DNA of 64,000 bases from an uncultured Gemmatimonadales bacterium (GCA_963783305.1 CAWAMW010000006.1:32001-96000); one strand, 5' to 3'; shown: positions 1 through 64,000, numbered from the stretch's first letter. Program-made: numbers and translations. Notes: generated by a model from the letters alone, not told the origin.

Positions 1-757
1 CCAGGTAGAGAGGCACGTAGACGGCGGCCTTGCCGAGGACCAGCCCCAGGGGCGTGGTTTCCAGGAGGTCCAGTTCGTCGACCCCCCATTCCCGGACGGT
101 TCCGGCCCGGAGCCCGATCCCGATGAGGAGCGTCTGCTGGAGCACCAGCACCAGCACGGCGGGGACGACGTAGGTGCCGTACCCCCCCGCCGGGTTGTAG
201 AGCGGAGCCAGCTCCAGGGGCATGGGTATGGCACGGTGCAGCGCAGTGCCCCGGGGGACGCCCCCGGCCTCCATCCGGCGCACCTCGATCCCGGCCGACA
301 GGGTGCCCGTGGTTCGGGCCAGCGCCGCGGCGACCCGGCTGTAGAGGAGGAAGTAGCCGGCATCGCCGAACGCGCCCACCCCCACGGCCTCGCCGCGCAG
401 GACGTCGGACTCGAAGTTCACCGGGATCACCAGCGCGCCGTGGGCCCGTCCGCTTCGCACCCGGCGCGCCGCGGCGTCCCGGTCCGGGACCACGGCCTCG
501 ATCCGTACGGCCTCGGTGGCATCGACCATCCGTATCAGGCGACGGCTCAACGCCGAGCCATCGGGGTCCACCACCACCACGGGGACGTCCCGGACCACCT
601 GGTGGAAGTAGGGGAGGGGGTAGAAGAAGGCGTACCCGAGGGCGCCGAGGACCAGGATCATGAGGGCGCCCCGGTCGGCCAGGAGCGTGCGGGCCTCGTG
701 ACGCGCCACGCGGAGGACGGCCGCCATGCGCCAGCGGGCTATCCCGCCGCCCCTCAC
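1..757 (-). CDS. ABC-2 type transporter permease (YbhS/YhhJ-like), partial, runs off the window start
   Basis: Manual translation from GTG at 757 (GTGA overlap with the upstream stop) gives ...LMILVLGALGYAFFYPLPYFHQVVRDVPVVVVDPDGSALSRRLIRMVDAT..., paralogous to the adjacent permease. Confidence 0.85.
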   Translation of the reverse strand, partial: MRGGGIARWRMAAVLRVARHEARTLLADRGALMILVLGALGYAFFYPLPYFHQVVRDVPVVVVDPDGSALSRRLIRMVDATEAVRIEAVVPDRDAAARRVRSGRAHGALVIPVNFESDVLRGEAVGVGAFGDAGYFLLYSRVAAALARTTGTLSAGIEVRRMEAGGVPRGTALHRAIPMPLELAPLYNPAGGYGTYVVPAVLVLVLQQTLLIGIGLRAGTVREWGVDELDLLETTPLGLVLGKAAVYVPLYL

Positions 758-1983
758 CCCCGCCCCCAGTAGTCGGGCTCCCGCAACAGCCGTCCGAAGC
801 GCGCCATGGAGAGGGCGGGCAGTACCGCTGCGAGAGCGAGCAGTGCCGCCATCGGTGCGAGCGCGGTCCGCGGCGGCGCGCCCACAACGAGCTGCCCCGT
901 CTGGACGCGGAGGTAATGGGTGAGGGGGAGCGCCGCAGACCACACCCGGGCGACAGCCGGCATGCCGGACAGCGGGAACGTGATGCCGGAGAACGCGAAC
1001 GCCGGGACCGCCAGCAGGCTTGCGAGACTGGTGGAGAGGCGGAGGTTGGCCGTCCACCCCACCAGCACCAGCGCCACGCCGAGGACGGCCAGGACCATGA
1101 GCACCAGCGCGCCCGCCAGCAGCGACGCGCTCCCCCGGATCGGCATCCCCAGGGCGTGGTACGTGGCGGCGCTGAGCCCGATGCCGAGCGCGGCGTACCA
1201 CGCGGCGTACGGCGCCAGCTTGCCCACGAGGGCCGGCCCCACGCGCCCATCGGCGGCCTCGAGCCAGGAATGGGCGCTGCTCTGCCGGAGCTCGCTGCCC
1301 AGGGCGTGGATGACCAGGAGCAGGGCGAAGATCTGGAGGAGTGCGGGGACCAGGGCGGTCACCAGGAACGCGGCGTAGTCCAGCTCTGGATTGAAGAGGG
1401 GGTGGGCCTCGATGCGAATCGGGTCGGTGGCCGGCTGGGCCCGCGCTCCCCCCAGGGCCAGCCGGGACCGGACTTCCAGCTCAGCGGACGCTGCACCGAC
1501 CGTTGCAGACAGTGCCCGGGCGATGAGCTTCCCCGGCAGCAGCCACTGTGCGTTGTAGTACCCGACGACCGGCGGGCCCTGTCCCCGGTTGGCGTCCCTT
1601 TCGAGGCCCGCGGGCAGCACCACGACCGCGTACACGTCCCCCTCCAGCATGTGCGCTTCTCCGTCGGCCGGGGTGGACGGGGTCGCCGCCACGCGCATGA
1701 CGCTGGTGGCGTCCATGGACCGGGTCAGCCGCCGCGACAGGTGCGTTCGGTCCAGATCCACCACGGCCACAGGCAGGTCCTGGGGCGTCCGGGACCCGAA
1801 CGCGCTCATGAGGACTCCCCACGCGGCCAGCGGCAACACCAGGAGGAGCAGGGGATAGAGCGGGCGCGAGCCCATGCGCGCCAGCTCCCGCCGGACCACG
1901 CGTCCGGTGCCGGGCCGCCATGCCTCGAACCCTCCGCGCGAGCCGGCATCGAGCCGGGCCTCCCGCCAGTCCCGGGTTGACAC
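754..1983 (-). CDS. ABC-2 type transporter permease
   Basis: DLPVAVVDLDRTHLSRRLTRSMDAT and LFNPELDY motifs, multiple TM helices, FSGITFP. Confidence 0.9.
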   Translation of the reverse strand: MSTRDWREARLDAGSRGGFEAWRPGTGRVVRRELARMGSRPLYPLLLLVLPLAAWGVLMSAFGSRTPQDLPVAVVDLDRTHLSRRLTRSMDATSVMRVAATPSTPADGEAHMLEGDVYAVVVLPAGLERDANRGQGPPVVGYYNAQWLLPGKLIARALSATVGAASAELEVRSRLALGGARAQPATDPIRIEAHPLFNPELDYAAFLVTALVPALLQIFALLLVIHALGSELRQSSAHSWLEAADGRVGPALVGKLAPYAAWYAALGIGLSAATYHALGMPIRGSASLLAGALVLMVLAVLGVALVLVGWTANLRLSTSLASLLAVPAFAFSGITFPLSGMPAVARVWSAALPLTHYLRVQTGQLVVGAPPRTALAPMAALLALAAVLPALSMARFGRLLREPDYWGRG

Positions 1984-1986
1984 CGG

Positions 1987-3003
1987 CTACCGGTCCTCGA
2001 CCCCATGGGCGGCGATCAGGACGCTCATCCCCGGCCGGAGTCCCGCCATCGGGTGGATCGGACGCGCCCGCACCTCGAAGGTGCGGAGGTCGAAGCCGCC
2101 CGATCCACGCGTCGAGCGCCAGGTGGCGAAATCGCCCATGGCGGCGATGTAGGACACTTCGAGATCCACCGCCCCGCCGCCGAGCGCCGGCACGGTGCCA
2201 CGCATCGTCTCGCCCATCCGTACGCCGGCGAGCCGGTCCTCGCGCAGGTGGAACGTGACCCACGCGTCCGACAGGTCGATCACCGCCACCACGGGCATTC
2301 CGGGGCCCACCAGCTCGCCGGGCTCCACCACACGCTCCGTCACCTCGCCCGCCAATGGAGAGACCAGCCTCATCTCATCCAGGTAGGCCTGCACTTCCGC
2401 TCGGCCGCCCTCCGCCTGACGGACCAGCGCGCCGGCCGCCGCACGATCCTCGCGCCGCGCCCCGGCCCGCGCCATCTCGTACGCCGCGCCCGCCGCCTCC
2501 GCCGCCGACCGGCTCGTGGCCAGCCGGGTCTCCGCCTCATCCCGCTTCTGCGCCGGCAGCACACCCTCGTCATAGAGCGCCTGGACCCGGTCCAGTGTGG
2601 TGGCCGCCAGCCGGGCCGCCTCCCGCGCCCGCTCCCACTGGGCGCGCGCCGCCCGGACCTCCTCCGTTCGGGCGCCGCTCCGCGCCTTGGCTTCCTGCGC
2701 TCTCGCCGCATCCAGCGACGCGTCGGCCTGCGTGGCCTTCGCCTCGATCTCCGGGCTCCGGAGCACCGCCACTTCCTGGCCGGCCTCCACCCGGTCGCCC
2801 TCATGGACCAGCAGGGCGTCGATCCGGCCCGGCACCTTCGCCGATACCGTCACCTGCCGCGCCTCCACCTGACCCTGGATCGGCGCGGGCTCCCGCCGCG
2901 TCGCCCACCACGCCAGCCCCAGCACCGCCGCCAGCACGATCCCCAGCCCCAGCGCCACCGCACCGCGCACCATCTTCTCCCGCTTCTCCGTCCCGTCGCT
3001 CAT
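1987..3003 (-). CDS. HlyD-family membrane fusion protein
   Basis: N-terminal TM, biotinyl-like VSAKVPGRI..VHEGDRVEAGQ, coiled coil, GDFATWRSTR..FDLRTFEVRARP, GLRPGMSV. Confidence 0.92.
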   Translation of the reverse strand: MSDGTEKREKMVRGAVALGLGIVLAAVLGLAWWATRREPAPIQGQVEARQVTVSAKVPGRIDALLVHEGDRVEAGQEVAVLRSPEIEAKATQADASLDAARAQEAKARSGARTEEVRAARAQWERAREAARLAATTLDRVQALYDEGVLPAQKRDEAETRLATSRSAAEAAGAAYEMARAGARREDRAAAGALVRQAEGGRAEVQAYLDEMRLVSPLAGEVTERVVEPGELVGPGMPVVAVIDLSDAWVTFHLREDRLAGVRMGETMRGTVPALGGGAVDLEVSYIAAMGDFATWRSTRGSGGFDLRTFEVRARPIHPMAGLRPGMSVLIAAHGVEDR

Positions 3004-4583
3004 CGTCCCGCTTCCTCTCCGTACCGCTGCTCGGTCCCATCCCCCGGCGCAACAGACGCTGCGCCTGCCGGTTCGGCGGCCGTTCCGCCTGCCGTTTTGC
3101 CTGCCGTTTCGTCCGCGGTCGCGCCCATCAGTGCCGGGAGCCGATCCGTCTCGCCCGCCGCCGCCAGGAGCCGTACCAGCGCCACATCGGCGTCATAGAG
3201 CGCTTTCTGCCGCCCCAGCCGAACCCGCGAGAGCGCCGCCTCGGCGTCCACCACGTCCAGCGACGTGGCGAGTCCGGCGCCGAACGCCACCTCCTGCGCT
3301 CTGAGACTTTCCTCCGCCAGCTCACGCGTCGCGTCGAGCTCGATCAGCCGGTCCCGGGCCTCCTGCAGCTCCCGGTACCGACGCTCCACCAGCAGCGCCA
3401 CGTCCTGCCGACCCCGGGACACGCGCAGCCCGACCTCCTCGGCCCGCGCCCGGGCCGCACGTAGCCCCTGCCACCGCCGACCCCCCGCCAGCACTGGAAC
3501 CCGGACCGCCACGCCCACGGCCCAGGCGGGCTCCAGGATCGTCAGCTCGTCCGGCAGGAGCTCCCGCATCCCGAACAGGGCCACGCTCGGGAGGAGCTCT
3601 CCCCGGGCCGCCCGAACCCCGGCCTCGGCCTGCTGACGACCGGCCTCGGCCCGGGCGAGCGCCGGATTCGCCTCCTGCGCTCGGGCACGCCACTCCGCCA
3701 ACGAGCCCACCCCTTCTGGGAGGAAGAGAGGCGTGGACGCCGTGACCGGGCCGTCCACCGACAGCGTGCTGGCCAGCGCGGCACGCGCCAGCGACCGGTC
3801 GCGCTCCGCGGCCAGCAGCGCCCGCGATGCCTCGGCTGCCGCCACCTCGGCGCGCAACCGCTCCGCCCGCGCGACCTGGCCGTGGGTCTCCAGCAGGCGC
3901 GCCCGCTCCGCGTGCCCCGACAGGCTCCGCGCCGCCTCCGCCCGCGCCGCAACCGCCGCCTCCGCCAGCCGGAGCCCGAAATACCGCTCCGTCAGCTCCA
4001 CCGTCACCCCGTCCAGCGCCGACCGCCGCTCGGCTTCCGCGGCCCGGGTGGCCGCACCCGCCGCCCGGACACCCGCCACCCTGCGACCTCCGGTGAACAG
4101 CGGGACCGTGGCCTCCAGCGTCATCCGGTCGAATCGCTCACCCTGGATCTGCGCGACGAATGGCGGCACCGCTTCCGCCGGCACCCCCGGATGCAGCCCC
4201 ACCATCGCCCCTCGGATGGGCGCCAGATCCATTACCATCGGACCGTCCACCCGCGTGTGCCGCCCCGTTACCTCCACTTCGGGCAGGAACCGACCCCACG
4301 CCGCCAGCCGCTCCGCCTCCGCTCGACGCACCGCCGCACTCGCCGCACCCACCCGCTCGTGCTCACCCCGGACCCGCTCGAACGCCGACCGGAACGTCAC
4401 CGATGTCACCGACGGGACCGACGCGGGAACACCACGGACCGGCCCCGTGGACTGCGCGCCCACCGGCCGACCGAGTGCCAGGGCAGCAGCCAGCACCGTC
4501 AGCCACGCGACCCGGATCGCGCCACGCTCCCCCGGCAGCCCAGCGCCCTCGCCCCCACGTTCCCTCTCCCTCCTCCGCCCCAT
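3000..4583 (-). CDS. TolC-family outer membrane efflux protein
   Basis: Signal peptide, two OEP repeats (VPLFTGGRR; FGAGLATSLDVVDAE); first gene of the efflux operon. Confidence 0.9.
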   Translation of the reverse strand: MGRRRERERGGEGAGLPGERGAIRVAWLTVLAAALALGRPVGAQSTGPVRGVPASVPSVTSVTFRSAFERVRGEHERVGAASAAVRRAEAERLAAWGRFLPEVEVTGRHTRVDGPMVMDLAPIRGAMVGLHPGVPAEAVPPFVAQIQGERFDRMTLEATVPLFTGGRRVAGVRAAGAATRAAEAERRSALDGVTVELTERYFGLRLAEAAVAARAEAARSLSGHAERARLLETHGQVARAERLRAEVAAAEASRALLAAERDRSLARAALASTLSVDGPVTASTPLFLPEGVGSLAEWRARAQEANPALARAEAGRQQAEAGVRAARGELLPSVALFGMRELLPDELTILEPAWAVGVAVRVPVLAGGRRWQGLRAARARAEEVGLRVSRGRQDVALLVERRYRELQEARDRLIELDATRELAEESLRAQEVAFGAGLATSLDVVDAEAALSRVRLGRQKALYDADVALVRLLAAAGETDRLPALMGATADETAGKTAGGTAAEPAGAASVAPGDGTEQRYGEEAGR

Positions 4584-4604
4584 TCCGCTTCCTCCCCACC
4601 CGTT

Positions 4605-4626
4605 TTATTGAAGTACCACTCAACAA
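4605..4626. promoter_or_regulatory. Putative TetR operator, copy 1 (TTATTGAAgtaccACTCAACAA)
   Basis: Imperfect AT-rich palindrome between divergent tolC and tetR; 17/22 identical to the site at 5522-5543. Confidence 0.7.
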
Positions 4627-4723
4627 TTAGTGGCGGGCGCTCCGACTGTCAATGGAGGGACCCGGTTGGCGGGGGGGGCGGGGAGACATAGCTTCAACGG
4701 GCACACCTTGACGGGAGAGGGAC

Positions 4724-5377
4724 ATGGCGGATGCTGACCAAGGATCAGGGGGGGCGGAGCCGCGCTGGCGGCGCCGGAAGGATGCGCGGCCGCAGGAGCT
4801 GACGGCGGCGGCGCTGGATCTGTTCGTCCGGCAGGGGTTCGCGGCCACGCGAGTGGAGGACATCGCGCGGCAGGCGGGGGTCACACAGGGCACGATCTAC
4901 GTGTACTTCGAGAGCAAGGAATCGTTGCTCAAGGAGGTGGTCTACGAGTCCATGGTGCCGGTCCTGGCCTACGCCAACCGCCGGCTGGAGGCGTACGAGG
5001 GGACGGCGCGCGGCCTCTTTCGGGAGCTGGTACACGGCTGGTGGGAGCGGGTCGGCGAGTCACGCTTCGCGGGCGTACCCAGGCTGATCGTGGCGGAAGC
5101 CTCCCAGTTTCCCGACCTGGCGGCCTTCTACATGGAAGAGGTGGTGGAGCGCAGCCGCGGCATCTTCGGCCGCGTCCTCACCATGGGCATCGACCGTGGC
5201 GAGTTCCGTCCCCTGGATGTCGCACACGCAGCCCGCCTCGCCATGGCGCCCCTCCAGCACGCCGCCATCCACCAGTACTCGCTCCAGCCCTTCGACCCCA
5301 CGCCCTACGACATCCAGGCGTACCTGGACCTCCACATCGAGATCTTCCTCGACGGCATAGCCGCCCCCAAGCCCTGA
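4724..5377 (+). CDS. TetR/AcrR family transcriptional regulator
   Basis: AALDLFVRQGFAATRVEDIARQAGVTQGTIYVYFESKESL HTH; divergent from the efflux operon. Confidence 0.95.
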   Translation: MADADQGSGGAEPRWRRRKDARPQELTAAALDLFVRQGFAATRVEDIARQAGVTQGTIYVYFESKESLLKEVVYESMVPVLAYANRRLEAYEGTARGLFRELVHGWWERVGESRFAGVPRLIVAEASQFPDLAAFYMEEVVERSRGIFGRVLTMGIDRGEFRPLDVAHAARLAMAPLQHAAIHQYSLQPFDPTPYDIQAYLDLHIEIFLDGIAAPKP

Positions 5378-5521
5378 CCGCCAAGCCCTGACCCCCAGCA
5401 GGCCTCCAGCCACGGCCCGCGCCCCCGCATACCGCCCCGTCCCGTACCACCCCGTACCGCTCCGCCCTGTCAGGCTCCCGCACTACCCATGGCTTGCCAC
5501 GATCCGACATCTGCGGTAGTG

Positions 5522-5543
5522 TTATTGAACAGTGACTCAACAA
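5522..5543. promoter_or_regulatory. Putative TetR operator, copy 2 (TTATTGAAcagtgACTCAACAA)
   Basis: Same arms as 4605-4626; ends 12 bp before the ATG at 5556. Confidence 0.7.
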
Positions 5544-5555
5544 AGTGAGGCATAG

Positions 5556-5987
5556 ATGCGTTCGCGAGTGGTGATGATGGTACTGATCATGGGAGCGGCA
5601 ACGACGACGGTGGCCACGGCTCAGGAGGTCGATGTACGGCCGACCGGCCCGGAGGCAGGGACCGCGGCGGCGGGGGTCGAGTCGCCGGTGAGTGGAACAG
5701 CGGTGCACGCGCCGGAGATCCCGACGTCCTGGCAGCGGATGGAGTCGCGCGGTGTGACCGTGGAAACCGACCTGGGGACGCGGCTGGGCGTGGAAGCGGA
5801 TTCGCGCGACCGGCTGGGCCACTGGCTGATGGTGGCGGGGGCGAGCCTGGTAGCGGCCGGTCTTGGGGACTACGTGGTGGGGAGTCCTGACATAGGTCTG
5901 AGCGCCCGGGGGATTGCGGCCTACGGCAGCGGACTGGTGCTGTTCAGCTACGGCGCGCTGCGGGCGCCGGTTCGTGGCTCGCCGTAA
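5556..5987 (+). CDS. Hypothetical exported/membrane protein
   Basis: Signal-peptide-like N-terminus (ATA-Q), two C-terminal hydrophobic segments, GAGG RBS. Confidence 0.6.
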   Translation: MRSRVVMMVLIMGAATTTVATAQEVDVRPTGPEAGTAAAGVESPVSGTAVHAPEIPTSWQRMESRGVTVETDLGTRLGVEADSRDRLGHWLMVAGASLVAAGLGDYVVGSPDIGLSARGIAAYGSGLVLFSYGALRAPVRGSP

Positions 5988-6073
5988 TCACGGATCGATA
6001 AGGCCGGGAGCCTCCGGGCTCCCGGCCCCCGGCATCCGCCACGGTGGGGGAGTGTCTCTCCCTCGCGGCGGCA

Positions 6074-7975
6074 CTACTCCGGCAGGACCCCGATCCGGAG
6101 CCGGGATGGGTGCTCCTTGGAGAAGTACACCCGCTGGGTGGCCGATACGAACGGGGCGCGGCTGTCGAGGTCGTACGGGTTGTCCACGTAGATGTGCGGG
6201 TTGATGTCGACCAGGGGGAACCAGGTGCTCTGGACCTGGACCATGATCCGGTGGCCCTTCCGGAAGGTGTGGAGCACGTCCTGAAGCGGCACGTCCACCC
6301 GCGTCACCTCCCCCGACCGGAACGGTTCCGGCTTGCTGGGTCCGTTCCGGTACCGGCCCCGGATCACGTCGCTCCGGACCATCATCTGATAGCCGCCGGT
6401 TCGGAACCCGGCCCGGTCCTCGGCGGCTGGCGAGTCCGGTGCATCGCCCGGGAACTCGTCGATGACCTTCACCACCCAGTCGCTGGCGGTCCCGGAGGTG
6501 GAGACGAAGAGCTCGGCGACGATGGGCCCGGCCAGCGTCACGTCATCCTCCAGCACGTCGGTCCGGTAGACCGCCACGTCCGGCCGCCGGGCGGCGAACC
6601 GCTGGTCCTCCGTCATGTACTCCCGGTTCATGCCGAGGGCGATCTCCCGGGTGTGGGGAACCGGTGTGGCGGGGTCGCTCGTCCACTCGTCGAAGGGGGA
6701 GCCGACGGGCGACCCGACGGCGGGGCCGGACCACGAGAGCGAGCCGCCCTCCCCAAGGTACAGCGAGCGCGGCTCCACGGCGGCTGGGGCCCACTCGGCG
6801 AATCGACGCCACTCGTTCCGGCCGGTGTCGAACATGGTGGCCTCCGCCAGCCCCGGGGCGGGCGCGTTCGCCAGGTGATGGCGGAACCAGGGGAGCTCGA
6901 TGCTGTCCTGGTAGAACTCCGACGTCCGCTGCCGGAACCAGGCGTCGCCCAGGCGGTCGCCGTCCGTCCGGGACCAGCCGCCGTGGACCCACGGCCCTTC
7001 CACGATCCGGGTGTCGGACGACGGGTCCAGCCCCTCGATCGCGCGGTAGATGGCCAGCGGGCCGTACAGGTCCTCGGCGTCGTACCAGCCGCCCACCACC
7101 AGGACGGCGGGGGCCACGTTGCGCAGGTGCGGCAGCAGGTTGCGCCGCTGCCAGAATTCGTCGTAATGGGGGTGGGCGATGATGGAATCCCAGAACGGGA
7201 CGCGGTGGCGGTACCACTCGTCGTTGATGTTCCCGAGGGGGCCGAGGTCGCGGGCTAACGCGTAGCCGTCGTCGGTGCCGTAGTCGAGCCGCTCGGGCCA
7301 CTCCGTGGTGGGCTCCGGGCGCGGCTGGCCGAAGGACCAGAAGAAGCCGAAGAAGTGCGAGAGGAAGAAGGCGCCGTTGTGGTGGAAGTCGTCGTACCAC
7401 CAGTCGGCGATGGGGGCCTGCGGTGACACCGCCCGGAGCGCAGGGTGGGCGTCGATCATTCCGGCGGCGCTGTAGAAGCCAGGGTAGGAGATCCCCCACT
7501 GGCCGACCCGTCCGTTGTGGCCGTCGACGTGGTCGAGCAGCCACTCGATGGTGTCGTAGGTGTCGGTGCTCTCATCGATGTCCGCCGGGCCGTCCTTCAC
7601 CGCGACGTGGGGCGTCATGTTGACGAAGTCGCCCTGGCTCATCATCCGGCCGCGCACGTCCTGATAGACGAAGATCCAGCCGAGGCGGGTGAAGGCGCCG
7701 TTCGGCCCCAGTGGCGCCCGGAACGCGTCCTCGCCGTATGGGGCGACGCTGTACGGAGTGCGGAAGAGCAGGATGGGGACCGGGCCGGCCGCGTCCTTCG
7801 GGGTGTAGATCGCGGTGAAGAGCTCCACGCCGTCCCGCATGGGGATGTGGACCTCCCGCTTCTCGTAATGGTCGCGGACGTACTCCGCGTCCACCTCCTG
7901 CGCGGCCAGGGGCGCGCCGGGGAGGACGAGCAGCAGGACGACCCGGGCGGCCCGGGCGAGCAGGCGGCGGTGCAT
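6074..7975 (-). CDS. CocE/NonD family hydrolase (alpha-amino acid ester hydrolase / glutaryl-7-ACA acylase-like)
   Basis: Start reassigned to MHRRLLARAA (signal peptide); IPMRDGVELFT, RTPY, QDVRGR, GISYPGFY nucleophile, GPWVHG. Confidence 0.92.
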   Translation of the reverse strand: MHRRLLARAARVVLLLVLPGAPLAAQEVDAEYVRDHYEKREVHIPMRDGVELFTAIYTPKDAAGPVPILLFRTPYSVAPYGEDAFRAPLGPNGAFTRLGWIFVYQDVRGRMMSQGDFVNMTPHVAVKDGPADIDESTDTYDTIEWLLDHVDGHNGRVGQWGISYPGFYSAAGMIDAHPALRAVSPQAPIADWWYDDFHHNGAFFLSHFFGFFWSFGQPRPEPTTEWPERLDYGTDDGYALARDLGPLGNINDEWYRHRVPFWDSIIAHPHYDEFWQRRNLLPHLRNVAPAVLVVGGWYDAEDLYGPLAIYRAIEGLDPSSDTRIVEGPWVHGGWSRTDGDRLGDAWFRQRTSEFYQDSIELPWFRHHLANAPAPGLAEATMFDTGRNEWRRFAEWAPAAVEPRSLYLGEGGSLSWSGPAVGSPVGSPFDEWTSDPATPVPHTREIALGMNREYMTEDQRFAARRPDVAVYRTDVLEDDVTLAGPIVAELFVSTSGTASDWVVKVIDEFPGDAPDSPAAEDRAGFRTGGYQMMVRSDVIRGRYRNGPSKPEPFRSGEVTRVDVPLQDVLHTFRKGHRIMVQVQSTWFPLVDINPHIYVDNPYDLDSRAPFVSATQRVYFSKEHPSRLRIGVLPE

Positions 7976-8246
7976 GGCGATCTCCAGGAATGTCGGCCGG
8001 GGCTCCAGGCGCGGAAGGTGGGGGCGGGGCTGGAGCGCGGCAAGGGGATCCGCCGGGTTCCGCGCGTCTGACACCACGATGGCAGTCCGGGCGTGGCGGC
8101 GCCCCTGCGCCGGATATCCATTGATGTCCGCCTGCCCGGCACGTAAATAGGAGCAGCGCCCGTCCGTCACCCCCGGCCCCTCGCCCCGGACGGTCGCCTC
8201 ATGCAACCCCCCCGAGGGAGGGGCGGCCGCCCTGAAGGGAGCCCCC

Positions 8247-10391
8247 ATGCTCCAGGCACCCGTCATCCTCGACGCAGACATGTCCGTCATCGCGGCGCTG
8301 GGCCGCCTGCGGAGCTATCCCGGCCACGCGCTCGTGGTGGTCCGGCGACAGCGGGATCTCGAGATCTTCTTCCACGTCTTTACGGTCGAGGCCCTCCAGG
8401 AGGAGCTGAGGGCGGGAGCGCCCGCTCGGGGATCGACAGACACCGTTGGGCGCGTCCTGGGCCTGGACCTGCGACCGGCCTCTCCCACACGACAGCTCGA
8501 GGACGGCGACGCATCCGACGCGACGTTCGGCGGTGTGCTCCTGGACGGGTTGGCGATTCTCGGGGTCGTCCGGCCCGATGTGATCGCCCGGACCCGCGCG
8601 GCGGCCCCGCGGGTCCCCGAGGAGGCCGTCGGGCGGGGCGGGGGCTTCCTGGCCCGAATGGGGGGAGGGCTGGGGCACCGCCGGACCCGCGGCCGCGCCC
8701 CGGAGGCCGTGCCCCCTGGCATGACCGGGGACGGCGAGGCGCTGGGGGAGCTCGAGTCTACGCGCGCATGGACCGGCGAGGTCGCGCTCCCGTCTTCCAC
8801 GCTGGAGGAGGAAAGCGTCGCCGAACCCGCGGCCGCGCCGATGCGGCGGTTCGAGGCCCACCCCCGCCTGGAGCTGGAGCACGACGTGGTGGAGCCCGGC
8901 CAGCGGTTCGAGCTGACCGTCGGCCTCGCGCGGGAAGCGGTGCAGGGGGTGAGCGGAAGCCTGATCACGGCGTCGATCCCGTCGAACGCCCGTCACCTCG
9001 ACCTGGACGTGCAGGTCGTCGCCGACGAGTTCCAGGCGCCCGCCGGCTGGTACTTTCGCCTACGGGTACCCGTGGATGCGCCGGAATCGGCGCAGATCGC
9101 CGTTCCACTGGTGGCTCCGGAAGGCGAAGTCACCCGTCAGACGCTCCTGGAAGTGCACTTCTCGCACGCCGGGGCTCCCGCGGGGGTGGCGTTCCGGCGG
9201 ATCGGCGTCCGAGCGGCGGCTGTCCCGTCGGTCCCTGGGGCCGGGGAGCCGTGGCTCCGCCCTACGGCGGCGCCGGCGATTCTCATCGATCCGGCCGATC
9301 CGCCGCCTGACCTATGGATCACCATCTCGAAGCCCGACGGCAACGAGGCGACGGGGCGGTTCCTGTGGAGCTTCCAGTCGCCGCACGACATCGAGCTGCC
9401 CCGGAGCCCTCTGCCCATGGACCTGGGGCACGACGCGCCGACCTTCGCCGCCCGGATCGTGCGGCTCGTGACGGAGAACGAGGGGTCGGAGCTCATTGAC
9501 GAGGCGCTGGTGGGGCTGGGCCGCCAGATCGCGGAGAAGGCCCCGGCGGAGCTCGGCCTCGTGCTGAGCCGCCTCCGGGCGGCCATCCCGGCTTCCGACC
9601 GCGCGCCGACGATCCTGCTCCAGAGCGCGGAAGCCCACGTGCCGTGGGAGCTTGCACTTCTCGACGATCCGCCGGATCCGACCCTGCCGCCACTCCTGGG
9701 AGCCCAGTTCGCCGTCGGCCGCTGGCTCCTCGGGCCCCGGACCGTGCGGATCCCGCCCGCCCGGGAGGTGGTGGTGCGGTCCATGGTGGTCGTGGCCGGC
9801 GACTACAAGAGCAGTCGGCGGCTCCGGCTCCTGCCCCAGGCCGAAGCCGAGGGCGACGCACTGGTGGCGCGGTACGGCGCGGCCCGGATGGCCGCCACCG
9901 CGCCGGAGCTGAACCGGCTCCTGGCCGGCGACTCGCAGGCCATCCACTTCGCCTGCCACGGCGAGGTCGACCCGGGGGACCCCGCCACCGGCCGGATCTT
10001 CCTCGACGACGACCAGCCACTGGACCCCATCCACTTCCTCCAGGCGGAGGTGGGGCGGCGTCATCAGCCGTTCCTCTTCCTGAACGCCTGCCAGGTGGGC
10101 CAGGCCGGTGAGCTCCTGGGCGACTATGCCGGGTTCGCCGGCAGCTGCCTGCGCAATGCGTTCCGCGGCTTCATCGCGCCACTCTGGTCCGTGGACGATG
10201 AGATCGCCCACACCATCGCGCTGGAGTTCTACGAGTCCGCTTTCGGAGACGAGCACCGGGACCCGATCCCCGTGGGCGAGGTGCTGCGGCGGATCCGGGC
10301 GCGGTTCCCCCGCAACGACTCCGTCGCCCCCTCCACGTGGCTGGCGTACGTCTTCTACGGGAATCCCAACCTCATCCTGCGGAGGGCTTGA
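8247..10391 (+). CDS. CHAT (caspase-like) domain protein with N-terminal CBS-like and beta-sandwich (TCAD7-like) regions
   Basis: VPWELA, IHFACHG (His), FLFLNACQVG (Cys), FIAPLWSVDD, WLAYVFYGNP. Confidence 0.88.
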   Translation: MLQAPVILDADMSVIAALGRLRSYPGHALVVVRRQRDLEIFFHVFTVEALQEELRAGAPARGSTDTVGRVLGLDLRPASPTRQLEDGDASDATFGGVLLDGLAILGVVRPDVIARTRAAAPRVPEEAVGRGGGFLARMGGGLGHRRTRGRAPEAVPPGMTGDGEALGELESTRAWTGEVALPSSTLEEESVAEPAAAPMRRFEAHPRLELEHDVVEPGQRFELTVGLAREAVQGVSGSLITASIPSNARHLDLDVQVVADEFQAPAGWYFRLRVPVDAPESAQIAVPLVAPEGEVTRQTLLEVHFSHAGAPAGVAFRRIGVRAAAVPSVPGAGEPWLRPTAAPAILIDPADPPPDLWITISKPDGNEATGRFLWSFQSPHDIELPRSPLPMDLGHDAPTFAARIVRLVTENEGSELIDEALVGLGRQIAEKAPAELGLVLSRLRAAIPASDRAPTILLQSAEAHVPWELALLDDPPDPTLPPLLGAQFAVGRWLLGPRTVRIPPAREVVVRSMVVVAGDYKSSRRLRLLPQAEAEGDALVARYGAARMAATAPELNRLLAGDSQAIHFACHGEVDPGDPATGRIFLDDDQPLDPIHFLQAEVGRRHQPFLFLNACQVGQAGELLGDYAGFAGSCLRNAFRGFIAPLWSVDDEIAHTIALEFYESAFGDEHRDPIPVGEVLRRIRARFPRNDSVAPSTWLAYVFYGNPNLILRRA

Positions 10392-11896
10392 TGGACCGCT
10401 TCGACCTCCATGGCGGCGGCCGACCGGTCGATATCGGCGCGGGCTACGTCCTCCGGGCACCGGGGCTGGCAGGCGTGGGCGAGGTGTTCACGCCCCGACC
10501 GGGCCGAGCCGTAAGTCGCGCTGCCGCCCCCGCGACGCCGGAGTTGGAGGCGGCGTTCGCGAGTACGGACGTGGAGGAGGCCGCCACCATCGCGCTGGAG
10601 GTCCAATCCACCGCCCCGCCGGCCGGCGAGACGACGCTGCGATCGGCGGCGGGTCAGGAAGCGCTGGAGCTGGAGGTTCCCGACCTGGGTCCCGCGCGCG
10701 GGCAGATGATCCTCTCCATAGGCGAGAACGGGGTGGCCACCTGGCACTTCCCGGAGCCCGTTGCCGGACGCGGGACCGGCACCAGCAGGGGGGGAGGCCC
10801 GACGCGTCGGTTCCTGATCCCCAGCGAGCCGGTCCCGCCGCCGACCGCACCGGCCACGCACCGGGGCTTCGTCGGCGCCATTGGCCGGAAGCTCCTCAAG
10901 GTGCTGGTCTACCCGGTGACCGACGACCTGATCGGTGCGGCCGGGAACGCGTTCGCGGCCAGGTGGGAGGCCGGGCACCGTCCCTATCGGGTCCGCCGGT
11001 TCGCTCCCGAGAGCTACACGAGCCCGGACGTGCCCGACCTGGAGCCGGATGACTGGCGTGGCCTGGCGGATGGACCGGCCCTCCTCTTCGTTCACGGCAC
11101 CTTCAGCACCTCCCACGGCGCGTTCGGGGGCCTCCCGCTGGCTCTCGTCCAGGAGCTCGATCGTCGCTACGACGGGCGAGTCATCGCTTTCGACGCTCAC
11201 ACCCTATCGGAGGATCCCGTCCGGAACGCCGCTACCTTCCTGGCCGCGATCCCCGCCGGCGCCTCGCTCGAGCTGGACGTGGTCTGCCACAGCCGTGGCG
11301 GGCTGGTGTCCCGGCAGCTGGCGGCGCAGCGGGAGGCCGGCGGCGGCACCGCCGAGGTGCGACGGGGCGTGTTCGTGGGCGTTCCCAATGCCGGCACCGC
11401 CCTGGCCGATCCGGACCACCTGATCCACATGATCGACCGCTTCACCACGGCGATGCTGCTGATCCCCGGTGGACCGGTGACGGAGATCATGGAGGGCGTG
11501 ATCACGGCCGTGAAGGTACTCGGTCACGGGGTGGTGGGCGGCCTGCCCGGGCTGGCGGCCATGCGGCCGGGCGGCGAGCTGCTCCGTGGCCTGGCCGGGG
11601 TCCCCACAACGGGCGAGTGGTATGCCATCACCGCCGATTACGAGCCGCCGGCGGACACCCTGGGGAGGCTGGTCCGGACCACCGCGGTCGACCTCGTCAT
11701 GGATCGGGTGTTCGGCAGCGATCCAAACGACCTGGTCGTCCCGACGACCGGCGTATTCGAGGCGGAGGGAGCGGCCGGGTTCCCCATCCCCGAGGGCCGG
11801 ATCCAACGATTCGGGGCCGCCGCCGGGGTCACGCACACAACCTATTTCTCGGCGCCCGAAACCGTTCGGGCTCTAGAGAACTGGCTGCGGGGCTGA
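10391..11896 (+). CDS. Alpha/beta-hydrolase (lipase/PGAP1-like) with ~200-aa N-terminal extension
   Basis: ATG overlaps the upstream TGA (TGATG); LFVHGTFS, VCHSRGGLVSR nucleophile elbow, GVPNAGT, NDLVVP (Asp), VTHTTYF (His). Confidence 0.88.
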   Translation: MDRFDLHGGGRPVDIGAGYVLRAPGLAGVGEVFTPRPGRAVSRAAAPATPELEAAFASTDVEEAATIALEVQSTAPPAGETTLRSAAGQEALELEVPDLGPARGQMILSIGENGVATWHFPEPVAGRGTGTSRGGGPTRRFLIPSEPVPPPTAPATHRGFVGAIGRKLLKVLVYPVTDDLIGAAGNAFAARWEAGHRPYRVRRFAPESYTSPDVPDLEPDDWRGLADGPALLFVHGTFSTSHGAFGGLPLALVQELDRRYDGRVIAFDAHTLSEDPVRNAATFLAAIPAGASLELDVVCHSRGGLVSRQLAAQREAGGGTAEVRRGVFVGVPNAGTALADPDHLIHMIDRFTTAMLLIPGGPVTEIMEGVITAVKVLGHGVVGGLPGLAAMRPGGELLRGLAGVPTTGEWYAITADYEPPADTLGRLVRTTAVDLVMDRVFGSDPNDLVVPTTGVFEAEGAAGFPIPEGRIQRFGAAAGVTHTTYFSAPETVRALENWLRG

Positions 11897-11913
11897 CCCG
11901 CGGAGGAGGCTGG

Positions 11914-14034
11914 ATGGCCAGGAACTACGAAAACTTCGACCTCGAGATCCGGGGCGGCGATGACGGCTACACCGTTCACCTCGTCTCACCGGCGGGACGG
12001 GTGACCGCGCCGTTCCGGATCCCCCTCACGGACCAGGAGCTCAAGATCCTGGGGCTCACCGTGGCCCGGGGTCGGCGGACCCGCGCGCTGGCCAGCACCC
12101 GCGAGGTGGACGAGGTAAAGGCGTACGGTCAGCGTTTGTTCGACGGGCTGTTCACCGGAGATGTCCTGGGAAGCTACCAGGCCAGCCTCGGCGGCCTCCG
12201 GGCAGACCGACATACGGGTCTCCGGATCCGGCTCCGTCTCACCGACGCGCCCGAGCTCGCTCAGATCCCCTGGGAATACCTGTACGATGCACCCAATCGG
12301 CGATTCCTCGCCCTGGAGGACGAGACCCCCATCGTCCGCTATCTCGACCTGCCCCTGCCGACCGGGCCCCTCCGGGTCGAGCCCCCGCTCCGGATCCTGG
12401 TCATGATCGCCAGCCCCGGGGACATCCCGCCCCTCGATGTGGCCGAGGAGTGGGCCCGTCTCAACCAGGCGCTGGCCGACCTGGTCCGGGCCGGCCACGT
12501 CGAGCTGCACCGGCTCGATCACGCCACCGTGTCCGGCCTCCGCTGGAAGCTCAAGGAAGAGGAGTTCCACGTCTTCCACTTCATCGGGCACGGCGGCGTG
12601 GACGGCCCCACTGGCCGGGGCGTGCTCATCTTCGAGGACACCGAGGGCCGCTCCGACGCCGTGGACGCCGAGACCGTCGCCGGACTCCTGTCCGCCGAGC
12701 GCACGCTCCGGCTGGCGGTTCTCAACGCCTGCGAGGGAGGACGGGCCAGCGCTGGCGACATCTACGCCGGAACCGCCCAGACCCTCGTCCAGCGGGACGT
12801 CCCCGCCGTCATCGCCATGCAGTTCGAGATCAGCGACGAAGCCGCCATCGCCCTCACCCACGACTTCTACAAGGCCCTCTCCCTCGGTGACCCCGTGGAC
12901 GCCGCCCTCACGGAGGCCCGGCGCGGACTGCGGTGGGAGCAACGGAACGAGCTGGAATGGGGCACGCCCGTCCTCTACACCCGCGCCGCCGACGGCCGGC
13001 TGTTCGATGTCACCGGCGAGGCCCGGCCGCCGGACGCGTCGACCCTCCCACCCGCACAGCCCCCGTCGGAGGTGGTGGAGGCCAGCGCGCCGGGACAGCG
13101 GCCCGCCACTCCCGAAGATCGAGACCGGGCACGACGGATCGCCGGTCTGATCCACGAGAGCCAGCTCGCGGTCTACTCGGAGCGTTGGGGTGACGCGGCG
13201 GCGCTCCTCCAGGAAGTTCTCGACCTGGAGCCGGAGCACGGCGAAGCCATCAAGCGGCTGGCGGCGGTGCGCCGGGAGGAGCAGGTCGCTACCCTCTACC
13301 GCACCGCCGCCGACCACCAGCAGGCGGGAGACATTGCCGCCGCCGTGGCCGGATTCGAGCGGGTCCGGGATATCGATCCCGAGTACAGAGGGGTGACGCA
13401 GCACATAAAGCTGCTTCAGAAGGAGCAGAAGGCCGCCCTGTCGTCCCGCAGAGTCGACACCGGCGCCGCTGACCGGAACGAGCGATCGCCGGATCGCAGC
13501 CCCCGATCACGCGCCCCGCGGATCGCGGCGGGAGCGGCCCTGGTCGTTGCGGGCGGATTGGCGTTCAGCGCGTGGTACGGCGAGCCGAGCGTGGTGCCCG
13601 TGCCGGTGCACACCCCGGCCGTGGTCGAGCCAGAGGCGCCGGACGCCCCGGCCTACGAGCCCCCGTACGAGCCGGATCCGGCTCCGGCGACCGTGGCGAG
13701 TCCGATGAACCGGGACGCAGAGGCCCGCCAGCTGGGGCTGGTCCCGGCCGGGTCAGCCCTCACCGGCAGACTGGCCGAGGGTGGGGAGCAGGTCTACGAC
13801 CTCCCGCTCCAGGCGGGAAACACCTACGTGATAGCCGGCTCCTGCAATGGGGCGTGCGAGGACCTCGACCTGGCGATGAGCGAGGTCGGCAACGTCATCG
13901 CCGTGGACGACCAGCTCGATGCCGAGCCGGTGGTGACGCTGGTGGTACTGGTAACCGCCACGTATCAGCTTCACGTCACCATGCCGGGCTGCGCCGCCGG
14001 GAGCTGCGCCTACCGGGTCCAGCCGTACCGCTGA
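11914..14034 (+). CDS. Membrane-anchored CHAT-TPR protease with extracytoplasmic PPC-like domain
   Basis: GGAGGAGG RBS then MARNYENFDLEI; IPWEYLYD, FHFIGHG (His), VLNACEG (Cys), EWGTPVLY; TPR-like helices; TM IAAGAALVVAGGLAFSAWY; Cys-containing C-terminal beta domain. Confidence 0.88.
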   Translation: MARNYENFDLEIRGGDDGYTVHLVSPAGRVTAPFRIPLTDQELKILGLTVARGRRTRALASTREVDEVKAYGQRLFDGLFTGDVLGSYQASLGGLRADRHTGLRIRLRLTDAPELAQIPWEYLYDAPNRRFLALEDETPIVRYLDLPLPTGPLRVEPPLRILVMIASPGDIPPLDVAEEWARLNQALADLVRAGHVELHRLDHATVSGLRWKLKEEEFHVFHFIGHGGVDGPTGRGVLIFEDTEGRSDAVDAETVAGLLSAERTLRLAVLNACEGGRASAGDIYAGTAQTLVQRDVPAVIAMQFEISDEAAIALTHDFYKALSLGDPVDAALTEARRGLRWEQRNELEWGTPVLYTRAADGRLFDVTGEARPPDASTLPPAQPPSEVVEASAPGQRPATPEDRDRARRIAGLIHESQLAVYSERWGDAAALLQEVLDLEPEHGEAIKRLAAVRREEQVATLYRTAADHQQAGDIAAAVAGFERVRDIDPEYRGVTQHIKLLQKEQKAALSSRRVDTGAADRNERSPDRSPRSRAPRIAAGAALVVAGGLAFSAWYGEPSVVPVPVHTPAVVEPEAPDAPAYEPPYEPDPAPATVASPMNRDAEARQLGLVPAGSALTGRLAEGGEQVYDLPLQAGNTYVIAGSCNGACEDLDLAMSEVGNVIAVDDQLDAEPVVTLVVLVTATYQLHVTMPGCAAGSCAYRVQPYR

Positions 14035-14200
14035 GCCAGGGCGTCGGTCGCGCCCTGGACCCCTCCCGGACGGAGCACGAGCCATGGACACCGGGATCCT
14101 CTGCGTGGGCATGGTCGGATAGACGGTGGACGCGTAGCTGGCTCAGCTCGGGCAACCTGTCGCACTCGGCACCCGGGGGATGCGGTGGTGGGCGCGCGGG

Positions 14201-14578
14201 TCAGCCCCCGAGCAGGATCCCCGGCCTGGTCGTCCACCAGACCGCCGCGATGAGGACCAGCTGAAGCGGCAGTCGCAGCCACAGCCACACCGGCGCCACG
14301 CCGAACCCGGCACGGGCGGGCGCCACAGCCATGTAGACGTTGGCGGGGAATACAGCAACGAGAAGCGCCACCAGCCACAGGCCCGCCCACGGCCGGAGCG
14401 CCGGGACCAGCAGCGCCAGCCCCCCTACCACCTCCGCGACACCGCTGATGTAGACGAGCGCCCTGCGGTACCGCAGGAACGGCGGGACGATGCGGGCATA
14501 GGCCGCGGGGCGCACGAAGTGGAGGACGCCGGCAAGAACGAAGACCACGGCGAAGAAGTAGACGAACAGGCTCCTCAT
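14201..14578 (-). CDS. DoxX-like membrane protein
   Basis: AGVLHF, IVPPFL, YISGVAE, AVFPANVYMA, LRLPLQ. Confidence 0.85.
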   Translation of the reverse strand: MRSLFVYFFAVVFVLAGVLHFVRPAAYARIVPPFLRYRRALVYISGVAEVVGGLALLVPALRPWAGLWLVALLVAVFPANVYMAVAPARAGFGVAPVWLWLRLPLQLVLIAAVWWTTRPGILLGG

Positions 14579-14887
14579 GGGCCGAACCGAGGTGCGACGG
14601 GCGCTCTCCGGGCCGGGCGGGTCCGCCCGCACGGGTGCGCGCCTCGGCCGTGGGGATCAGCCTTGGACATGGAGCGTGTGGGCACGTGGAGGAGGGTTCG
14701 GGGGGAGCCGCGGAAGCCAGAGTAAGGTAGGGGGCGCCGTCGGTTCTTCCAAGAGTGGAAATACGCCGGTCCCGAATGAGTGCGGTGTGATCAGCTCGAC
14801 CCGTTGCGCCATGGATGCGCGCCGGCGGCGGCGGTACTTTGTGGGCACTACCCGACCTGGAGCTGCGCCCACTCTCGCCGCCTGACT

Positions 14888-15610
14888 ATGCAACCCTCGC
14901 CCTTCTCTCCCGAGCTCTTCGCCTTCTTCCGTGAGCTGCATGCCAACAACCGCAAGGACTGGTTCGAGGCGAACCGGTCGCGATACGAGGAGCACGTCCT
15001 CGATCCGTCCAGGGTCTTCGTCCTGGCGTTCCGCTCGAAGCTGCGGGCGATCAGTCCGGAGTTCCAGGCTGAGCCGCGGGTGCAGGGAGGCTCGCTCTTC
15101 CGGATCCACACGAACCGGCGATTCAATCCGGACCGGCCCCCGTACAAGACCCACGCGGGGATCCAGTTCCGCCACCTGGGCGGTGGCAGCGCCGGCGACG
15201 TCCATGGGCCCGGCTTCTACCTCCACCTCGAGCCAACGGGCGGGACGGAGGGCGGGGAAGGGGGCTGCTTCATGGGGCTGGGGAGCTGGCGGCCGGATCG
15301 GGACGCGCTGGCCGCGATCCGGGACCGCATCGTGGAGGACCCGGACTCGTGGATCGGGGCGACCCGCCAGGACGCCGGCTTCTCGTCCACCTTCCGGCTG
15401 GGCGGCGACCGCCTGGTGCGCGGCCCGGTGGGCTACGACCGCGGCCACCCGCTGATCGACGACATCAAGCGGAAGGACTTCATCGCCATCGCGGAACTGA
15501 CCGAGGACGACGTGGTGAGCGACGGCTTCGTAGAATCCTTCGCCGGGAGGTGCCGGTCGGGCGCGCCGTTCGTACGCTGGCTGTGCGAGGCGGTCGGCGT
15601 CGCATTCTAG
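14888..15610 (+). CDS. DUF2461 (TIGR02453) family protein
   Basis: FFRELHANNRKDWFEANRSRYE, LFRIH..RF..PPYKTH, GPGFYLHLEP. Confidence 0.9.
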   Translation: MQPSPFSPELFAFFRELHANNRKDWFEANRSRYEEHVLDPSRVFVLAFRSKLRAISPEFQAEPRVQGGSLFRIHTNRRFNPDRPPYKTHAGIQFRHLGGGSAGDVHGPGFYLHLEPTGGTEGGEGGCFMGLGSWRPDRDALAAIRDRIVEDPDSWIGATRQDAGFSSTFRLGGDRLVRGPVGYDRGHPLIDDIKRKDFIAIAELTEDDVVSDGFVESFAGRCRSGAPFVRWLCEAVGVAF

Positions 15611-15697
15611 CGCTTCCGCCCTCGCGGCGGCTGCAGATGCACATGCCGCCGGCCCCAGGAGGCCGGCGGCATCCGTTCCCGCTGGGCGAGCGGGGCG

Positions 15698-15913
15698 CTA
15701 GTCCGTCCGCTCCTTCTCGAGCTCCGCCCGGCGCTTCTCCTCGCGCGCTTCCCGGGCCTTCTCCTGGGCGCGGGCCTCGTCCTGCTCCGCCCGGCCCTTC
15801 TTCTGCTCCAGCTTACCTTCCCGCTCCATCTCACGGTCGCCCAGAAGCTCTCCCGCCTTCTCCTTCATCTTGCCGCCGACGTGTTCCGCCTTGCCCGCTG
15901 CCTCGTCCGCCAT
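15698..15913 (-). CDS. csbD: CsbD family general stress protein
   Basis: GKMKEKAGELLGDREMEREGKLEQKKGRAE; GAGGAGGAG RBS. Confidence 0.85.
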   Translation of the reverse strand: MADEAAGKAEHVGGKMKEKAGELLGDREMEREGKLEQKKGRAEQDEARAQEKAREAREEKRRAELEKERTD

Positions 15914-15965
15914 GGTGCTCCTCCTCGATGGGGGTCTCGGATCCGTCTCCTCAGCGTAAAAAAGG

Positions 15966-15980
15966 GCAAGGCGCATGCCG
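15966..15980 (-). promoter_or_regulatory. Sigma54-like -24/-12 promoter upstream of csbD (CGGCAT-GCGCC-TTGC)
   Basis: Matches YGGCAY-N5-TTGC with the correct GG-N10-GC spacing. Confidence 0.55.
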
Positions 15981-16113
15981 ACGCCGCGGGGCTGAGGGGT
16001 GACGGTTCGCTTTCCCAAACCACGCCCCGGAACGAGGGAGCTCGTGATCAATGCTCTCACCAATGCGGTGGGGAACGACCGTAGAGGAGTCCTTGCCTCG
16101 CCACCGCTCTAGC

Positions 16114-16140
16114 ATGTATTCTACATTATGTTAAAAACAT
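16114..16140. promoter_or_regulatory. Tandem 13-bp palindromes ATGTAttcTACAT and ATGTTaaaAACAT upstream of the ATPase gene
   Basis: AT-rich island in GC-rich DNA ending 12 bp before the ATG at 16153. Confidence 0.55.
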
Positions 16141-16152
16141 GACAGAGCGCGT

Positions 16153-17310
16153 ATGAGCGACAGGAATCCATTCGAGTACGGGCGGGAGCTGGACCGTGCG
16201 GAGTTGGTGGACCGCGAGGCCGAGCTGACGGAGATCGCGCGCGTGATCCGGAACCGCGGGAAGCTGTTCCTCATAGGGCCGCGCCGGTTCGGCAAGACCT
16301 CGCTGCTGGCCGCGGCGGCGGCGGATGCGACCCGGGCGGGGACGGTGGTCCTCCGGTTCGATGCGGAGAAGTACGAGACGCTGCCGCTCCTGGCGGCGGC
16401 CATCCTGACGGCGGCGGTGCGGTCGCTCCAGGGGCCGGTAGAGAAGCTGGCCGGGATGCTGGCGCGGGCGGCGTCGCGGCTGCGGCCGACGGTGGAGGTG
16501 GACCCGCTGACGGGGGCGGTCTCGGTGGGGATTGGGGCGTCGTCATCGGAGTTGGGTGCGCTGCCGCTGCTGGCGGAGTCGCTGGACGCGGTGGAGGTGT
16601 TGGCGGCGGAGTCGGGTCGGGACGTGGTGGTGGTGCTGGACGAAGTGCAGCAGGTGGTGGTGGAGCACGGCGAGGCGGCGGAGCGGCAGCTGCGGGCGAC
16701 GGTGCAGGGGCATCGTCACGTGGGATACATCTTCGCCGGGTCGGCGACTCGCCTCCTGACGGCCATGACGACGGACGCGAACCGGCCCTTCTACCGGCTG
16801 GGCGCCATAACCTTCCTGGGCCCGGTCCCCGCGGCCGACTTCCTGGCCTTCCTGGACGAGGGCTTCCGCGCGAGCGGGTTCGCCGTTGCGGAGGGCGGAT
16901 GCGCCCGTATTCTCGAGCGCGCGGACGGGGTGCCGTACAACGTGCAGCGGCTGGCCCACGAGGCGTGGGAGATGCTGCGGGCGGGCGAGGTCTCGTCGCT
17001 GGAGCCGTCGGTGGTGGATCGTGCGGTGGAGCGCATCGTCGCCCGGGAGGACCCGGCGTACACGCAGCTGTGGACGTCGCTTACGACGAACCAGAAGAAG
17101 TCCCTGAAGGCGGCCATCGCGCTGGGAGGCACGGGGCTGCAGTCGGCCGAGGCCGGGCGGCGGTTCGACATCTCGCCGGCCAGTGTCCAGGTGGCGCTGG
17201 CGGCGCTGGAGGACCGACACCTGCTCCGGCGGGAAACGGACGCGGCCGGCCGCTACCGGCTGGTGGACCCGTTCCTGGCCGCCTGGCTCGCGGCGGCGCA
17301 GTCGGTATGA
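16153..17310 (+). CDS. P-loop ATPase (archaeal ATPase/STAND-like) with C-terminal winged HTH
   Basis: NPFEYG, LVDREAEL, Walker A GPRRFGKT, Walker B VVLDEVQ, FAGS, GVPYNVQ, YRLVDPFLAAWL. Confidence 0.88.
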   Translation: MSDRNPFEYGRELDRAELVDREAELTEIARVIRNRGKLFLIGPRRFGKTSLLAAAAADATRAGTVVLRFDAEKYETLPLLAAAILTAAVRSLQGPVEKLAGMLARAASRLRPTVEVDPLTGAVSVGIGASSSELGALPLLAESLDAVEVLAAESGRDVVVVLDEVQQVVVEHGEAAERQLRATVQGHRHVGYIFAGSATRLLTAMTTDANRPFYRLGAITFLGPVPAADFLAFLDEGFRASGFAVAEGGCARILERADGVPYNVQRLAHEAWEMLRAGEVSSLEPSVVDRAVERIVAREDPAYTQLWTSLTTNQKKSLKAAIALGGTGLQSAEAGRRFDISPASVQVALAALEDRHLLRRETDAAGRYRLVDPFLAAWLAAAQSV

Positions 17311-17323
17311 CGCGTCCGGGGAT

Positions 17324-17434
17324 TGCACCCGCGTTGCCTTCGGCTCGCTGATCTCGTTCGACGGGGCGCACGGGCGGAGTACGCGGTCCGTCTGGATAGT
17401 CGAACCGCCCGAGTCGCGGTGTCCGCCCCTGTTG
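17324..17434 (+). pseudogene. Possible DUF6883-like C-terminal remnant
   Basis: One frame reads TRVAFG..DGAHGRSTRSVWIVEPPESRCPPLL, resembling the G.GR..RSVWIVE..PRL motif; no start codon. Confidence 0.3.
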
Positions 17435-17450
17435 ATGCTGGACGGCCGGT

Positions 17451-17870
17451 TCAGGCCGCGGGCGTCGCGGCCCGCCGGACGTCGGGTGCAGCCGTCACGC
17501 CGTGGGCCCTCAGGAGCGTGCTGGCCTGCATGAGCAGGTGACGCGGCGACACGGGCTTGGCGAGGGCCATGTCCGCGTGGACGCCGGCGGGCGGGGTCGG
17601 GCGGAACGGATCGATGCTGGTGGAGCAGAGGATGGTCGGCGTGCGCTGCCCCGGCACCAGGGCCGCCATGGTCCGGATGGCGTCGACCCAGACCGGGTCG
17701 TCGTACACCTCCGTCACGACCAGGGCCGGCTCGAAACGGGCGAACAGCCGGAGCCCATCCTCCGCGTTCTCCGCCTCGACAACGACATGACCGTGGTGAC
17801 GGAAGCAGTCGCCGTACATGGACCGCGTGGCCGCGCTGGGATCGATCAACAGAATGGGCGCGTTCCTCAT
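17451..17870 (-). CDS. Stand-alone atypical response-regulator receiver domain
   Basis: ILLIDP, VVEAENAEDGL, LVVTE (Glu at the phospho-Asp position), LAKPVSPRHL. Confidence 0.75.
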   Translation of the reverse strand: MRNAPILLIDPSAATRSMYGDCFRHHGHVVVEAENAEDGLRLFARFEPALVVTEVYDDPVWVDAIRTMAALVPGQRTPTILCSTSIDPFRPTPPAGVHADMALAKPVSPRHLLMQASTLLRAHGVTAAPDVRRAATPAA

Positions 17871-18269
17871 CAGACACTCCTCGTCGAGGTGCAGTACAGG
17901 GGGAGAGGAGGCCCGGAAACAGGGCGAGAGCCGTGCTACCGTGGCGGAGAATCCGGCAAGATGTTCAGGCCCAACGACATGGGGCGCCGGCACGGCCTTT
18001 GGCAGCCGCGTGGCGGCATGGCAACGTGCAGCGTTCGTGGCACTATGCACGGGCGGTGGGGGCTCCCCCGCGCCCGCCTGACGTCTCGACAGCCAGCACG
18101 AGAAGCCGACTGTCACGCCCAAGTGGAGCCAGCTCCCGACATCCTCGCCGGTCCAACCCTCGTTTGCTACTCTGGAGCTGCCCCCCCGACCCGATCCCGG
18201 CTAGAATCGCCGACGCCGGCCACCCGGTCCGACCAAAGGAGGCGGCGACGTTCCGTCCCCTGCGGGCTC

Positions 18270-18671
18270 ATGGTGGCCAACCTCCTGGCCCACACGGACC
18301 TGTTCGCCGCCGGGATCGCCCGGAGCGGCTCGTACAACAAGACCAACCAGCCGTTCGGATTCCAGTCCGAGCGACGATCGCTGTTCGAGGCGCGGGAGGC
18401 GTACATCCAGCTCTCGCCGACGTTCTTCGCCGACCAGGTGAACGAGCCCGTGCTCGTCATCCACGGCAACGACGACTCGAACCCCGGCACCCGCACCTAC
18501 CAGAGCGAGGTCTTCTTCGAGGCCGTGCGTGGTTCCGGCGGCACCACGCGGCTGGTGCTCCTCCCCTTCGAGGACCACGGCTACCGGGCCATCGAGAGCA
18601 TCGAGCACGTGCTCTGGGAGCAGCTCGAGTGGTTCGACCGGTACGTGAAGGGGAAGCACGCAGCGAAGTAG
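18270..18671 (+). pseudogene. C-terminal fragment of an S9 prolyl oligopeptidase-family (glutamyl peptidase-like) enzyme
   Basis: MVANLLAHTDLFAAGIARSGSYN..PFGFQSERR, IHGNDDSNPGT, LPFEDHGY; homology begins just after the GHSYG nucleophile motif, which is absent. Confidence 0.75.
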
Positions 18672-18719
18672 GACGCCGCGGGGGTCGTGGAGACCGAGCT
18701 CAACGCACGGGTCTGGAGC

Positions 18720-21614
18720 TCACGGCGAAACCTGAGCCTGCTCCCCACCCGGACCCGAGTTCGCCGGGGAGCCGGGGGCGGTCAGCCGATCGGCCTGCTC
18801 CCGGGCCTCCCGGAGGATCTCCTCGGCCCTGCCATCCGCCTCTTCGGTGAGCTGGGTGGCGCGACGGTCGGCTTCCTGGCGAAGCCGGCTCCCCGCCGCT
18901 TCGGCCGCACGGCGCGCGATGGGGTTTTCCGCCTCGGCCACCAGCCCGCGGGCCTGGCGGTCGGCTTCGTCCCGGAGCCGGGCGGCCGCCCGCTCGGCCT
19001 CTGTCCGGACCCGCTCGGCCTGAACGGCGGCGGCTGCCACGATGGAGTCCGCCCGCACGCGGGCTTCCTCCCGTGCGGCCTCGACTCGTGACCGGGCCTC
19101 CTCCTCCGCCTGGAGTCGCGCCCGCTCGACGCGCTCGCGGGCTTCGGTGGCCTGGCGGTCGGCCTCCTCCTCGAGGCGGGTGCGGGCCTGGCCGGCGAGA
19201 TCGGCGCCGGCCGAGGCGAGCGCTTCGGCGAGGTTCACGGTCACGCTGGGGTCCTGGAAGGTCCCGCCGATGGTCGCCTCCACGCGGACGGCCTCGGCGT
19301 CCGAGAGACGGAGGCCGGCCCGTCCCGCCCGGCCGATGAGATCGCCGATGACACGGTTCGCGTCGTTGCCCAGGGCGGCCCTGGGGAGCTGGAGCTCCAC
19401 GGTATAGCTCAGCGACCCGTCGATCCCGTTGGAGCCCGCGACCATGGCGGCGCCGGGGCCGAGCTGGAGGGTGAACGGACGAACGTGGAGGCGGCCGTCC
19501 CGCACCTGGAGCGATGCGGCGAAGTCGGATACCGTCGGGCTCCGGAGCGCCTCGATCCGGACGGCCTCCGCCAGGCGGTCCAGCGCCGGCACTCCCTGCA
19601 CTCCCAGGCTCTGCGTCCGTATCCCGCCCTCGCCGTTGAGCGTGGGGAGCGCGACGGTCATGTCCCCACCGACGATCCCGCGCACCGCCAGGTCGGAGGA
19701 GAAGGTCCCCGTGGCGTATCGGGCGGCTGGGGCGAGGGCGCGGACGGTGTTGAGCGTCTCGAAGGCGCTCGGAATGTCGACGCCGGCGATCGCCAGCGCG
19801 AGGTCGAACGCGGGGCGGTCGGGGTTCAGGGTCTCGTACCACCCGCGGGCCACGATCTCGCCACCGAGGGTGGCCACACCGAAGTCGTCGAGGGTGACCC
19901 GCTGGTTCCGGACTCCGAGGTCGCCCCGGGCATCGGTCATGACCAGGCGTCCGAACGTCATGGAGTCCACGTCCGCCGAAACCGTCAGGTCGAGATTGCC
20001 CGGCACGGGGATGATCTCGAGACCCCGCGGGTCGTTCCGCTTCCATTCGTCCAGCGCCAGGTAGCGGCTCCGGAGCTCCGCTCGCCCCTGAAGGGCCTCG
20101 CCGTTGAGGAGGAAGGCCAGGAGGTTGTCGACGCGCGCGCTCCCCTCCAGCGCGCTGGAGCCGATGGACCCCCGAAAGGCCGGGATCTCCGCGTGCCGCG
20201 GCGAGAGGTCCAGCGTAAGTGCCTCGACCACCACCCGCTCGGGCACCCCTTTACCGGCCACCACGACATCGGTCAGGGCCACTCGTCCGGTGGCCTCGAT
20301 CCGCTCGTAGGCTTCCGCCTCCACCCACGATCGGCGGGCGTGGACGGACGCATCCGCGACGATCTGTCCCGCCAACTCCTCGATCCCTTCCAGCTTTACT
20401 GCATTGCCCAGCGCCGCCAGGTCCAGCCGCCCATTTACCAACGCTCTGACCTCGGGGTCGGACACGGGCGTGGAGAGCCCGAGCGCGGCCGTGAACGGGG
20501 CGCCCTCGACCGCGAACGTGAGACGCTCCACCTCCACCACCGTGCTGTCCAGGTCCGCGGCCGGTTGTCGCACGGCCAGGTCGAGGAAGACGTCGGTGAC
20601 GGGGACCCGAAGGTCGTCGTAGCGGAACCGCCCGTCGTCCACCCGCGCGTTCACGGCAAAGGACGGCACGGCGCCGCCTCCGATCCGACCCCGGACATAC
20701 CCATCCACGGCCACGGTGCCGTCGGCCTCGAGACCGGCCGCCTCGTCCGTGAGGATGGCGGGGATCAGCGAGAGGATGTCCCGGAACCCGGCCCGGTCCG
20801 CCGCGAACGTCACGTCCACCTCGGACCCCTCCTCGAGGCGCCGGAGCGATCCGTCGAAGGAAACGGCGAGGTCGTTCACGGCGACGCGATTCTCCCGCAG
20901 CGTAAAGAGCCCGTCCGCCATGTTCGCGTCGATGTCGGCCTCCGCGGCGACCCGGGCAGCCGTCAGGTAGGGAACGCCGGCCTGGCGGAGGGTCACGGAC
21001 CCGGCCTCGGTGCGGCTCCGCAGGCCGAAGCGCTCGGCGCCCAGATCCCCGGACATGCTGTGGCTCAGGTCGGAGACGCGCAGGTGGAGTCCGCTGCGGT
21101 CGTCGTCGTACTCGATGCGCCCGTCGTCGACCTCCAGCAGCCGGAGATCGAGCCGGAGGTCCCGCGACCCGGCGACCTCCGGCTCCCCGGCGCTCGCCTC
21201 CTCGAGCGCCTTCATGATGTCCCAGCTGGCCCGACCACCTTCCAGGACGCGGGCCCGGAGCAGCGGGGCCGAGGCGTGGACGCTCCGCACCACCACGGCC
21301 TCACCCCGGCGGAGCGCTCCTATGGCGCTCCCCAGCCCGATGACCACCCGGAACCGGTCGGCGTGCGCCAGTGTGTCGCCGGCGAAGACGCCGACGCCGG
21401 TCACCGTCAGCCCCTCCACGGTCACGGCGAGGTTGGGGAAATGGCGGAAGAGGCCGAGGTCGATGTCCTCGTAGGTGACCTCGGCGTCGACCCGGCGCTC
21501 GAGGGCGGCCGCAACGCGTCGCTCGATGGGGCCACCAAAGAAGAGCGGGATCGCCGCGAGGGTGACGACCACGAGGAGGAGGATTCCGGCGACGATCTGG
21601 AAGAGACGCTTCAT
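18720..21614 (-). CDS. AsmA-family envelope protein with C-terminal coiled coil
   Basis: N-terminal anchor MKRLFQIVAGILLL, LFRHFPNL, long beta-rich body, GSNGIDGSLSY, IGGTFQDPSV, Ala/Glu/Arg coiled-coil tail. Confidence 0.85.
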   Translation of the reverse strand: MKRLFQIVAGILLLVVVTLAAIPLFFGGPIERRVAAALERRVDAEVTYEDIDLGLFRHFPNLAVTVEGLTVTGVGVFAGDTLAHADRFRVVIGLGSAIGALRRGEAVVVRSVHASAPLLRARVLEGGRASWDIMKALEEASAGEPEVAGSRDLRLDLRLLEVDDGRIEYDDDRSGLHLRVSDLSHSMSGDLGAERFGLRSRTEAGSVTLRQAGVPYLTAARVAAEADIDANMADGLFTLRENRVAVNDLAVSFDGSLRRLEEGSEVDVTFAADRAGFRDILSLIPAILTDEAAGLEADGTVAVDGYVRGRIGGGAVPSFAVNARVDDGRFRYDDLRVPVTDVFLDLAVRQPAADLDSTVVEVERLTFAVEGAPFTAALGLSTPVSDPEVRALVNGRLDLAALGNAVKLEGIEELAGQIVADASVHARRSWVEAEAYERIEATGRVALTDVVVAGKGVPERVVVEALTLDLSPRHAEIPAFRGSIGSSALEGSARVDNLLAFLLNGEALQGRAELRSRYLALDEWKRNDPRGLEIIPVPGNLDLTVSADVDSMTFGRLVMTDARGDLGVRNQRVTLDDFGVATLGGEIVARGWYETLNPDRPAFDLALAIAGVDIPSAFETLNTVRALAPAARYATGTFSSDLAVRGIVGGDMTVALPTLNGEGGIRTQSLGVQGVPALDRLAEAVRIEALRSPTVSDFAASLQVRDGRLHVRPFTLQLGPGAAMVAGSNGIDGSLSYTVELQLPRAALGNDANRVIGDLIGRAGRAGLRLSDAEAVRVEATIGGTFQDPSVTVNLAEALASAGADLAGQARTRLEEEADRQATEARERVERARLQAEEEARSRVEAAREEARVRADSIVAAAAVQAERVRTEAERAAARLRDEADRQARGLVAEAENPIARRAAEAAGSRLRQEADRRATQLTEEADGRAEEILREAREQADRLTAPGSPANSGPGGEQAQVSP

Positions 21615-21778
21615 CACGGCGACCATTTCGGGTTCGGAGAGGCCAGCTGGAGAAAGATAGCGGAGTCCGCTTCCAGGGGCATTCGTTCACGTCAGGGGGC
21701 GCAGGGTACGCGCGCCGTGAAGGGCCGAGGTGAGCGGGGCAAGGAGTTTCTGCCGCTCGTCCATGGAGGTGGCGCGAT

Positions 21779-22714
21779 CTACGGACCACCCTTCTCCCGG
21801 ACCGCCGGCTCGATGAGCTCCAGCGACGCGGCCTCGCCATCCAGCCGCGCCCGCGCGCCCACCGGCAGCGTCCAGTTGTGCTCCACGTGGCCGAACGGCA
21901 GGTCCAGGACGGCCGGCACGCCTAGGCGGAGCGCGAACTCCTCCAGGACGTCGGCGACGGGGTGGGGGTCATCATCGGGGTCGGTGAAGCGCCCGAAGGC
22001 GAGGCCGGCGATGCCGTCGGTCGTGCCGGCGCGCTCGAGCTGGAGCAGGAGGCGGTCCACCCGGTACGCGGGCTCGCCCACCTCCTCGAGGAACAGGATC
22101 CGTCCCCGGGCGTCGGGCGTGTCGGGGCTCCCGAGCAGTGCCGCCACGAGCGCCAGGTTCCCGCCGATGAGCGGCGCCTCGGCGACGCCCGGCACCAGCG
22201 TCCGGGGCGGCGGGTCCTCCTCCCGCCGGGGCAGGGTGCCGGGCGGCTCGGCGCGGAAGAGGACGCGCCGGAACGCCTCCTCGGTCTCCGGCGGAAAGTC
22301 GGCGTTGGGGTGCGGTCCGTGGAAGGACCCGACGCCCATGGCGGCGTGACGCACGTGAAGGGTGGTGTTGTCGCTGAAGCCGATGAACGGGATCGGGTCC
22401 CGGCGCTGGCGATCGAGGTCGAGCCGGTCGAGGATGCGCAGCGTTCCGTAGCCGCCGCGGAGCGCCCAGACGGCGTCGGTGTCCGGGTCGTCGAAGGCGC
22501 TCTGGAGGTCCTGGAGCCGGGCCTCGTCGGTGCCCGCCAGGAACCGGTGCCGGGCGCGGGCGGACGGATACAGCACGGGGTCCAGGCCGAGGGACCGGCA
22601 GCGCTCGACGGATGCCTCGATCTGCGCCGGGTCCAGCGGCCCGGCGGGGGCGACCAGGGCAACGCGGGCTCCCGCGCTCAGAGCTCGGGGACGCGCGGCA
22701 GATGGGGCGGTCAT
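21779..22714 (-). CDS. ldcA: LD-carboxypeptidase (peptidase S66)
   Basis: VALVAPAG, RGGYG, IGFSDNT (Ser), GGNL, FLEEVGE (Glu), PFGH (His). Confidence 0.92.
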   Translation of the reverse strand: MTAPSAARPRALSAGARVALVAPAGPLDPAQIEASVERCRSLGLDPVLYPSARARHRFLAGTDEARLQDLQSAFDDPDTDAVWALRGGYGTLRILDRLDLDRQRRDPIPFIGFSDNTTLHVRHAAMGVGSFHGPHPNADFPPETEEAFRRVLFRAEPPGTLPRREEDPPPRTLVPGVAEAPLIGGNLALVAALLGSPDTPDARGRILFLEEVGEPAYRVDRLLLQLERAGTTDGIAGLAFGRFTDPDDDPHPVADVLEEFALRLGVPAVLDLPFGHVEHNWTLPVGARARLDGEAASLELIEPAVREKGGP

Positions 22715-22721
22715 CGTCGGC

Positions 22722-23264
22722 TCAACCGAACAGCAGCCTGACGACCCACACAGCGATGATCATGGCCGCGAAGTCGGCGGTCAGCCCGGCCGCCACCGCG
22801 TGCCGCGTCTTGCGGATGTTGATGGCGCCGAAGTAGACGGCGATCACGTAGAACGTCGTCTCGGTGGAGCCGAACATGGTGGCCGCCATCTTCACGAACA
22901 GCGAGTCCTCGCCGTACTGGTTGATCATGTCCACCACCAGCCCGGCCGAGCCGGAGCCCGTGAGCGGGCGGACGATGGCCATGGGCAGCACCTCGGCCGG
23001 GAACCCGATCAGGGAGAGGACCGGGTTGAGCCCCGTGGCCAGGGCATCCATGGCCCCGCTGGCGCGGAACATCCCGATGGCGAAGAGGATGGCGACCAGG
23101 TACGGGATGATCCGCACGGCCACGGTGAACCCCTCCTTCGCACCCTCCACGAAGGTCTCATAGACGGGGACCTTCTTGAAGAGCCCGTAGAGCGGGAACC
23201 CCACCACGATGAGCGGGATGACGAAATAGGAGGCGACGTTGATGATGTCGCGGAGCGTGTCCAT
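22722..23264 (-). CDS. spmB: SpmB/YjiG nucleoside-recognition (gate) domain membrane protein
   Basis: VYETFVEGAKEGF, RPLTGSGS, GSTETTFYVIAVYFG..IRKTRHA. Confidence 0.92.
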   Translation of the reverse strand: MDTLRDIINVASYFVIPLIVVGFPLYGLFKKVPVYETFVEGAKEGFTVAVRIIPYLVAILFAIGMFRASGAMDALATGLNPVLSLIGFPAEVLPMAIVRPLTGSGSAGLVVDMINQYGEDSLFVKMAATMFGSTETTFYVIAVYFGAINIRKTRHAVAAGLTADFAAMIIAVWVVRLLFG

Positions 23265-24316
23265 CAGACGCCTCCCTTCTCACGCGCGACCCGGTTCGGC
23301 TCGCTGGCCCGAACCCCGGGCAGCTTGCCGTACAGCTTGGTCGCGACAATGGCGATGATCAGCGACAGCGCGGTGGTGATGATGATGGCGAAGATCAGCT
23401 GGTTGATCTGGAGCCCGAGCAGCGCCAGCAGCAGGACGGGCGGCACGAGCTGGACGCTCGCGGTGTTGATCGCCAGGAGCATGACCATGGGGTCCGTGGC
23501 CGTGTCGTCGCTCGGGTTGAGCTCCTGGAGCTCCTCCATGGCCTTGATGCCGAACGGCGTGGCGGCGTTGCCCAGGCCGAAAATGTTGGCGGTCATGTTC
23601 AGCGCGATCATGCCCAGCGCCGGGTGGTCCTCCGGGACGTCGGGGAACAGCGGCTTGAGGATCGGCCGGACCAGCCGGACCAGCGCGTGGATGAGCCCGG
23701 CCTCCTCGCCGATCTTGAGCAGCCCGAGGAACAGCGCCAGCACACCAATAAGGCTCAGCGCGATCTCGGCGGCCGTCTCGGCGAAGTCGAGGGCGGCGGC
23801 GGCGATGGCGTTCATCTTGACGAAGCGGATCCGGTCGAACCGGACCGCGGCGCGCGTCGACGGCAGCGGCGCCGGCATCACCTCCTCGGTCACACCCTCC
23901 ACTCCTTGCGACACCGCCGCCGCCGGCTGGCCCGGAGGTCCCGTGAAGTTCACCAGAGCGCCCTGCAGCTCCTCGTCCCGCGACTGTGACACCCCCTGGA
24001 TCGTCGCCAGCGGCTCCGGCAGCTCGGCGTCCGCCTCGAAGCGCAGCACCGTCCCCTCCCGCGTCTGCCGGAGGTAGCCCTCGTAGCTCTCGGCCGGCGT
24101 CTCCTCGGTGTCGTAGAACTCCTGGTATTCCTGCGCGTTCACCTGGATCCGCACCGGGACCCGCCGCGCATCAGGGTCGTAGCCCTCCGGGAACGCCAGC
24201 TCGACCGGGAGCGGCACCTGGTTCCGATACCTGTCGTGCCGGATGTCCTGGATGTCGGTCGCCAGGGCGAAAAACAGGCTCGAGACGATGAGGGCCGCCC
24301 AGATATAGTTCAGCAT
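23264..24316 (-). CDS. spmA: SpmA/YjiH nucleoside-recognition domain protein with large extracytoplasmic insertion
   Basis: MLNYIW start, LFPDVPEDHPA, ANIFGLGNAATPFGIKAMEELQELNP, AINTASVQL. Confidence 0.9.
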   Translation of the reverse strand: MLNYIWAALIVSSLFFALATDIQDIRHDRYRNQVPLPVELAFPEGYDPDARRVPVRIQVNAQEYQEFYDTEETPAESYEGYLRQTREGTVLRFEADAELPEPLATIQGVSQSRDEELQGALVNFTGPPGQPAAAVSQGVEGVTEEVMPAPLPSTRAAVRFDRIRFVKMNAIAAAALDFAETAAEIALSLIGVLALFLGLLKIGEEAGLIHALVRLVRPILKPLFPDVPEDHPALGMIALNMTANIFGLGNAATPFGIKAMEELQELNPSDDTATDPMVMLLAINTASVQLVPPVLLLALLGLQINQLIFAIIITTALSLIIAIVATKLYGKLPGVRASEPNRVAREKGGV

Positions 24317-24535
24317 GGGGCATCGGGGGGGCGCACGTGGAGGAGGGGAGTGGACACCATGGCTCGAAGAGTGGGCTCAGGGTTCTCGCGGTCGCTACGC
24401 TGTGGACGTCGGCCGCCCTTGCAGGCATCAGGCCAGTAGCTGTCGACGGGGGCGAAGCGGTGGTGCAGGGTGCGGCGGAGACCGGGGGTGTGGGTCGCAG
24501 GCGGCGGCGAGTGGGCTGGGCCCGGGGAGCGCGCT

Positions 24536-24559
24536 TCGCAAACAAACGTTTGATTGCGA
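24536..24559. promoter_or_regulatory. 24-bp near-perfect palindrome TCGCAAaCAAACGTTTGaTTGCGA, putative operator
   Basis: One mismatched pair; in the divergent spmA/subtilase intergenic region. Confidence 0.55.
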
Positions 24560-24706
24560 TGTAGGGTATTCCACCACATCCATGTGGGGCGATACCCTGC
24601 AGGTGAGCGTGTCGTGAACGGGCGTGTCCAGCTCGTGACCACCCCGGAAGCCTCACCCTTCGTGGTCGGACCCCCGTCCCGAACCCCCCATGAAAGGTGC
24701 TCGACC

Positions 24707-26911
24707 ATGCTCAAACGTATGCCCCTGTTCCTGCTCGGCTTCCTGATCATCGCCCTTGCTTCGTGCGGCGAGATCGCGGAACCTCCCACCGAAGACCAGC
24801 TCGCCCCTGCGAACGATCTCGCAGCGGCGCTCGCGGCAGCTCCAGGCGGAGAGAAGGTGCGCGTCATCCTGGAGGTCAGGGGCATGGCCTCGGTCCAGGG
24901 TATGGCCGCCACGCTCGGCAGCAGCGCCAACAGCCGCGTGCTCCGGACGTACAACAACTTCCCGCTGCTCGCGATCGAGGTGAACGAAAACGCTCTCGAG
25001 GCGCTTCAGAGGGCCCCCGGCATCGTCTCCGTGACGCCGGACATCGCCTCGCCGCCCGCGCTGGACGCGAGCCTGCCGGTGATCAACGCGGATGACGTCC
25101 ACGCTCTGGGCTGGGACGGCAGCGGCTGGACGGTCGCGATCCTCGACACGGGAATCGACCAGGACCACCCGTTCCTCACGGGCCGGATCGTCTCGCAGGC
25201 CTGCTACTCGACGGAGGACCCGGGCAACAACATATTCTCGCTGTGCCCCGGGAGCGCCACCAGCTCGACGGCCGCCAACGCGGCGGATATCGACACCGCA
25301 CTGTGCAACAACACCGGTAATCTCTGCGACCACGGCACGCACGTGGCCGGTATCGCGGCCGGTGACGGTACGGGTGTGGCCGGTGCCCCCGCAGCGGGCG
25401 TGGCCCCGGGAGCGAACATCATCGCCATCCAGGTCTTCACCCCCAACGATATCCTGACGCGGCTTCAGACCACCGGCGTGCCTATCAACTACGTCAGCGG
25501 CGGCGCCAACGTCACCACCCCCAGGATCGACCTTCTGGCCGCGCTGCAGACCACGGCCGCTCCGCCGGTGCTCACCGCCGACAACGCCACCGTCACCGTC
25601 GACGAGGGCCAGACGGCCACGAACACCGGCACCTTCGCATCCGATGACGGTTCGGTAACCCTGGCCGCCTCCATCGGCAGCGTCGTGGACGCCGGCGGCG
25701 GCGTGTGGTCGTGGAGCTACGCCACCAGCGATGGCCCCGCCCAGAGTCAGACGGTGACCATCACCGGTTCGGACGAGCTCGGACAGGACGGCGACGTCTC
25801 CTTCGACCTGGTCGTGGAGAACGTGGCTCCTACGGTCACCATCGTTGGCGCCCAGTCCATGAGCCTGGACGAGGGCGGTGACCTGCTGGTGACCGGTCAC
25901 TTCACCGATCCGGGCACGCTCGACACCCACACCGCCACCGTCACCTGCCACACCGTCGGCGGGGGACTGGACAAGGCCGGCAGCATCAACATCACGAGCA
26001 CGACGCCGGTCACGGCAGGCACCGTGACCGCCACCTGCCCGTACGGGGATGACAGCGATCCGACTTTCGCCGTGACAGTCACCGTGACGGACAGCGACGG
26101 GGGCGAGGGGTCGGCGTCGTTCGACCTCACGGTGAACAACGTGGATCCGACCGTCGCGATCGACGAGACCGGCACGATCCTGGTCAATGGCACGCCCACC
26201 TTCATCGCCCAGATCGGCGTACCGCTGAGCTTCGATGGCAACGCCACCGATCCCGGCAGTGACGACCTCGAGATGGAGTGGGACTGGGACGACGGCAGCA
26301 CCACGAACACCATGTACCTGGTGAACCCGCCCGCGGCGGATCCGCTGCCGAGCCCGGACGTGGACCCCAGGGACGTGGACGATACCCAGTCGCACACGTG
26401 GACGGACGCGTGCACGTTCGCGGTCTCGCTCACCGCCACGGATGACGACGGCGGAGCGGGGAGTGACGGCGTGAGCGTCGTCATTGCAGGCAACTCCGGC
26501 CAGGCCCGCAGTCAGGGGTATTGGCAGACGGAGTACAGGGGCAAGACGAAGAAGTTCGACAACGCCACCCTGGACTGCTACCTGAGCATTGTCGGCTTCA
26601 TGTCCGCGGTCTTCGACGAGGTAGTGGACGCCTCCACGAAGGAGAAGGCGGCCAAGATCCTGCATCCGGGGGGCAACACCGGGATGGCGGAGCTCCTCGA
26701 CATCCAGCTGCTGGCGGCCTGGCTCAACTTCGCCAACGGCGCCTTTGGCTGGGATGAGCTCGTGGACACCGATGGCGACAAGGTGCCCGACACGGCGTTC
26801 TCCACCGCCATAATGGCGGCCGAGGCCGTCCGGCTGGATCCGTTCGCGACCACAGCCGAGCTCGAGGCGCAGAAGAACATCCTCGAGTGGATCAACCTGA
26901 TGCACGAGTAA
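24707..26911 (+). CDS. S8 subtilase-like lipoprotein with I9 propeptide and PKD/Ig repeats; catalytic domain internally deleted
   Basis: Lipobox LASC; ILDTGID (Asp); DHGTHVAGIAAG (His); no GTSMA Ser motif; repeated NVAPTV/FTDPG and TDSDGG PKD-like units. Confidence 0.82.
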   Translation: MLKRMPLFLLGFLIIALASCGEIAEPPTEDQLAPANDLAAALAAAPGGEKVRVILEVRGMASVQGMAATLGSSANSRVLRTYNNFPLLAIEVNENALEALQRAPGIVSVTPDIASPPALDASLPVINADDVHALGWDGSGWTVAILDTGIDQDHPFLTGRIVSQACYSTEDPGNNIFSLCPGSATSSTAANAADIDTALCNNTGNLCDHGTHVAGIAAGDGTGVAGAPAAGVAPGANIIAIQVFTPNDILTRLQTTGVPINYVSGGANVTTPRIDLLAALQTTAAPPVLTADNATVTVDEGQTATNTGTFASDDGSVTLAASIGSVVDAGGGVWSWSYATSDGPAQSQTVTITGSDELGQDGDVSFDLVVENVAPTVTIVGAQSMSLDEGGDLLVTGHFTDPGTLDTHTATVTCHTVGGGLDKAGSINITSTTPVTAGTVTATCPYGDDSDPTFAVTVTVTDSDGGEGSASFDLTVNNVDPTVAIDETGTILVNGTPTFIAQIGVPLSFDGNATDPGSDDLEMEWDWDDGSTTNTMYLVNPPAADPLPSPDVDPRDVDDTQSHTWTDACTFAVSLTATDDDGGAGSDGVSVVIAGNSGQARSQGYWQTEYRGKTKKFDNATLDCYLSIVGFMSAVFDEVVDASTKEKAAKILHPGGNTGMAELLDIQLLAAWLNFANGAFGWDELVDTDGDKVPDTAFSTAIMAAEAVRLDPFATTAELEAQKNILEWINLMHE

Positions 26912-27013
26912 CGCTCCGCTATGGGAGCGAGCGAACACGGTGCACTGGGACCCGGTCCGCTTCGGCGGGCCGGGTTTCCGGCATCGGTATCTCTTGACGC
27001 ACGGGAGCGACCC

Positions 27014-27376
27014 ATGATGCGATCGTCATTGCTGCTGCTTCTGCCCCTGCTGGTCACCGCCTTCACCTGCACCACCGAGCCCACGACCGACAGTCAGGAG
27101 CGCTGCGAGGACCACCCCCTCCACGCCGAGCTCATTGCCGCCGACGGTGCGACGCTCCGCGTCGTCGTCACCCTGGCCCAGGAGAGCGGCGACGATCCGG
27201 CCACCCTCCAGGACCGGCTCCTCGAGGAGCTGAGGGGGAGCCAGCACGAGATCGTGCGCCGGTCCGTCAATTTCCCGATTCTTACCCTCGTGGTGGGGGA
27301 GGACGCGCTGTGCCGCCTGGTGAGCTCGGCGCTGGTGACGTCCATCGAGCGCGACGAGGCCGTCCACACGTCCTGA
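27014..27376 (+). CDS. Exported stand-alone subtilase propeptide/I9 inhibitor-like protein
   Basis: Signal or lipobox-like N-terminus; LRVVVTL..IVRRSVNFPILTLVVGEDALCRL..VTSIERD aligns by eye with the upstream protease prodomain. Confidence 0.7.
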   Translation: MMRSSLLLLLPLLVTAFTCTTEPTTDSQERCEDHPLHAELIAADGATLRVVVTLAQESGDDPATLQDRLLEELRGSQHEIVRRSVNFPILTLVVGEDALCRLVSSALVTSIERDEAVHTS

Positions 27377-27404
27377 GCGCCCGGATCCCCGGGGCGCCCC
27401 TGCT

Positions 27405-27821
27405 TCAGGGCGACTTCAGGGCGACGACGTGCACACTGTCCGTGCGGGCGAAGTCGTCGCCCGACGACGGCCGTGTGAGTACGAGAATCCAGGCCGTGCG
27501 ATTGCCGACGCTCAGCTCGGTCGACTCTTCGTAGTCGCCGTCGACGGCCACCGGAGTCGTTTCGCCCCACCGGGACGGCTCATCCCCCGGCCGGGCGGGA
27601 CGGTAGCCCCAGCTCTGGACCTTGAACTCCCCTGGCTGGTTGCCGTGATTGCGGAGGGTGACGTCATACCGGTCGCCATCCCCGAACTCACCCAGGTATG
27701 CGATGGCCTCCACCTGGACACTGGCGGGGACCGGATCGGGGACCGGGTACGTGCCCAGGTCGTCGGAACATGCGCAGAGAGGGGTGAGGGTCAGCCAGAG
27801 GAGAAGGTATGGTCTGGTCAT
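27405..27821 (-). CDS. Hypothetical lipoprotein
   Basis: MTRPYLLLWLTLTPLCAC lipobox followed by a beta-rich domain. Confidence 0.6.
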   Translation of the reverse strand: MTRPYLLLWLTLTPLCACSDDLGTYPVPDPVPASVQVEAIAYLGEFGDGDRYDVTLRNHGNQPGEFKVQSWGYRPARPGDEPSRWGETTPVAVDGDYEESTELSVGNRTAWILVLTRPSSGDDFARTDSVHVVALKSP

Positions 27822-28016
27822 GGCTCGTCTCCCGTGGAAGGGGTGGGGAGTGGGACGCCTGTGGCGCGGCGCTCTCCAGTATAGCAACCGTGCGATGCCA
27901 AGGCCAAGGCGCGCTGCGAACACGTCCAGCTGCGGCACCTCGGTCAGCATAGGGGGTCGGCGGGTCGAGCGGGGCCACGCTTTCGGCGGCCTCGATCCTT
28001 ACCTATCATCGAATGA

Positions 28017-30275
<2,259 letters not shown>

Positions 30276-30300
30276 CGGCACCGGCCGGTTCCCGGATGAC

Positions 30301-30335
30301 GAAGAGGCGGGCTCCGCAATGGAGCCCGCCTCTTC
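30301..30335. terminator. Hairpin terminator between convergent katG and nuclease genes
   Basis: GAAGAGGCGGGCTCC-gcaat-GGAGCCCGCCTCTTC, perfect 15-bp stem. Confidence 0.8.
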
Positions 30336-30368
30336 TGCGTACGTCGCGGCGTGGCGCCGCTCAGGCGG

Positions 30369-33300
30369 TCAGACGGTTAGTACCGCCAGGACCCGCTCCG
30401 CCTCGGCGCGCAGCCCTGCGGCGGCCGCGGCGGTCAGCTTGCCATCGCGCTCGAACACGTCCAGCTGTGTCAGGAACGTCTCGAGGCGCTTGGCCGCCTG
30501 GTCGCGCCGGCCCTCTTCCAGGTGCTTCGCAGCCTGCCGGAGCTGTGCGCTCAGGGCGTTCTCCGCGGGGGGCGCGATGGCGCCGGCGTCCACGGCCGCG
30601 TCGAACGCGGCGGCGAGGGCGTCGAATCCGCTCTCCATCTGGCCCTCGAGCTCGTCCGGCAGGAGCGACAGCAGGTCGTAGCCGGTGAGGGCCTCGAGCT
30701 CGTCCACCTGGACCTCGTAGGCCTCCCAGTCGCCCTGGATCCCGACCACCGTCCCGGGCACGCCGGGCTCGACCCGGTTCGGCGTAAGGATCGCGATCAC
30801 CTCCAGATCGTCGAGCGTGGCGATGTCGGCCAGCATCTCATCCCGATCCAGGAAGACCGCCACCTTCCACGTCCAGTCCGGGATGGCGACCTTGCCGGCG
30901 TCCTTGAGTGTCGCGGGCGCCTCGCTCCACACTCCGCCCGCAAGCAGGTAGACTTCCTCGCCGCCGAAGGCGCGTCCGTTGGTGTAGTGCTCGAAGTCGC
31001 CCCAGGGGCCGGTGTTGTTGGCGGCGGCCTGCGGCAGGATGTTGGTGGTCATGTACGTCGACGCGTTGTCCGGCAGCGTCACCGTGCGGTTGAACGACTG
31101 CACCATGTGACCGCGGCTGTACCCGCTCCCCGTGAAGTCGTAGTTGACCACCGCGGGCGCGCTGGCCGGGAGCAGCGGGTCCGGCGTGTAGCACTCGCAC
31201 CGGTCCGCCGAGCCGATGTGGCTCTCGTCCAGGTTCCACGCCACCCAGTTCACGCCGGCGTGGGCCGCGCTGTACGACAGGCGGTACTCGTCGCGGGTGA
31301 TCAGGATGTCGTCGCTCGGGTCCGCGTCCACGGGCACGCCGAACTCCGTGTGGTCCTGGAACGCGACGCCACTCGCCGCGTCCGCGATCACGTCCACCGT
31401 CACGTCGGCGGTCGCGTCGAAGCCGGCCGCCGAGACCTCCAGCGTGGCCGTGCCCACACCCGTCGACTTCAGGTTGCCGTACACGTCCACCGTGAACACC
31501 GAGGGATCGGTGCTCTCGAACTCGATCGTCGCCCCGTCCACCGCGTCGTTGTAGTCGTCGCGGACGCTCACGAACAGCGCCCGGTTGTAGCCGACGGGCA
31601 GCCGCACGAACGATGCGCTGACCGACACGCTGGTCGGCTCGCCCGGCGCACCCACGCCCCACGGCGCCAGGACGCCGGCCGCGGCGGTGGCCGGATCGAA
31701 GTCGATGGAGCCCGGAGTGTCGCCGTCGCCGACCGTGAAGATGGCGCTGATCCAGCCGTCATCCGTGCGGACCACGTGCCCCGGCGTGTACGACTGCCCG
31801 CGCCCGAGCCGCGCGTCGCAGTAGATGGGCATGGCGCCCATGTACTCGATGAGCGAGATGCAATCGAGGACGTCGGTCCAGGGCATCACGTCCAGGACCC
31901 CGTCGTCGTCGGTGTCCAGGTCCTGGCCGTCCTCGCCGCGGAAACCGGTCACCAGCAGGAAGGTGGGGTTGTCGTCGTTCTCGAAGTTCAGGTCGGTGGT
32001 CAGGGCCGGCGTGCCCAGACCGAACGAGCCCTCGGCCGCCACGAACGCGCCATCCGCCGAGAGGACGTAGCCGCTCAGGTTCGTGACCTCCTCGACGACA
32101 CCGCCGCCGCTGCCGCCGGGAGCATCGCCAAGCACGATCAGCGAGGCGCCGTCCAGCGTGGTGCCGGGCGCGCCGCCGATCTCGAAGTACTCGTCGCTGT
32201 CCGCCCCCGTCTGGTCCGTTCGGATCTCGCTCAGGAAGAGCGGCCCCGACGGCGTCGGCTCGGGGTTGCACGCCCCGAAGGTGTTCGGCTGCGGCCCCGT
32301 CCACACGCTCCCGACCCGCTGGAGCGAATGGCCGACCGGCGAGGACGAGCTCTCCTCCACCCCCACGTCCGTCGACGTCATGCCCATCGCGGGGCCCGCG
32401 GTGGCCGTGATCACTCCCTCATACGACAGGAACTCGACCACCATCCCCGACGGCGCCACGAGCGCGAGCCCGTCCGGCGACCCGTTCTGGAGCCCGGACT
32501 CCTCGAAATGGAGCGCGCCGGAGCCGAAGCACGCGTCCGGCAAAGTGCCGCTCAGCGCGATGCTCCCGTAGCTCTCGCCGTTGCTGCCGTTGTAGAGCAC
32601 CACCGACCAGCCGGCCAGGTCCGTACCCGCCGGCCCGAACACCTCCACCGCCTCGCCCACGTCGGAGCCGGCGTTGTCGTAGTGGAACTCGCTCAGGACC
32701 ACGTCGGCGTGACTGCCGCCATCCCCGCCATCCCCGCCGTCACCACCATCGCCACCATCGCCACCATCGCCACCATCCCCAGCGCCGTTGCATGCGCCGA
32801 AGGTCGACGTCACGGGACCGGTCCATACGTCGCCCGTCCGCTGGAGCGACTCCCCCGCGGGCGTGGAAGGGCCCTCCTGCACGCCGATGTCCGTGGACGT
32901 CATGCCGTCGGCGGCACCGCCCGCGGCGACCAGCGTCCCCTCGTAGCTCAGGAACTCCACGACCGTCCCGCCCGCGTCCACCAGGGCGAGCCCGTCGGGC
33001 GACCCGTTCTGGATTCCGTTGACGGGCAGCTCCAGCACCGTCACGCCCTCACCCTCACCCTCACCCTCACAGGTGGCGGGCAGGACCCCCGACAGGGACT
33101 CCGTGCGATAGACGGAGCCGTTGCTCCCGTTGTAGAACACGACGCTCCAGCCGGTCAGGTCCGTCCCCGCCGGGCCCGTGATCTCCACGGCCTCGCCCGT
33201 ATCGGTGCTCTCGTTGTCGTAGTGGATCTCCGTGATCCGTACGGAGGTGGCCGGGGCCTGGAGGAGGGTCGGCGCCACCGCGCTGGTGAGGGTCTCGGTC

Positions 33301-33380
33301 GGGCCGTCGTGGCAGGCCATGAGAGCACCCGCCGCGGCGATGGCGGCGAGTGTGGAAAGGGCAGGGGATCTCCAACTCAT
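30369..33380 (-). CDS. Lipoprotein DNA/RNA non-specific endonuclease with three lamin-tail domains, an Ig-like domain and a C-terminal helical (FIMAH-like) domain
   Basis: Lipobox LMAC; EIHYDN/EFHYDN LTD repeats with QNGSPDGLALV; NWVAWNL, YSRGHM active site, TNILPQ, IPDWTWKV. Confidence 0.9.
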   Translation of the reverse strand: MSWRSPALSTLAAIAAAGALMACHDGPTETLTSAVAPTLLQAPATSVRITEIHYDNESTDTGEAVEITGPAGTDLTGWSVVFYNGSNGSVYRTESLSGVLPATCEGEGEGEGVTVLELPVNGIQNGSPDGLALVDAGGTVVEFLSYEGTLVAAGGAADGMTSTDIGVQEGPSTPAGESLQRTGDVWTGPVTSTFGACNGAGDGGDGGDGGDGGDGGDGGDGGSHADVVLSEFHYDNAGSDVGEAVEVFGPAGTDLAGWSVVLYNGSNGESYGSIALSGTLPDACFGSGALHFEESGLQNGSPDGLALVAPSGMVVEFLSYEGVITATAGPAMGMTSTDVGVEESSSSPVGHSLQRVGSVWTGPQPNTFGACNPEPTPSGPLFLSEIRTDQTGADSDEYFEIGGAPGTTLDGASLIVLGDAPGGSGGGVVEEVTNLSGYVLSADGAFVAAEGSFGLGTPALTTDLNFENDDNPTFLLVTGFRGEDGQDLDTDDDGVLDVMPWTDVLDCISLIEYMGAMPIYCDARLGRGQSYTPGHVVRTDDGWISAIFTVGDGDTPGSIDFDPATAAAGVLAPWGVGAPGEPTSVSVSASFVRLPVGYNRALFVSVRDDYNDAVDGATIEFESTDPSVFTVDVYGNLKSTGVGTATLEVSAAGFDATADVTVDVIADAASGVAFQDHTEFGVPVDADPSDDILITRDEYRLSYSAAHAGVNWVAWNLDESHIGSADRCECYTPDPLLPASAPAVVNYDFTGSGYSRGHMVQSFNRTVTLPDNASTYMTTNILPQAAANNTGPWGDFEHYTNGRAFGGEEVYLLAGGVWSEAPATLKDAGKVAIPDWTWKVAVFLDRDEMLADIATLDDLEVIAILTPNRVEPGVPGTVVGIQGDWEAYEVQVDELEALTGYDLLSLLPDELEGQMESGFDALAAAFDAAVDAGAIAPPAENALSAQLRQAAKHLEEGRRDQAAKRLETFLTQLDVFERDGKLTAAAAAGLRAEAERVLAVLTV
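32714..32781 (-). repeat. Gly-Gly-Asp coding tandem repeat (linker between lamin-tail domains)
   Basis: 9-bp units such as ccaccatcg, translated GDGGDGGDGGDGGDGGDGGDGGS. Confidence 0.85.
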
Positions 33381-33503
33381 CGAATCGTCTGCTCCGGAAT
33401 GGGGGAGTGGGCACCGGGAGCGCGGGTGGGGCCCGGTTCGCGGCTGCTCTACGCGTCGATTCTAACGCACAAAGGGCGGCGCCGCACGCACCAACCGCCG
33501 CCA

Positions 33504-34607
33504 ACCGGACCGGTTTCCTCATTCCTCATTTGGCCGAGGCTCCGCGGCGGCCCCGCATCTCAATGGCGGTGGGTCGTCAGCGCCCTACGATGATCGTCGA
33601 CACGCACTGGGGGCTGACCCGGAGGTACCGCGCGATCACGTGGTTGGGATGGCCGGCGTCGTGTGCGCGAAGCACGATATCGCGGCGGGCCCGCGCGATC
33701 ACCCGCGTCTTGCACCCGCTGCGGATCAGGTCGAGATCGAGGTCGAGGCGGAGCTCGGCGACCATGCGTTTCGCGATGTCGCTGAGATCCGTACGCTGGC
33801 GACGTCGCGCCCGAACGAGGTCGGCGCCGGCGAAATCGGGTCGCGTCGCAAACTCCGGAAATCGCCGCGCCCACGGGTCCTGCCCGCCCCACAGCGGCGG
33901 CGGCTCCGGTCGCTCGGATCCCGCATCGTAGCCCTCGAACAAATCGCACTCCAGCCGCCATGCGACGAACCGGTCGTAGGACGCCCGCAGCGCCCCCCGG
34001 TCCGCGCCGGCGGTGGGGGCGAACAGCGTCAGCCCGAGCTCGGCGGCGAGTACGGACTCCAGGGGGCCAGCGCGACGGCCGGACGCCGGGTCGTCCCGGG
34101 AGTACGACCCGTGGGAGCTCCACACGTATTGGCCAGGCGCGTCGACAAGCCCGGCGCGCACCGGATTGAGGTTCGTATAGACGATCGCGTTGCGGATATA
34201 GTGGGGGTCGAGACAGGCCGAATCGCGAAATCGACCTTCGAAGATGTGGCCAGTCGTGCGATGCGCACGCTGCGCGCGGAGCGCGACGCGGCGCAGCAGC
34301 GGCTTCATGCACCGGTCGAGCGGCTTCTGCCCCTGCCGGATCACCAGATGGAGGTGATTCGACATCACGCAGTAGGCGAGGAGGCGTGCGTCCGACCTCG
34401 CGAACACTGCGGCAATGTCCCGCTCGATCTGCGACCGGATCACCTCGCTGAACCGGCCGCGGCGGCCGAGCGTGCGGGCGGTCAGGTGAAAGACCGCGCC
34501 AGGCAGGTGGGATCGCGGGTATCGGGGCATGCCGGCAATGTGGAGGGTCAGGCGGGGCACGCGAATGGCTGACTGGGACGATTGTGGAATATGGAAACCG
34601 GTCCGGT
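33504..34607 (-). mobile_element. Putative Y1/RAYT element bounded by 27-bp imperfect terminal inverted repeats
   Basis: Left ACCGGACCGGTTTCCtcATTCCtCAtT (33504-33530) vs reverse complement of 34581-34607 ACCGGACCGGTTTCCatATTCCaCAaT: 23/27, outer 15 identical. Confidence 0.7.
33577..34530 (-). CDS. REP-associated tyrosine transposase-like (Y1 HUH) protein with C-terminal HTH
   Basis: MPRYPR..PGAVFHLTAR, YCVMSNHLHLV (HUH), GHIFEGRF, VYTNLNPVRAGL (Tyr), YVWSS; DnaA_C-like tail ARARRDIV..IARYLRVS. Confidence 0.9.
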   Translation of the reverse strand: MPRYPRSHLPGAVFHLTARTLGRRGRFSEVIRSQIERDIAAVFARSDARLLAYCVMSNHLHLVIRQGQKPLDRCMKPLLRRVALRAQRAHRTTGHIFEGRFRDSACLDPHYIRNAIVYTNLNPVRAGLVDAPGQYVWSSHGSYSRDDPASGRRAGPLESVLAAELGLTLFAPTAGADRGALRASYDRFVAWRLECDLFEGYDAGSERPEPPPLWGGQDPWARRFPEFATRPDFAGADLVRARRRQRTDLSDIAKRMVAELRLDLDLDLIRSGCKTRVIARARRDIVLRAHDAGHPNHVIARYLRVSPQCVSTIIVGR

Positions 34608-34638
34608 AGGGAGTAATCCCGTGCCCGCGGGGAGGGCG

Positions 34639-36687
34639 CTACCCCGTCCTCCCCCATCCCGCGCCCGCGGCGCCGCCCTCGTCCGGCCGGCCGGCGGCGA
34701 CGAGCTCGCGTCGCTCCGTTCCGCGGGCCGCGGGTGCGGTCGATGGGACCACTTCCGAGGTGGCGCGCTGGCGGGTCGAGAGGCGGAACCGGCCGACCAG
34801 TCCCTTCAGCTGCTGCGCCTGCCCGGACAGCTCCTCGGCCGAACTGGCGCTCTCCTCGGAGCTGGCCGCCGACCGCTGCGTGACGGCGTTCATCTCCTCG
34901 ACAGCGCCGTTGATCTGGGACACGCCCTCTGTTTGCTGCTCGCTCGCCGCCGCGATCTCCGCCATCACCTCCCATACTCGGCCCACCCCGGTACGAACCT
35001 CCCCCAGCTTCTCGACCACTTCGGCCTGAACCTCCACGCCGTCCTCGGAGGCCTCCACGCTCTGCTCGATCAACGCGGCGGTCTCCTTCGCCGCCTCGGC
35101 GCTGCGCATCGCCAGGTTCCGTACTTCCTCCGCCACCACGGCGAACCCTTTACCGGCCTCCCCGGCGCGGGCCGCCTCCACGGCCGCGTTCAGCGCGAGC
35201 AGGTTCGTCTGGAAGGCGATCTCATCGATGGTCTTCACGATCCGGCTTGTGGCGTCGCTCGACTCCCGGATCCGCTGCACGGCGGCGCTGAGGCGCTCCA
35301 TGGACTCCGTGCCGCTCACGGTGCTGCCGTTCGCGGCATCCGCGAGTCCCCGGGCCTCGTTGGCGCTCAGGGCGTTCTGGTTGGCCATGGACGCCAGCTC
35401 CTGCAGGCTGCTCGATACTTCCTCGAGGCTGGACGCCTGCTCGCTGGAGGCTTCGGCCAGGCCCTGGCTGCCCACGGCGATCTGTTCGGACGCTGTCGAG
35501 ACCTCATCGGCACTGCCCGCGACTTCCGCCAGGGCGCCCTCCAGCGTGTCCAGCGCACCATTCAGGGAGTTCTGGAAGTCGACGAAATCTCCGCGATAGC
35601 TCCCGGTCATCCGGACCGAGAGGTCACGCTCCGCGAGCCTGCCGAGGACGCCGGCGGCCTCGTCCACGGGCTCGACGATCGCGACGAGCGTGTCGTTGAC
35701 CCCGCGTGCGACCTCGGCGTACGCCCCCGCCAGCCGGTCGGTCCGGGCCCGCGCCTTCAGGTCGCCGTGACGCGCGGCCTCCGTGAGGCCGGTCATCTCG
35801 TCCACCAGCGCGCGGACACCGTCCCGGGCGGTCAGGATGCTGCGGGTGAGGATATCGTGCTCGGAGCGGGGTTCGAGCTCGAGCGACGTGTCGCCCCCGC
35901 CGAGGCGGTTCGCCCCGGCGGCGGCTTCGCGAAGGTAGTCGGACATGGCCCGGAAGGCGTCAGCGAGCCGACCGGTCTCGTCCGACGCGGTGTGTTGGAT
36001 GTCCACGAGCTCGCCACTGGCCATCCGTTCGCCGGCGTCGGTGACCACGCCGATGCTCCGCGAGATGGCCCTGGCGACGTAGGTCAGCGTCAGCAGCGCC
36101 AGCAGGATCACCAGCGCGATGCCCATGTAGATGGCCTGCTTGACGCCCGCGGCCGTCGCGGCGACGTCATCCAGGTACACGCCGGTGCCGAGGATCCACC
36201 CCCACGGCTCGAAGTGAACGGCGTGGCTCATCTTGGCCTTCGGCTCGTCTTCGCCCGGCTTCGGCCAGAGGTAGGTCACGTCGGCGGTACCGGTGGCCAC
36301 GGCGTCCTTCACCATCGGCTGGAGGATCCGCACCCCATTGGGGTCGGCGAGGTCCCACTGGTTCGTGCCCTCCAGGTCCCGCCTCGGGTGCACCAGCATG
36401 TTGCCTTCGGAATCGAAGACGTACACGTAATCCCCGTCGCCGTACTCCATGTTGCGGATCAGGCGGGCCGCACGGATCTGCGACTCCTCTTCTGTGTCGC
36501 CCGCGGCCAGGCCGGCCTCGTGCTCCGACTCGACCAGGGCGAGCGCGACGGCCGCGATGTTCCGGGCGATGTCCATCCGCTCGGCGAGCATGGCGCGCTC
36601 GAAGCGCTCCCCCATCCACCAGCCGAGCACGGCGAGGAGAGGGACAATGACCGCCCCCGCGAGCGTGACCTTCGTTGCGATCTTCAT
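34639..36687 (-). CDS. Methyl-accepting chemotaxis protein with single Cache sensor and HAMP domains
   Basis: [71 protein letters not shown]. Confidence 0.95.
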
Positions 36688-36701
36688 CGTCGTCCCCTGG
36701 C

Positions 36702-37985
36702 TCAGAATGCGTAGAGTATGCTGAAGCTGATCTGATCGGCCGATCGATCCAGGTGTCCGTCGTTCTCGGCCCACCGTGTGTCCGCGTGGAACCACTCCAT
36801 GGCCGCGCGCCACGCCGTGTCGTTCCATTGGAGCGACAGCGCCTGTGTGGAATTGTGGAGGCGTGAGCCGCCGCTGTCCCTCACGTCCGCGTCCACCGGA
36901 TCGTCGTAGCCGCGGAAGTACCAGAGGCCGAGCCGCGGGGTCAGGTCGTAGCCGAGCTGTGCCCATCCCCCCTGGCTGCCGATGTCCCCGAACTGGGCGA
37001 GGGCGGCGAACTGCTGACCGATGGCGCGGCCGACGTAGGCGTTGCCGTGCAGCGTGTACCGGCCCCGGCTGGCTCTGCCCCCGGCCTGGAACGCGGTCCC
37101 CGTGAGGGAGTCATCGGTGTCGAAGTGGTCACCGACCCCGCTCAGGTCCTTCCGGTCGACGTGCCCCACCGCGTACGCACCCCACTCCGCGCCGAGCGCC
37201 TGGCCTCCCACGTCGACCCGGGCCTCGAGCTGCGGGATGCCCGCTTCGCCCGCGCTCCGGTGATCCGTCACCTGCGTGGGGTCGTCCGCGTCGGTCCCGC
37301 TCCACGATCCACGCTGGGCTCCGAGCTGAATGCGGAGCTGGACCGGCGCCTCCCTGCCGAGGAGCTCCTGCTCCACCACGACGCCGGGGAACCGCCATCC
37401 GAGGAACCCCGAGCCGAGCCCCAGCGGGAACGCGACGTGAGCCACCGACACGGGGACGGCGCCCGTCATGGGCGCCCACGCCTGGCCCGCCCGGACGGTG
37501 GTGCCGCCGCCCTGGAGCTGGACGTAGGCGAGCCGGAGCCGGGGCTGGGGCTGTTCGTCGTTGAACGGACCCACGCCCGTGAAGGAGCCGAAGAAGTCGA
37601 TCTCGAGAATGCCGCTCGCGCCCCATCGGGAAGGGCTGTTCGTGGTGGCCGCGGTCAGGCGGAGCCGCGTGTTGCGCACGTCCCCGCCTATGAACCAGGG
37701 ATCCACGTCGTCCGACCGGTTGGCCGCGAACACGGCGCTCTGACCGTTGCCGAAGCCGAACGACTGGTTCTGGACGAAGCTCGTCGCCGCCACGAACCCG
37801 CTGACGCTGAGCGTCACGCCGGGGATGGGGGCGGGCGCGTCGGCCGAGTCCCCGGCCACCGGGATCGAGTCGGGCGCCAGCACGGCGGGCACGAGGACCG
37901 CCTGGGCGTGAACGGGTCCAACGGCGATACCGACGCCAGCCAGCGCGCTGAGCAGGAACGGCCGCAGGGAAGATCTTCTGTTCAT
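36702..37985 (-). CDS. Outer-membrane porin (DcaP-like)
   Basis: Signal peptide, [29 protein letters not shown]-terminal Phe. Confidence 0.75.
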
Positions 37986-38119
37986 CCGTCAGACTCCGAA
38001 TCGAGTTCATGGGCAGCCGACCGCTCGGTCTTGCCTCGGGCTGTCGGAGAGCGTCGGGTCCACGCGGGAATACTTGAGACCGGAGCTCTGGACGCCGCTC
38101 CGCGCGCGGCTCAAACCGG

Positions 38120-38470
38120 ATGCACCCTCCCCGATCACCCGCAACTCGCATCGATGCGCACCCCAACGCTGCCCGACGCCCGCCGTGGCGCGCGCCGCTG
38201 TTCGCGCTGCTGGGCGCCGCCGTGGTCGCACCGGCGGGGGACGAGCGGGTGGCCGCCCGCTGGGCGCACGTCGACAACGTGCTCCAGCGCCGGGCCGATC
38301 GGATCCCACGGGTCGCGGCCGTGGTGGGGGCGGAAGCGGCCCACGAGCGAGCGGTGGTGGAGACGCTGTCATCGGCGCATCGCGACCACCGGGGGCCAGG
38401 GAGGCGGCCGTCCGCGCTGCCCCCTCAGCCGCAGCCAGGCCTCGCTCGCAGCCACTTCCCGCGGGCAGCA
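38120..38470 (+). pseudogene. Degenerate LemA-family remnant
   Basis: Hydrophobic stretch then DERVAARWAHVDNVLQRRADRIPRVAAVVGAEAAHERAVVE, matching the LemA W..V..QRR.DLIP.L..AAHE signature; homology lost after ~38383. Confidence 0.6.
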
Positions 38471-38556
38471 GCGCTTCCCCGGTCGGGCCCGTCGCTGGCG
38501 CGACTCCCCGCCTCTCCATAGCATGTCCCTGCTGCTCAATCATCATCGGAGGAACC

Positions 38557-40506
38557 ATGCCGACCCGTCCTCGCCGCCGGCACTCCAGGCGCTACGTCGC
38601 TCCCATCATCCCCCTCGCACTGGCGGCCATGCTCGCCGCCACCGCCTCGCCCCTCCTCGCCCAGGGGCGGCCCAACAAGCCGGTCCTCCATGGCGCCCAC
38701 TGGGTGGCCATCACCGGCAAGCCGCTGGCCGCCACCGCCGGTGCCCGGATCTTCCACGAAGGCGGCAACGCGGTGGACGCGGCCTGCGCCATGCTCGCCG
38801 CCGCGGCCACCATGTGGGACGTCCTCTCCTGGGGCGGTGAGACCCAGGCGCTCATCTACAACCCGGAGACGGATGAGGTGGTGGGGGTGAATGCGCTCGG
38901 CGTCGCCCCCTCCGGTGCGACGGCGGAGTTCTACCGCGCCGAGGGCTACGACCATCCGCCGCAGTACGGGCCGCTGGCGGCGGTCACCCCGGGCACGCCG
39001 GGCGGCCTCATGACAATGCTGGCGGAGTTCGGGACGCTGTCGCTGGCGGAAGTGCTCGCCCCGGCCATCGAGATGGCGGAGGACGGCTACCCCATGGAGG
39101 CGCAGGCGGCGGGTTCCATCGAGGCGGGCAAGGAGCGGATCCGGGAGTGGCGCTATTCCCGGGAGGTCTTCCTCCCGCACGAGGGCGAGGAGTGGGAGGC
39201 GCCGCGGGCGGGCGAGCTCTTCCAGCAGCCTGACCTCGCCGCGACGCTCCAGAAGCTGGTGGAGGCGGAGCGGTCGGCGCTTGCGGAGGGGAAGAGCAGG
39301 GAGGAGGCGATCCAGGCGGCCTACGATCGGTTCTACCGCGGCGACATCGCCCGCGAGTTCGTCCGGGGCGCCAACGAGGAGGGCGGGCTCTTCACTCTCG
39401 ACGACCTCGCCCGCTGGCAGGTCCACCTCGAGGAGCCGGTCCACACCCGCTACCGGGACTACGACGTCTACAAGCTCAACGTCTGGACACAGGGCCCCGC
39501 CATGCTCCAGATGCTCAACATGCTGGAGCCCTTCGACCTTCAGGCCATGGGCTACAACAGCGCACGCTACATCCACACGGTGTACCAGGTGATGAGCCGC
39601 GCCTTCGCCGACCGCGACTTCTACTACGGTGATCCCCTCTTCCCACCGGCCGAGCCGGTGGAGGGGCTCCTCTCCAAGGAGTACGCGCGGGACCGCGCGG
39701 CGGGGATCGACCCGGCGCGGAACGACCCGGACGTGAAGCCCGGCGACCCATACCGCTACCAGGCCGGTGGTAACCCCTTCCTCGATGACCTCGAGCGTTG
39801 GCACACCACGGGTGTGGAGGGCGCGGGTGACGTGGTCCCCGAGCACGACCGGCCGCCGACCCTGGGCTCGGCCTCGACGCCCTCACCGGTCGAACCGCTG
39901 CACGCCTTCGAGCGCGACTACTGGAGTGGGACCACCACCGTGCAGGCCGCCGACGCCGAGGGGTGGGTGGTGAGCATCACCCCCAGCGGCGGGTGGGTCC
40001 CCGCGGTCATCGCCGGTCGCACCGGCGTGGGCATGAGCCAGCGGGCCCAGAGCTTCGTCACCGACCCGGCCGAGAACCCGTACAACGTCATCGAGCCGGG
40101 AAAGCGTCCCCGGGTCACCCTCACTCCCACCCTCGCCCTTCGCGACGGGCTGCCGTTCCTTTCCTTCGCCGTGCAGGGCGGCGACACCCAGGACCAGAAC
40201 CTCCTCCAGTTCTTCCTCAATGTGGTGGAGTTCGGCATGAACGTGCAGGAGGCCGCGGAGGCGGCCAACGTCAACAGCTACCAGCTCCGGAACTCGTTCG
40301 GCGACCACGAATCGGTCCCCGGCCGGCTGCTGGTCAACGATGCGATGCCGCCCTGGGTCCGGGAGCAGCTCCGGGAAATGGGGTACGACCTGGCCACCAG
40401 GGACCGCACGTCCGGGCCCATCAACGCCATCTGGTTCGATCGCGCCCACGGCACCATGTGGGGCGGCTCCAGCGACTATGGTGACGACTACGGGATCGCC
40501 TGGTAG
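38557..40506 (+). CDS. ggt: Gamma-glutamyltransferase family protein
   Basis: GGNAVDAA, PGTPGG, FYRGDIA, AFADRD.YYGDP, N-terminal nucleophile SGTTTV, PGKRPRVTLTP, GGDTQDQ. Confidence 0.9.
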   Translation: MPTRPRRRHSRRYVAPIIPLALAAMLAATASPLLAQGRPNKPVLHGAHWVAITGKPLAATAGARIFHEGGNAVDAACAMLAAAATMWDVLSWGGETQALIYNPETDEVVGVNALGVAPSGATAEFYRAEGYDHPPQYGPLAAVTPGTPGGLMTMLAEFGTLSLAEVLAPAIEMAEDGYPMEAQAAGSIEAGKERIREWRYSREVFLPHEGEEWEAPRAGELFQQPDLAATLQKLVEAERSALAEGKSREEAIQAAYDRFYRGDIAREFVRGANEEGGLFTLDDLARWQVHLEEPVHTRYRDYDVYKLNVWTQGPAMLQMLNMLEPFDLQAMGYNSARYIHTVYQVMSRAFADRDFYYGDPLFPPAEPVEGLLSKEYARDRAAGIDPARNDPDVKPGDPYRYQAGGNPFLDDLERWHTTGVEGAGDVVPEHDRPPTLGSASTPSPVEPLHAFERDYWSGTTTVQAADAEGWVVSITPSGGWVPAVIAGRTGVGMSQRAQSFVTDPAENPYNVIEPGKRPRVTLTPTLALRDGLPFLSFAVQGGDTQDQNLLQFFLNVVEFGMNVQEAAEAANVNSYQLRNSFGDHESVPGRLLVNDAMPPWVREQLREMGYDLATRDRTSGPINAIWFDRAHGTMWGGSSDYGDDYGIAW

Positions 40507-40536
40507 CCGCTCCCCGCCCACCCTTTTCGGGACCCG

Positions 40537-41454
40537 CTAGCCCTCTTCCGTGTGTGTGTCGGCGCCATAGAAACGGCGCGCGGGAGCGTGCACGTCCACG
40601 GCGTCCGTCCGGCTGCGTTCCTCGGAAGGGCTATGCCCGCCCCCCCCGGTCCCGGCACGCTCGAAGAAGTCGTCGACAGCCAGGGCATGGTTCTGTGTCA
40701 GCGGCAGCCCGCCGTATTGCGGGTATTCCGCGAGATCCGGCGCGAGCAGACCGGCGACCACTACCTTCTTGGATCCGTGGTCCAGCCGCACACGCTCGCT
40801 CGGCAGCAGGACATGTCGGTCCACCGGCTCGAGCGCCAGCGTCTTCTCGTCCACCGCGACATCCAGGTAGCGGGCCTTCATCTCACCCGTGGCGACCAGG
40901 AGCTCCGAGACGCGACCCACGGTTTCACCCTCGCCCGTTACGACCTTCCACCCGCGAGGGTCATCGCCGCCGACCTCGTACTCCTTCTCCAGATCGGCCA
41001 TCCGACGCAGCTCCACCGGCTCCCTGACCGCCCGCACCCTCCCGGTATCGGCCTCCCCGGTTTGGATGACCTCGCCCGCTTCCGTGCCTCTGCCCTGCCG
41101 GCTCGCCCCACCGTAATACGCGCGCAGCCGGCGCTCGTAGCTCTCATCGAGCGTCTCCGGCTCCATCACGTATTCGGGCGCCTCCTCGAGGCGCTCCTTC
41201 GTGACACCCTCTACCCACACGGTGTCTCGTTCCCGGTCCGCGCGGGCCTGGTCGAGAGGGATGAGGACATGCTTCTTCATGAACCCGAGGTCCACCTCGA
41301 GGTAGCTCAACTGCCCATCGGCACCGAGCAGCATGTCGTCCACCTGTCCCGCCTTCTTGTCATCGGACGCCGTCCGAACGGTCCAGCCACGGACGTCCCA
41401 CGTACCCGCGGGGAACTCGAACGCGTCCACACGGGAGATCGGTCGCAAAGCCAT
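40537..41454 (-). CDS. Tandem PRC-barrel domain protein
   Basis: Two repeats: DVRGWTV..AGQVDDML..YLEVD and DPRGWKV..VGRVSELL..YLDV. Confidence 0.88.
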   Translation of the reverse strand: MALRPISRVDAFEFPAGTWDVRGWTVRTASDDKKAGQVDDMLLGADGQLSYLEVDLGFMKKHVLIPLDQARADRERDTVWVEGVTKERLEEAPEYVMEPETLDESYERRLRAYYGGASRQGRGTEAGEVIQTGEADTGRVRAVREPVELRRMADLEKEYEVGGDDPRGWKVVTGEGETVGRVSELLVATGEMKARYLDVAVDEKTLALEPVDRHVLLPSERVRLDHGSKKVVVAGLLAPDLAEYPQYGGLPLTQNHALAVDDFFERAGTGGGGHSPSEERSRTDAVDVHAPARRFYGADTHTEEG

Positions 41455-41499
41455 GAGCTCCTCCAGCACAGGGGTTCCACTCCTCCGGTGGACGGGGGG

Positions 41500-41514
41500 G
41501 CAAGGGGAGTGCCA
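41500..41514 (-). promoter_or_regulatory. Sigma54 -24/-12 promoter (TGGCAC-TCCCC-TTGC)
   Basis: Exact TGGCAC-N5-TTGC consensus ~45 bp upstream of the PRC-barrel start. Confidence 0.7.
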
Positions 41515-41647
41515 CGACGAACCCGCGAAACGATCGGAAGCAAACACCTGGCGGTGAACGCCCGAGCGTGCGCATTATGGAGTCCTCCCCGGTGGGCGCG
41601 CCGCGCCCGATCAGTCGACCAACCCGAACACATCCAGCAGCCCGACA

Positions 41648-42946
41648 ATGGCTCCATTGCACTCGAAACTCGCGGTGATGCTTCTGCTCTTCCTCCCCGC
41701 CTGTGGCACCGTTGCGGGCGGCGTGTCCAACTCGCCGGTCGGGCGACGGGCGCACACCGGGGTCGCCGACGCGGGTGCGGAAGACTCGGCAGTCCTCCGG
41801 GAGGGGGCGCTCGACGGCACGGCGTTCGGCGCGGCCGACGCGCCGCGGATCAGACTGGAAGGGCTCGCCCTTCCCAGTACGCCCGGCGCATTCCTCTACC
41901 CCAGCTCGGGAGAGCTGCCCGAAGAGATCCAGAGCCAGGTGGAGCAGTTCATCCACGCGTTGACGGACGGCCGAGCGAGCGGACGATACGGTCGGTGGCT
42001 CGACGGGGAAGCGGTGTGGGGTGACTGGATCCGCGCGGAGCTCCGGGATGCAGGCCTGCCCCAGGACCTCGTCTACCTGGCCATGATCGAGAGCGGGTTC
42101 CACCCCGCGGCCGTCTCTCACGCGGGCGCCGCCGGGATGTGGCAGTTCATGGCTCCGACCGCCCGTATGTCAGGCCTCCGAGTAGACGACTGGGTGGACG
42201 AGCGACGGGAGCCCGAAGCGGCGACTCATGCGGCGATACGTCACCTCTCCGACCTCTACAAGGCGACGGGCGACTGGGCCCTGTCCGCCGCGGCCTACAA
42301 CGCCGGGCTGGGCCGGGTGACCCGAGCGGTGGCAGGGGAAGGCGAACGCGACTACTTCAGCCTGTCCCTGGCCGGACGCCTTCCGCGTGAGACCCGTGAA
42401 TACGTACCCATCATGCTGGCCGCCGCGTGGGTCGACCGCCATCGCGCGGAGTACGGGATCCCGCCCCGGGAGCCGCGCGGGCGGCCGGTCAGCGATTCCG
42501 TTCATCTCGAGGGCCGCACCCGCCTGTCCGTGGTCGCCGACGGGCTGGGGATCCGGCGGGATAGCCTGAAGGCGCTGAACCTCCACCTCGTCCGGGGCGC
42601 CGTGCCCCCGACGGGTGGGATCGTTCGTGTGCCCGTGGCGAGCGACACGGGAGCGCTCTCCGTTCACCTCGCCAGTCTGTCCCGCGAACAGCGGCTACTC
42701 CCCGACTGGATCGAGACCCACTACTCCGTTCGGTCCGGAGACAGCTGGTGGGCGATCGCCCGCCGCCATGACACGACCGTCGACGCGCTCCGTGCCCTCA
42801 ACCCCACTCGCCGCGATGTGATTCATCCAGGCGACCGGCTCATCGTTGCTCGCACAGCCGCATACGACACCGGCCCCGGGAAAGGGTCCCCGACGCCCGC
42901 GGCGGCGCCTCGCGCCTCACCCTCGGCCAGGAACGATATGAAATAG
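41648..42946 (+). CDS. MltD-like lytic transglycosylase with LysM
   Basis: Lipobox LPAC; YLAMIESGF (Glu), AAGMWQFM, AAYNAG, LPRETREYVP; YSVRSGDSWWAIARRH LysM. Confidence 0.92.
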   Translation: MAPLHSKLAVMLLLFLPACGTVAGGVSNSPVGRRAHTGVADAGAEDSAVLREGALDGTAFGAADAPRIRLEGLALPSTPGAFLYPSSGELPEEIQSQVEQFIHALTDGRASGRYGRWLDGEAVWGDWIRAELRDAGLPQDLVYLAMIESGFHPAAVSHAGAAGMWQFMAPTARMSGLRVDDWVDERREPEAATHAAIRHLSDLYKATGDWALSAAAYNAGLGRVTRAVAGEGERDYFSLSLAGRLPRETREYVPIMLAAAWVDRHRAEYGIPPREPRGRPVSDSVHLEGRTRLSVVADGLGIRRDSLKALNLHLVRGAVPPTGGIVRVPVASDTGALSVHLASLSREQRLLPDWIETHYSVRSGDSWWAIARRHDTTVDALRALNPTRRDVIHPGDRLIVARTAAYDTGPGKGSPTPAAAPRASPSARNDMK

Positions 42947-43355
42947 CCAACGCCGCTGCGGGTAGGTGAGGCGCTCGGGATGCATTTCAGCCCGACCTGA
43001 AGGTTACCCTCCGAAAGGTACTCGCCCAGAGCATCCAGGTCCGGCAGAACGACTGCGCCCGCTCCCTCCAGCCGGTCCCCCAAGGCGCCCTGCACCCGCG
43101 CCGCCCACCAGCGCCCGCGTCCCCGAAGGCGCCGCACCCGTCAGCGCCACGGTCTCCCGGGCCACCCCGTCCAGATCGAACCCGGTCGAACACCTTTTAC
43201 AGCCCCTCGCGGTCCAGCCCCCGGACCCGCACCATCGAACGCTCCACCCGTGCGGACGGGGCGCGCCGACCGCACCGGCCCCGGACGTCTTCCGCGGTGT
43301 ACAGACGATTCCCCGCGGCGTCCCGGGCTCCCTCGGAGGCTTTTCGTCCACCGTC

Positions 43356-43420
43356 TGTCTATGAGTTGTCCATGGTATAACTTGCGCTGTTCATATCATG
43401 TACATATCTTGTTCAGGTGA
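43356..43420 (+). promoter_or_regulatory. 11-bp-phased TGTnnA direct repeats (CarH/CarA-type operator) over a sigma70-like promoter
   Basis: TGTnnA at 43356, 43367, 43388, 43399, 43410; TTGCGC(43382)-17 bp-TATCTT(43405). Confidence 0.65.
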
Positions 43421-43457
43421 CAACGGTTGGGACACCCATACAGAAGGAGAGGGAGAA

Positions 43458-44357
43458 ATGACGCGCACGATGGGGATTGTACTGAGCCTTGCGGTCGCCA
43501 CGGTCACGGCCGGGTGCGAGGACGACAAGGGGTCTGCTGCGCCGGAGCCGAGCCTGGTCGAGGTGGCTGCGGCCACCCCGGAGCTGAGTACGCTGGTGGC
43601 GGCGCTTCAGGCCGGGGAGCTGGACGGTACGTTGGGCATGGAGGGACCGTTCACCGTCTTCGCGCCGGTGAACTCTGCGTTCGGTCAGTTGAGCGAGGCC
43701 CAGCTGGATGTGCTGCTGGCGCCGGAGAACCGAGCGCTGCTTCAGAAGGTGCTGACGTACCACGTGGTGGCCGGTGAGGTGTACGCGGCGGAGCTGACCG
43801 ACGGCGCCGAGGTGACGACGGTGGAGGGGAGCACGCTTAGGATAGACCTGAGCGGGGAGCCCATGGTGAACGGCGCCCGCATCATTGGCACGGACATCGT
43901 GGCGTCGAACGGTGTGGTGCACCTGATCAATGGCGTGCTGACGGAGAACCTGGACATCGTGGACGTGGCGACGCTGAACGGGTTCACGACGCTGTTGACG
44001 GCCGCGTCGGCCGCTGGCCTGGTGGACGCCCTCCGGGGCAACGGCAGCGGCGATGGGCTGACGGTGTTCGCGCCGACGGAGGCTGCGTTCGCGGCGCTCG
44101 GTGAGGTCCCGAGCGACCCGGCGGTCCTCGAGCAGGTGCTGCTCTATCACGTGGTGGGTGGCCGTACCCCGTCCTCCGCTCTGACCGACGGGCAGACCAT
44201 CTCCACCCTTCAGGGCGGCACTGTCACGGCGAACCTTTCATCCGGCGTGACCATTGATGGCGCCAGCAACAGCGCCGACGTGATCTCGGCCGATGTGCAC
44301 GCGAGCAACGGCATCATCCACGTGATCGACGCCGTACTGCTGCCCCCGTCCAGCTGA
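43458..44357 (+). CDS. Fasciclin (2x FAS1) lipoprotein
   Basis: Lipobox TAGC; GPFTVFAPVNSAF, LTYHVV, SNGVVHLINGVL, each present twice. Confidence 0.95.
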   Translation: MTRTMGIVLSLAVATVTAGCEDDKGSAAPEPSLVEVAAATPELSTLVAALQAGELDGTLGMEGPFTVFAPVNSAFGQLSEAQLDVLLAPENRALLQKVLTYHVVAGEVYAAELTDGAEVTTVEGSTLRIDLSGEPMVNGARIIGTDIVASNGVVHLINGVLTENLDIVDVATLNGFTTLLTAASAAGLVDALRGNGSGDGLTVFAPTEAAFAALGEVPSDPAVLEQVLLYHVVGGRTPSSALTDGQTISTLQGGTVTANLSSGVTIDGASNSADVISADVHASNGIIHVIDAVLLPPSS

Positions 44358-44381
44358 GGCACCTGAATCGACGGGAATGAC

Positions 44382-44417
44382 GAAAGGGGAGGCGAGCAGG
44401 GGCTCGCCTCCCCTTTC
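44382..44417. terminator. Rho-independent terminator hairpin
   Basis: GAAAGGGGAGGCGAGC-aggg-GCTCGCCTCCCCTTTC, perfect 16-bp stem. Confidence 0.8.
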
Positions 44418-44461
44418 CTCTACAACCGCCGGGGGGAAGATCGTTCCGTGGCGCCTCAGAC

Positions 44462-45223
44462 CTACGGGCGCCAGATGACGGACGCGACCGCGCTGTGGAG
44501 CCAGGCGAAGGTGTAGACCTCGTCCACGTCGGCGCCCCCCTCGACGGTGCGGTAGCCGAGCTCCAGCGTCCAGTTCTTCGCCACGTCGTAGCCCAGCTCC
44601 AGCGCGGCGTCCTCGGCTCGCCCGGGGCCGCCGGCCAGGGCGTCGACATCGAGGCCGAGCCGCCAGCGAGGCGCGAACCGCCAGTGGCCGGCCAGGTGGA
44701 GGAGCGGTACGAAGCCGAGGTCCGTCTTCTCGCCGGTGGTCGGACCCTGCTCCAGGCGAATGACCGCATCCCGGATCTTGGCCGTGAACCCTACCCACCC
44801 TGTCGTCGTCTCGCTCTGGTGGAACCGGTAGCGGTAGGTCAGGCGGTACGAGTTGAAGGTGTAGGTCGCGTCCGCCGGCTGCCCTGCCGTGAACGACGCC
44901 CCGGCGAAGTCGATGGCCGTCCCCGGCGTGCCGGTCTCGGTCAGGGAGAACGGGGCCAGGAGCAGCCGGAGCCCGTGGCGGTCGTTGAAGTTCCACGTGA
45001 CGTACAGCCGACCCCCGGCCCACGGCCCGGCGCCGGCGAGGTCATAGAGGGAGAACCGGGTGGCCGAGCCGTCGTTGGGGATCTCCACGTCGTTGTAGCT
45101 CTGCCACACGGGGCCGCCTTCCAGTTCGATCTGCACTGTGGGCGCACCCTGTGCCCTCCCCGGTGCGGCCGCCAGCCCGACGAGCAGGCCGGCCGCGGCC
45201 AGTCTCGCGATCCATACGCGCAT
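44462..45223 (-). CDS. Hypothetical outer-membrane beta-barrel protein
   Basis: Signal peptide (GRA-Q), amphipathic aromatic beta strands (YTFNSYRLTYRY, LELGYRTVEGGAD). Confidence 0.75.
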   Translation of the reverse strand: MRVWIARLAAAGLLVGLAAAPGRAQGAPTVQIELEGGPVWQSYNDVEIPNDGSATRFSLYDLAGAGPWAGGRLYVTWNFNDRHGLRLLLAPFSLTETGTPGTAIDFAGASFTAGQPADATYTFNSYRLTYRYRFHQSETTTGWVGFTAKIRDAVIRLEQGPTTGEKTDLGFVPLLHLAGHWRFAPRWRLGLDVDALAGGPGRAEDAALELGYDVAKNWTLELGYRTVEGGADVDEVYTFAWLHSAVASVIWRP

Positions 45224-45260
45224 GATCCCTCCCTCGTACGGTGGTGGTGCGGCTCCGGGG

Positions 45261-45725
45261 CTAGTGCTCGTCCCCTCCGCCCGCCCCGGCTTCCTCCCGA
45301 CCGAAAGTGGCTACGAGGCCGCGGATAAGCCGGCCCTTCTCCTGGTCGGTCAGCCGCGCCTCCGCGTGCAGCGGCAGGTAGTACCAGGGCGGCATCTCGT
45401 TTTCCTCCACCATCTCGGCGGCCTCATCAGCCTCCTGCTCGCCCTGCCCCCACTCCGATACGTTCAGGTGCTCGCGCCCCTCCGCCACGTCGTTCTGGAG
45501 GAGCCACGACGCCGGAGCGACCTGGCTGTACCACGGCCAGCGGGTCTCGTTGCTGTGGCAGTCGCCGCAGGCGCGGAAAAATAGCTCGCGTGTCTCCGGT
45601 TGGTCCCATCCCGGCTCCGCGGCCACGGCCGGGTTGTCGTGATCGCGGCCGTAGGGCACGACCTGGATGAGTATCAGGATCGCCAGCAGGGCCACCGCTC
45701 CGATCAGGAGAATTCGTTTCATCAA
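45261..45725 (-). CDS. Haem-binding domain c-type cytochrome
   Basis: N-terminal [18 protein letters not shown] (CxxCH), GREHLN.SEW, EMPPWYY..H. Confidence 0.9.
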
Positions 45726-45946
45726 AGCACGTCCTTGTCGATAGTCATAACCTGCGCATCAGGATGCGGTGAGGAGGCCGCTTGCGCCAGCAGCCGGGCC
45801 GCTCGACCCGTACCCGGTTCGTCGGTACGGGGGACCCGGTCGCCCTTCCCCCTGTCCTCTCGTGGACCGCCGGGGATATATTTCCATCTGGGAATACAGT
45901 TAGAAACGCCGGGCGACGCGCCGGCCGCAGCGAGGAGGAGTGGTCC

Positions 45947-46771
45947 ATGAGCCAGCAGACGGGTGAATCGTGCGGTACGGGAGGAGGGGCGTGCCCATCG
46001 ATCCGTGGAATCCCGCTCCCTCTCCTGCTGGTACTGGGGCTGTTGATCTATACGGTGGCCCAGGGTGCCTGGGCGCGAGCGAGCGCGGCGGAGGTGGCGC
46101 CGCAGGATCTCCTGGAGGCCATGGCGGGGGTGGAGCGGTCGTACATCACGGCGCTGTGGGCGACGGGGAACGGCACGCCGGCGGAGGCGGTAGCGAGTGT
46201 GGCGCGGCTCAGGGCGGCGTGGTCGAAGTTCGAGGCGGAGCGGGGTGCGGAGCTGTCGCGGCTGGAGGGTGGGGCGGAGGCGGGGTCGCTGGTATCGGAG
46301 CGGATCGAGGCGGCGGCGTCCCTTGCGTCTGAGGCGCCGTCGCGGGCCCACGAGGTGCTCGAGGAGATCCGGCTACGTCTGCGGGAGCTGCGCGTGGCGA
46401 ACGGGCTGGAATACTTCCCCGACCGCCTGACTGCGTACCACGAGCCCATGGAGGCGATCGTGATCGCGGCAAAGTCCGGGGGGCCTGCGGGCCCGGGGCC
46501 GGAGGCCGTGGCGGAGATCCGGGCGACGCTTCCGGAGGCTATGGAGAGCTGGGCCGCCCTCGAGGCCGCGCCCCACGACAACGCCGTGTATGGGCTGACG
46601 CCTGAAATGCTGCGGCGGCGCGAGAAGCTGCTGGCGGCGGAGCGATCGGCCCTCGAGGAGCTGGCCGGCGCCCTGGAGGCCGGGGACGCGCGGGCCGTGG
46701 GACGGGCCGGCACCGCGCTCAAGCCGGTCTTCGCCCGGATCGTGCTCCTGTACGGTGAGCGCGACGGCTGA
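45947..46771 (+). CDS. Hypothetical exported alpha-helical protein
   Basis: GAGGAG RBS, signal-like hydrophobic segment, helical body with YHEPME. Confidence 0.65.
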   Translation: MSQQTGESCGTGGGACPSIRGIPLPLLLVLGLLIYTVAQGAWARASAAEVAPQDLLEAMAGVERSYITALWATGNGTPAEAVASVARLRAAWSKFEAERGAELSRLEGGAEAGSLVSERIEAAASLASEAPSRAHEVLEEIRLRLRELRVANGLEYFPDRLTAYHEPMEAIVIAAKSGGPAGPGPEAVAEIRATLPEAMESWAALEAAPHDNAVYGLTPEMLRRREKLLAAERSALEELAGALEAGDARAVGRAGTALKPVFARIVLLYGERDG

Positions 46772-46840
46772 GGGCGCGGTAGGGAAGTTGCAGCGGGGAC
46801 CCGCACCGGCAGGCGCAGTTCGACAGGGATGGAGGGGCAA

Positions 46841-47827
46841 ATGGAGCGGAGGCGACTGGGGTCGCACGGGTTGGAGACATCGGCCGTTGGACTCGGCTGC
46901 ATGGGGATGAGCGAGTTCTACGGCGAGACGGAGGAGGGGCGGGGGATCGAGGTGATCCACCGTGCGCTGGACCTGGGGGTGGAGCTGCTGGACACGGCAG
47001 ACATGTACGGCCCGTTCACGAACGAGGAGCTGGTGGGGCGGGCGATCGGCGATCGTCGCGACAACGTGGTTCTGGCAACGAAGTTCGGGAACGAGCGTCG
47101 CCCCGACGGCACCTTCGTGGGCGTGAACGGTCGTCCGGAATACGTGCGCGAGGCGTGCGACGCGTCGCTGGCGCGGCTGGGGGTGGAGCACATCGACCTG
47201 TACTACCAGCACCGGGTGGACCCGGACGTTGCTATCGAGGAGACGGTGGGTGCCATGGCCGAGCTGGTGGCCTCGGGGAAGGTCCGCTGGCTGGGGCTGT
47301 CGGAGGCGGCGCCATCGACGATCCGGCGGGCGCACGCCGAGCACCCCATCAGCGCACTCCAGACCGAGTACTCGCTGTGGACCCGGTTCGTAGAGGCGGA
47401 GGTCCTGGCGACGGTCCGCGAGCTCGGGATCGGCTTCGTCGCCTACTCCCCCCTCGGCCGAGGATTCCTCTCCGGTCGGATCCGGAGCCCGGAGGACCTG
47501 GCGGAAGACGACTGGCGTCGGGAGAACCCGCGCTTCCAGGGCGACAACTTCCGGCGCAATCTCGAGCTGGTGGACCGGGTGCGCGGGATGGCCGACGAGA
47601 AGGGGCTGGAGCCGGCGCAGCTGGCGCTGGCGTGGCTGCTTCACCAGGGAGACGACATCGTGCCCATCCCCGGCACCACCCACCCCGACCACCTCGAGTC
47701 GAACGTGGCGGCGGTCGAGGTCGAGCTGGACGAGGGGGAGCTGGCCCGGCTCGACGAGCTCGCGCCGCCCGGGACCGCCGCCGGGGACCGGTACCCCGAG
47801 CAGGGGATGAAGGCGGTGAGCCGGTAG
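46841..47827 (+). CDS. Aldo/keto reductase
   Basis: [45 protein letters not shown]. Confidence 0.96.
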
Positions 47828-47832
47828 GTTGG

Positions 47833-48127
47833 CAGGCTGCTGAAGAGGTCGGAGGCGCGGGTCGAGGGTCGATCCCTGCGGTCGCTCCGCTTCCCGAGGA
47901 CCCCGCTGGCGCGCGAGGCGACCGCGCTGCGCGCGGCGTCGACGGGACGGGGCACGCGCGTGTGCTTCCAGCTACGGCGGCGCGAGACTCCGGGGAAAGA
48001 CGGAGCGCAGCGGAGATCGACCAGCGAGGCCGGAGGCCGAAGCGATCGACCAGCGAGCGAAGCGACGCGAACGACAGGGAGCGCGAGCGACCGTTCGCTC
48101 CCGCCCACCGCATGTCTCACCGACCTG
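47833..48127. repeat. Structured intergenic element (REP/MITE-like)
   Basis: Long imperfect stem (GGTCGATC/GATCGACC, CGCTCCG/CGGAGCG), 14-bp direct repeat GATCGACCAGCGAG, GAGCGAAGCGA motif, CAGGCTGCTGAAGA end. Confidence 0.45.
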
Positions 48128-48137
48128 TCGGGGCTCG

Positions 48138-49271
48138 CTACAGGCCCGGGTCCACCAGGTATTTCTCGCCGGTCGCCTTGCGCTCGTAGGCCCTGGCCAC
48201 GTCCGGGTCGATCATGTCGTCGAGGCTGATGGTCTGCGTGTAATGGCTGGCGAAGATGCCGTTGCGCTCCTCCACGGTGAAGCGCCGCATCTCCAATACC
48301 CGGTCCTTCCCCATTTCCTCGAGGTGCGGCGTGAGAAGCCAGCCCCCGACGCCCCAGTACATGCCGTAGCCGGCGGTCAGGACCGTGTCACCGGTGTCGA
48401 GCCGGCCGTAGATGTAGACCTGCTTGTGGACGGTCGAGCCGTAGACGCTGAACTCGGCACCGCGCTTCGCCTGCGCCCGCTCCATCGCGACGAGAATGTC
48501 GTTCGCCATCCGGCCACCGCCGATGGCGTCGAAGCCGAGGGTCGCGCCGGTCTCCGCCAGGGCGTCGGTGAGGTCGTCCATGAAGCGGTCTCTCGAGCTG
48601 TCGACGATGTGTGTCAGCCCGATGTCGGCCAGGATCTCCTCCTGCTCCTCCGAGCGCACGATGGCGACCAGCGGGACACCTTCCTCCAGGCACAGCCTGG
48701 CCAGCATCTGGCCGAGATTGGAGGCCGCCGCCGTGTGAACGAGCCCCGAGTGCCCCTCGGCGCGCATGGTGTTCAGGAAGCCCTGCGTCGTCATCGGGTT
48801 GACGAACAGGGAGGCACCCTCGTGAGCCGGCGCGCCGTCCGGCAGCGGAATTACGTTCTCGGCCTTGGTCCGCGCGTGGGTGCGATAGAGACGGCCATCG
48901 ACGAAGCTCACCGTTCTGCCCATCAGCGACTGTGCCGCGTCTGACGACCCCGCCGCGACCACCCTGCCGGCGCCCTCGTTGCCGGCGGGGAGCTTTCGGC
49001 CCGTCCGTCCGGCCAAGACGCGCGCCATGCGGGGCGCCACTTCGGCGACCAGCGCCGGGTGTCCATCGACCACGTCGCTCCGCGCCGTAGACATGTCGGC
49101 GGGCGCGAGCAGCAGCCCGAGGTCGCTGGGATTGATCGGCACCGCCCGCATCTCGACGACGATCTCGTCCTCGGCGGGCTCCTCCACCTCGTCCGGCTCG
49201 ATGGAGAGGATCAGCCTACCGCCCTCCGTAACCGTAGTGAACAGCTGCTTCGCGTCGGGGAAATCGGTCAT
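48138..49271 (-). CDS. MDR-family (zinc-binding dehydrogenase-like) oxidoreductase
   Basis: PINPSDLG, GNEGAG, FVNPMT, HTAAASNLGQML, FDAIGGG, TGEKYL. Confidence 0.9.
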   Translation of the reverse strand: MTDFPDAKQLFTTVTEGGRLILSIEPDEVEEPAEDEIVVEMRAVPINPSDLGLLLAPADMSTARSDVVDGHPALVAEVAPRMARVLAGRTGRKLPAGNEGAGRVVAAGSSDAAQSLMGRTVSFVDGRLYRTHARTKAENVIPLPDGAPAHEGASLFVNPMTTQGFLNTMRAEGHSGLVHTAAASNLGQMLARLCLEEGVPLVAIVRSEEQEEILADIGLTHIVDSSRDRFMDDLTDALAETGATLGFDAIGGGRMANDILVAMERAQAKRGAEFSVYGSTVHKQVYIYGRLDTGDTVLTAGYGMYWGVGGWLLTPHLEEMGKDRVLEMRRFTVEERNGIFASHYTQTISLDDMIDPDVARAYERKATGEKYLVDPGL

Positions 49272-49324
49272 CTCGGTCCTCCTGTGGGTAGATCCGCGCT
49301 CGGGCGCCCGGGTGCTGAAAGCGT

Positions 49325-49927
49325 TCAGGCCTCCGACCTCAGTACTCGCAGAGCCCGCGTCCAACGCAGCAGCTCGTCGAGCATCACCCGAGAAGCTTTC
49401 TCCTGCACCTCGCCCGGTGTGAAGTCGCCCGACGCTTCATCGATATGCCTGGAGAAGAACGGGATCGAGACGGCCTCGGGGATGGGCATCATCCGCAGCG
49501 TGGTCGCCACCAGCTTGCTGACTTCGGCAGATCGCGTCCCGCCGGATACGCCGCCGTAGCTGACGAACCCGAGGGGCTTGTAGGCCCACTCGCGGACCAG
49601 GAACTGGAACGCGTTCAGGAGCGCGGCCGGGGGCGAGTGGTCGTACTCGGGCGTCACGACGACGAAGGCATCCGCCCGCTCGACGATCTCCGCCCACTCC
49701 TGCGTGTGCGCGTGCTCGTAGTCCTGCAGGCGCGGGTGTCGGGGCTCGTCGAAGAGGGGGAGGTCGACACGGGCGAGGTCGACGGGCTCGATCCGGAACC
49801 CTTCGTGGCGGCGAGCCTGATCGAGGAACCAGTCGGCCACGACGGGGCCCTTGCGGCCGTCGCGGGTGCTGGCGGTGATGACCTGCAGGAGCGGCTCGTC
49901 CATGGTCCTCAGTCGTTGGGCCGTCAT
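49325..49927 (-). CDS. NADPH-dependent FMN reductase
   Basis: ASTRDGRKG, ADAFVVVTPEY, EWAYKP.GFVSYGGVSGGTR; start may be 49903. Confidence 0.92.
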   Translation of the reverse strand: MTAQRLRTMDEPLLQVITASTRDGRKGPVVADWFLDQARRHEGFRIEPVDLARVDLPLFDEPRHPRLQDYEHAHTQEWAEIVERADAFVVVTPEYDHSPPAALLNAFQFLVREWAYKPLGFVSYGGVSGGTRSAEVSKLVATTLRMMPIPEAVSIPFFSRHIDEASGDFTPGEVQEKASRVMLDELLRWTRALRVLRSEA

Positions 49928-50232
49928 GGCTGCCGCGCTATAGCATGGCGCGGTAGCGGGGGCCAGAGGGGGTGCAATAATCGGGCACGGGCGTCGGCCC
50001 TGCCGCTGGACCGCCGACTGTCCTACCTCCGCATTTTCCGGCGTACGATCGACCACTTGAACCCGGAGGGGCCATGATCTCTGTCACGATCGGCGTGAGG
50101 ACGGTGCGTGTGCGGCGAACGCGCGTCCGACTCCCGACGCCGCGCCCGGGCAGACCGTGCGCGTCCTTGCGCGGGGGGCCCGGAATCGGCACCCATTGTG
50201 TGAGTGACCCGTTCCGTTGAAAGGAGAGACCC

Positions 50233-51930
50233 ATGGAGCGCATCTGGACCCGCCACTATGACGACGGGGTTCCCGCCCACATGGACTTCGAGGAGAAGAC
50301 CCTCCTCGACTACTTCGACGAGTCGACGGCGGAGTGGCGCGACCGACCCGCGCTCACCCTGAAGGGGAAGACCCTCAGCTACGCAGAGCTGAGAGACCAG
50401 GTCGACCGGCTGGCCACCGCCCTGGCTGCGCTGGGAGTCACGAAGGATAGTCGGGTCGCCCTCTGGATGCCGAATCTGCCGCAGATGGTCATCGGCTTCT
50501 TCGCCACCCTCCGGCTCGGCGCGCAGGTGGTGAACACGAACCCGCTGTACGTCGAGCGTGAGATCGTGCACCAGTTCAACGACGCCGGCGTGACCGTTGT
50601 CATCACCCTCGATTTCCTCTGGGATGGCCGCCTGAAGGGTGTCCTCGACCGCACCGGCGTGGAGCACGTCATCGTGACGTCGATCCCCGACTTCCTGCCG
50701 TTCCCCCTCAACTGGCTGGCGCCCTTCAAGCTCAGGAAGACGGGCCAGTACGTGAAGGTGAAGCCGCAGCCCCGCGTCCACTTCCTCAAGGAGCTGTTGA
50801 AAGAGCACGAGCCGGAGCCGCCCCGGCCGAAGATCGGCATGGACCACCTGGCCGTCCTCCAGTACACGGGCGGAACCACGGGCGTCTCGAAGGGCGCCAT
50901 GCTCACGCACCGCAACCTGTCGGTGAACGCGCAGCAGGGCGCGGTGTGGTTCTCGAACGCCCGGAATGGGGAGGAGGTCTTCCTCGGCTGCCTGCCGTAC
51001 TTCCACGTCTTCGGCATGACCGTCTCCATGGTGATTCCGGTGGTGATGGGCGCGCACATCGTTCTTGCCCCCAACCCCCGCGACATCCCGGACCTCGTCA
51101 ACAGCATCAGGAAATACCGCGTCACCCTGTTCCCGGCGGTGCCGGCGCTCTTCGGAGCCATCAACACCTACCCGGGAATCGAGGACATCGACATCTCGAG
51201 CGTGAAGGCCTGCCTCTCCGGTTCGGCGCCCTTGCCTGTGGAGGTGCTGGAGCGGTTCGAGGAACTGACGGGGAGCAAGATCACGGAGGGATTCGGCCTT
51301 ACGGAGACGTCGCCGATGACGCACGCGAACCCGCTGGAGGGTTTGCGGAAAGTGGGATCCGTGGGTGTCCCGTTCCCCGATACCGATATCAAGGTGGTGG
51401 ACGTGGAGACCGGCGAGCAGGAGCTGGAGCTGGGCGAGGACGGCGAGCTCTGCATCAAGGGCCCGCAGGTGATGGAGGGCTACTGGAACCGGCCGGATGA
51501 GACCGCCATCGCCCTCCGGGACGGATGGCTCTATACGGGCGACCTCGCCCGGATCGACAACGATGGCTTCACCTTCATCGTCGGCCGCAAGAAGGACATG
51601 ATCGTCGCGTCCGGCTACAACGTCTTTCCAGACGAGATCGACCAGGTGCTCTACGCACACCCGGCCGTCCTGGACGCCGCCACCATTGGTATCCCCGACC
51701 CGAAGCGGGGCGAAACGGTGAAGTCGTTCGTAGCCCTGAAGGAGGGCGCCACCGCCAGCGAGGAGGACATCCTGGAGTACTGCCGGAAGGAGATGGCGGT
51801 GTACAAGGTCCCGCGGCAGATCGAGTTCCTGGACGAGATCCCGAAGAGCAGCATGATGAAGATCCTGCGCCGGGAGCTGCGGGACCGGGAACTGGCAAAG
51901 ACGGAAGGCGGGCGGACGGGCCGGGCCTGA
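50233..51930 (+). CDS. fadD: Long-chain fatty acid-CoA ligase
   Basis: LQYTGGTTGVSKGAMLTH, EGFGLTE, GWLYTGD, RKKDMI..GYNVFP.EI. Confidence 0.93.
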   Translation: MERIWTRHYDDGVPAHMDFEEKTLLDYFDESTAEWRDRPALTLKGKTLSYAELRDQVDRLATALAALGVTKDSRVALWMPNLPQMVIGFFATLRLGAQVVNTNPLYVEREIVHQFNDAGVTVVITLDFLWDGRLKGVLDRTGVEHVIVTSIPDFLPFPLNWLAPFKLRKTGQYVKVKPQPRVHFLKELLKEHEPEPPRPKIGMDHLAVLQYTGGTTGVSKGAMLTHRNLSVNAQQGAVWFSNARNGEEVFLGCLPYFHVFGMTVSMVIPVVMGAHIVLAPNPRDIPDLVNSIRKYRVTLFPAVPALFGAINTYPGIEDIDISSVKACLSGSAPLPVEVLERFEELTGSKITEGFGLTETSPMTHANPLEGLRKVGSVGVPFPDTDIKVVDVETGEQELELGEDGELCIKGPQVMEGYWNRPDETAIALRDGWLYTGDLARIDNDGFTFIVGRKKDMIVASGYNVFPDEIDQVLYAHPAVLDAATIGIPDPKRGETVKSFVALKEGATASEEDILEYCRKEMAVYKVPRQIEFLDEIPKSSMMKILRRELRDRELAKTEGGRTGRA

Positions 51931-51965
51931 CGGGGACCTTGGCCCCCGCGGCCCAGCTCGTTAAA

Positions 51966-51993
51966 TTACGACTCGTAAATTTACGACTCGCAC
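51966..51993. promoter_or_regulatory. Tandem TTACGACTCG repeats forming the palindrome TTACGAcTCGTAA upstream of the second ATPase gene
   Basis: Copies at 51966 and 51981; AT-rich island ending 12 bp before the ATG at 52006. Confidence 0.55.
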
Positions 51994-52005
51994 CCCGGCG
52001 ACCCC

Positions 52006-53160
52006 ATGAGCCATACCCCATTCCGGATCGGCGACCACGTCACCGGCGCGTTCTTCACCGACCGGGCGGCGGAGGTGAGCCGGATCGTGCGTGCGCTGCG
52101 GGAGCCGACGCGGCTGCTCGTGTTCGGAGCGCGGCGGGTGGGGAAGAGCTCGGCGATCGCGGTGGCGATGGAGCGGGCGCGGGCGGAGGGGGTGCTGGTG
52201 GTGCGGGCGGACCTCTCGACGGCGAGCAGCCTGGTGGACGTGGCGAACCGGCTGCTGCACTCGTTGTCGGGGCAGCGGCCGGGGGACCGGCTGGCGGAGC
52301 TGGCGGCTGCGCTGTCGCCGCACGTGACCCTGTCGTTCGACGAGGCGTCGGGGGCGCCGCGGCTGGCGTTCGGGGTCGCGCGTCGTCGTGAGGCGGAGGA
52401 AGGGCAGCGGCGGTCGCTGGAGTCGGTGATCGAGCGGCTGGCGAAGGGGGTGGGTTCTGGGTCGGGGGAGTCGGAGCGGGTGGCGGTGGTCCTGGACGAG
52501 TTCCAGGCGATCCGACGGCTGGGCGGCGAATCGGGGGAGTGGTACCTGCGGGACCTGATCCAGCGTCACGGGGAGCTGAGTTTCGTGTGCGCGGGGTCGG
52601 AGGTGACGCTCATTCACGAGATGCTGGGGCAGGACCGAGCGTTTTTTCGGGCGTTCGAGCTGCTGCACCTGGGGGCGATCGACGCGGACCACCTCGGCCG
52701 CTGGATCGATGACCGGCTTACGGGGGCGGGGGTCGCCGCGAAGGGAGTGGGTGCGGCGGTCATCGCCGCGGTGGGCCCACGCACGCAGGACGTGCTGCAG
52801 GTGGCGCGGCACGTCCACGCGCGCGGCGTGGGTGCGGGCGTGGTGGGTGCGGACGACGTGGAAGAGGCGGTGCTGGACGTGGTTCGGGAGGAGGACCCCG
52901 TGATCCGGACCACGTGGCTCAACCTGACTGCGCACCAGCAGAACGTGCTTCGTGCGGTGGCGTCGGGAGTGGACCAGCTGTTCGCGTCGGCGACGCGGGA
53001 GCGGTTCGGTCTGTCCACGTCCTCGACGGTTGCCACGGCCGTGGACGCTCTCGAGTCGAGGGGGATCCTCTTCCGGGAGGGCGAGGCCATCACCTTCGAC
53101 AGCCCGTTCGTTCGCTGCTGGGTGGAGCGCGAGGCACTGCCCGACGTCCCGCCTCACTGA
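52006..53160 (+). CDS. P-loop ATPase (archaeal ATPase/STAND-like) with C-terminal winged HTH, paralog of 16153-17310
   Basis: TPFRIG, FTDRAAEV, Walker A GARRVGKS, Walker B VVLDEFQ, CAGS, WLNLTAHQQ, FDSPFVRCWV. Confidence 0.88.
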   Translation: MSHTPFRIGDHVTGAFFTDRAAEVSRIVRALREPTRLLVFGARRVGKSSAIAVAMERARAEGVLVVRADLSTASSLVDVANRLLHSLSGQRPGDRLAELAAALSPHVTLSFDEASGAPRLAFGVARRREAEEGQRRSLESVIERLAKGVGSGSGESERVAVVLDEFQAIRRLGGESGEWYLRDLIQRHGELSFVCAGSEVTLIHEMLGQDRAFFRAFELLHLGAIDADHLGRWIDDRLTGAGVAAKGVGAAVIAAVGPRTQDVLQVARHVHARGVGAGVVGADDVEEAVLDVVREEDPVIRTTWLNLTAHQQNVLRAVASGVDQLFASATRERFGLSTSSTVATAVDALESRGILFREGEAITFDSPFVRCWVEREALPDVPPH

Positions 53161-53172
53161 CCCCCGGGAACG

Positions 53173-53997
53173 TCACCGCCCGGCGAGGAACTCGAGCGAG
53201 AGGCGGTTGAAGGTGTCCGGCCGCTCCACCGTGCAGACGTGGCCGCAGCGCTCGATGACGTGCAGCCGCGCGCTGGCGTGCTTCGCGGCCATGGCGCGGG
53301 CGCCGTCGATGAACATGTGGTCCTGGTCGCCCATGATGTAGAGGGTGGGAATGCCGGGGTCGCGGGCCGCGAAGCACCGGAGCCGTGCCGGCAGCTCGTG
53401 GGTAACCGGGAGCCAGCGGAGGAACTCGGCGCGTGTGAGTTGTCGCGCCTGGTCGACCACCATGCGGCGGCTCTCGCCGTGGTTCTTTCGCGGAAGAAGC
53501 ACCCAGGCGTAGAAGCGGTAGAGCCAGAGATGGGGGACGAAGCGCTTGAGTGCGTGGGCGAGGGCGATCAGGAGCCGGGCGCGGCGCTTCAGATCGACCA
53601 CGGCGCCGGCCATGACCATGGACCGGACGCGCCCGGGCGCGAGGTCGGCCACGCTCCGGACCACAATGCACCCCATGGACACGCCGAGGAAGTGAGCGTG
53701 GTCGATGCCGTGGTGATCGAGGAGGTCGAGGACGTCGCGTGCGGCATCGTCGAACGAATGGGGCTCGCGTCCGGCTTCTTCCGGCGGGCGGGCGGACCCG
53801 CCGTGGCCGCGCAGGTCGGGAAGCAGCAGGTTGTAGCGTGCGCGGTACGCTTCGATCTGCCGCGCCCAGATGTCGCTGGTGACGCCGGCGCCGTGGACCA
53901 GGACCGCCCATGGGGCGTCCGGATCGTTCCGGTGGACCGTGTGGTGCAGGAGCGGCGCGGGGTCGGGCGGCGGGTCGGGCCGTGGGTCGGAAGGCAT
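53173..53997 (-). CDS. Alpha/beta fold hydrolase
   Basis: LVHGAG, PDLRGHG, GVSMG nucleophile, MGDQDHMF, CGHVC. Confidence 0.9.
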   Translation of the reverse strand: MPSDPRPDPPPDPAPLLHHTVHRNDPDAPWAVLVHGAGVTSDIWARQIEAYRARYNLLLPDLRGHGGSARPPEEAGREPHSFDDAARDVLDLLDHHGIDHAHFLGVSMGCIVVRSVADLAPGRVRSMVMAGAVVDLKRRARLLIALAHALKRFVPHLWLYRFYAWVLLPRKNHGESRRMVVDQARQLTRAEFLRWLPVTHELPARLRCFAARDPGIPTLYIMGDQDHMFIDGARAMAAKHASARLHVIERCGHVCTVERPDTFNRLSLEFLAGR

Positions 53998-54073
53998 GCC
54001 TCGGCGTGGATCGGGTGGGCTCAATGTCGGCGATGGGGACCAGTGCAGAAAGCGTACTCGTGAGGCGAACCAC

Positions 54074-55351
54074 ATGACCATGTTCGAGCTGCTGGCCATA
54101 CTGGTCACTGTCACCGCTCTGCTGGGGTGGGTGAACGAGCGGTGGCTCGGCGTGAACCCGGTCGTGGGCGTGACGCTGGGCGGGCTGATCGTCTCCGTCG
54201 TCCTTCTCGTGCTGGGGCAGCTGGGGGTGTGGGGGTTCGGCGCCGAGTTCGCCGCCGGGACGCTGGCCCGTCTCGATTTCGACGACTTCCTGCTCCACGG
54301 TCTGCTGGGCGCCATCCTGTTCGCGGGCGCGCTGGACATCGAGCTGAACGAGCTCATGTCGAACCGCTGGCTCATTCTGGTCCTGGCCACGGTGGGCGTG
54401 GTGCTCTCCACTTTCCTGGTGGGCACGGGGATCTGGCTTCTGGTGGGGGGGATCGGGCTCTCGATCCCGTACCTGTATGCGCTCGTGTTCGGCTCCCTCA
54501 TCTCGCCCACGGACCCGGTGGCGGTGCTGGCGATCCTGAAGCGGGCGAGGGTCCCCGCGGACCTCACGGCGCTCATCAGTGGTGAGAGCCTCTTCAACGA
54601 TGGCATCGGCGTGGTGGTGTTCACGGTGGTCCTGGGCGTAGCCACCACAGGGCACGCCACCATGCTCCACGTCGCCGAGCTGTTCCTCGTAGAGGCCGTG
54701 GGCGGAATCGCGTTCGGGCTCGTGCTGGGGTACATGGCGTTCTTCATGCTGAGGAGCGTCGACGACTACACCGTGGAGATCCTGATCACCCTGGCGGTGG
54801 TGACGGGCGGGTACGCGCTGGCGCTCCGGCTCCACACGTCGGGGCCACTGGCCATGGTCGTGGCCGGGCTCCTGATCGGGAACCGCGGTCGCGCGCTGGC
54901 GATGTCGGAGGAGACGCGGCATAACCTGGACACGTTCTGGGTGGTGGTGGACGAGACGCTGAACGCGATGCTCTTTCTCCTGATCGGCCTGGAGGTGTTG
55001 GCGCTGGAGCTCCGGTGGGAGTTCCTGGCCGCGGGGGCACTGACCGTCCCGCTCGTCCTGGGGGCCCGGTTCGTCAGCGTGACGCTCCCCATCTCGGCCA
55101 TCCGGCTCCGGTCGGACGTGAAGCCGTACACCGTCCGGATGCTGACCTGGGGCGGGCTCCGGGGCGGGATCGCCATCGCCCTTGCCCTGTCGATCCCGCC
55201 GGGTCCGGAGCGCGGCCTGATCCTCTCCCTCACGTACGTGGTCGTGGTCTTCTCGATCCTGGTCCAGGGGCTGACCGTCGAGCCACTGGCGCGCCGGCAG
55301 GCGAGCGTGCTCAAGGGTGCGGCCGTGTACCAGGACGACGTCACGCCGTAG
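54074..55351 (+). CDS. nhaP: CPA1-family Na+/H+ antiporter (NhaP-like)
   Basis: ILFAGAL, ISPTDPVAV, ISGESLFNDG, WGGLRG, SILVQGLT. Confidence 0.92.
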   Translation: MTMFELLAILVTVTALLGWVNERWLGVNPVVGVTLGGLIVSVVLLVLGQLGVWGFGAEFAAGTLARLDFDDFLLHGLLGAILFAGALDIELNELMSNRWLILVLATVGVVLSTFLVGTGIWLLVGGIGLSIPYLYALVFGSLISPTDPVAVLAILKRARVPADLTALISGESLFNDGIGVVVFTVVLGVATTGHATMLHVAELFLVEAVGGIAFGLVLGYMAFFMLRSVDDYTVEILITLAVVTGGYALALRLHTSGPLAMVVAGLLIGNRGRALAMSEETRHNLDTFWVVVDETLNAMLFLLIGLEVLALELRWEFLAAGALTVPLVLGARFVSVTLPISAIRLRSDVKPYTVRMLTWGGLRGGIAIALALSIPPGPERGLILSLTYVVVVFSILVQGLTVEPLARRQASVLKGAAVYQDDVTP

Positions 55352-55426
55352 CGCCCCTTGCCATGCCGTCGCCTCGATGCGTTACCTTCCGTCGGAAATC
55401 GACCTGTCCATCCGACGATAGTCCTG

Positions 55427-57709
55427 ATGAATATCCTGATCGTAGAGTCCGGCGCCAAGGCGAAGACGCTCCAGAAGTACCTGGGCGAGGGGTGGAGCGT
55501 GCTTGCCACCGGCGGACACATCGAGACGCTGCCCAATGACCGTAAGCTGCACGGCAAGGACGCCAGCAAAGCGTTCTGGGCCAATCGGCCGGGTCAGCTG
55601 CCGTCGCCCCCGTGGGTCCCCACCGACCGGGGCGGCGACGCGGTGAAGAAGATCCTGGCCGAGGCCGGCGACGATGCCACGTTCTGGATCGCCACCGACC
55701 CGGATCGCGAGGGCGAGTTCATCGCGTGGTCGCTCCAGCGGCTGCTGGAGAAGCGGGGCCCGACGCACCGGGTCGCATTCCAGGAGGTCACGAAGGAGGC
55801 CGTGGAGGCGGCGATCGCGCGGCCCCGTGCGGTGGACAGCCGGATGGTCGACAGCGCGCTCGTCCGGAAGTTCCTGGACCGGCTGGTGGGGTACCGCGCG
55901 TCGAAGATGGCCAACGCCGTGGTCCCGGGCCGGGGCGCGTCCATGGGCCGTGTGCAGACGCCCACACTCGGGTTCGTGGTGGAGCGTGAGCTGGAACGAG
56001 AGGCCCACGTGCCGATCCCGTATTTCGAGGTCCATGCCGTGGCGCAGGGGATCGATCTGGAGGTACGGTTCCACGAGCCGGAGGACGACGATGCGTGGCG
56101 CGACGAGGTCGGCAAGGCCCATCCGTCGCGTACCTTCGATGGCGAGCTGGCCCGGGAGGCGCTGGACGCGCTCGAGGCAGCGGGCGCGGTGACGATCACG
56201 GGGACGAAGTCGAGCACGCGCCAGCGCCGCCCGTCGGCGCCGTTTTCCACCGACGCGCTCCTCCAGGTCGCCGGCTCACGCTTCGGCTGGTCGCCCCGGA
56301 AAACTTCCGCGCTCGCCTCCATGCTCTACGAGGCCGGTCACATCACCTACATCCGGACCGACTCCACGCGTCTCGCCACGTCGGCGGTGCAGAAGGCGCG
56401 GGCGGTGGTGGAGGAGTCGTGGGGCGCGGACCACCTGGGGCACGCGTCGAGCGCGAACGTCGCCACAGGCCCCACGCAGGACGCCCACGAGGCCATCCGT
56501 CCCACGCGCCTGGAGGTGGAGGAGCCCGATGTGGAGGACGGCGACGCCCGTCGCCTCTACCGCCTCGTCCGCGCCCACACCCTCGCCAGTCAGATGGCGC
56601 CCTCGCAGCGCTCGAGCGTGAGCATCGGCGCCGCCTGCGACGGCCTGCCGACGCCGCTTACCGGCAGCGTGTCCTGGCGCACCTTCGACGGGTGGGAGGC
56701 CGCGTATGCCGAGTTCATGAGCGATGTGGCCACTTCGCCGCCGGATGTGGCGCTGGACGAGGGCGCCGTGTGGCCGTTGGATCCGGCGCTGGACGAGCGC
56801 GACAACCCGCTCCTGGTCGAGGACGAGACCCGGCCTCCGACCCGGTTCCGGCCTCACACGCTGATCAAGGCCATGAAGGACGCCGGGATCGGCCGGCCTT
56901 CCACGTACAGCCGCACCGTGGACAAGCTGGAAGAGCGGGACTACGTGGAGATGGAGGACGGCGCACTGGTGCCCACGGACCGCGGGCGCGCTGTCTGGAC
57001 GGAGGCAGCGCCCCTCTACTCCGAGGATACCGAGGACGACGGCACCGACGCGGTCGAGCTGTTCAGCCCCGAGTTCACCGCGGGGATGGAGGAGCGCCTC
57101 GACCAGATCGCCAGCGGTGAGGTGCCGGCGCCTCATACGTGGGAGGAGTGGCGCGACCAGATCCGCGACCTCCACCTGTCGGCGCAGGAGAAGAAGAAGG
57201 CCGGGGCCATGGTGCCCGCGCAGAAGAAGATGCTGAAGCGGCTGCTGGAGAACGCGCCGGAGGAGGTCCGGGCGGCCCACGGGGGCGAGGTCTCGGGTCT
57301 GTCGTACGAGGAGGCGCGGTCGCTCATCGCGGAGCTCCGGGATTCGGGCGTGAAACCCGTTGCGACCGAGGGTCAGCTGAGCTATCTGGAGGAGCTGGTC
57401 AGCGATCTGGAGATGTCCGATGACGAGCTCGAGGCGCTTACCGGCGTGCGCGCTCTCGATCAGATCCGGAACAGCGATCAGGCGAGCGCGGCCATCACGG
57501 AGCTCAAGCGTGTCCACGAGGAGCGCCGCCCGGCCAGCGCGAAACAGCGCCGGTTCATCGCCGACCTCGTCAAGGACTCGGGCCTCACCGCGGCCGAGGC
57601 CGCGAAGCTCGTGGACGCCGCGTCGCTCGACGAGCTCACCGGCGGCAGCGAGGGGACAGCCAGCGAGCTGATCGACCTGCTCCAGGAGCGGGCCAAGAAG
57701 AAGGGGTAG
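55427..57709 (+). CDS. topA: Type IA DNA topoisomerase with atypical helical-repeat C-terminus
   Basis: IVESGAKAKT, ATDPDREGE, SMGRVQTP, ITYIRTDS (catalytic Tyr), QDAHEAIRPT, GIGRPSTY. Confidence 0.92.
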   Translation: MNILIVESGAKAKTLQKYLGEGWSVLATGGHIETLPNDRKLHGKDASKAFWANRPGQLPSPPWVPTDRGGDAVKKILAEAGDDATFWIATDPDREGEFIAWSLQRLLEKRGPTHRVAFQEVTKEAVEAAIARPRAVDSRMVDSALVRKFLDRLVGYRASKMANAVVPGRGASMGRVQTPTLGFVVERELEREAHVPIPYFEVHAVAQGIDLEVRFHEPEDDDAWRDEVGKAHPSRTFDGELAREALDALEAAGAVTITGTKSSTRQRRPSAPFSTDALLQVAGSRFGWSPRKTSALASMLYEAGHITYIRTDSTRLATSAVQKARAVVEESWGADHLGHASSANVATGPTQDAHEAIRPTRLEVEEPDVEDGDARRLYRLVRAHTLASQMAPSQRSSVSIGAACDGLPTPLTGSVSWRTFDGWEAAYAEFMSDVATSPPDVALDEGAVWPLDPALDERDNPLLVEDETRPPTRFRPHTLIKAMKDAGIGRPSTYSRTVDKLEERDYVEMEDGALVPTDRGRAVWTEAAPLYSEDTEDDGTDAVELFSPEFTAGMEERLDQIASGEVPAPHTWEEWRDQIRDLHLSAQEKKKAGAMVPAQKKMLKRLLENAPEEVRAAHGGEVSGLSYEEARSLIAELRDSGVKPVATEGQLSYLEELVSDLEMSDDELEALTGVRALDQIRNSDQASAAITELKRVHEERRPASAKQRRFIADLVKDSGLTAAEAAKLVDAASLDELTGGSEGTASELIDLLQERAKKKG

Positions 57710-57722
57710 GGGAGGGCGACCC

Positions 57723-58772
57723 GTGGACCGCCGCTCCCGCGCCACCGGCTGCCTGCTGGCCGGCGCCGCCGGCGACGCGCTGGGCGCACCCGTCGAGTTC
57801 CTGTCGCTCGCCGAGATCCGCCGCCGCTACGGCCCCGCCGGCATCCGCGATCTCGATTGCGCGTACGGCCGCGTGGGTGCGATCACCGATGACACCCAGA
57901 TGACGCTCTTCACCGCCGATGGTCTGCTGCGCGCAGGCGGCGCGGAGCGTGAGACGGTGCGCCGCGCCGTGTACCACGCCTACCTTCGCTGGTACTCCAC
58001 CCAGGGGGAGGACCCGCCCGCCGACCCCGGCCCGCCCGGGTGGCTCCTGGGGCTGGCCGAGCTGCACGCTCGCCGCGGCCCCGGCAACACCTGCCTCGGG
58101 GCCCTCGGCTCCGGAGCGATGGGTTCGCGGGAACGGCGGATCAATCACAGCAAGGGCTGCGGCGGCGTGATGCGCGTCGCGCCCGCGGGTCTCATCGGGA
58201 CCGACGACCCGTTCTCCCTCGGCTGCGACACCGCCGCCATCACGCACTCGCACCCCGCTGGCTTCCTTTCCGCCGGATTCCTCGCGCTGCTCCTCCACCG
58301 GATCCTCCGGGGCGATCCTCTGCACGCGGCCATCGACGCGGCCGCGGAGCGGCTCGCGGCGGAACCCGAGCATGAGGAGACCTCCGCCGCCGTTCACGCC
58401 GCGCGGGCGGCCGCGCAGACCCTTGCGGCGGACGCGTCCGCCGCGGCCGACGGCGCGACGCCCGAGGCGGTGGAGCGGCTGGGTGGCGGCTGGGTGGGAG
58501 AGGAGGCGCTGGCCATTGCGCTCTTCTGCGTCCTTGCGCACCCCACCGACCTCGAGGCCGCCGTCATCCTCGCCGCCAACCATTCCGGCGACACCGACAG
58601 CACGGCCGCCATCACCGGACAGATCATGGGTGCGCTGCTCGGACGGGATGCGGTCCCCGGGCGCTGGCTGGAGTCGCTGGAGCTGCGGTCGGCGCTGGAG
58701 CGGGTCGCGGCCGACCTCGTCGGCGGTGGGCGGGAAGCCCCGGATTGGCTGGAGCGATACCCGCCGGAGTAG
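57723..58772 (+). CDS. ADP-ribosylglycohydrolase (DraG/ARH family)
   Basis: GDALGAPVEF, TDDTQMT, SKGCGGVMR, AITHSH, NHSGDTDST. Confidence 0.93.
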   Translation: MDRRSRATGCLLAGAAGDALGAPVEFLSLAEIRRRYGPAGIRDLDCAYGRVGAITDDTQMTLFTADGLLRAGGAERETVRRAVYHAYLRWYSTQGEDPPADPGPPGWLLGLAELHARRGPGNTCLGALGSGAMGSRERRINHSKGCGGVMRVAPAGLIGTDDPFSLGCDTAAITHSHPAGFLSAGFLALLLHRILRGDPLHAAIDAAAERLAAEPEHEETSAAVHAARAAAQTLAADASAAADGATPEAVERLGGGWVGEEALAIALFCVLAHPTDLEAAVILAANHSGDTDSTAAITGQIMGALLGRDAVPGRWLESLELRSALERVAADLVGGGREAPDWLERYPPE

Positions 58773-58784
58773 AGGTGGCGGCCC

Positions 58785-60461
58785 CTACCCGCGGCGCTCG
58801 TGCACGGCGTAGTCCAGGCCGCCAATTCGGAACCAGCGGTAGCTGAGAGCCTCGAGGGGCACCCGGTGGACCCCCTCGTCGTCGGCGTTCAGCTCCTCCT
58901 CCCTGAAGAGGTTCGCGAGGCGGAGCCGTCCGCATTCCTCTGCGTCATCCGCCAGGCGGAGCCGCGCCTCCCGCGGCTGGCTGGCGAAGTTGTGAAGCAC
59001 CACGAGCCCGTTCCCACGCCAGTCGTAGCGCAGGGCCAGGCAGTTCTCGACCCCAGGGTCTACGATGGTGGGGCGGCCCCAGCCGATCTCCGGGCACTCC
59101 TTCCGTACCCGGATCATGGTCGCCATCCAGTTCAGGAACGAATCCGGGTCCCGGCGCTGCGCCTCCACGTTCATGTGCCGGAAGCTCCAGACGCCATCGT
59201 CGATGACCGGGTGGACGAGATCGTCCTCCTCGGCGGTGGAGAAGCCCGCGTTCGGCTCGTCGGCCCACTGCATGGGGGTGCGGACGGTCGCGCGGCCCTC
59301 GAGGGAAAGGTCGTCGCCCATCCGCAGCTCGTCGCCGAAGCGGATGACGGGGGTGCCGGGGAGCGAGAACATGACGCTGTACGCCAGCTCCTCGTGCTCG
59401 CGGTCGCCGAGCATGGGGGCGAGCCGGCGCCGGATCCCGCGGCCGAACAGCCGCATGTGCTCCTCCGGCGCGAACTTCTCGAATATCCGCTCCCGCTGCT
59501 CGTCGCTGAGACGGCCCAGGTCGAGCTCGTCGTGGTTGCGGAGGAACTGCGCCCACTGCGATGTGTCCGGGATGTCCGCCGTGGCCTCGATCGCTTCCTT
59601 CAGCGGTCCCACGTCGTCCGTGGCCAGCGCATAGAACAGGTGCTGGTTGACCCAGAAGTTGAACATCATGTGGATCCCCGTTCCGCCGTCCGGGCCGAAG
59701 TAGAACTTGCTGTCCTCCGGCTCCACATTGGCCTCGCCCAGGAAGATCGCGTCGCCCTTCTGCCACTGGAGCAGCCGGCGGAACTGCCGCAGGTACTCGA
59801 ACCGCTTCTCGCCACGCTCTCCGTCCCGCTGGATGGTTTCCAGGAGGAACGGCACCGCGTCCAGGCGGAACCCGGCGACGCCCAGCTCGAGCCAGTACCC
59901 CATGATGCGCTCGATCTCTTCGCGCACCGCCGGGTTCTCCATGTCGAGGTCCGGCTGGAAATCGTAGAAGCGGTGGAAGTAGAAGAGTCCCGCCTTCTCG
60001 TCCCGGGTCCAGGTGCTCTCCTGCTCACCCGGGAAGATCATGCCCGAGTCGGCGTCGGGCGGCCGCTTCTCCGACCACACATACCAGTCGCGGTACGGCG
60101 ACTCCGGGTCCGCGCGCGCCGCCTGGAACCACGGGTGCTCGTCCGACGTGTGGTTCACGACCAGGTCCATGAGCACCTTGATGCCACGCATGTTCGCCTG
60201 GTGCATGAACTCGACGAACTCGCCGCTCGAACCGTGCCGCGGATCCACTCCGTAGTAGTCGCTGATGTCGTAGCCGTTGTCCCGGTTCGGCGTGGTGTTG
60301 AACGGCGCCAGCCACACGGCGTCCACGCCCACGTAGGACAGATAATCCAGCCGCCGTATCAGACCGCGGAAGTCCCCCACGCCGTCCCCGTTGGCGTCCA
60401 GAAACGTCTCCAGGTCGAGACTGTAGATGACGGCGTTCTTGTACCAGAGGTCCTCGATCAT
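58785..60461 (-). CDS. GH13 alpha-amylase family protein, trehalose synthase TreS-like
   Basis: WYKNAVIY, GYDISDYY, DLVVNHTSDEHPWF, QPDL, GFRLDAVP, FLRNHDEL, GIRRRLAPML. Confidence 0.9.
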   Translation of the reverse strand: MIEDLWYKNAVIYSLDLETFLDANGDGVGDFRGLIRRLDYLSYVGVDAVWLAPFNTTPNRDNGYDISDYYGVDPRHGSSGEFVEFMHQANMRGIKVLMDLVVNHTSDEHPWFQAARADPESPYRDWYVWSEKRPPDADSGMIFPGEQESTWTRDEKAGLFYFHRFYDFQPDLDMENPAVREEIERIMGYWLELGVAGFRLDAVPFLLETIQRDGERGEKRFEYLRQFRRLLQWQKGDAIFLGEANVEPEDSKFYFGPDGGTGIHMMFNFWVNQHLFYALATDDVGPLKEAIEATADIPDTSQWAQFLRNHDELDLGRLSDEQRERIFEKFAPEEHMRLFGRGIRRRLAPMLGDREHEELAYSVMFSLPGTPVIRFGDELRMGDDLSLEGRATVRTPMQWADEPNAGFSTAEEDDLVHPVIDDGVWSFRHMNVEAQRRDPDSFLNWMATMIRVRKECPEIGWGRPTIVDPGVENCLALRYDWRGNGLVVLHNFASQPREARLRLADDAEECGRLRLANLFREEELNADDEGVHRVPLEALSYRWFRIGGLDYAVHERRG

Positions 60462-60507
60462 GCGGGGTCCCGGGGGCGGTCGTCTTTGGATTTTACCCAC
60501 GGCCCCT

Positions 60508-60522
60508 GCAAGGTTCTCACCA
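60508..60522 (-). promoter_or_regulatory. Weaker sigma54-like promoter (TGGTGA-GAACC-TTGC) upstream of the TreS-like gene
   Basis: TGG and TTGC conserved with GG-N10-GC spacing, ~46 bp upstream of the start. Confidence 0.4.
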
Positions 60523-60580
60523 GCCGACACCGGGCCTTCGGCTCGCCCGGCAGCCGCCCGGCACCCGCCGGGCCCCGCGG

Positions 60581-61054
60581 CTACTCCCGCCTCCGCAGCG
60601 ACTCCGGCATCCGTACGGCCAGGACGGTCCCGCGGGCGGTGACCGTCCCCTCCACCTCGACCTCGACGTCCACCTCCACCTTCCGCGCCCCCACGTCACG
60701 CGGGCGTGCGGTGAGCACGAGCTCCGGGCCGAGCGGTGTGGGCTTCAGGTAGTCGACCCGCAGCGAGGCCGTGACGAAGCGGGCCGACGGGTCCGAGCCG
60801 GGTGCGGCCCCCTCGCGCTCCATCCACGCGGCCGCCGCCGTGCCGATCCCGTGGCAGTCGATGAGCGAGGCCAGCAGTCCGCCGTATACATACCCCGGCA
60901 CCGCTACGTGCTCGGCGCGAGGGGTGAACCGCGCCACGCCCGCGCCGCCGCACCAAATGGTTCGCACGTGGTGCCCGTCCGGGTTCAAACGCCCGCAGCC
61001 GTAGCAGTGGGCCACGTCCTCCGGGTAGAGGTCCTGGATCGCCGCGTCGGTCAT
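60581..61054 (-). CDS. PaaI-family thioesterase
   Basis: CYGCG.LN..G, YGGLLASLIDCH, VTASLRVDYLKPTP. Confidence 0.9.
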   Translation of the reverse strand: MTDAAIQDLYPEDVAHCYGCGRLNPDGHHVRTIWCGGAGVARFTPRAEHVAVPGYVYGGLLASLIDCHGIGTAAAAWMEREGAAPGSDPSARFVTASLRVDYLKPTPLGPELVLTARPRDVGARKVEVDVEVEVEGTVTARGTVLAVRMPESLRRRE

Positions 61055-61357
61055 GATGGCCTCCCGTGGAACGGTGAAGGGGGTGCCCCGGTCTACCGTG
61101 ACACCCCCAATTCACTCACCCTGCCAAGGAGAGTATGTCCCGCACGCCACTTTCGCGACGGTATGATCCGGTTCATGACCTGATCGTGCACGGAGTCTAG
61201 GCCGTGTCCGACGGTGGATCTGTCGGGGGATCCCCGCTTCCCTTGTCGGGCACGGCCCGACGATGCCCTGTCGGCGCGGGCGGCCCGGTGATAATCTGCG
61301 CGGGTTGGACTGCGCCTGGCTCGACTGCGCCGGTCTATCCCCGCAACCACGCTCCCG

Positions 61358-62173
61358 ATGACGTCTACACCACCGTCGACCTCCTCCTCCAGCGCGCTGG
61401 TCCGCGTCTCTCGCACCGCGTGGACGGGTACGCGCGAGGGCTGGAGCGGCACGAGCCACGATGCGCGGAGGCGGTTCCTGCTCCGGCTCCTCGGGGCCAC
61501 GCTCCTCGCCGCCGCCGCGGCCAGTATCTCGGCGTTCGTGCTCCGCGACTTCGCAGTCGACGGCGCGCTCCCGGGCGACGCCGCGCTCACGGCGCGGATC
61601 ATGGATCTGCTCTCCATCCACAGCGCCGTCTGGCTGGGCGCGTTCACCAGCTCGGCCATGGTCACTCCGTTGCTGGTGCTCGCGGCCGTGCTCTGGGCAC
61701 GGCGCGGCCGCTGGGAGCGGGCGGTGACGGCGATTACGGCCTATATCGCGTCCAAGGCCATCATCTTCGCCGGCTGGAACACATGGGATCGGGCGCGCCC
61801 CGCGGACGTGCTGAACGGGGAGCTCGTGCCGGCCGGGCTGTCGTCGTACCCCTCCGGTCACGCGGTGCAGACCTGGACGGTCTACGGGCTCCTCATCCTC
61901 TGGTGGGCCGCCGCCAGCGACCGTGCGTGGGAGCGGGCCCTCGCCTGGACGCTACTGCTGGTGGGATCGCTGGTCATCGGCGTGGGCCGGGTCCGCATCA
62001 GCGCCCATTATCCGTCGGACATCATCGGCGGCATCCTCATTGGCGCACTCTGGCTCGCCGGCGCGGCGTGGGCCGAACGGGCGGTGGGGCGCCCGCTCAG
62101 CCCTTCCGGCGGGCGGCGAGAAGGCGGTCCCGATCGGACTCCGGCAGGTACTTCACGGCCTCGCGAACGGTAA
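61358..62173 (+). CDS. PAP2-family membrane phosphatase
   Basis: K......W.RARP, SYPSGH, GRVRISAHYPSDIIGG; start uncertain. Confidence 0.85.
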   Translation: MTSTPPSTSSSSALVRVSRTAWTGTREGWSGTSHDARRRFLLRLLGATLLAAAAASISAFVLRDFAVDGALPGDAALTARIMDLLSIHSAVWLGAFTSSAMVTPLLVLAAVLWARRGRWERAVTAITAYIASKAIIFAGWNTWDRARPADVLNGELVPAGLSSYPSGHAVQTWTVYGLLILWWAAASDRAWERALAWTLLLVGSLVIGVGRVRISAHYPSDIIGGILIGALWLAGAAWAERAVGRPLSPSGGRREGGPDRTPAGTSRPRER

Positions 62174-62846
62174 GCCCCGCGGCGCGCACCACCCGGGGCT
62201 CAAGCCACGCGACCACCAGCTCCGGTCGCTTCTTCCCGGTCTCTCGGAGCACCCAGCCGATGGCCTTCCGGATGAAGAACTCCCGCTCCCCGAGCATCGG
62301 ATCCGCCAGCGCGGCGAATCCCTCGAAGTCGCCCCGGCCGCGGCGCAGGCCGTAGAGATGGCCGAGGAGGGCGGCGCGACGCAGCCAGAAATCGGGATCG
62401 CCGGCCCAGCGCGTGAGCGTGGCGTCCATGCCGTCGGGGAACCGGTCCACCAGTGCGCCCGTGACACTGGCCGCGAGCCCGTCCACGAGCGCCCACGTGC
62501 CGGACCCCCGGATCAGGCGCTCCAGGAGCGGCGCGTCGTCCGGGGTGAGCCGGTCGATGTCGAGGTCCAGTACGTCGACGGCTGCCATCCGGAGCTCGAA
62601 GATCTCGCGCCCCCAGAGCGCCTCCACCAGCCCGATTACCTGGGGGTGGGACAGGTCCGGCTGCTCGCGGTGGAGTGCGACCACCGCTTTCCGCGTCGCC
62701 GGGACGGTAGCGCCCAGGAACGCCATCTCCATCTTGAGGTAGGCCTGCTCCTTCGCCGCCCGCTCCGGTGTGGCCTCCGACCGCAGACGTTCCAGGATCC
62801 CGTCGACCCACTGCTCCTCGACGCTGCTGCGCTCCACGATCTTCAC
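62097..62846 (-). CDS. DNA alkylation repair protein (AlkD-like)
   Basis: GTG start overlapping the upstream [45 protein letters not shown]. Confidence 0.9.
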
Positions 62847-64000
62847 GGCTCCTCCTCGCGTGAAAGCGGGGTGCGCGCCCCCGCTCCATCCGCGCCGACC
62901 CGCGTGAGCACCGACTCCCGGATCTCGGCCACGCTCCGGCAGCCGGCCAGCCCCGCGGTGAGGTCCAGGTCGGCGACCAGGTTCCGTATGACCTCCTTCA
63001 CCCCGCTCTCTCCCCCGATGGCCAGGCCGTAGACGTACGGTCGACCCAGCAGCACCGCCGAGGCGCCCAGCGCGATCGCCTTGAACACGTCCGCGCCCGT
63101 GCGGATCCCGCTGTCGAACAGGACTGGCACGCGGGCGTCGATGGCCGCGGCCACGCCGGGCAGCGCGTCCAGCGCGCCGATGGCTCCGTCCACCTGGCGA
63201 CCGCCGTGGTTCGACACGATCACGCCGTCCATCCCGTGCTCCACGGCCCGTGTCGCGTCCTCCGGGTGCAGAATGCCCTTGAGGAAGATGGGCAGTGACG
63301 TCAGCTCCCGCAGCCGCGCCAGGTCGTCCCACTCGAGGGAGGGGCGGGAGTAGGTGGCGATGAACCGACGCACGGCCGACCGCGCGTCGCCGCTCCGGAG
63401 CGCGCGTAGCGTGGACCCGGGGAACCGCCGCGCCATCTCCAGCGCGGCGCCCATGGCCTTGAGTGTGACCGGCGGCCGTGGAGCCTCCGCGGGGTCCGTG
63501 TCCGCAGCGTCGGCGAGGCCCGCGCGGAAGGCGGGGTCGCTCGTGTACTGCGCGATTCCCTTGCCGCGCAGGAAGGGCAGGTATCCCAGGTCGAGGTCCT
63601 GCGGGCGCCAGCCGAGCATTGTCGTGTCCAGCGTGAGCACGATGGCGTCGCACCCGCACGTTTCGGCCCGTCGGACGAAGCTCGCCACCAGATCGTCCGA
63701 CCGGCTCCAGTAGAGCTGGAACCAGCGTGGCGCCGCGCCCATCGCCGCGGCGCACTCCTCCATGGTCCGGGAGGCCTGGCTCGAGAAGATGAACGGGACG
63801 CCCGTGTCGGCCGCCGCGCGCGCGACGGCCAGATCGGCCTCCCCATGCGCCATCTCCAGCACACCGATGGGCGCCAGCAGGAGCGGCGCGGGAAGACGCC
63901 GCCTCTGCAGCTCCACCGACAGGTCCCGCGATGAAACGTCCCGGAGCACCCGCGGCACGATCCGCCACGCCTCGAACGCCTCCCGGTTGCGGCGCATGGT
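62843..64000 (-). CDS. FMN-dependent alpha-hydroxy acid oxidase / lactate 2-monooxygenase, 5'-partial
   Basis: [55 protein letters not shown]. Confidence 0.93.

Follow-up and report, generated by a model that had tools for sequence, protein, structure and literature searches.

Within the window, a 64,000-nucleotide stretch of DNA from an uncultured Gemmatimonadales bacterium, three genes on the plus strand encode a soluble CHAT protease (A), a DUF7379 alpha/beta hydrolase (B) and a second, predicted membrane-anchored CHAT protein (C) (Table 1). The initial annotation had described these genes as co-oriented and tightly coupled between unrelated genes on the opposite strand, and both observations held. 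The ORFs of A and B share a stop/start overlap, a ribosome-binding site lies in the 17-bp gap between B and C, and the flanking minus-strand genes are a divergent S15 peptidase gene and a convergent small membrane ORF. The base composition of A, B and C (GC3 of 0.86–0.89 versus GC2 of 0.49–0.55) follows the pattern typical of real genes. A promoter and terminator scan of the region returned no promoter and one terminator, which equals the result for shuffled sequence. The host genome contains only two CHAT genes, A and C, and their adjacency is therefore not a matter of chance. As noted previously, no CRISPR, cyclase or gasdermin gene is nearby: the CRISPR, CD-NTase and gasdermin families had no Pfam match among the 42 other ORFs of the window. 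Neither Cas1 nor a C14 caspase was found in the 96%-complete host genome, and its single SMODS match scored below the cut-off and is located on a different contig.

Table 1 Features of the three-gene locus (positions counted from the first letter of the window).
Feature	Position	Strand	Description or basis
Gene A	8247–10391	+	714 aa, soluble; TCAD7, disordered linker, Ig-like domain, separase-like CHAT protease
TCAD7 domain of A (aa 2–101)	8250–8549	+	PF19973, E 3e-7, above cut-off
Low-confidence linker of A (~aa 124–190) with R130-G131 and T147-R148-G149	8616–8816	+	Candidate activation cut (predicted)
Ig-like (macroglobulin-type) beta-sandwich of A (aa 200–325)	8844–9221	+	Fold matches over aa 198–326
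CHAT protease module of A (aa 345–714)	9279–10388	+	His571 at 9957–9959, Cys615 at 10089–10091
TGATG stop/start overlap of A and B (coupling)	10389–10393	+	Direct sequence reading
Gene B	10391–11896	+	501 aa; DUF7379 alpha/beta hydrolase with N-terminal pro-region
Conserved pro-region Arg of B: R43 (10517), R84 (10640), R133 (10787), R158 (10862)	10517–10864	+	Predicted P1 residues
Cationic amphipathic helix of B (aa 159–172), directly after R158	10865–10906	+	Predicted new N-terminus and membrane anchor
Catalytic triad of B: Ser301 (11291), Asp447 (11729), His482 (11834)	11291–11836	+	Alignments
Ribosome-binding site GGAGGAGG in the B–C gap (11897–11913)	11902–11909	+	Direct sequence reading
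Gene C	11914–14034	+	706 aa; HetF-like CHAT, TPR, membrane helix, PPC-like ectodomain; candidate sensor protease
Catalytic dyad of C: His226 (12589), Cys273 (12730)	12589–12732	+	Sequence and comparison with relatives
Predicted membrane helix of C (aa 537–555), after Arg-rich stretch	13522–13578	+	KD 1.67 (moderately hydrophobic only); topology from positive-inside rule
Small beta-rich C-terminal domain of C, PPC-like, presumably periplasmic	13696–14031	+	Atlas feature scores 0.93–0.95

Protein A matched the Pfam models TCAD7 (aa 2–101) and CHAT (aa 458–706). The best fold match of its structure model (pLDDT 86) was separase (5fc2; Z 23.1, rmsd 4.1, 313 aligned residues), and the CHAT module matched Csx29 and separase. 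The His/Cys dyads previously reported for both CHAT domains are present (H571/C615 in A and H226/C273 in C), and the dyad of A is retained in all 120 aligned sequences, query included. Judged by profile, dyad and modeled fold, A is a CHAT/separase-like clan CD protease. TCAD7, whose Pfam name presumably points to work on the VMAP ternary systems, occurs in the host genome as a single copy, that of A. Residues 198–326 of the model matched domains of C3, C4 and alpha-2-macroglobulin (Z ~10). The preceding linker was modeled with a pLDDT below 50 at aa 124–133 and 136–182. TR[GS] motifs were found 49 times in 100 linkers of the A family, compared to 8.7 in shuffles, and 16 times in 45 cluster representatives (3.8 expected), whereas 96 control linkers contained 2 with 7.0 expected and thus showed no enrichment. 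Neither PADLOC nor NCBIfam names A or B above cut-off. Three distant A-like genes had no B alongside, one of them being situated on a contig that ends early.

Protein B matched DUF7379 (PF24096, E 4e-51). Its residues ~195–501 form a lipase/esterase fold with BlEst2 (6wpx) as best match (Z 16.2, rmsd 4.1, 228 aligned residues); the matched structures, generic lipases and esterases with 10–20% identity, do not fix the substrate. The Ser-Asp-His triad ascribed earlier to the middle gene corresponds to S301/D447/H482; in the alignment of 120 sequences these residues are present in 119, 120 and 120, respectively, and among the 98 representatives (50% clustering) in 95, 97 and 97. The postulated lipase pro-region was also recovered, as ~195 residues with four conserved Arg-Gly/Ser/Ala loop motifs that are likely cut sites. 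Arg is present at R43, R84, R133 and R158 in 93, 89, 83 and 95 of the 98 representatives, and the occurrence of R[GS] in each of the four loops exceeded that in all 300 shuffles for three sequence sets. In fused forms, part of the conservation seen column by column for R84 and R133 stems from the aligner, because the spacing varies; the motif itself is retained despite this variation, as with linear cut sites. From R158 to P175 the spacing is exactly 17 residues in 119 of 120 and 90 of 98 sequences. The segment aa 159–172 is helical in the model of B and has a mean net charge of +2.3 to +3, and its family mean hydrophobic moment ranks 2nd and 3rd of 487 start positions in two sets. We regard the conserved Arg-Gly motifs (R133-G, R158-G/S) as candidate cut sites. 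An Atlas search with aa 1–200 was uninformative, with a best score of 0.76, and complex prediction for A (aa 345–714) with B gave scores of 0.25 and 0.01 versus a mark of 0.32, which speaks neither for nor against an interaction.

In protein C, Pfam detected CHAT at aa 95–345 and weak TPR matches, under the Pfam cut-offs, at aa 417–491. The HetF model (NCBIfam NF045509) matched aa 67–363 only (E 3.6e-26), and with 91.7 bits against an equivalog cut-off of 1200, an assignment of C as HetF was rejected. The nearest solved chain was SAVED-CHAT 8tl0 (E 6.6e-9), and a PADLOC match spanned aa 144–385, the CHAT part. Because an Arg-rich stretch precedes the predicted membrane helix, CHAT and TPR are probably cytoplasmic according to the positive-inside rule (N-in). 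C-type relatives from L008, L013, L109, L112, L114 and L115 possess a membrane helix at the equivalent position. The PPC label of the ectodomain derives from PF04151 on one cluster only, in 24% of its members, and this identity is a lead only. A and C fall into distant clades and are 32% identical over just 123 aa, and their origin by tandem duplication was rejected. The TCAD7 and Ig-like domains of A, the conserved Arg motifs and the PPC-like ectodomain of C were absent from the initial annotation.

A scan of the genome collection with the single protein yielded only 2 loci, and the cross-phylum counts are therefore based on metagenome contigs. The locus set comprised the best 80 of 566 confirmed loci, ranked by likeness to B; 66 metagenome loci were non-redundant, and 52 of these had at least 400 bp upstream of B. 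Directly 5′ of B, we found an A-type CHAT in 43 of the 52 loci, a fused or adjacent C14 metacaspase in seven, and neither in two (L043 and L076). Among the best 120 longer homologs of B, 117 had a caspase-fold domain fused to the hydrolase, which was C14 before B in 55 (dyad motifs in 52), C14 after B in 54 (dyad motifs in all 54) and CHAT in eight. The protease partner types were interleaved in the hydrolase tree, with 11 changes versus a minimum of 7. The conserved core is thus the protease and hydrolase pair, in which a metacaspase can take the place of the soluble CHAT, and the HetF-like CHAT is a variable partner. Of the earlier proposal that the three genes form a conserved unit, the co-occurrence of protease and hydrolase stands (50/52 loci, in addition to the fused homologs), whereas an obligatory triplet was rejected, as a second CHAT was next downstream in just 6 of 30 metagenome loci with A and B. 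A HetF-like CHAT followed B directly in 8 of 45 metagenome loci versus 8 of 13 loci in the host phylum, there irrespective of the type of the first protease, and in this phylum the anticipated receptor-like membrane CHAT does recur. C-type proteins after B are mostly membrane-anchored and differ in their ectodomains, and second CHATs near B have tails typical of sensors (STAND ATPases, SIR2-like, CHASE2, WD40, Ig). The distribution is patchy, with presence in 0 of 6 genomes of the same genus and, across the sample of the phylum, in 12 of 401. The B profile recovered 1,267 clusters at 50% identity (E up to 1e-30).

The view that this gene combination is undescribed holds only in part: pairings of a caspase with an alpha/beta hydrolase were already predicted in PMC7159879, and PMC12642450 demonstrated that one such pair acts as a death effector switched on by cutting. 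In Lysobacter capsici, LcHydrolase is split by LcCaspase at two R-G sites into fragments that are lethal to E. coli (Evans et al. 2025, PMC12642450). A and B resemble this pair in having a caspase-fold protease with intact dyad beside an alpha/beta hydrolase with triad, conserved Arg-Gly motifs (in B at the sequence level only), a lipase-like fold of unknown substrate, and diverse sensors. LcHydrolase has 296 aa and no N-terminal pro-domain, whereas B has 501 aa with a pro-region; the cut sites of LcHydrolase, R73 and R117, are located within the core, between HG (aa 8–9) and the nucleophile (~aa 183, counted by eye). In B, 65 aa separate HG (235–236) from Ser301, all four candidate sites are situated before aa 160 and precede the core, and the amphipathic helix follows the last one, as compared by length and site positions. 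In contrast to the L. capsici pair, B is paired with a CHAT, and the locus encodes a second CHAT as well. The best reading, by analogy, is that A and B would work like this death module with the cut sites elsewhere.

Other known systems share single traits with the locus. In the VMAP ternary and GTPase systems, the caspase domain is always accompanied by a neighboring alpha/beta-hydrolase gene (Kaur et al. 2020, PMC7159879), an arrangement also seen in A and B. Membership in the MoxR-vWA type was rejected, with no MoxR, vWA or VMAP gene among the 42 window ORFs, 60 selected neighbors and 90 neighbors (E 1e-15), and the term TCAD7 does not occur in the main text and readable supplements of PMC7159879. 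SAVED-CHAT activates PCaspase by cleavage in type III-B CRISPR systems (10.1101/2023.06.23.546230); the likeness consists of a CHAT with a second caspase-fold protease, and of SAVED-CHAT 8tl0 as the nearest solved relative of C. The predicted input here differs, being a membrane ectodomain or STAND domain, as does the predicted hydrolase output, and without a SAVED Pfam match, a cyclic-nucleotide source, a cas gene or Cas1, membership was rejected. C resembles the EACC1-caspases, as portrayed in PMC7159879 and PMC12642450, in its constant N-terminal caspase-fold domain, the frequent membrane helix and the variable C-terminal domain. No small EACC1 gene precedes C (the gene upstream of the 17-bp gap is the 501-aa hydrolase) and A, B and C had no EACC1 Pfam match, and this assignment was likewise discarded. 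The CHAT fold of a pseudo-protease plus an active protease is shared with Csx29 of Craspase and separase, and DdvA is a membrane CHAT tied to defense (PMC11506125), although its CHAT resides in the periplasm and lacks a complete active site, versus predicted cytoplasmic and complete in C; unlike in Craspase and DdvA, no CRISPR effector or sigma factor is present here. The uncharacterized Pfam architectures DUF7379-CHAT, C14-DUF7379 and DUF7362-DUF7379-TCAD7-DUF7363 combine this hydrolase family with caspase-fold proteases or TCAD7 in one protein, whereas at this locus the parts are encoded by separate genes. DUF7379 was named in no paper found, though related surveys may already show the pair, and the accessible parts of PMC8195603 and PMC12799240 do not describe the hydrolase family of B. 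The literature matches listed for TCAD7 were all unrelated, and none were found for “ternary complex associated domain” or the combination of CHAT and zymogen.

Separase and clostripain cleave after Arg. The same applies to metacaspases (10.1101/2023.06.23.546230). B, a putative latent lipase-like serine hydrolase, is quite likely a zymogen that is cut at Arg by its partner protease: A, or a metacaspase in other lineages, would cut after conserved Arg residues of the pro-region, and cleavage at R158 would expose an amphipathic helix at the new N-terminus, starting from G159. With this helix the hydrolase would reach the inner membrane, and the hydrolysis of esters there would damage or kill the cell. 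On balance, an output of membrane damage or death in a setting of conflict is plausible, and overall we lean toward a cut-to-activate conflict module in which an Arg-specific protease unmasks a membrane-targeting lipase-like hydrolase. In this scheme C, a HetF-like CHAT anchored in the membrane and bearing a variable outside domain, would be the sensor, which is exchangeable; once cued, it would most likely cut the T-R-G linker of A and/or B directly. An action of C upstream of A is possible but somewhat doubtful; it would amount to a caspase-like relay from initiator to executioner that begins at the cell surface, which in bacteria has so far been shown for a CRISPR-linked, nucleotide-triggered pair. 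More speculative is a complete receptor-triggered cascade of three tiers, independent of CRISPR and nucleotides, in which a single-pass membrane CHAT with interchangeable ectodomains as initiator would cut the soluble CHAT or metacaspase as executioner, which would remove the lipase pro-domain, expose the amphipathic helix and drive the lipase onto the membrane. Such a cascade, if true, would give bacteria an equivalent of extrinsic caspase signaling of the death-receptor type, with a second, architecturally distinct class of hydrolase zymogens over many phyla. The large uncharacterized DUF7379 family gains a concrete, testable mechanism, and the predicted sites R43, R84, R133 and R158 together with the G159 helix could settle the target of caspase-activated hydrolases, which the 2025 study left open.

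The defense setting suggested by the initial annotation was not borne out by PADLOC, which matched 8 of 108 neighbors from 16 wide loci at 1e-10, mostly through generic folds. The only defense-like neighbors were two ATPases, at L038 and L062; the neighborhoods consist mostly of housekeeping genes and are not defense islands. None of 41 pattern matches in viral contigs was a relative of B. These observations, the absence of a CRISPR or CBASS link in the host genome and the match of C to the HetF model would also fit the same proteolytic switch with a non-lethal output, by which activated B alters the lipids of the membrane or liberates a lipid signal in stress or development, as HetF-type CHATs act in cell division and not in defense. 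We consider this unlikely, as the patchy presence, repeated partner exchange and highly variable sensor tails suit conflict systems better, and the sole tested caspase-hydrolase pair kills (PMC12642450).

A little less likely still is a self-contained pair of A and B, in which A senses via TCAD7 or its Ig domain and C is a parallel B-cutting input or a passenger without a cascade from C to A. The distant relationship of A and C is compatible with this arrangement, as are the 24 of 30 A and B loci in which a second CHAT was not seen adjoining, the 8 of 16 wide loci without one within the available flanks, and L043, where B occurs with a C-type CHAT and no protease in 568 bp upstream. However, the recurrence of C after B in the host phylum, whichever protease comes first, argues against this arrangement, as does the TR[GS] motif that the linker of A shares with B, though self-cleavage would be another explanation of the latter. 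It is very unlikely that the Arg motifs play a structural role or mediate binding to lipid head groups, with B constitutively active and the proteases regulating it by binding or having other targets: R43 and R84 lie in moderate-confidence loops, the N-terminal domain of B has no identified fold and the sequences are GC-rich and Arg-rich, but a small residue after Arg is favored beyond composition, the motif persists as spacing varies, the control linkers from the same genome lack enrichment and the partner protease dyads are intact. Activation of B by a cut at Arg is further consistent with locus L009, in which a relative of B follows a clostripain gene and retains the R158-like site.

The layout described in the initial annotation was confirmed from the sequence: a CHAT protease gene (A), a hydrolase gene (B) and a second CHAT gene (C) lie between unrelated flanking genes, with A and B joined by a TGATG overlap and C preceded by a 17-bp gap containing GGAGGAGG. 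GC content by codon position was consistent with coding for all three. In the protein collection B is present as a 396-aa version (P0004), over which the family alignment supports the longer start at 10391. The predicted CHAT dyads (H571/C615 in A, H226/C273 in C) and lipase triad (S301/D447/H482 in B) were likewise present. Apart from A and C the 96%-complete genome has no CHAT gene, and because the two are distant from each other (32% identity across 123 aa), tandem duplication was ruled out as the origin of the pair. The same three genes occur with 65–74% identity in a Gemmatimonadota MAG (locus L008), so that the host probably belongs to this phylum as well. None of the 42 other ORFs in the window matched CRISPR, CD-NTase, gasdermin, MoxR or vWA families, which bears out the earlier remark that no CRISPR or gasdermin gene is nearby.

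Coordinates of the A-B-C genes and of other features in the window
Feature	Position	Strand	Basis
A	8247-10391	+	ORF read from sequence
B	10391-11896	+	ORF read from sequence
C	11914-14034	+	ORF read from sequence
Archaeal-type AAA ATPase (385 aa)	16153-17310		
ORF with prolyl oligopeptidase match	17502-18671		
Subtilase S8 gene	24554-26911		
Archaeal-type AAA ATPase (384 aa)	52006-53160		

Among the other features, the two AAA ATPase genes are similar, and the first ends in a C-terminal MarR-like HTH. The subtilase gene matched profile positions 1–96 of 288, followed by a PKD-like region, and its protease may be internally deleted. The prolyl oligopeptidase match was confined to the C-terminal part of its ORF, which looks like a gene fragment and is overlapped by a minus-strand response-regulator-like ORF without Pfam match.

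Protein A carries Pfam TCAD7 at residues 2–101 in addition to CHAT. TCAD7 was found on 65 of the 120 A matches listed (counted by hand) and is therefore common, not obligatory, in the family. H571 and C615 were invariant in an alignment of 120 sequences, made up of the query plus 119 of 161 matches; D651 is also invariant and a candidate for forming an acidic S1 pocket. In the structural model (pLDDT 86), the N-terminal domain is followed by a disordered linker (pLDDT <50 at residues 124–133 and 136–182), an Ig-like sandwich (residues 200–325) and a separase-like module. The best fold match was separase (5fc2; Z 23.1, rmsd 4.1, 313 residues aligned), followed by Csx29. The linker is unalignable. 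In 100 linkers TR[GS] occurred 49 times versus 8.7 expected (shuffle maximum 17), and 16 times versus 3.8 expected (maximum 11) in those of 45 cluster representatives; the control of 96 host-protein linkers of similar composition had 2 versus 7.0 expected. All five patterns tried were raised in A, although in the representatives plain RG stayed within the range of the shuffles. The linker of the window's A bears T147-R148-G149. Protein B belongs to DUF7379 (Pfam), and its triad is near invariant in the family alignments. Its model (pLDDT 76) consists of a beta-rich N-domain, two helices (residues 160–196) and a lipase/esterase core; fold matches were generic (10–20% identity), headed by BlEst2, PlaB and Pseudomonas-type lipases.

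A metagenome profile scan for B yielded 566 confirmed loci, of which the best 80 were evaluated. At 90% identity 66 remained, and exclusion of 14 with <400 bp upstream left 52. Directly 5' of B, an A-type CHAT was found in 43 of these 52 and a fused or adjacent C14 metacaspase in seven; neither protease type lay upstream in two (L043 and L076). Longer B homologs numbered 607; in the best 120 of them, C14 was located before B in 55 and after B in 54, CHAT after B in seven and before B in one, and no partner was detected in three. Named cultured bacteria also carry the family, with a stand-alone B in Bradyrhizobium and fusions in Variovorax and Rubrivirga. A rapidly built tree of 101 hydrolase domains, which includes two long outgroup branches, requires 11 changes of the partner labels, the minimum being 7. 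Its B-C14 fusions group as a starred clade amid rows with a CHAT partner, and another starred clade, in which six rows have a CHAT partner and one is an orphan, is placed amid C14-B fusions. A Chloroflexia locus (L009:7412-10164), the only case of its kind, combines a clostripain (C11) gene, a B homolog that is devoid of the N-domain and keeps the last Arg-Gly site, and an adenylate/guanylate cyclase gene. Based on the locus counts, the fusions, the tree and L009, B is almost always paired with a clan CD protease, the type of which is variable. The converse is weaker, with three distant A-like genes lacking an adjoining B, one of them on an incomplete contig. Giant DUF7379 + LCAT-like + CHAT + TPR-S proteins, which contain two hydrolase domains each, branch off at a greater distance (loci L015:4243-9024 and L120:7541-13654). 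Three tandem genes of 125–160 aa, which we take to resemble nitrile-hydratase-leader RiPP precursors, have in their vicinity two CHAT genes, one of them A-like, and a kinase-like gene (locus L128:15189-16545).

Four conserved arginines of the B pro-region (R43, R84, R133 and R158) are predicted P1 residues. In a representative set of 98 of 135 homologs (stand-alone length, 50% clustering, 31–56% identity to B), Arg was present at these positions in 93, 89, 83 and 95 sequences, respectively, and R[GS] occurred in the respective loops in 59/97, 64/98, 77/98 and 90/97 (shuffle maxima 43, 49, 44 and 46). The same result was obtained for stand-alone and fused sets of 120 each. In fused forms the positions of R84 and R133 vary, which makes their column conservation there partly an alignment effect; R[GS] was still above the shuffles. 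TRG was the most frequent triplet at R133 and R158, and the R158-P175 spacing was fixed (119/120 and 90/98). A cationic amphipathic helix directly follows R158, where the family-mean hydrophobic moment ranks second and third of 487 positions. In two loci (L109:6256-9647 and L095:146-3534) metacaspase and B are not fused but encoded by overlapping genes. The start of B there corresponds to approximately residue 50 of the window's B, just past the R43 loop, which suggests that this loop may be severable.

Most likely, A (or a metacaspase) would cut B after the pro-region arginines and thereby remove the N-domain. A cut at R158 would expose the amphipathic helix, by which the hydrolase could dock on the membrane. 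The A linker would probably be cut as well, either by C or through self-cleavage, and a trigger from outside the cytoplasm would come in through C. We infer every cleavage in this scheme, as well as the substrate, the lethality and the action of C ahead of A, and the full surface-triggered three-tier cascade appears rather unlikely. The data directly show that the genes are coupled, and they also show the folds, the catalytic residues and the motif enrichment. A-B is, as far as sequences tell, a real and widespread protease-hydrolase module; its cut sites are predicted, and a putative membrane sensor protease is an optional part. The module may instead have a non-lethal role in lipid signalling or development. 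The defence setting envisaged initially was not reflected in the neighbourhoods, where PADLOC matched 8 of 108 neighbours, mostly kinase, transporter and enzyme folds, unlike in defence islands, and no relatives of B were found in the viral contigs searched. The patchy presence (0/6 same-genus genomes, 12/401 in the phylum sample) and the shuffling of partners favour a role in conflict.

The third protein, C, consists of an N-terminal HetF-like CHAT, weak TPR matches and an Arg-rich stretch, followed by a moderately hydrophobic helix (residues 537–555) and a small beta domain that may be PPC-like; the protease is predicted to be inside and the small domain outside. Its closest solved relative is SAVED-CHAT, the SAVED domain of which is absent from C. 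Among the best 80 of 566 metagenome loci, a second CHAT was next 3' of B in 8 of 45 with at least 1.2 kb downstream, including 6 of 30 A+B loci (A-type CHAT directly 5' of B); of 16 wide loci, 8 had one at any place within the flanks. The recurring protease-hydrolase pairing upholds one part of the initial interpretation, but the triplet is not a conserved unit, as most A+B loci have no adjacent C. In 13 host-phylum loci with a close B (>300 bits; window, L008, L010, L012, L013, L109, L111-L116 and L119), which are not independent because the genomes are related (L112 and L115 are of the same genus), a C-type CHAT was co-oriented directly 3' of B in eight, convergent in one and absent in four. 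A membrane-helix-like segment follows CHAT in 7 of these 8 C genes (L013 by eye), the ectodomains differ (Big_2, unnamed beta domains), and the pattern is the same with an A-type CHAT or a metacaspase as first protease. In other loci the extra CHAT comes with STAND, SIR2-like, CHASE2 or WD40 parts. Given the varied tails, ectodomains and first proteases, C appears to behave like an exchangeable sensor. In three loci (L034:9644-17409, L069:1076-8619 and L046:9370-16757) the CHAT gene after B precedes a gene of 1800–1960 aa. In L034 and L069 this CHAT gene comes with a STAND ATPase and the long gene has a peptidoglycan-binding domain; no other Pfam match was found in the long genes. Four host-phylum loci (L109, L112, L113 and L114) have a gene for a Ser/Thr kinase, in most cases with TPRs, immediately 5' of metacaspase-B; such kinases may simply be common in the host phylum. 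The SAVED-CHAT/PCaspase operon also contains a kinase.

The relay from SAVED-CHAT to PCaspase (10.1101/2023.06.23.546230) resembles the two-protease relay proposed here, where the CRISPR/nucleotide input is absent. For LcCaspase/LcHydrolase, the accessible text of PMC12642450 describes a double cut at Arg-Gly sites that yields a toxic hydrolase. The likeness would lie in the working mode, a caspase-fold protease and Arg-Gly sites in a hydrolase; however, in LcHydrolase, which lacks a pro-domain, the cuts fall within the core (positions by eye), whereas the candidate sites of B are in the pro-region, and membership fails on this architecture. VMAP systems, for which the accessible part of PMC7159879 notes a caspase-hydrolase pairing, have this pairing in common with A-B, but membership fails on architecture, with no MoxR, vWA or VMAP genes found in the window ORFs and scanned neighbours. 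A literature search with partial coverage of supplements found no paper containing 'DUF7379' or 'ternary complex associated domain'. The A-B pair may already have been described computationally, and the existence of the Pfam name TCAD7 suggests that it has at least been seen before. Upstream of A, two loci (L023:3-5586 and L058:1-5416) encode a GT4 glycosyltransferase together with a large trypsin protein, and downstream of B they encode an iron-containing redox enzyme; the trypsin protein of L058 contains EAD1, which links these loci to the systems in the accessible part of PMC7159879.
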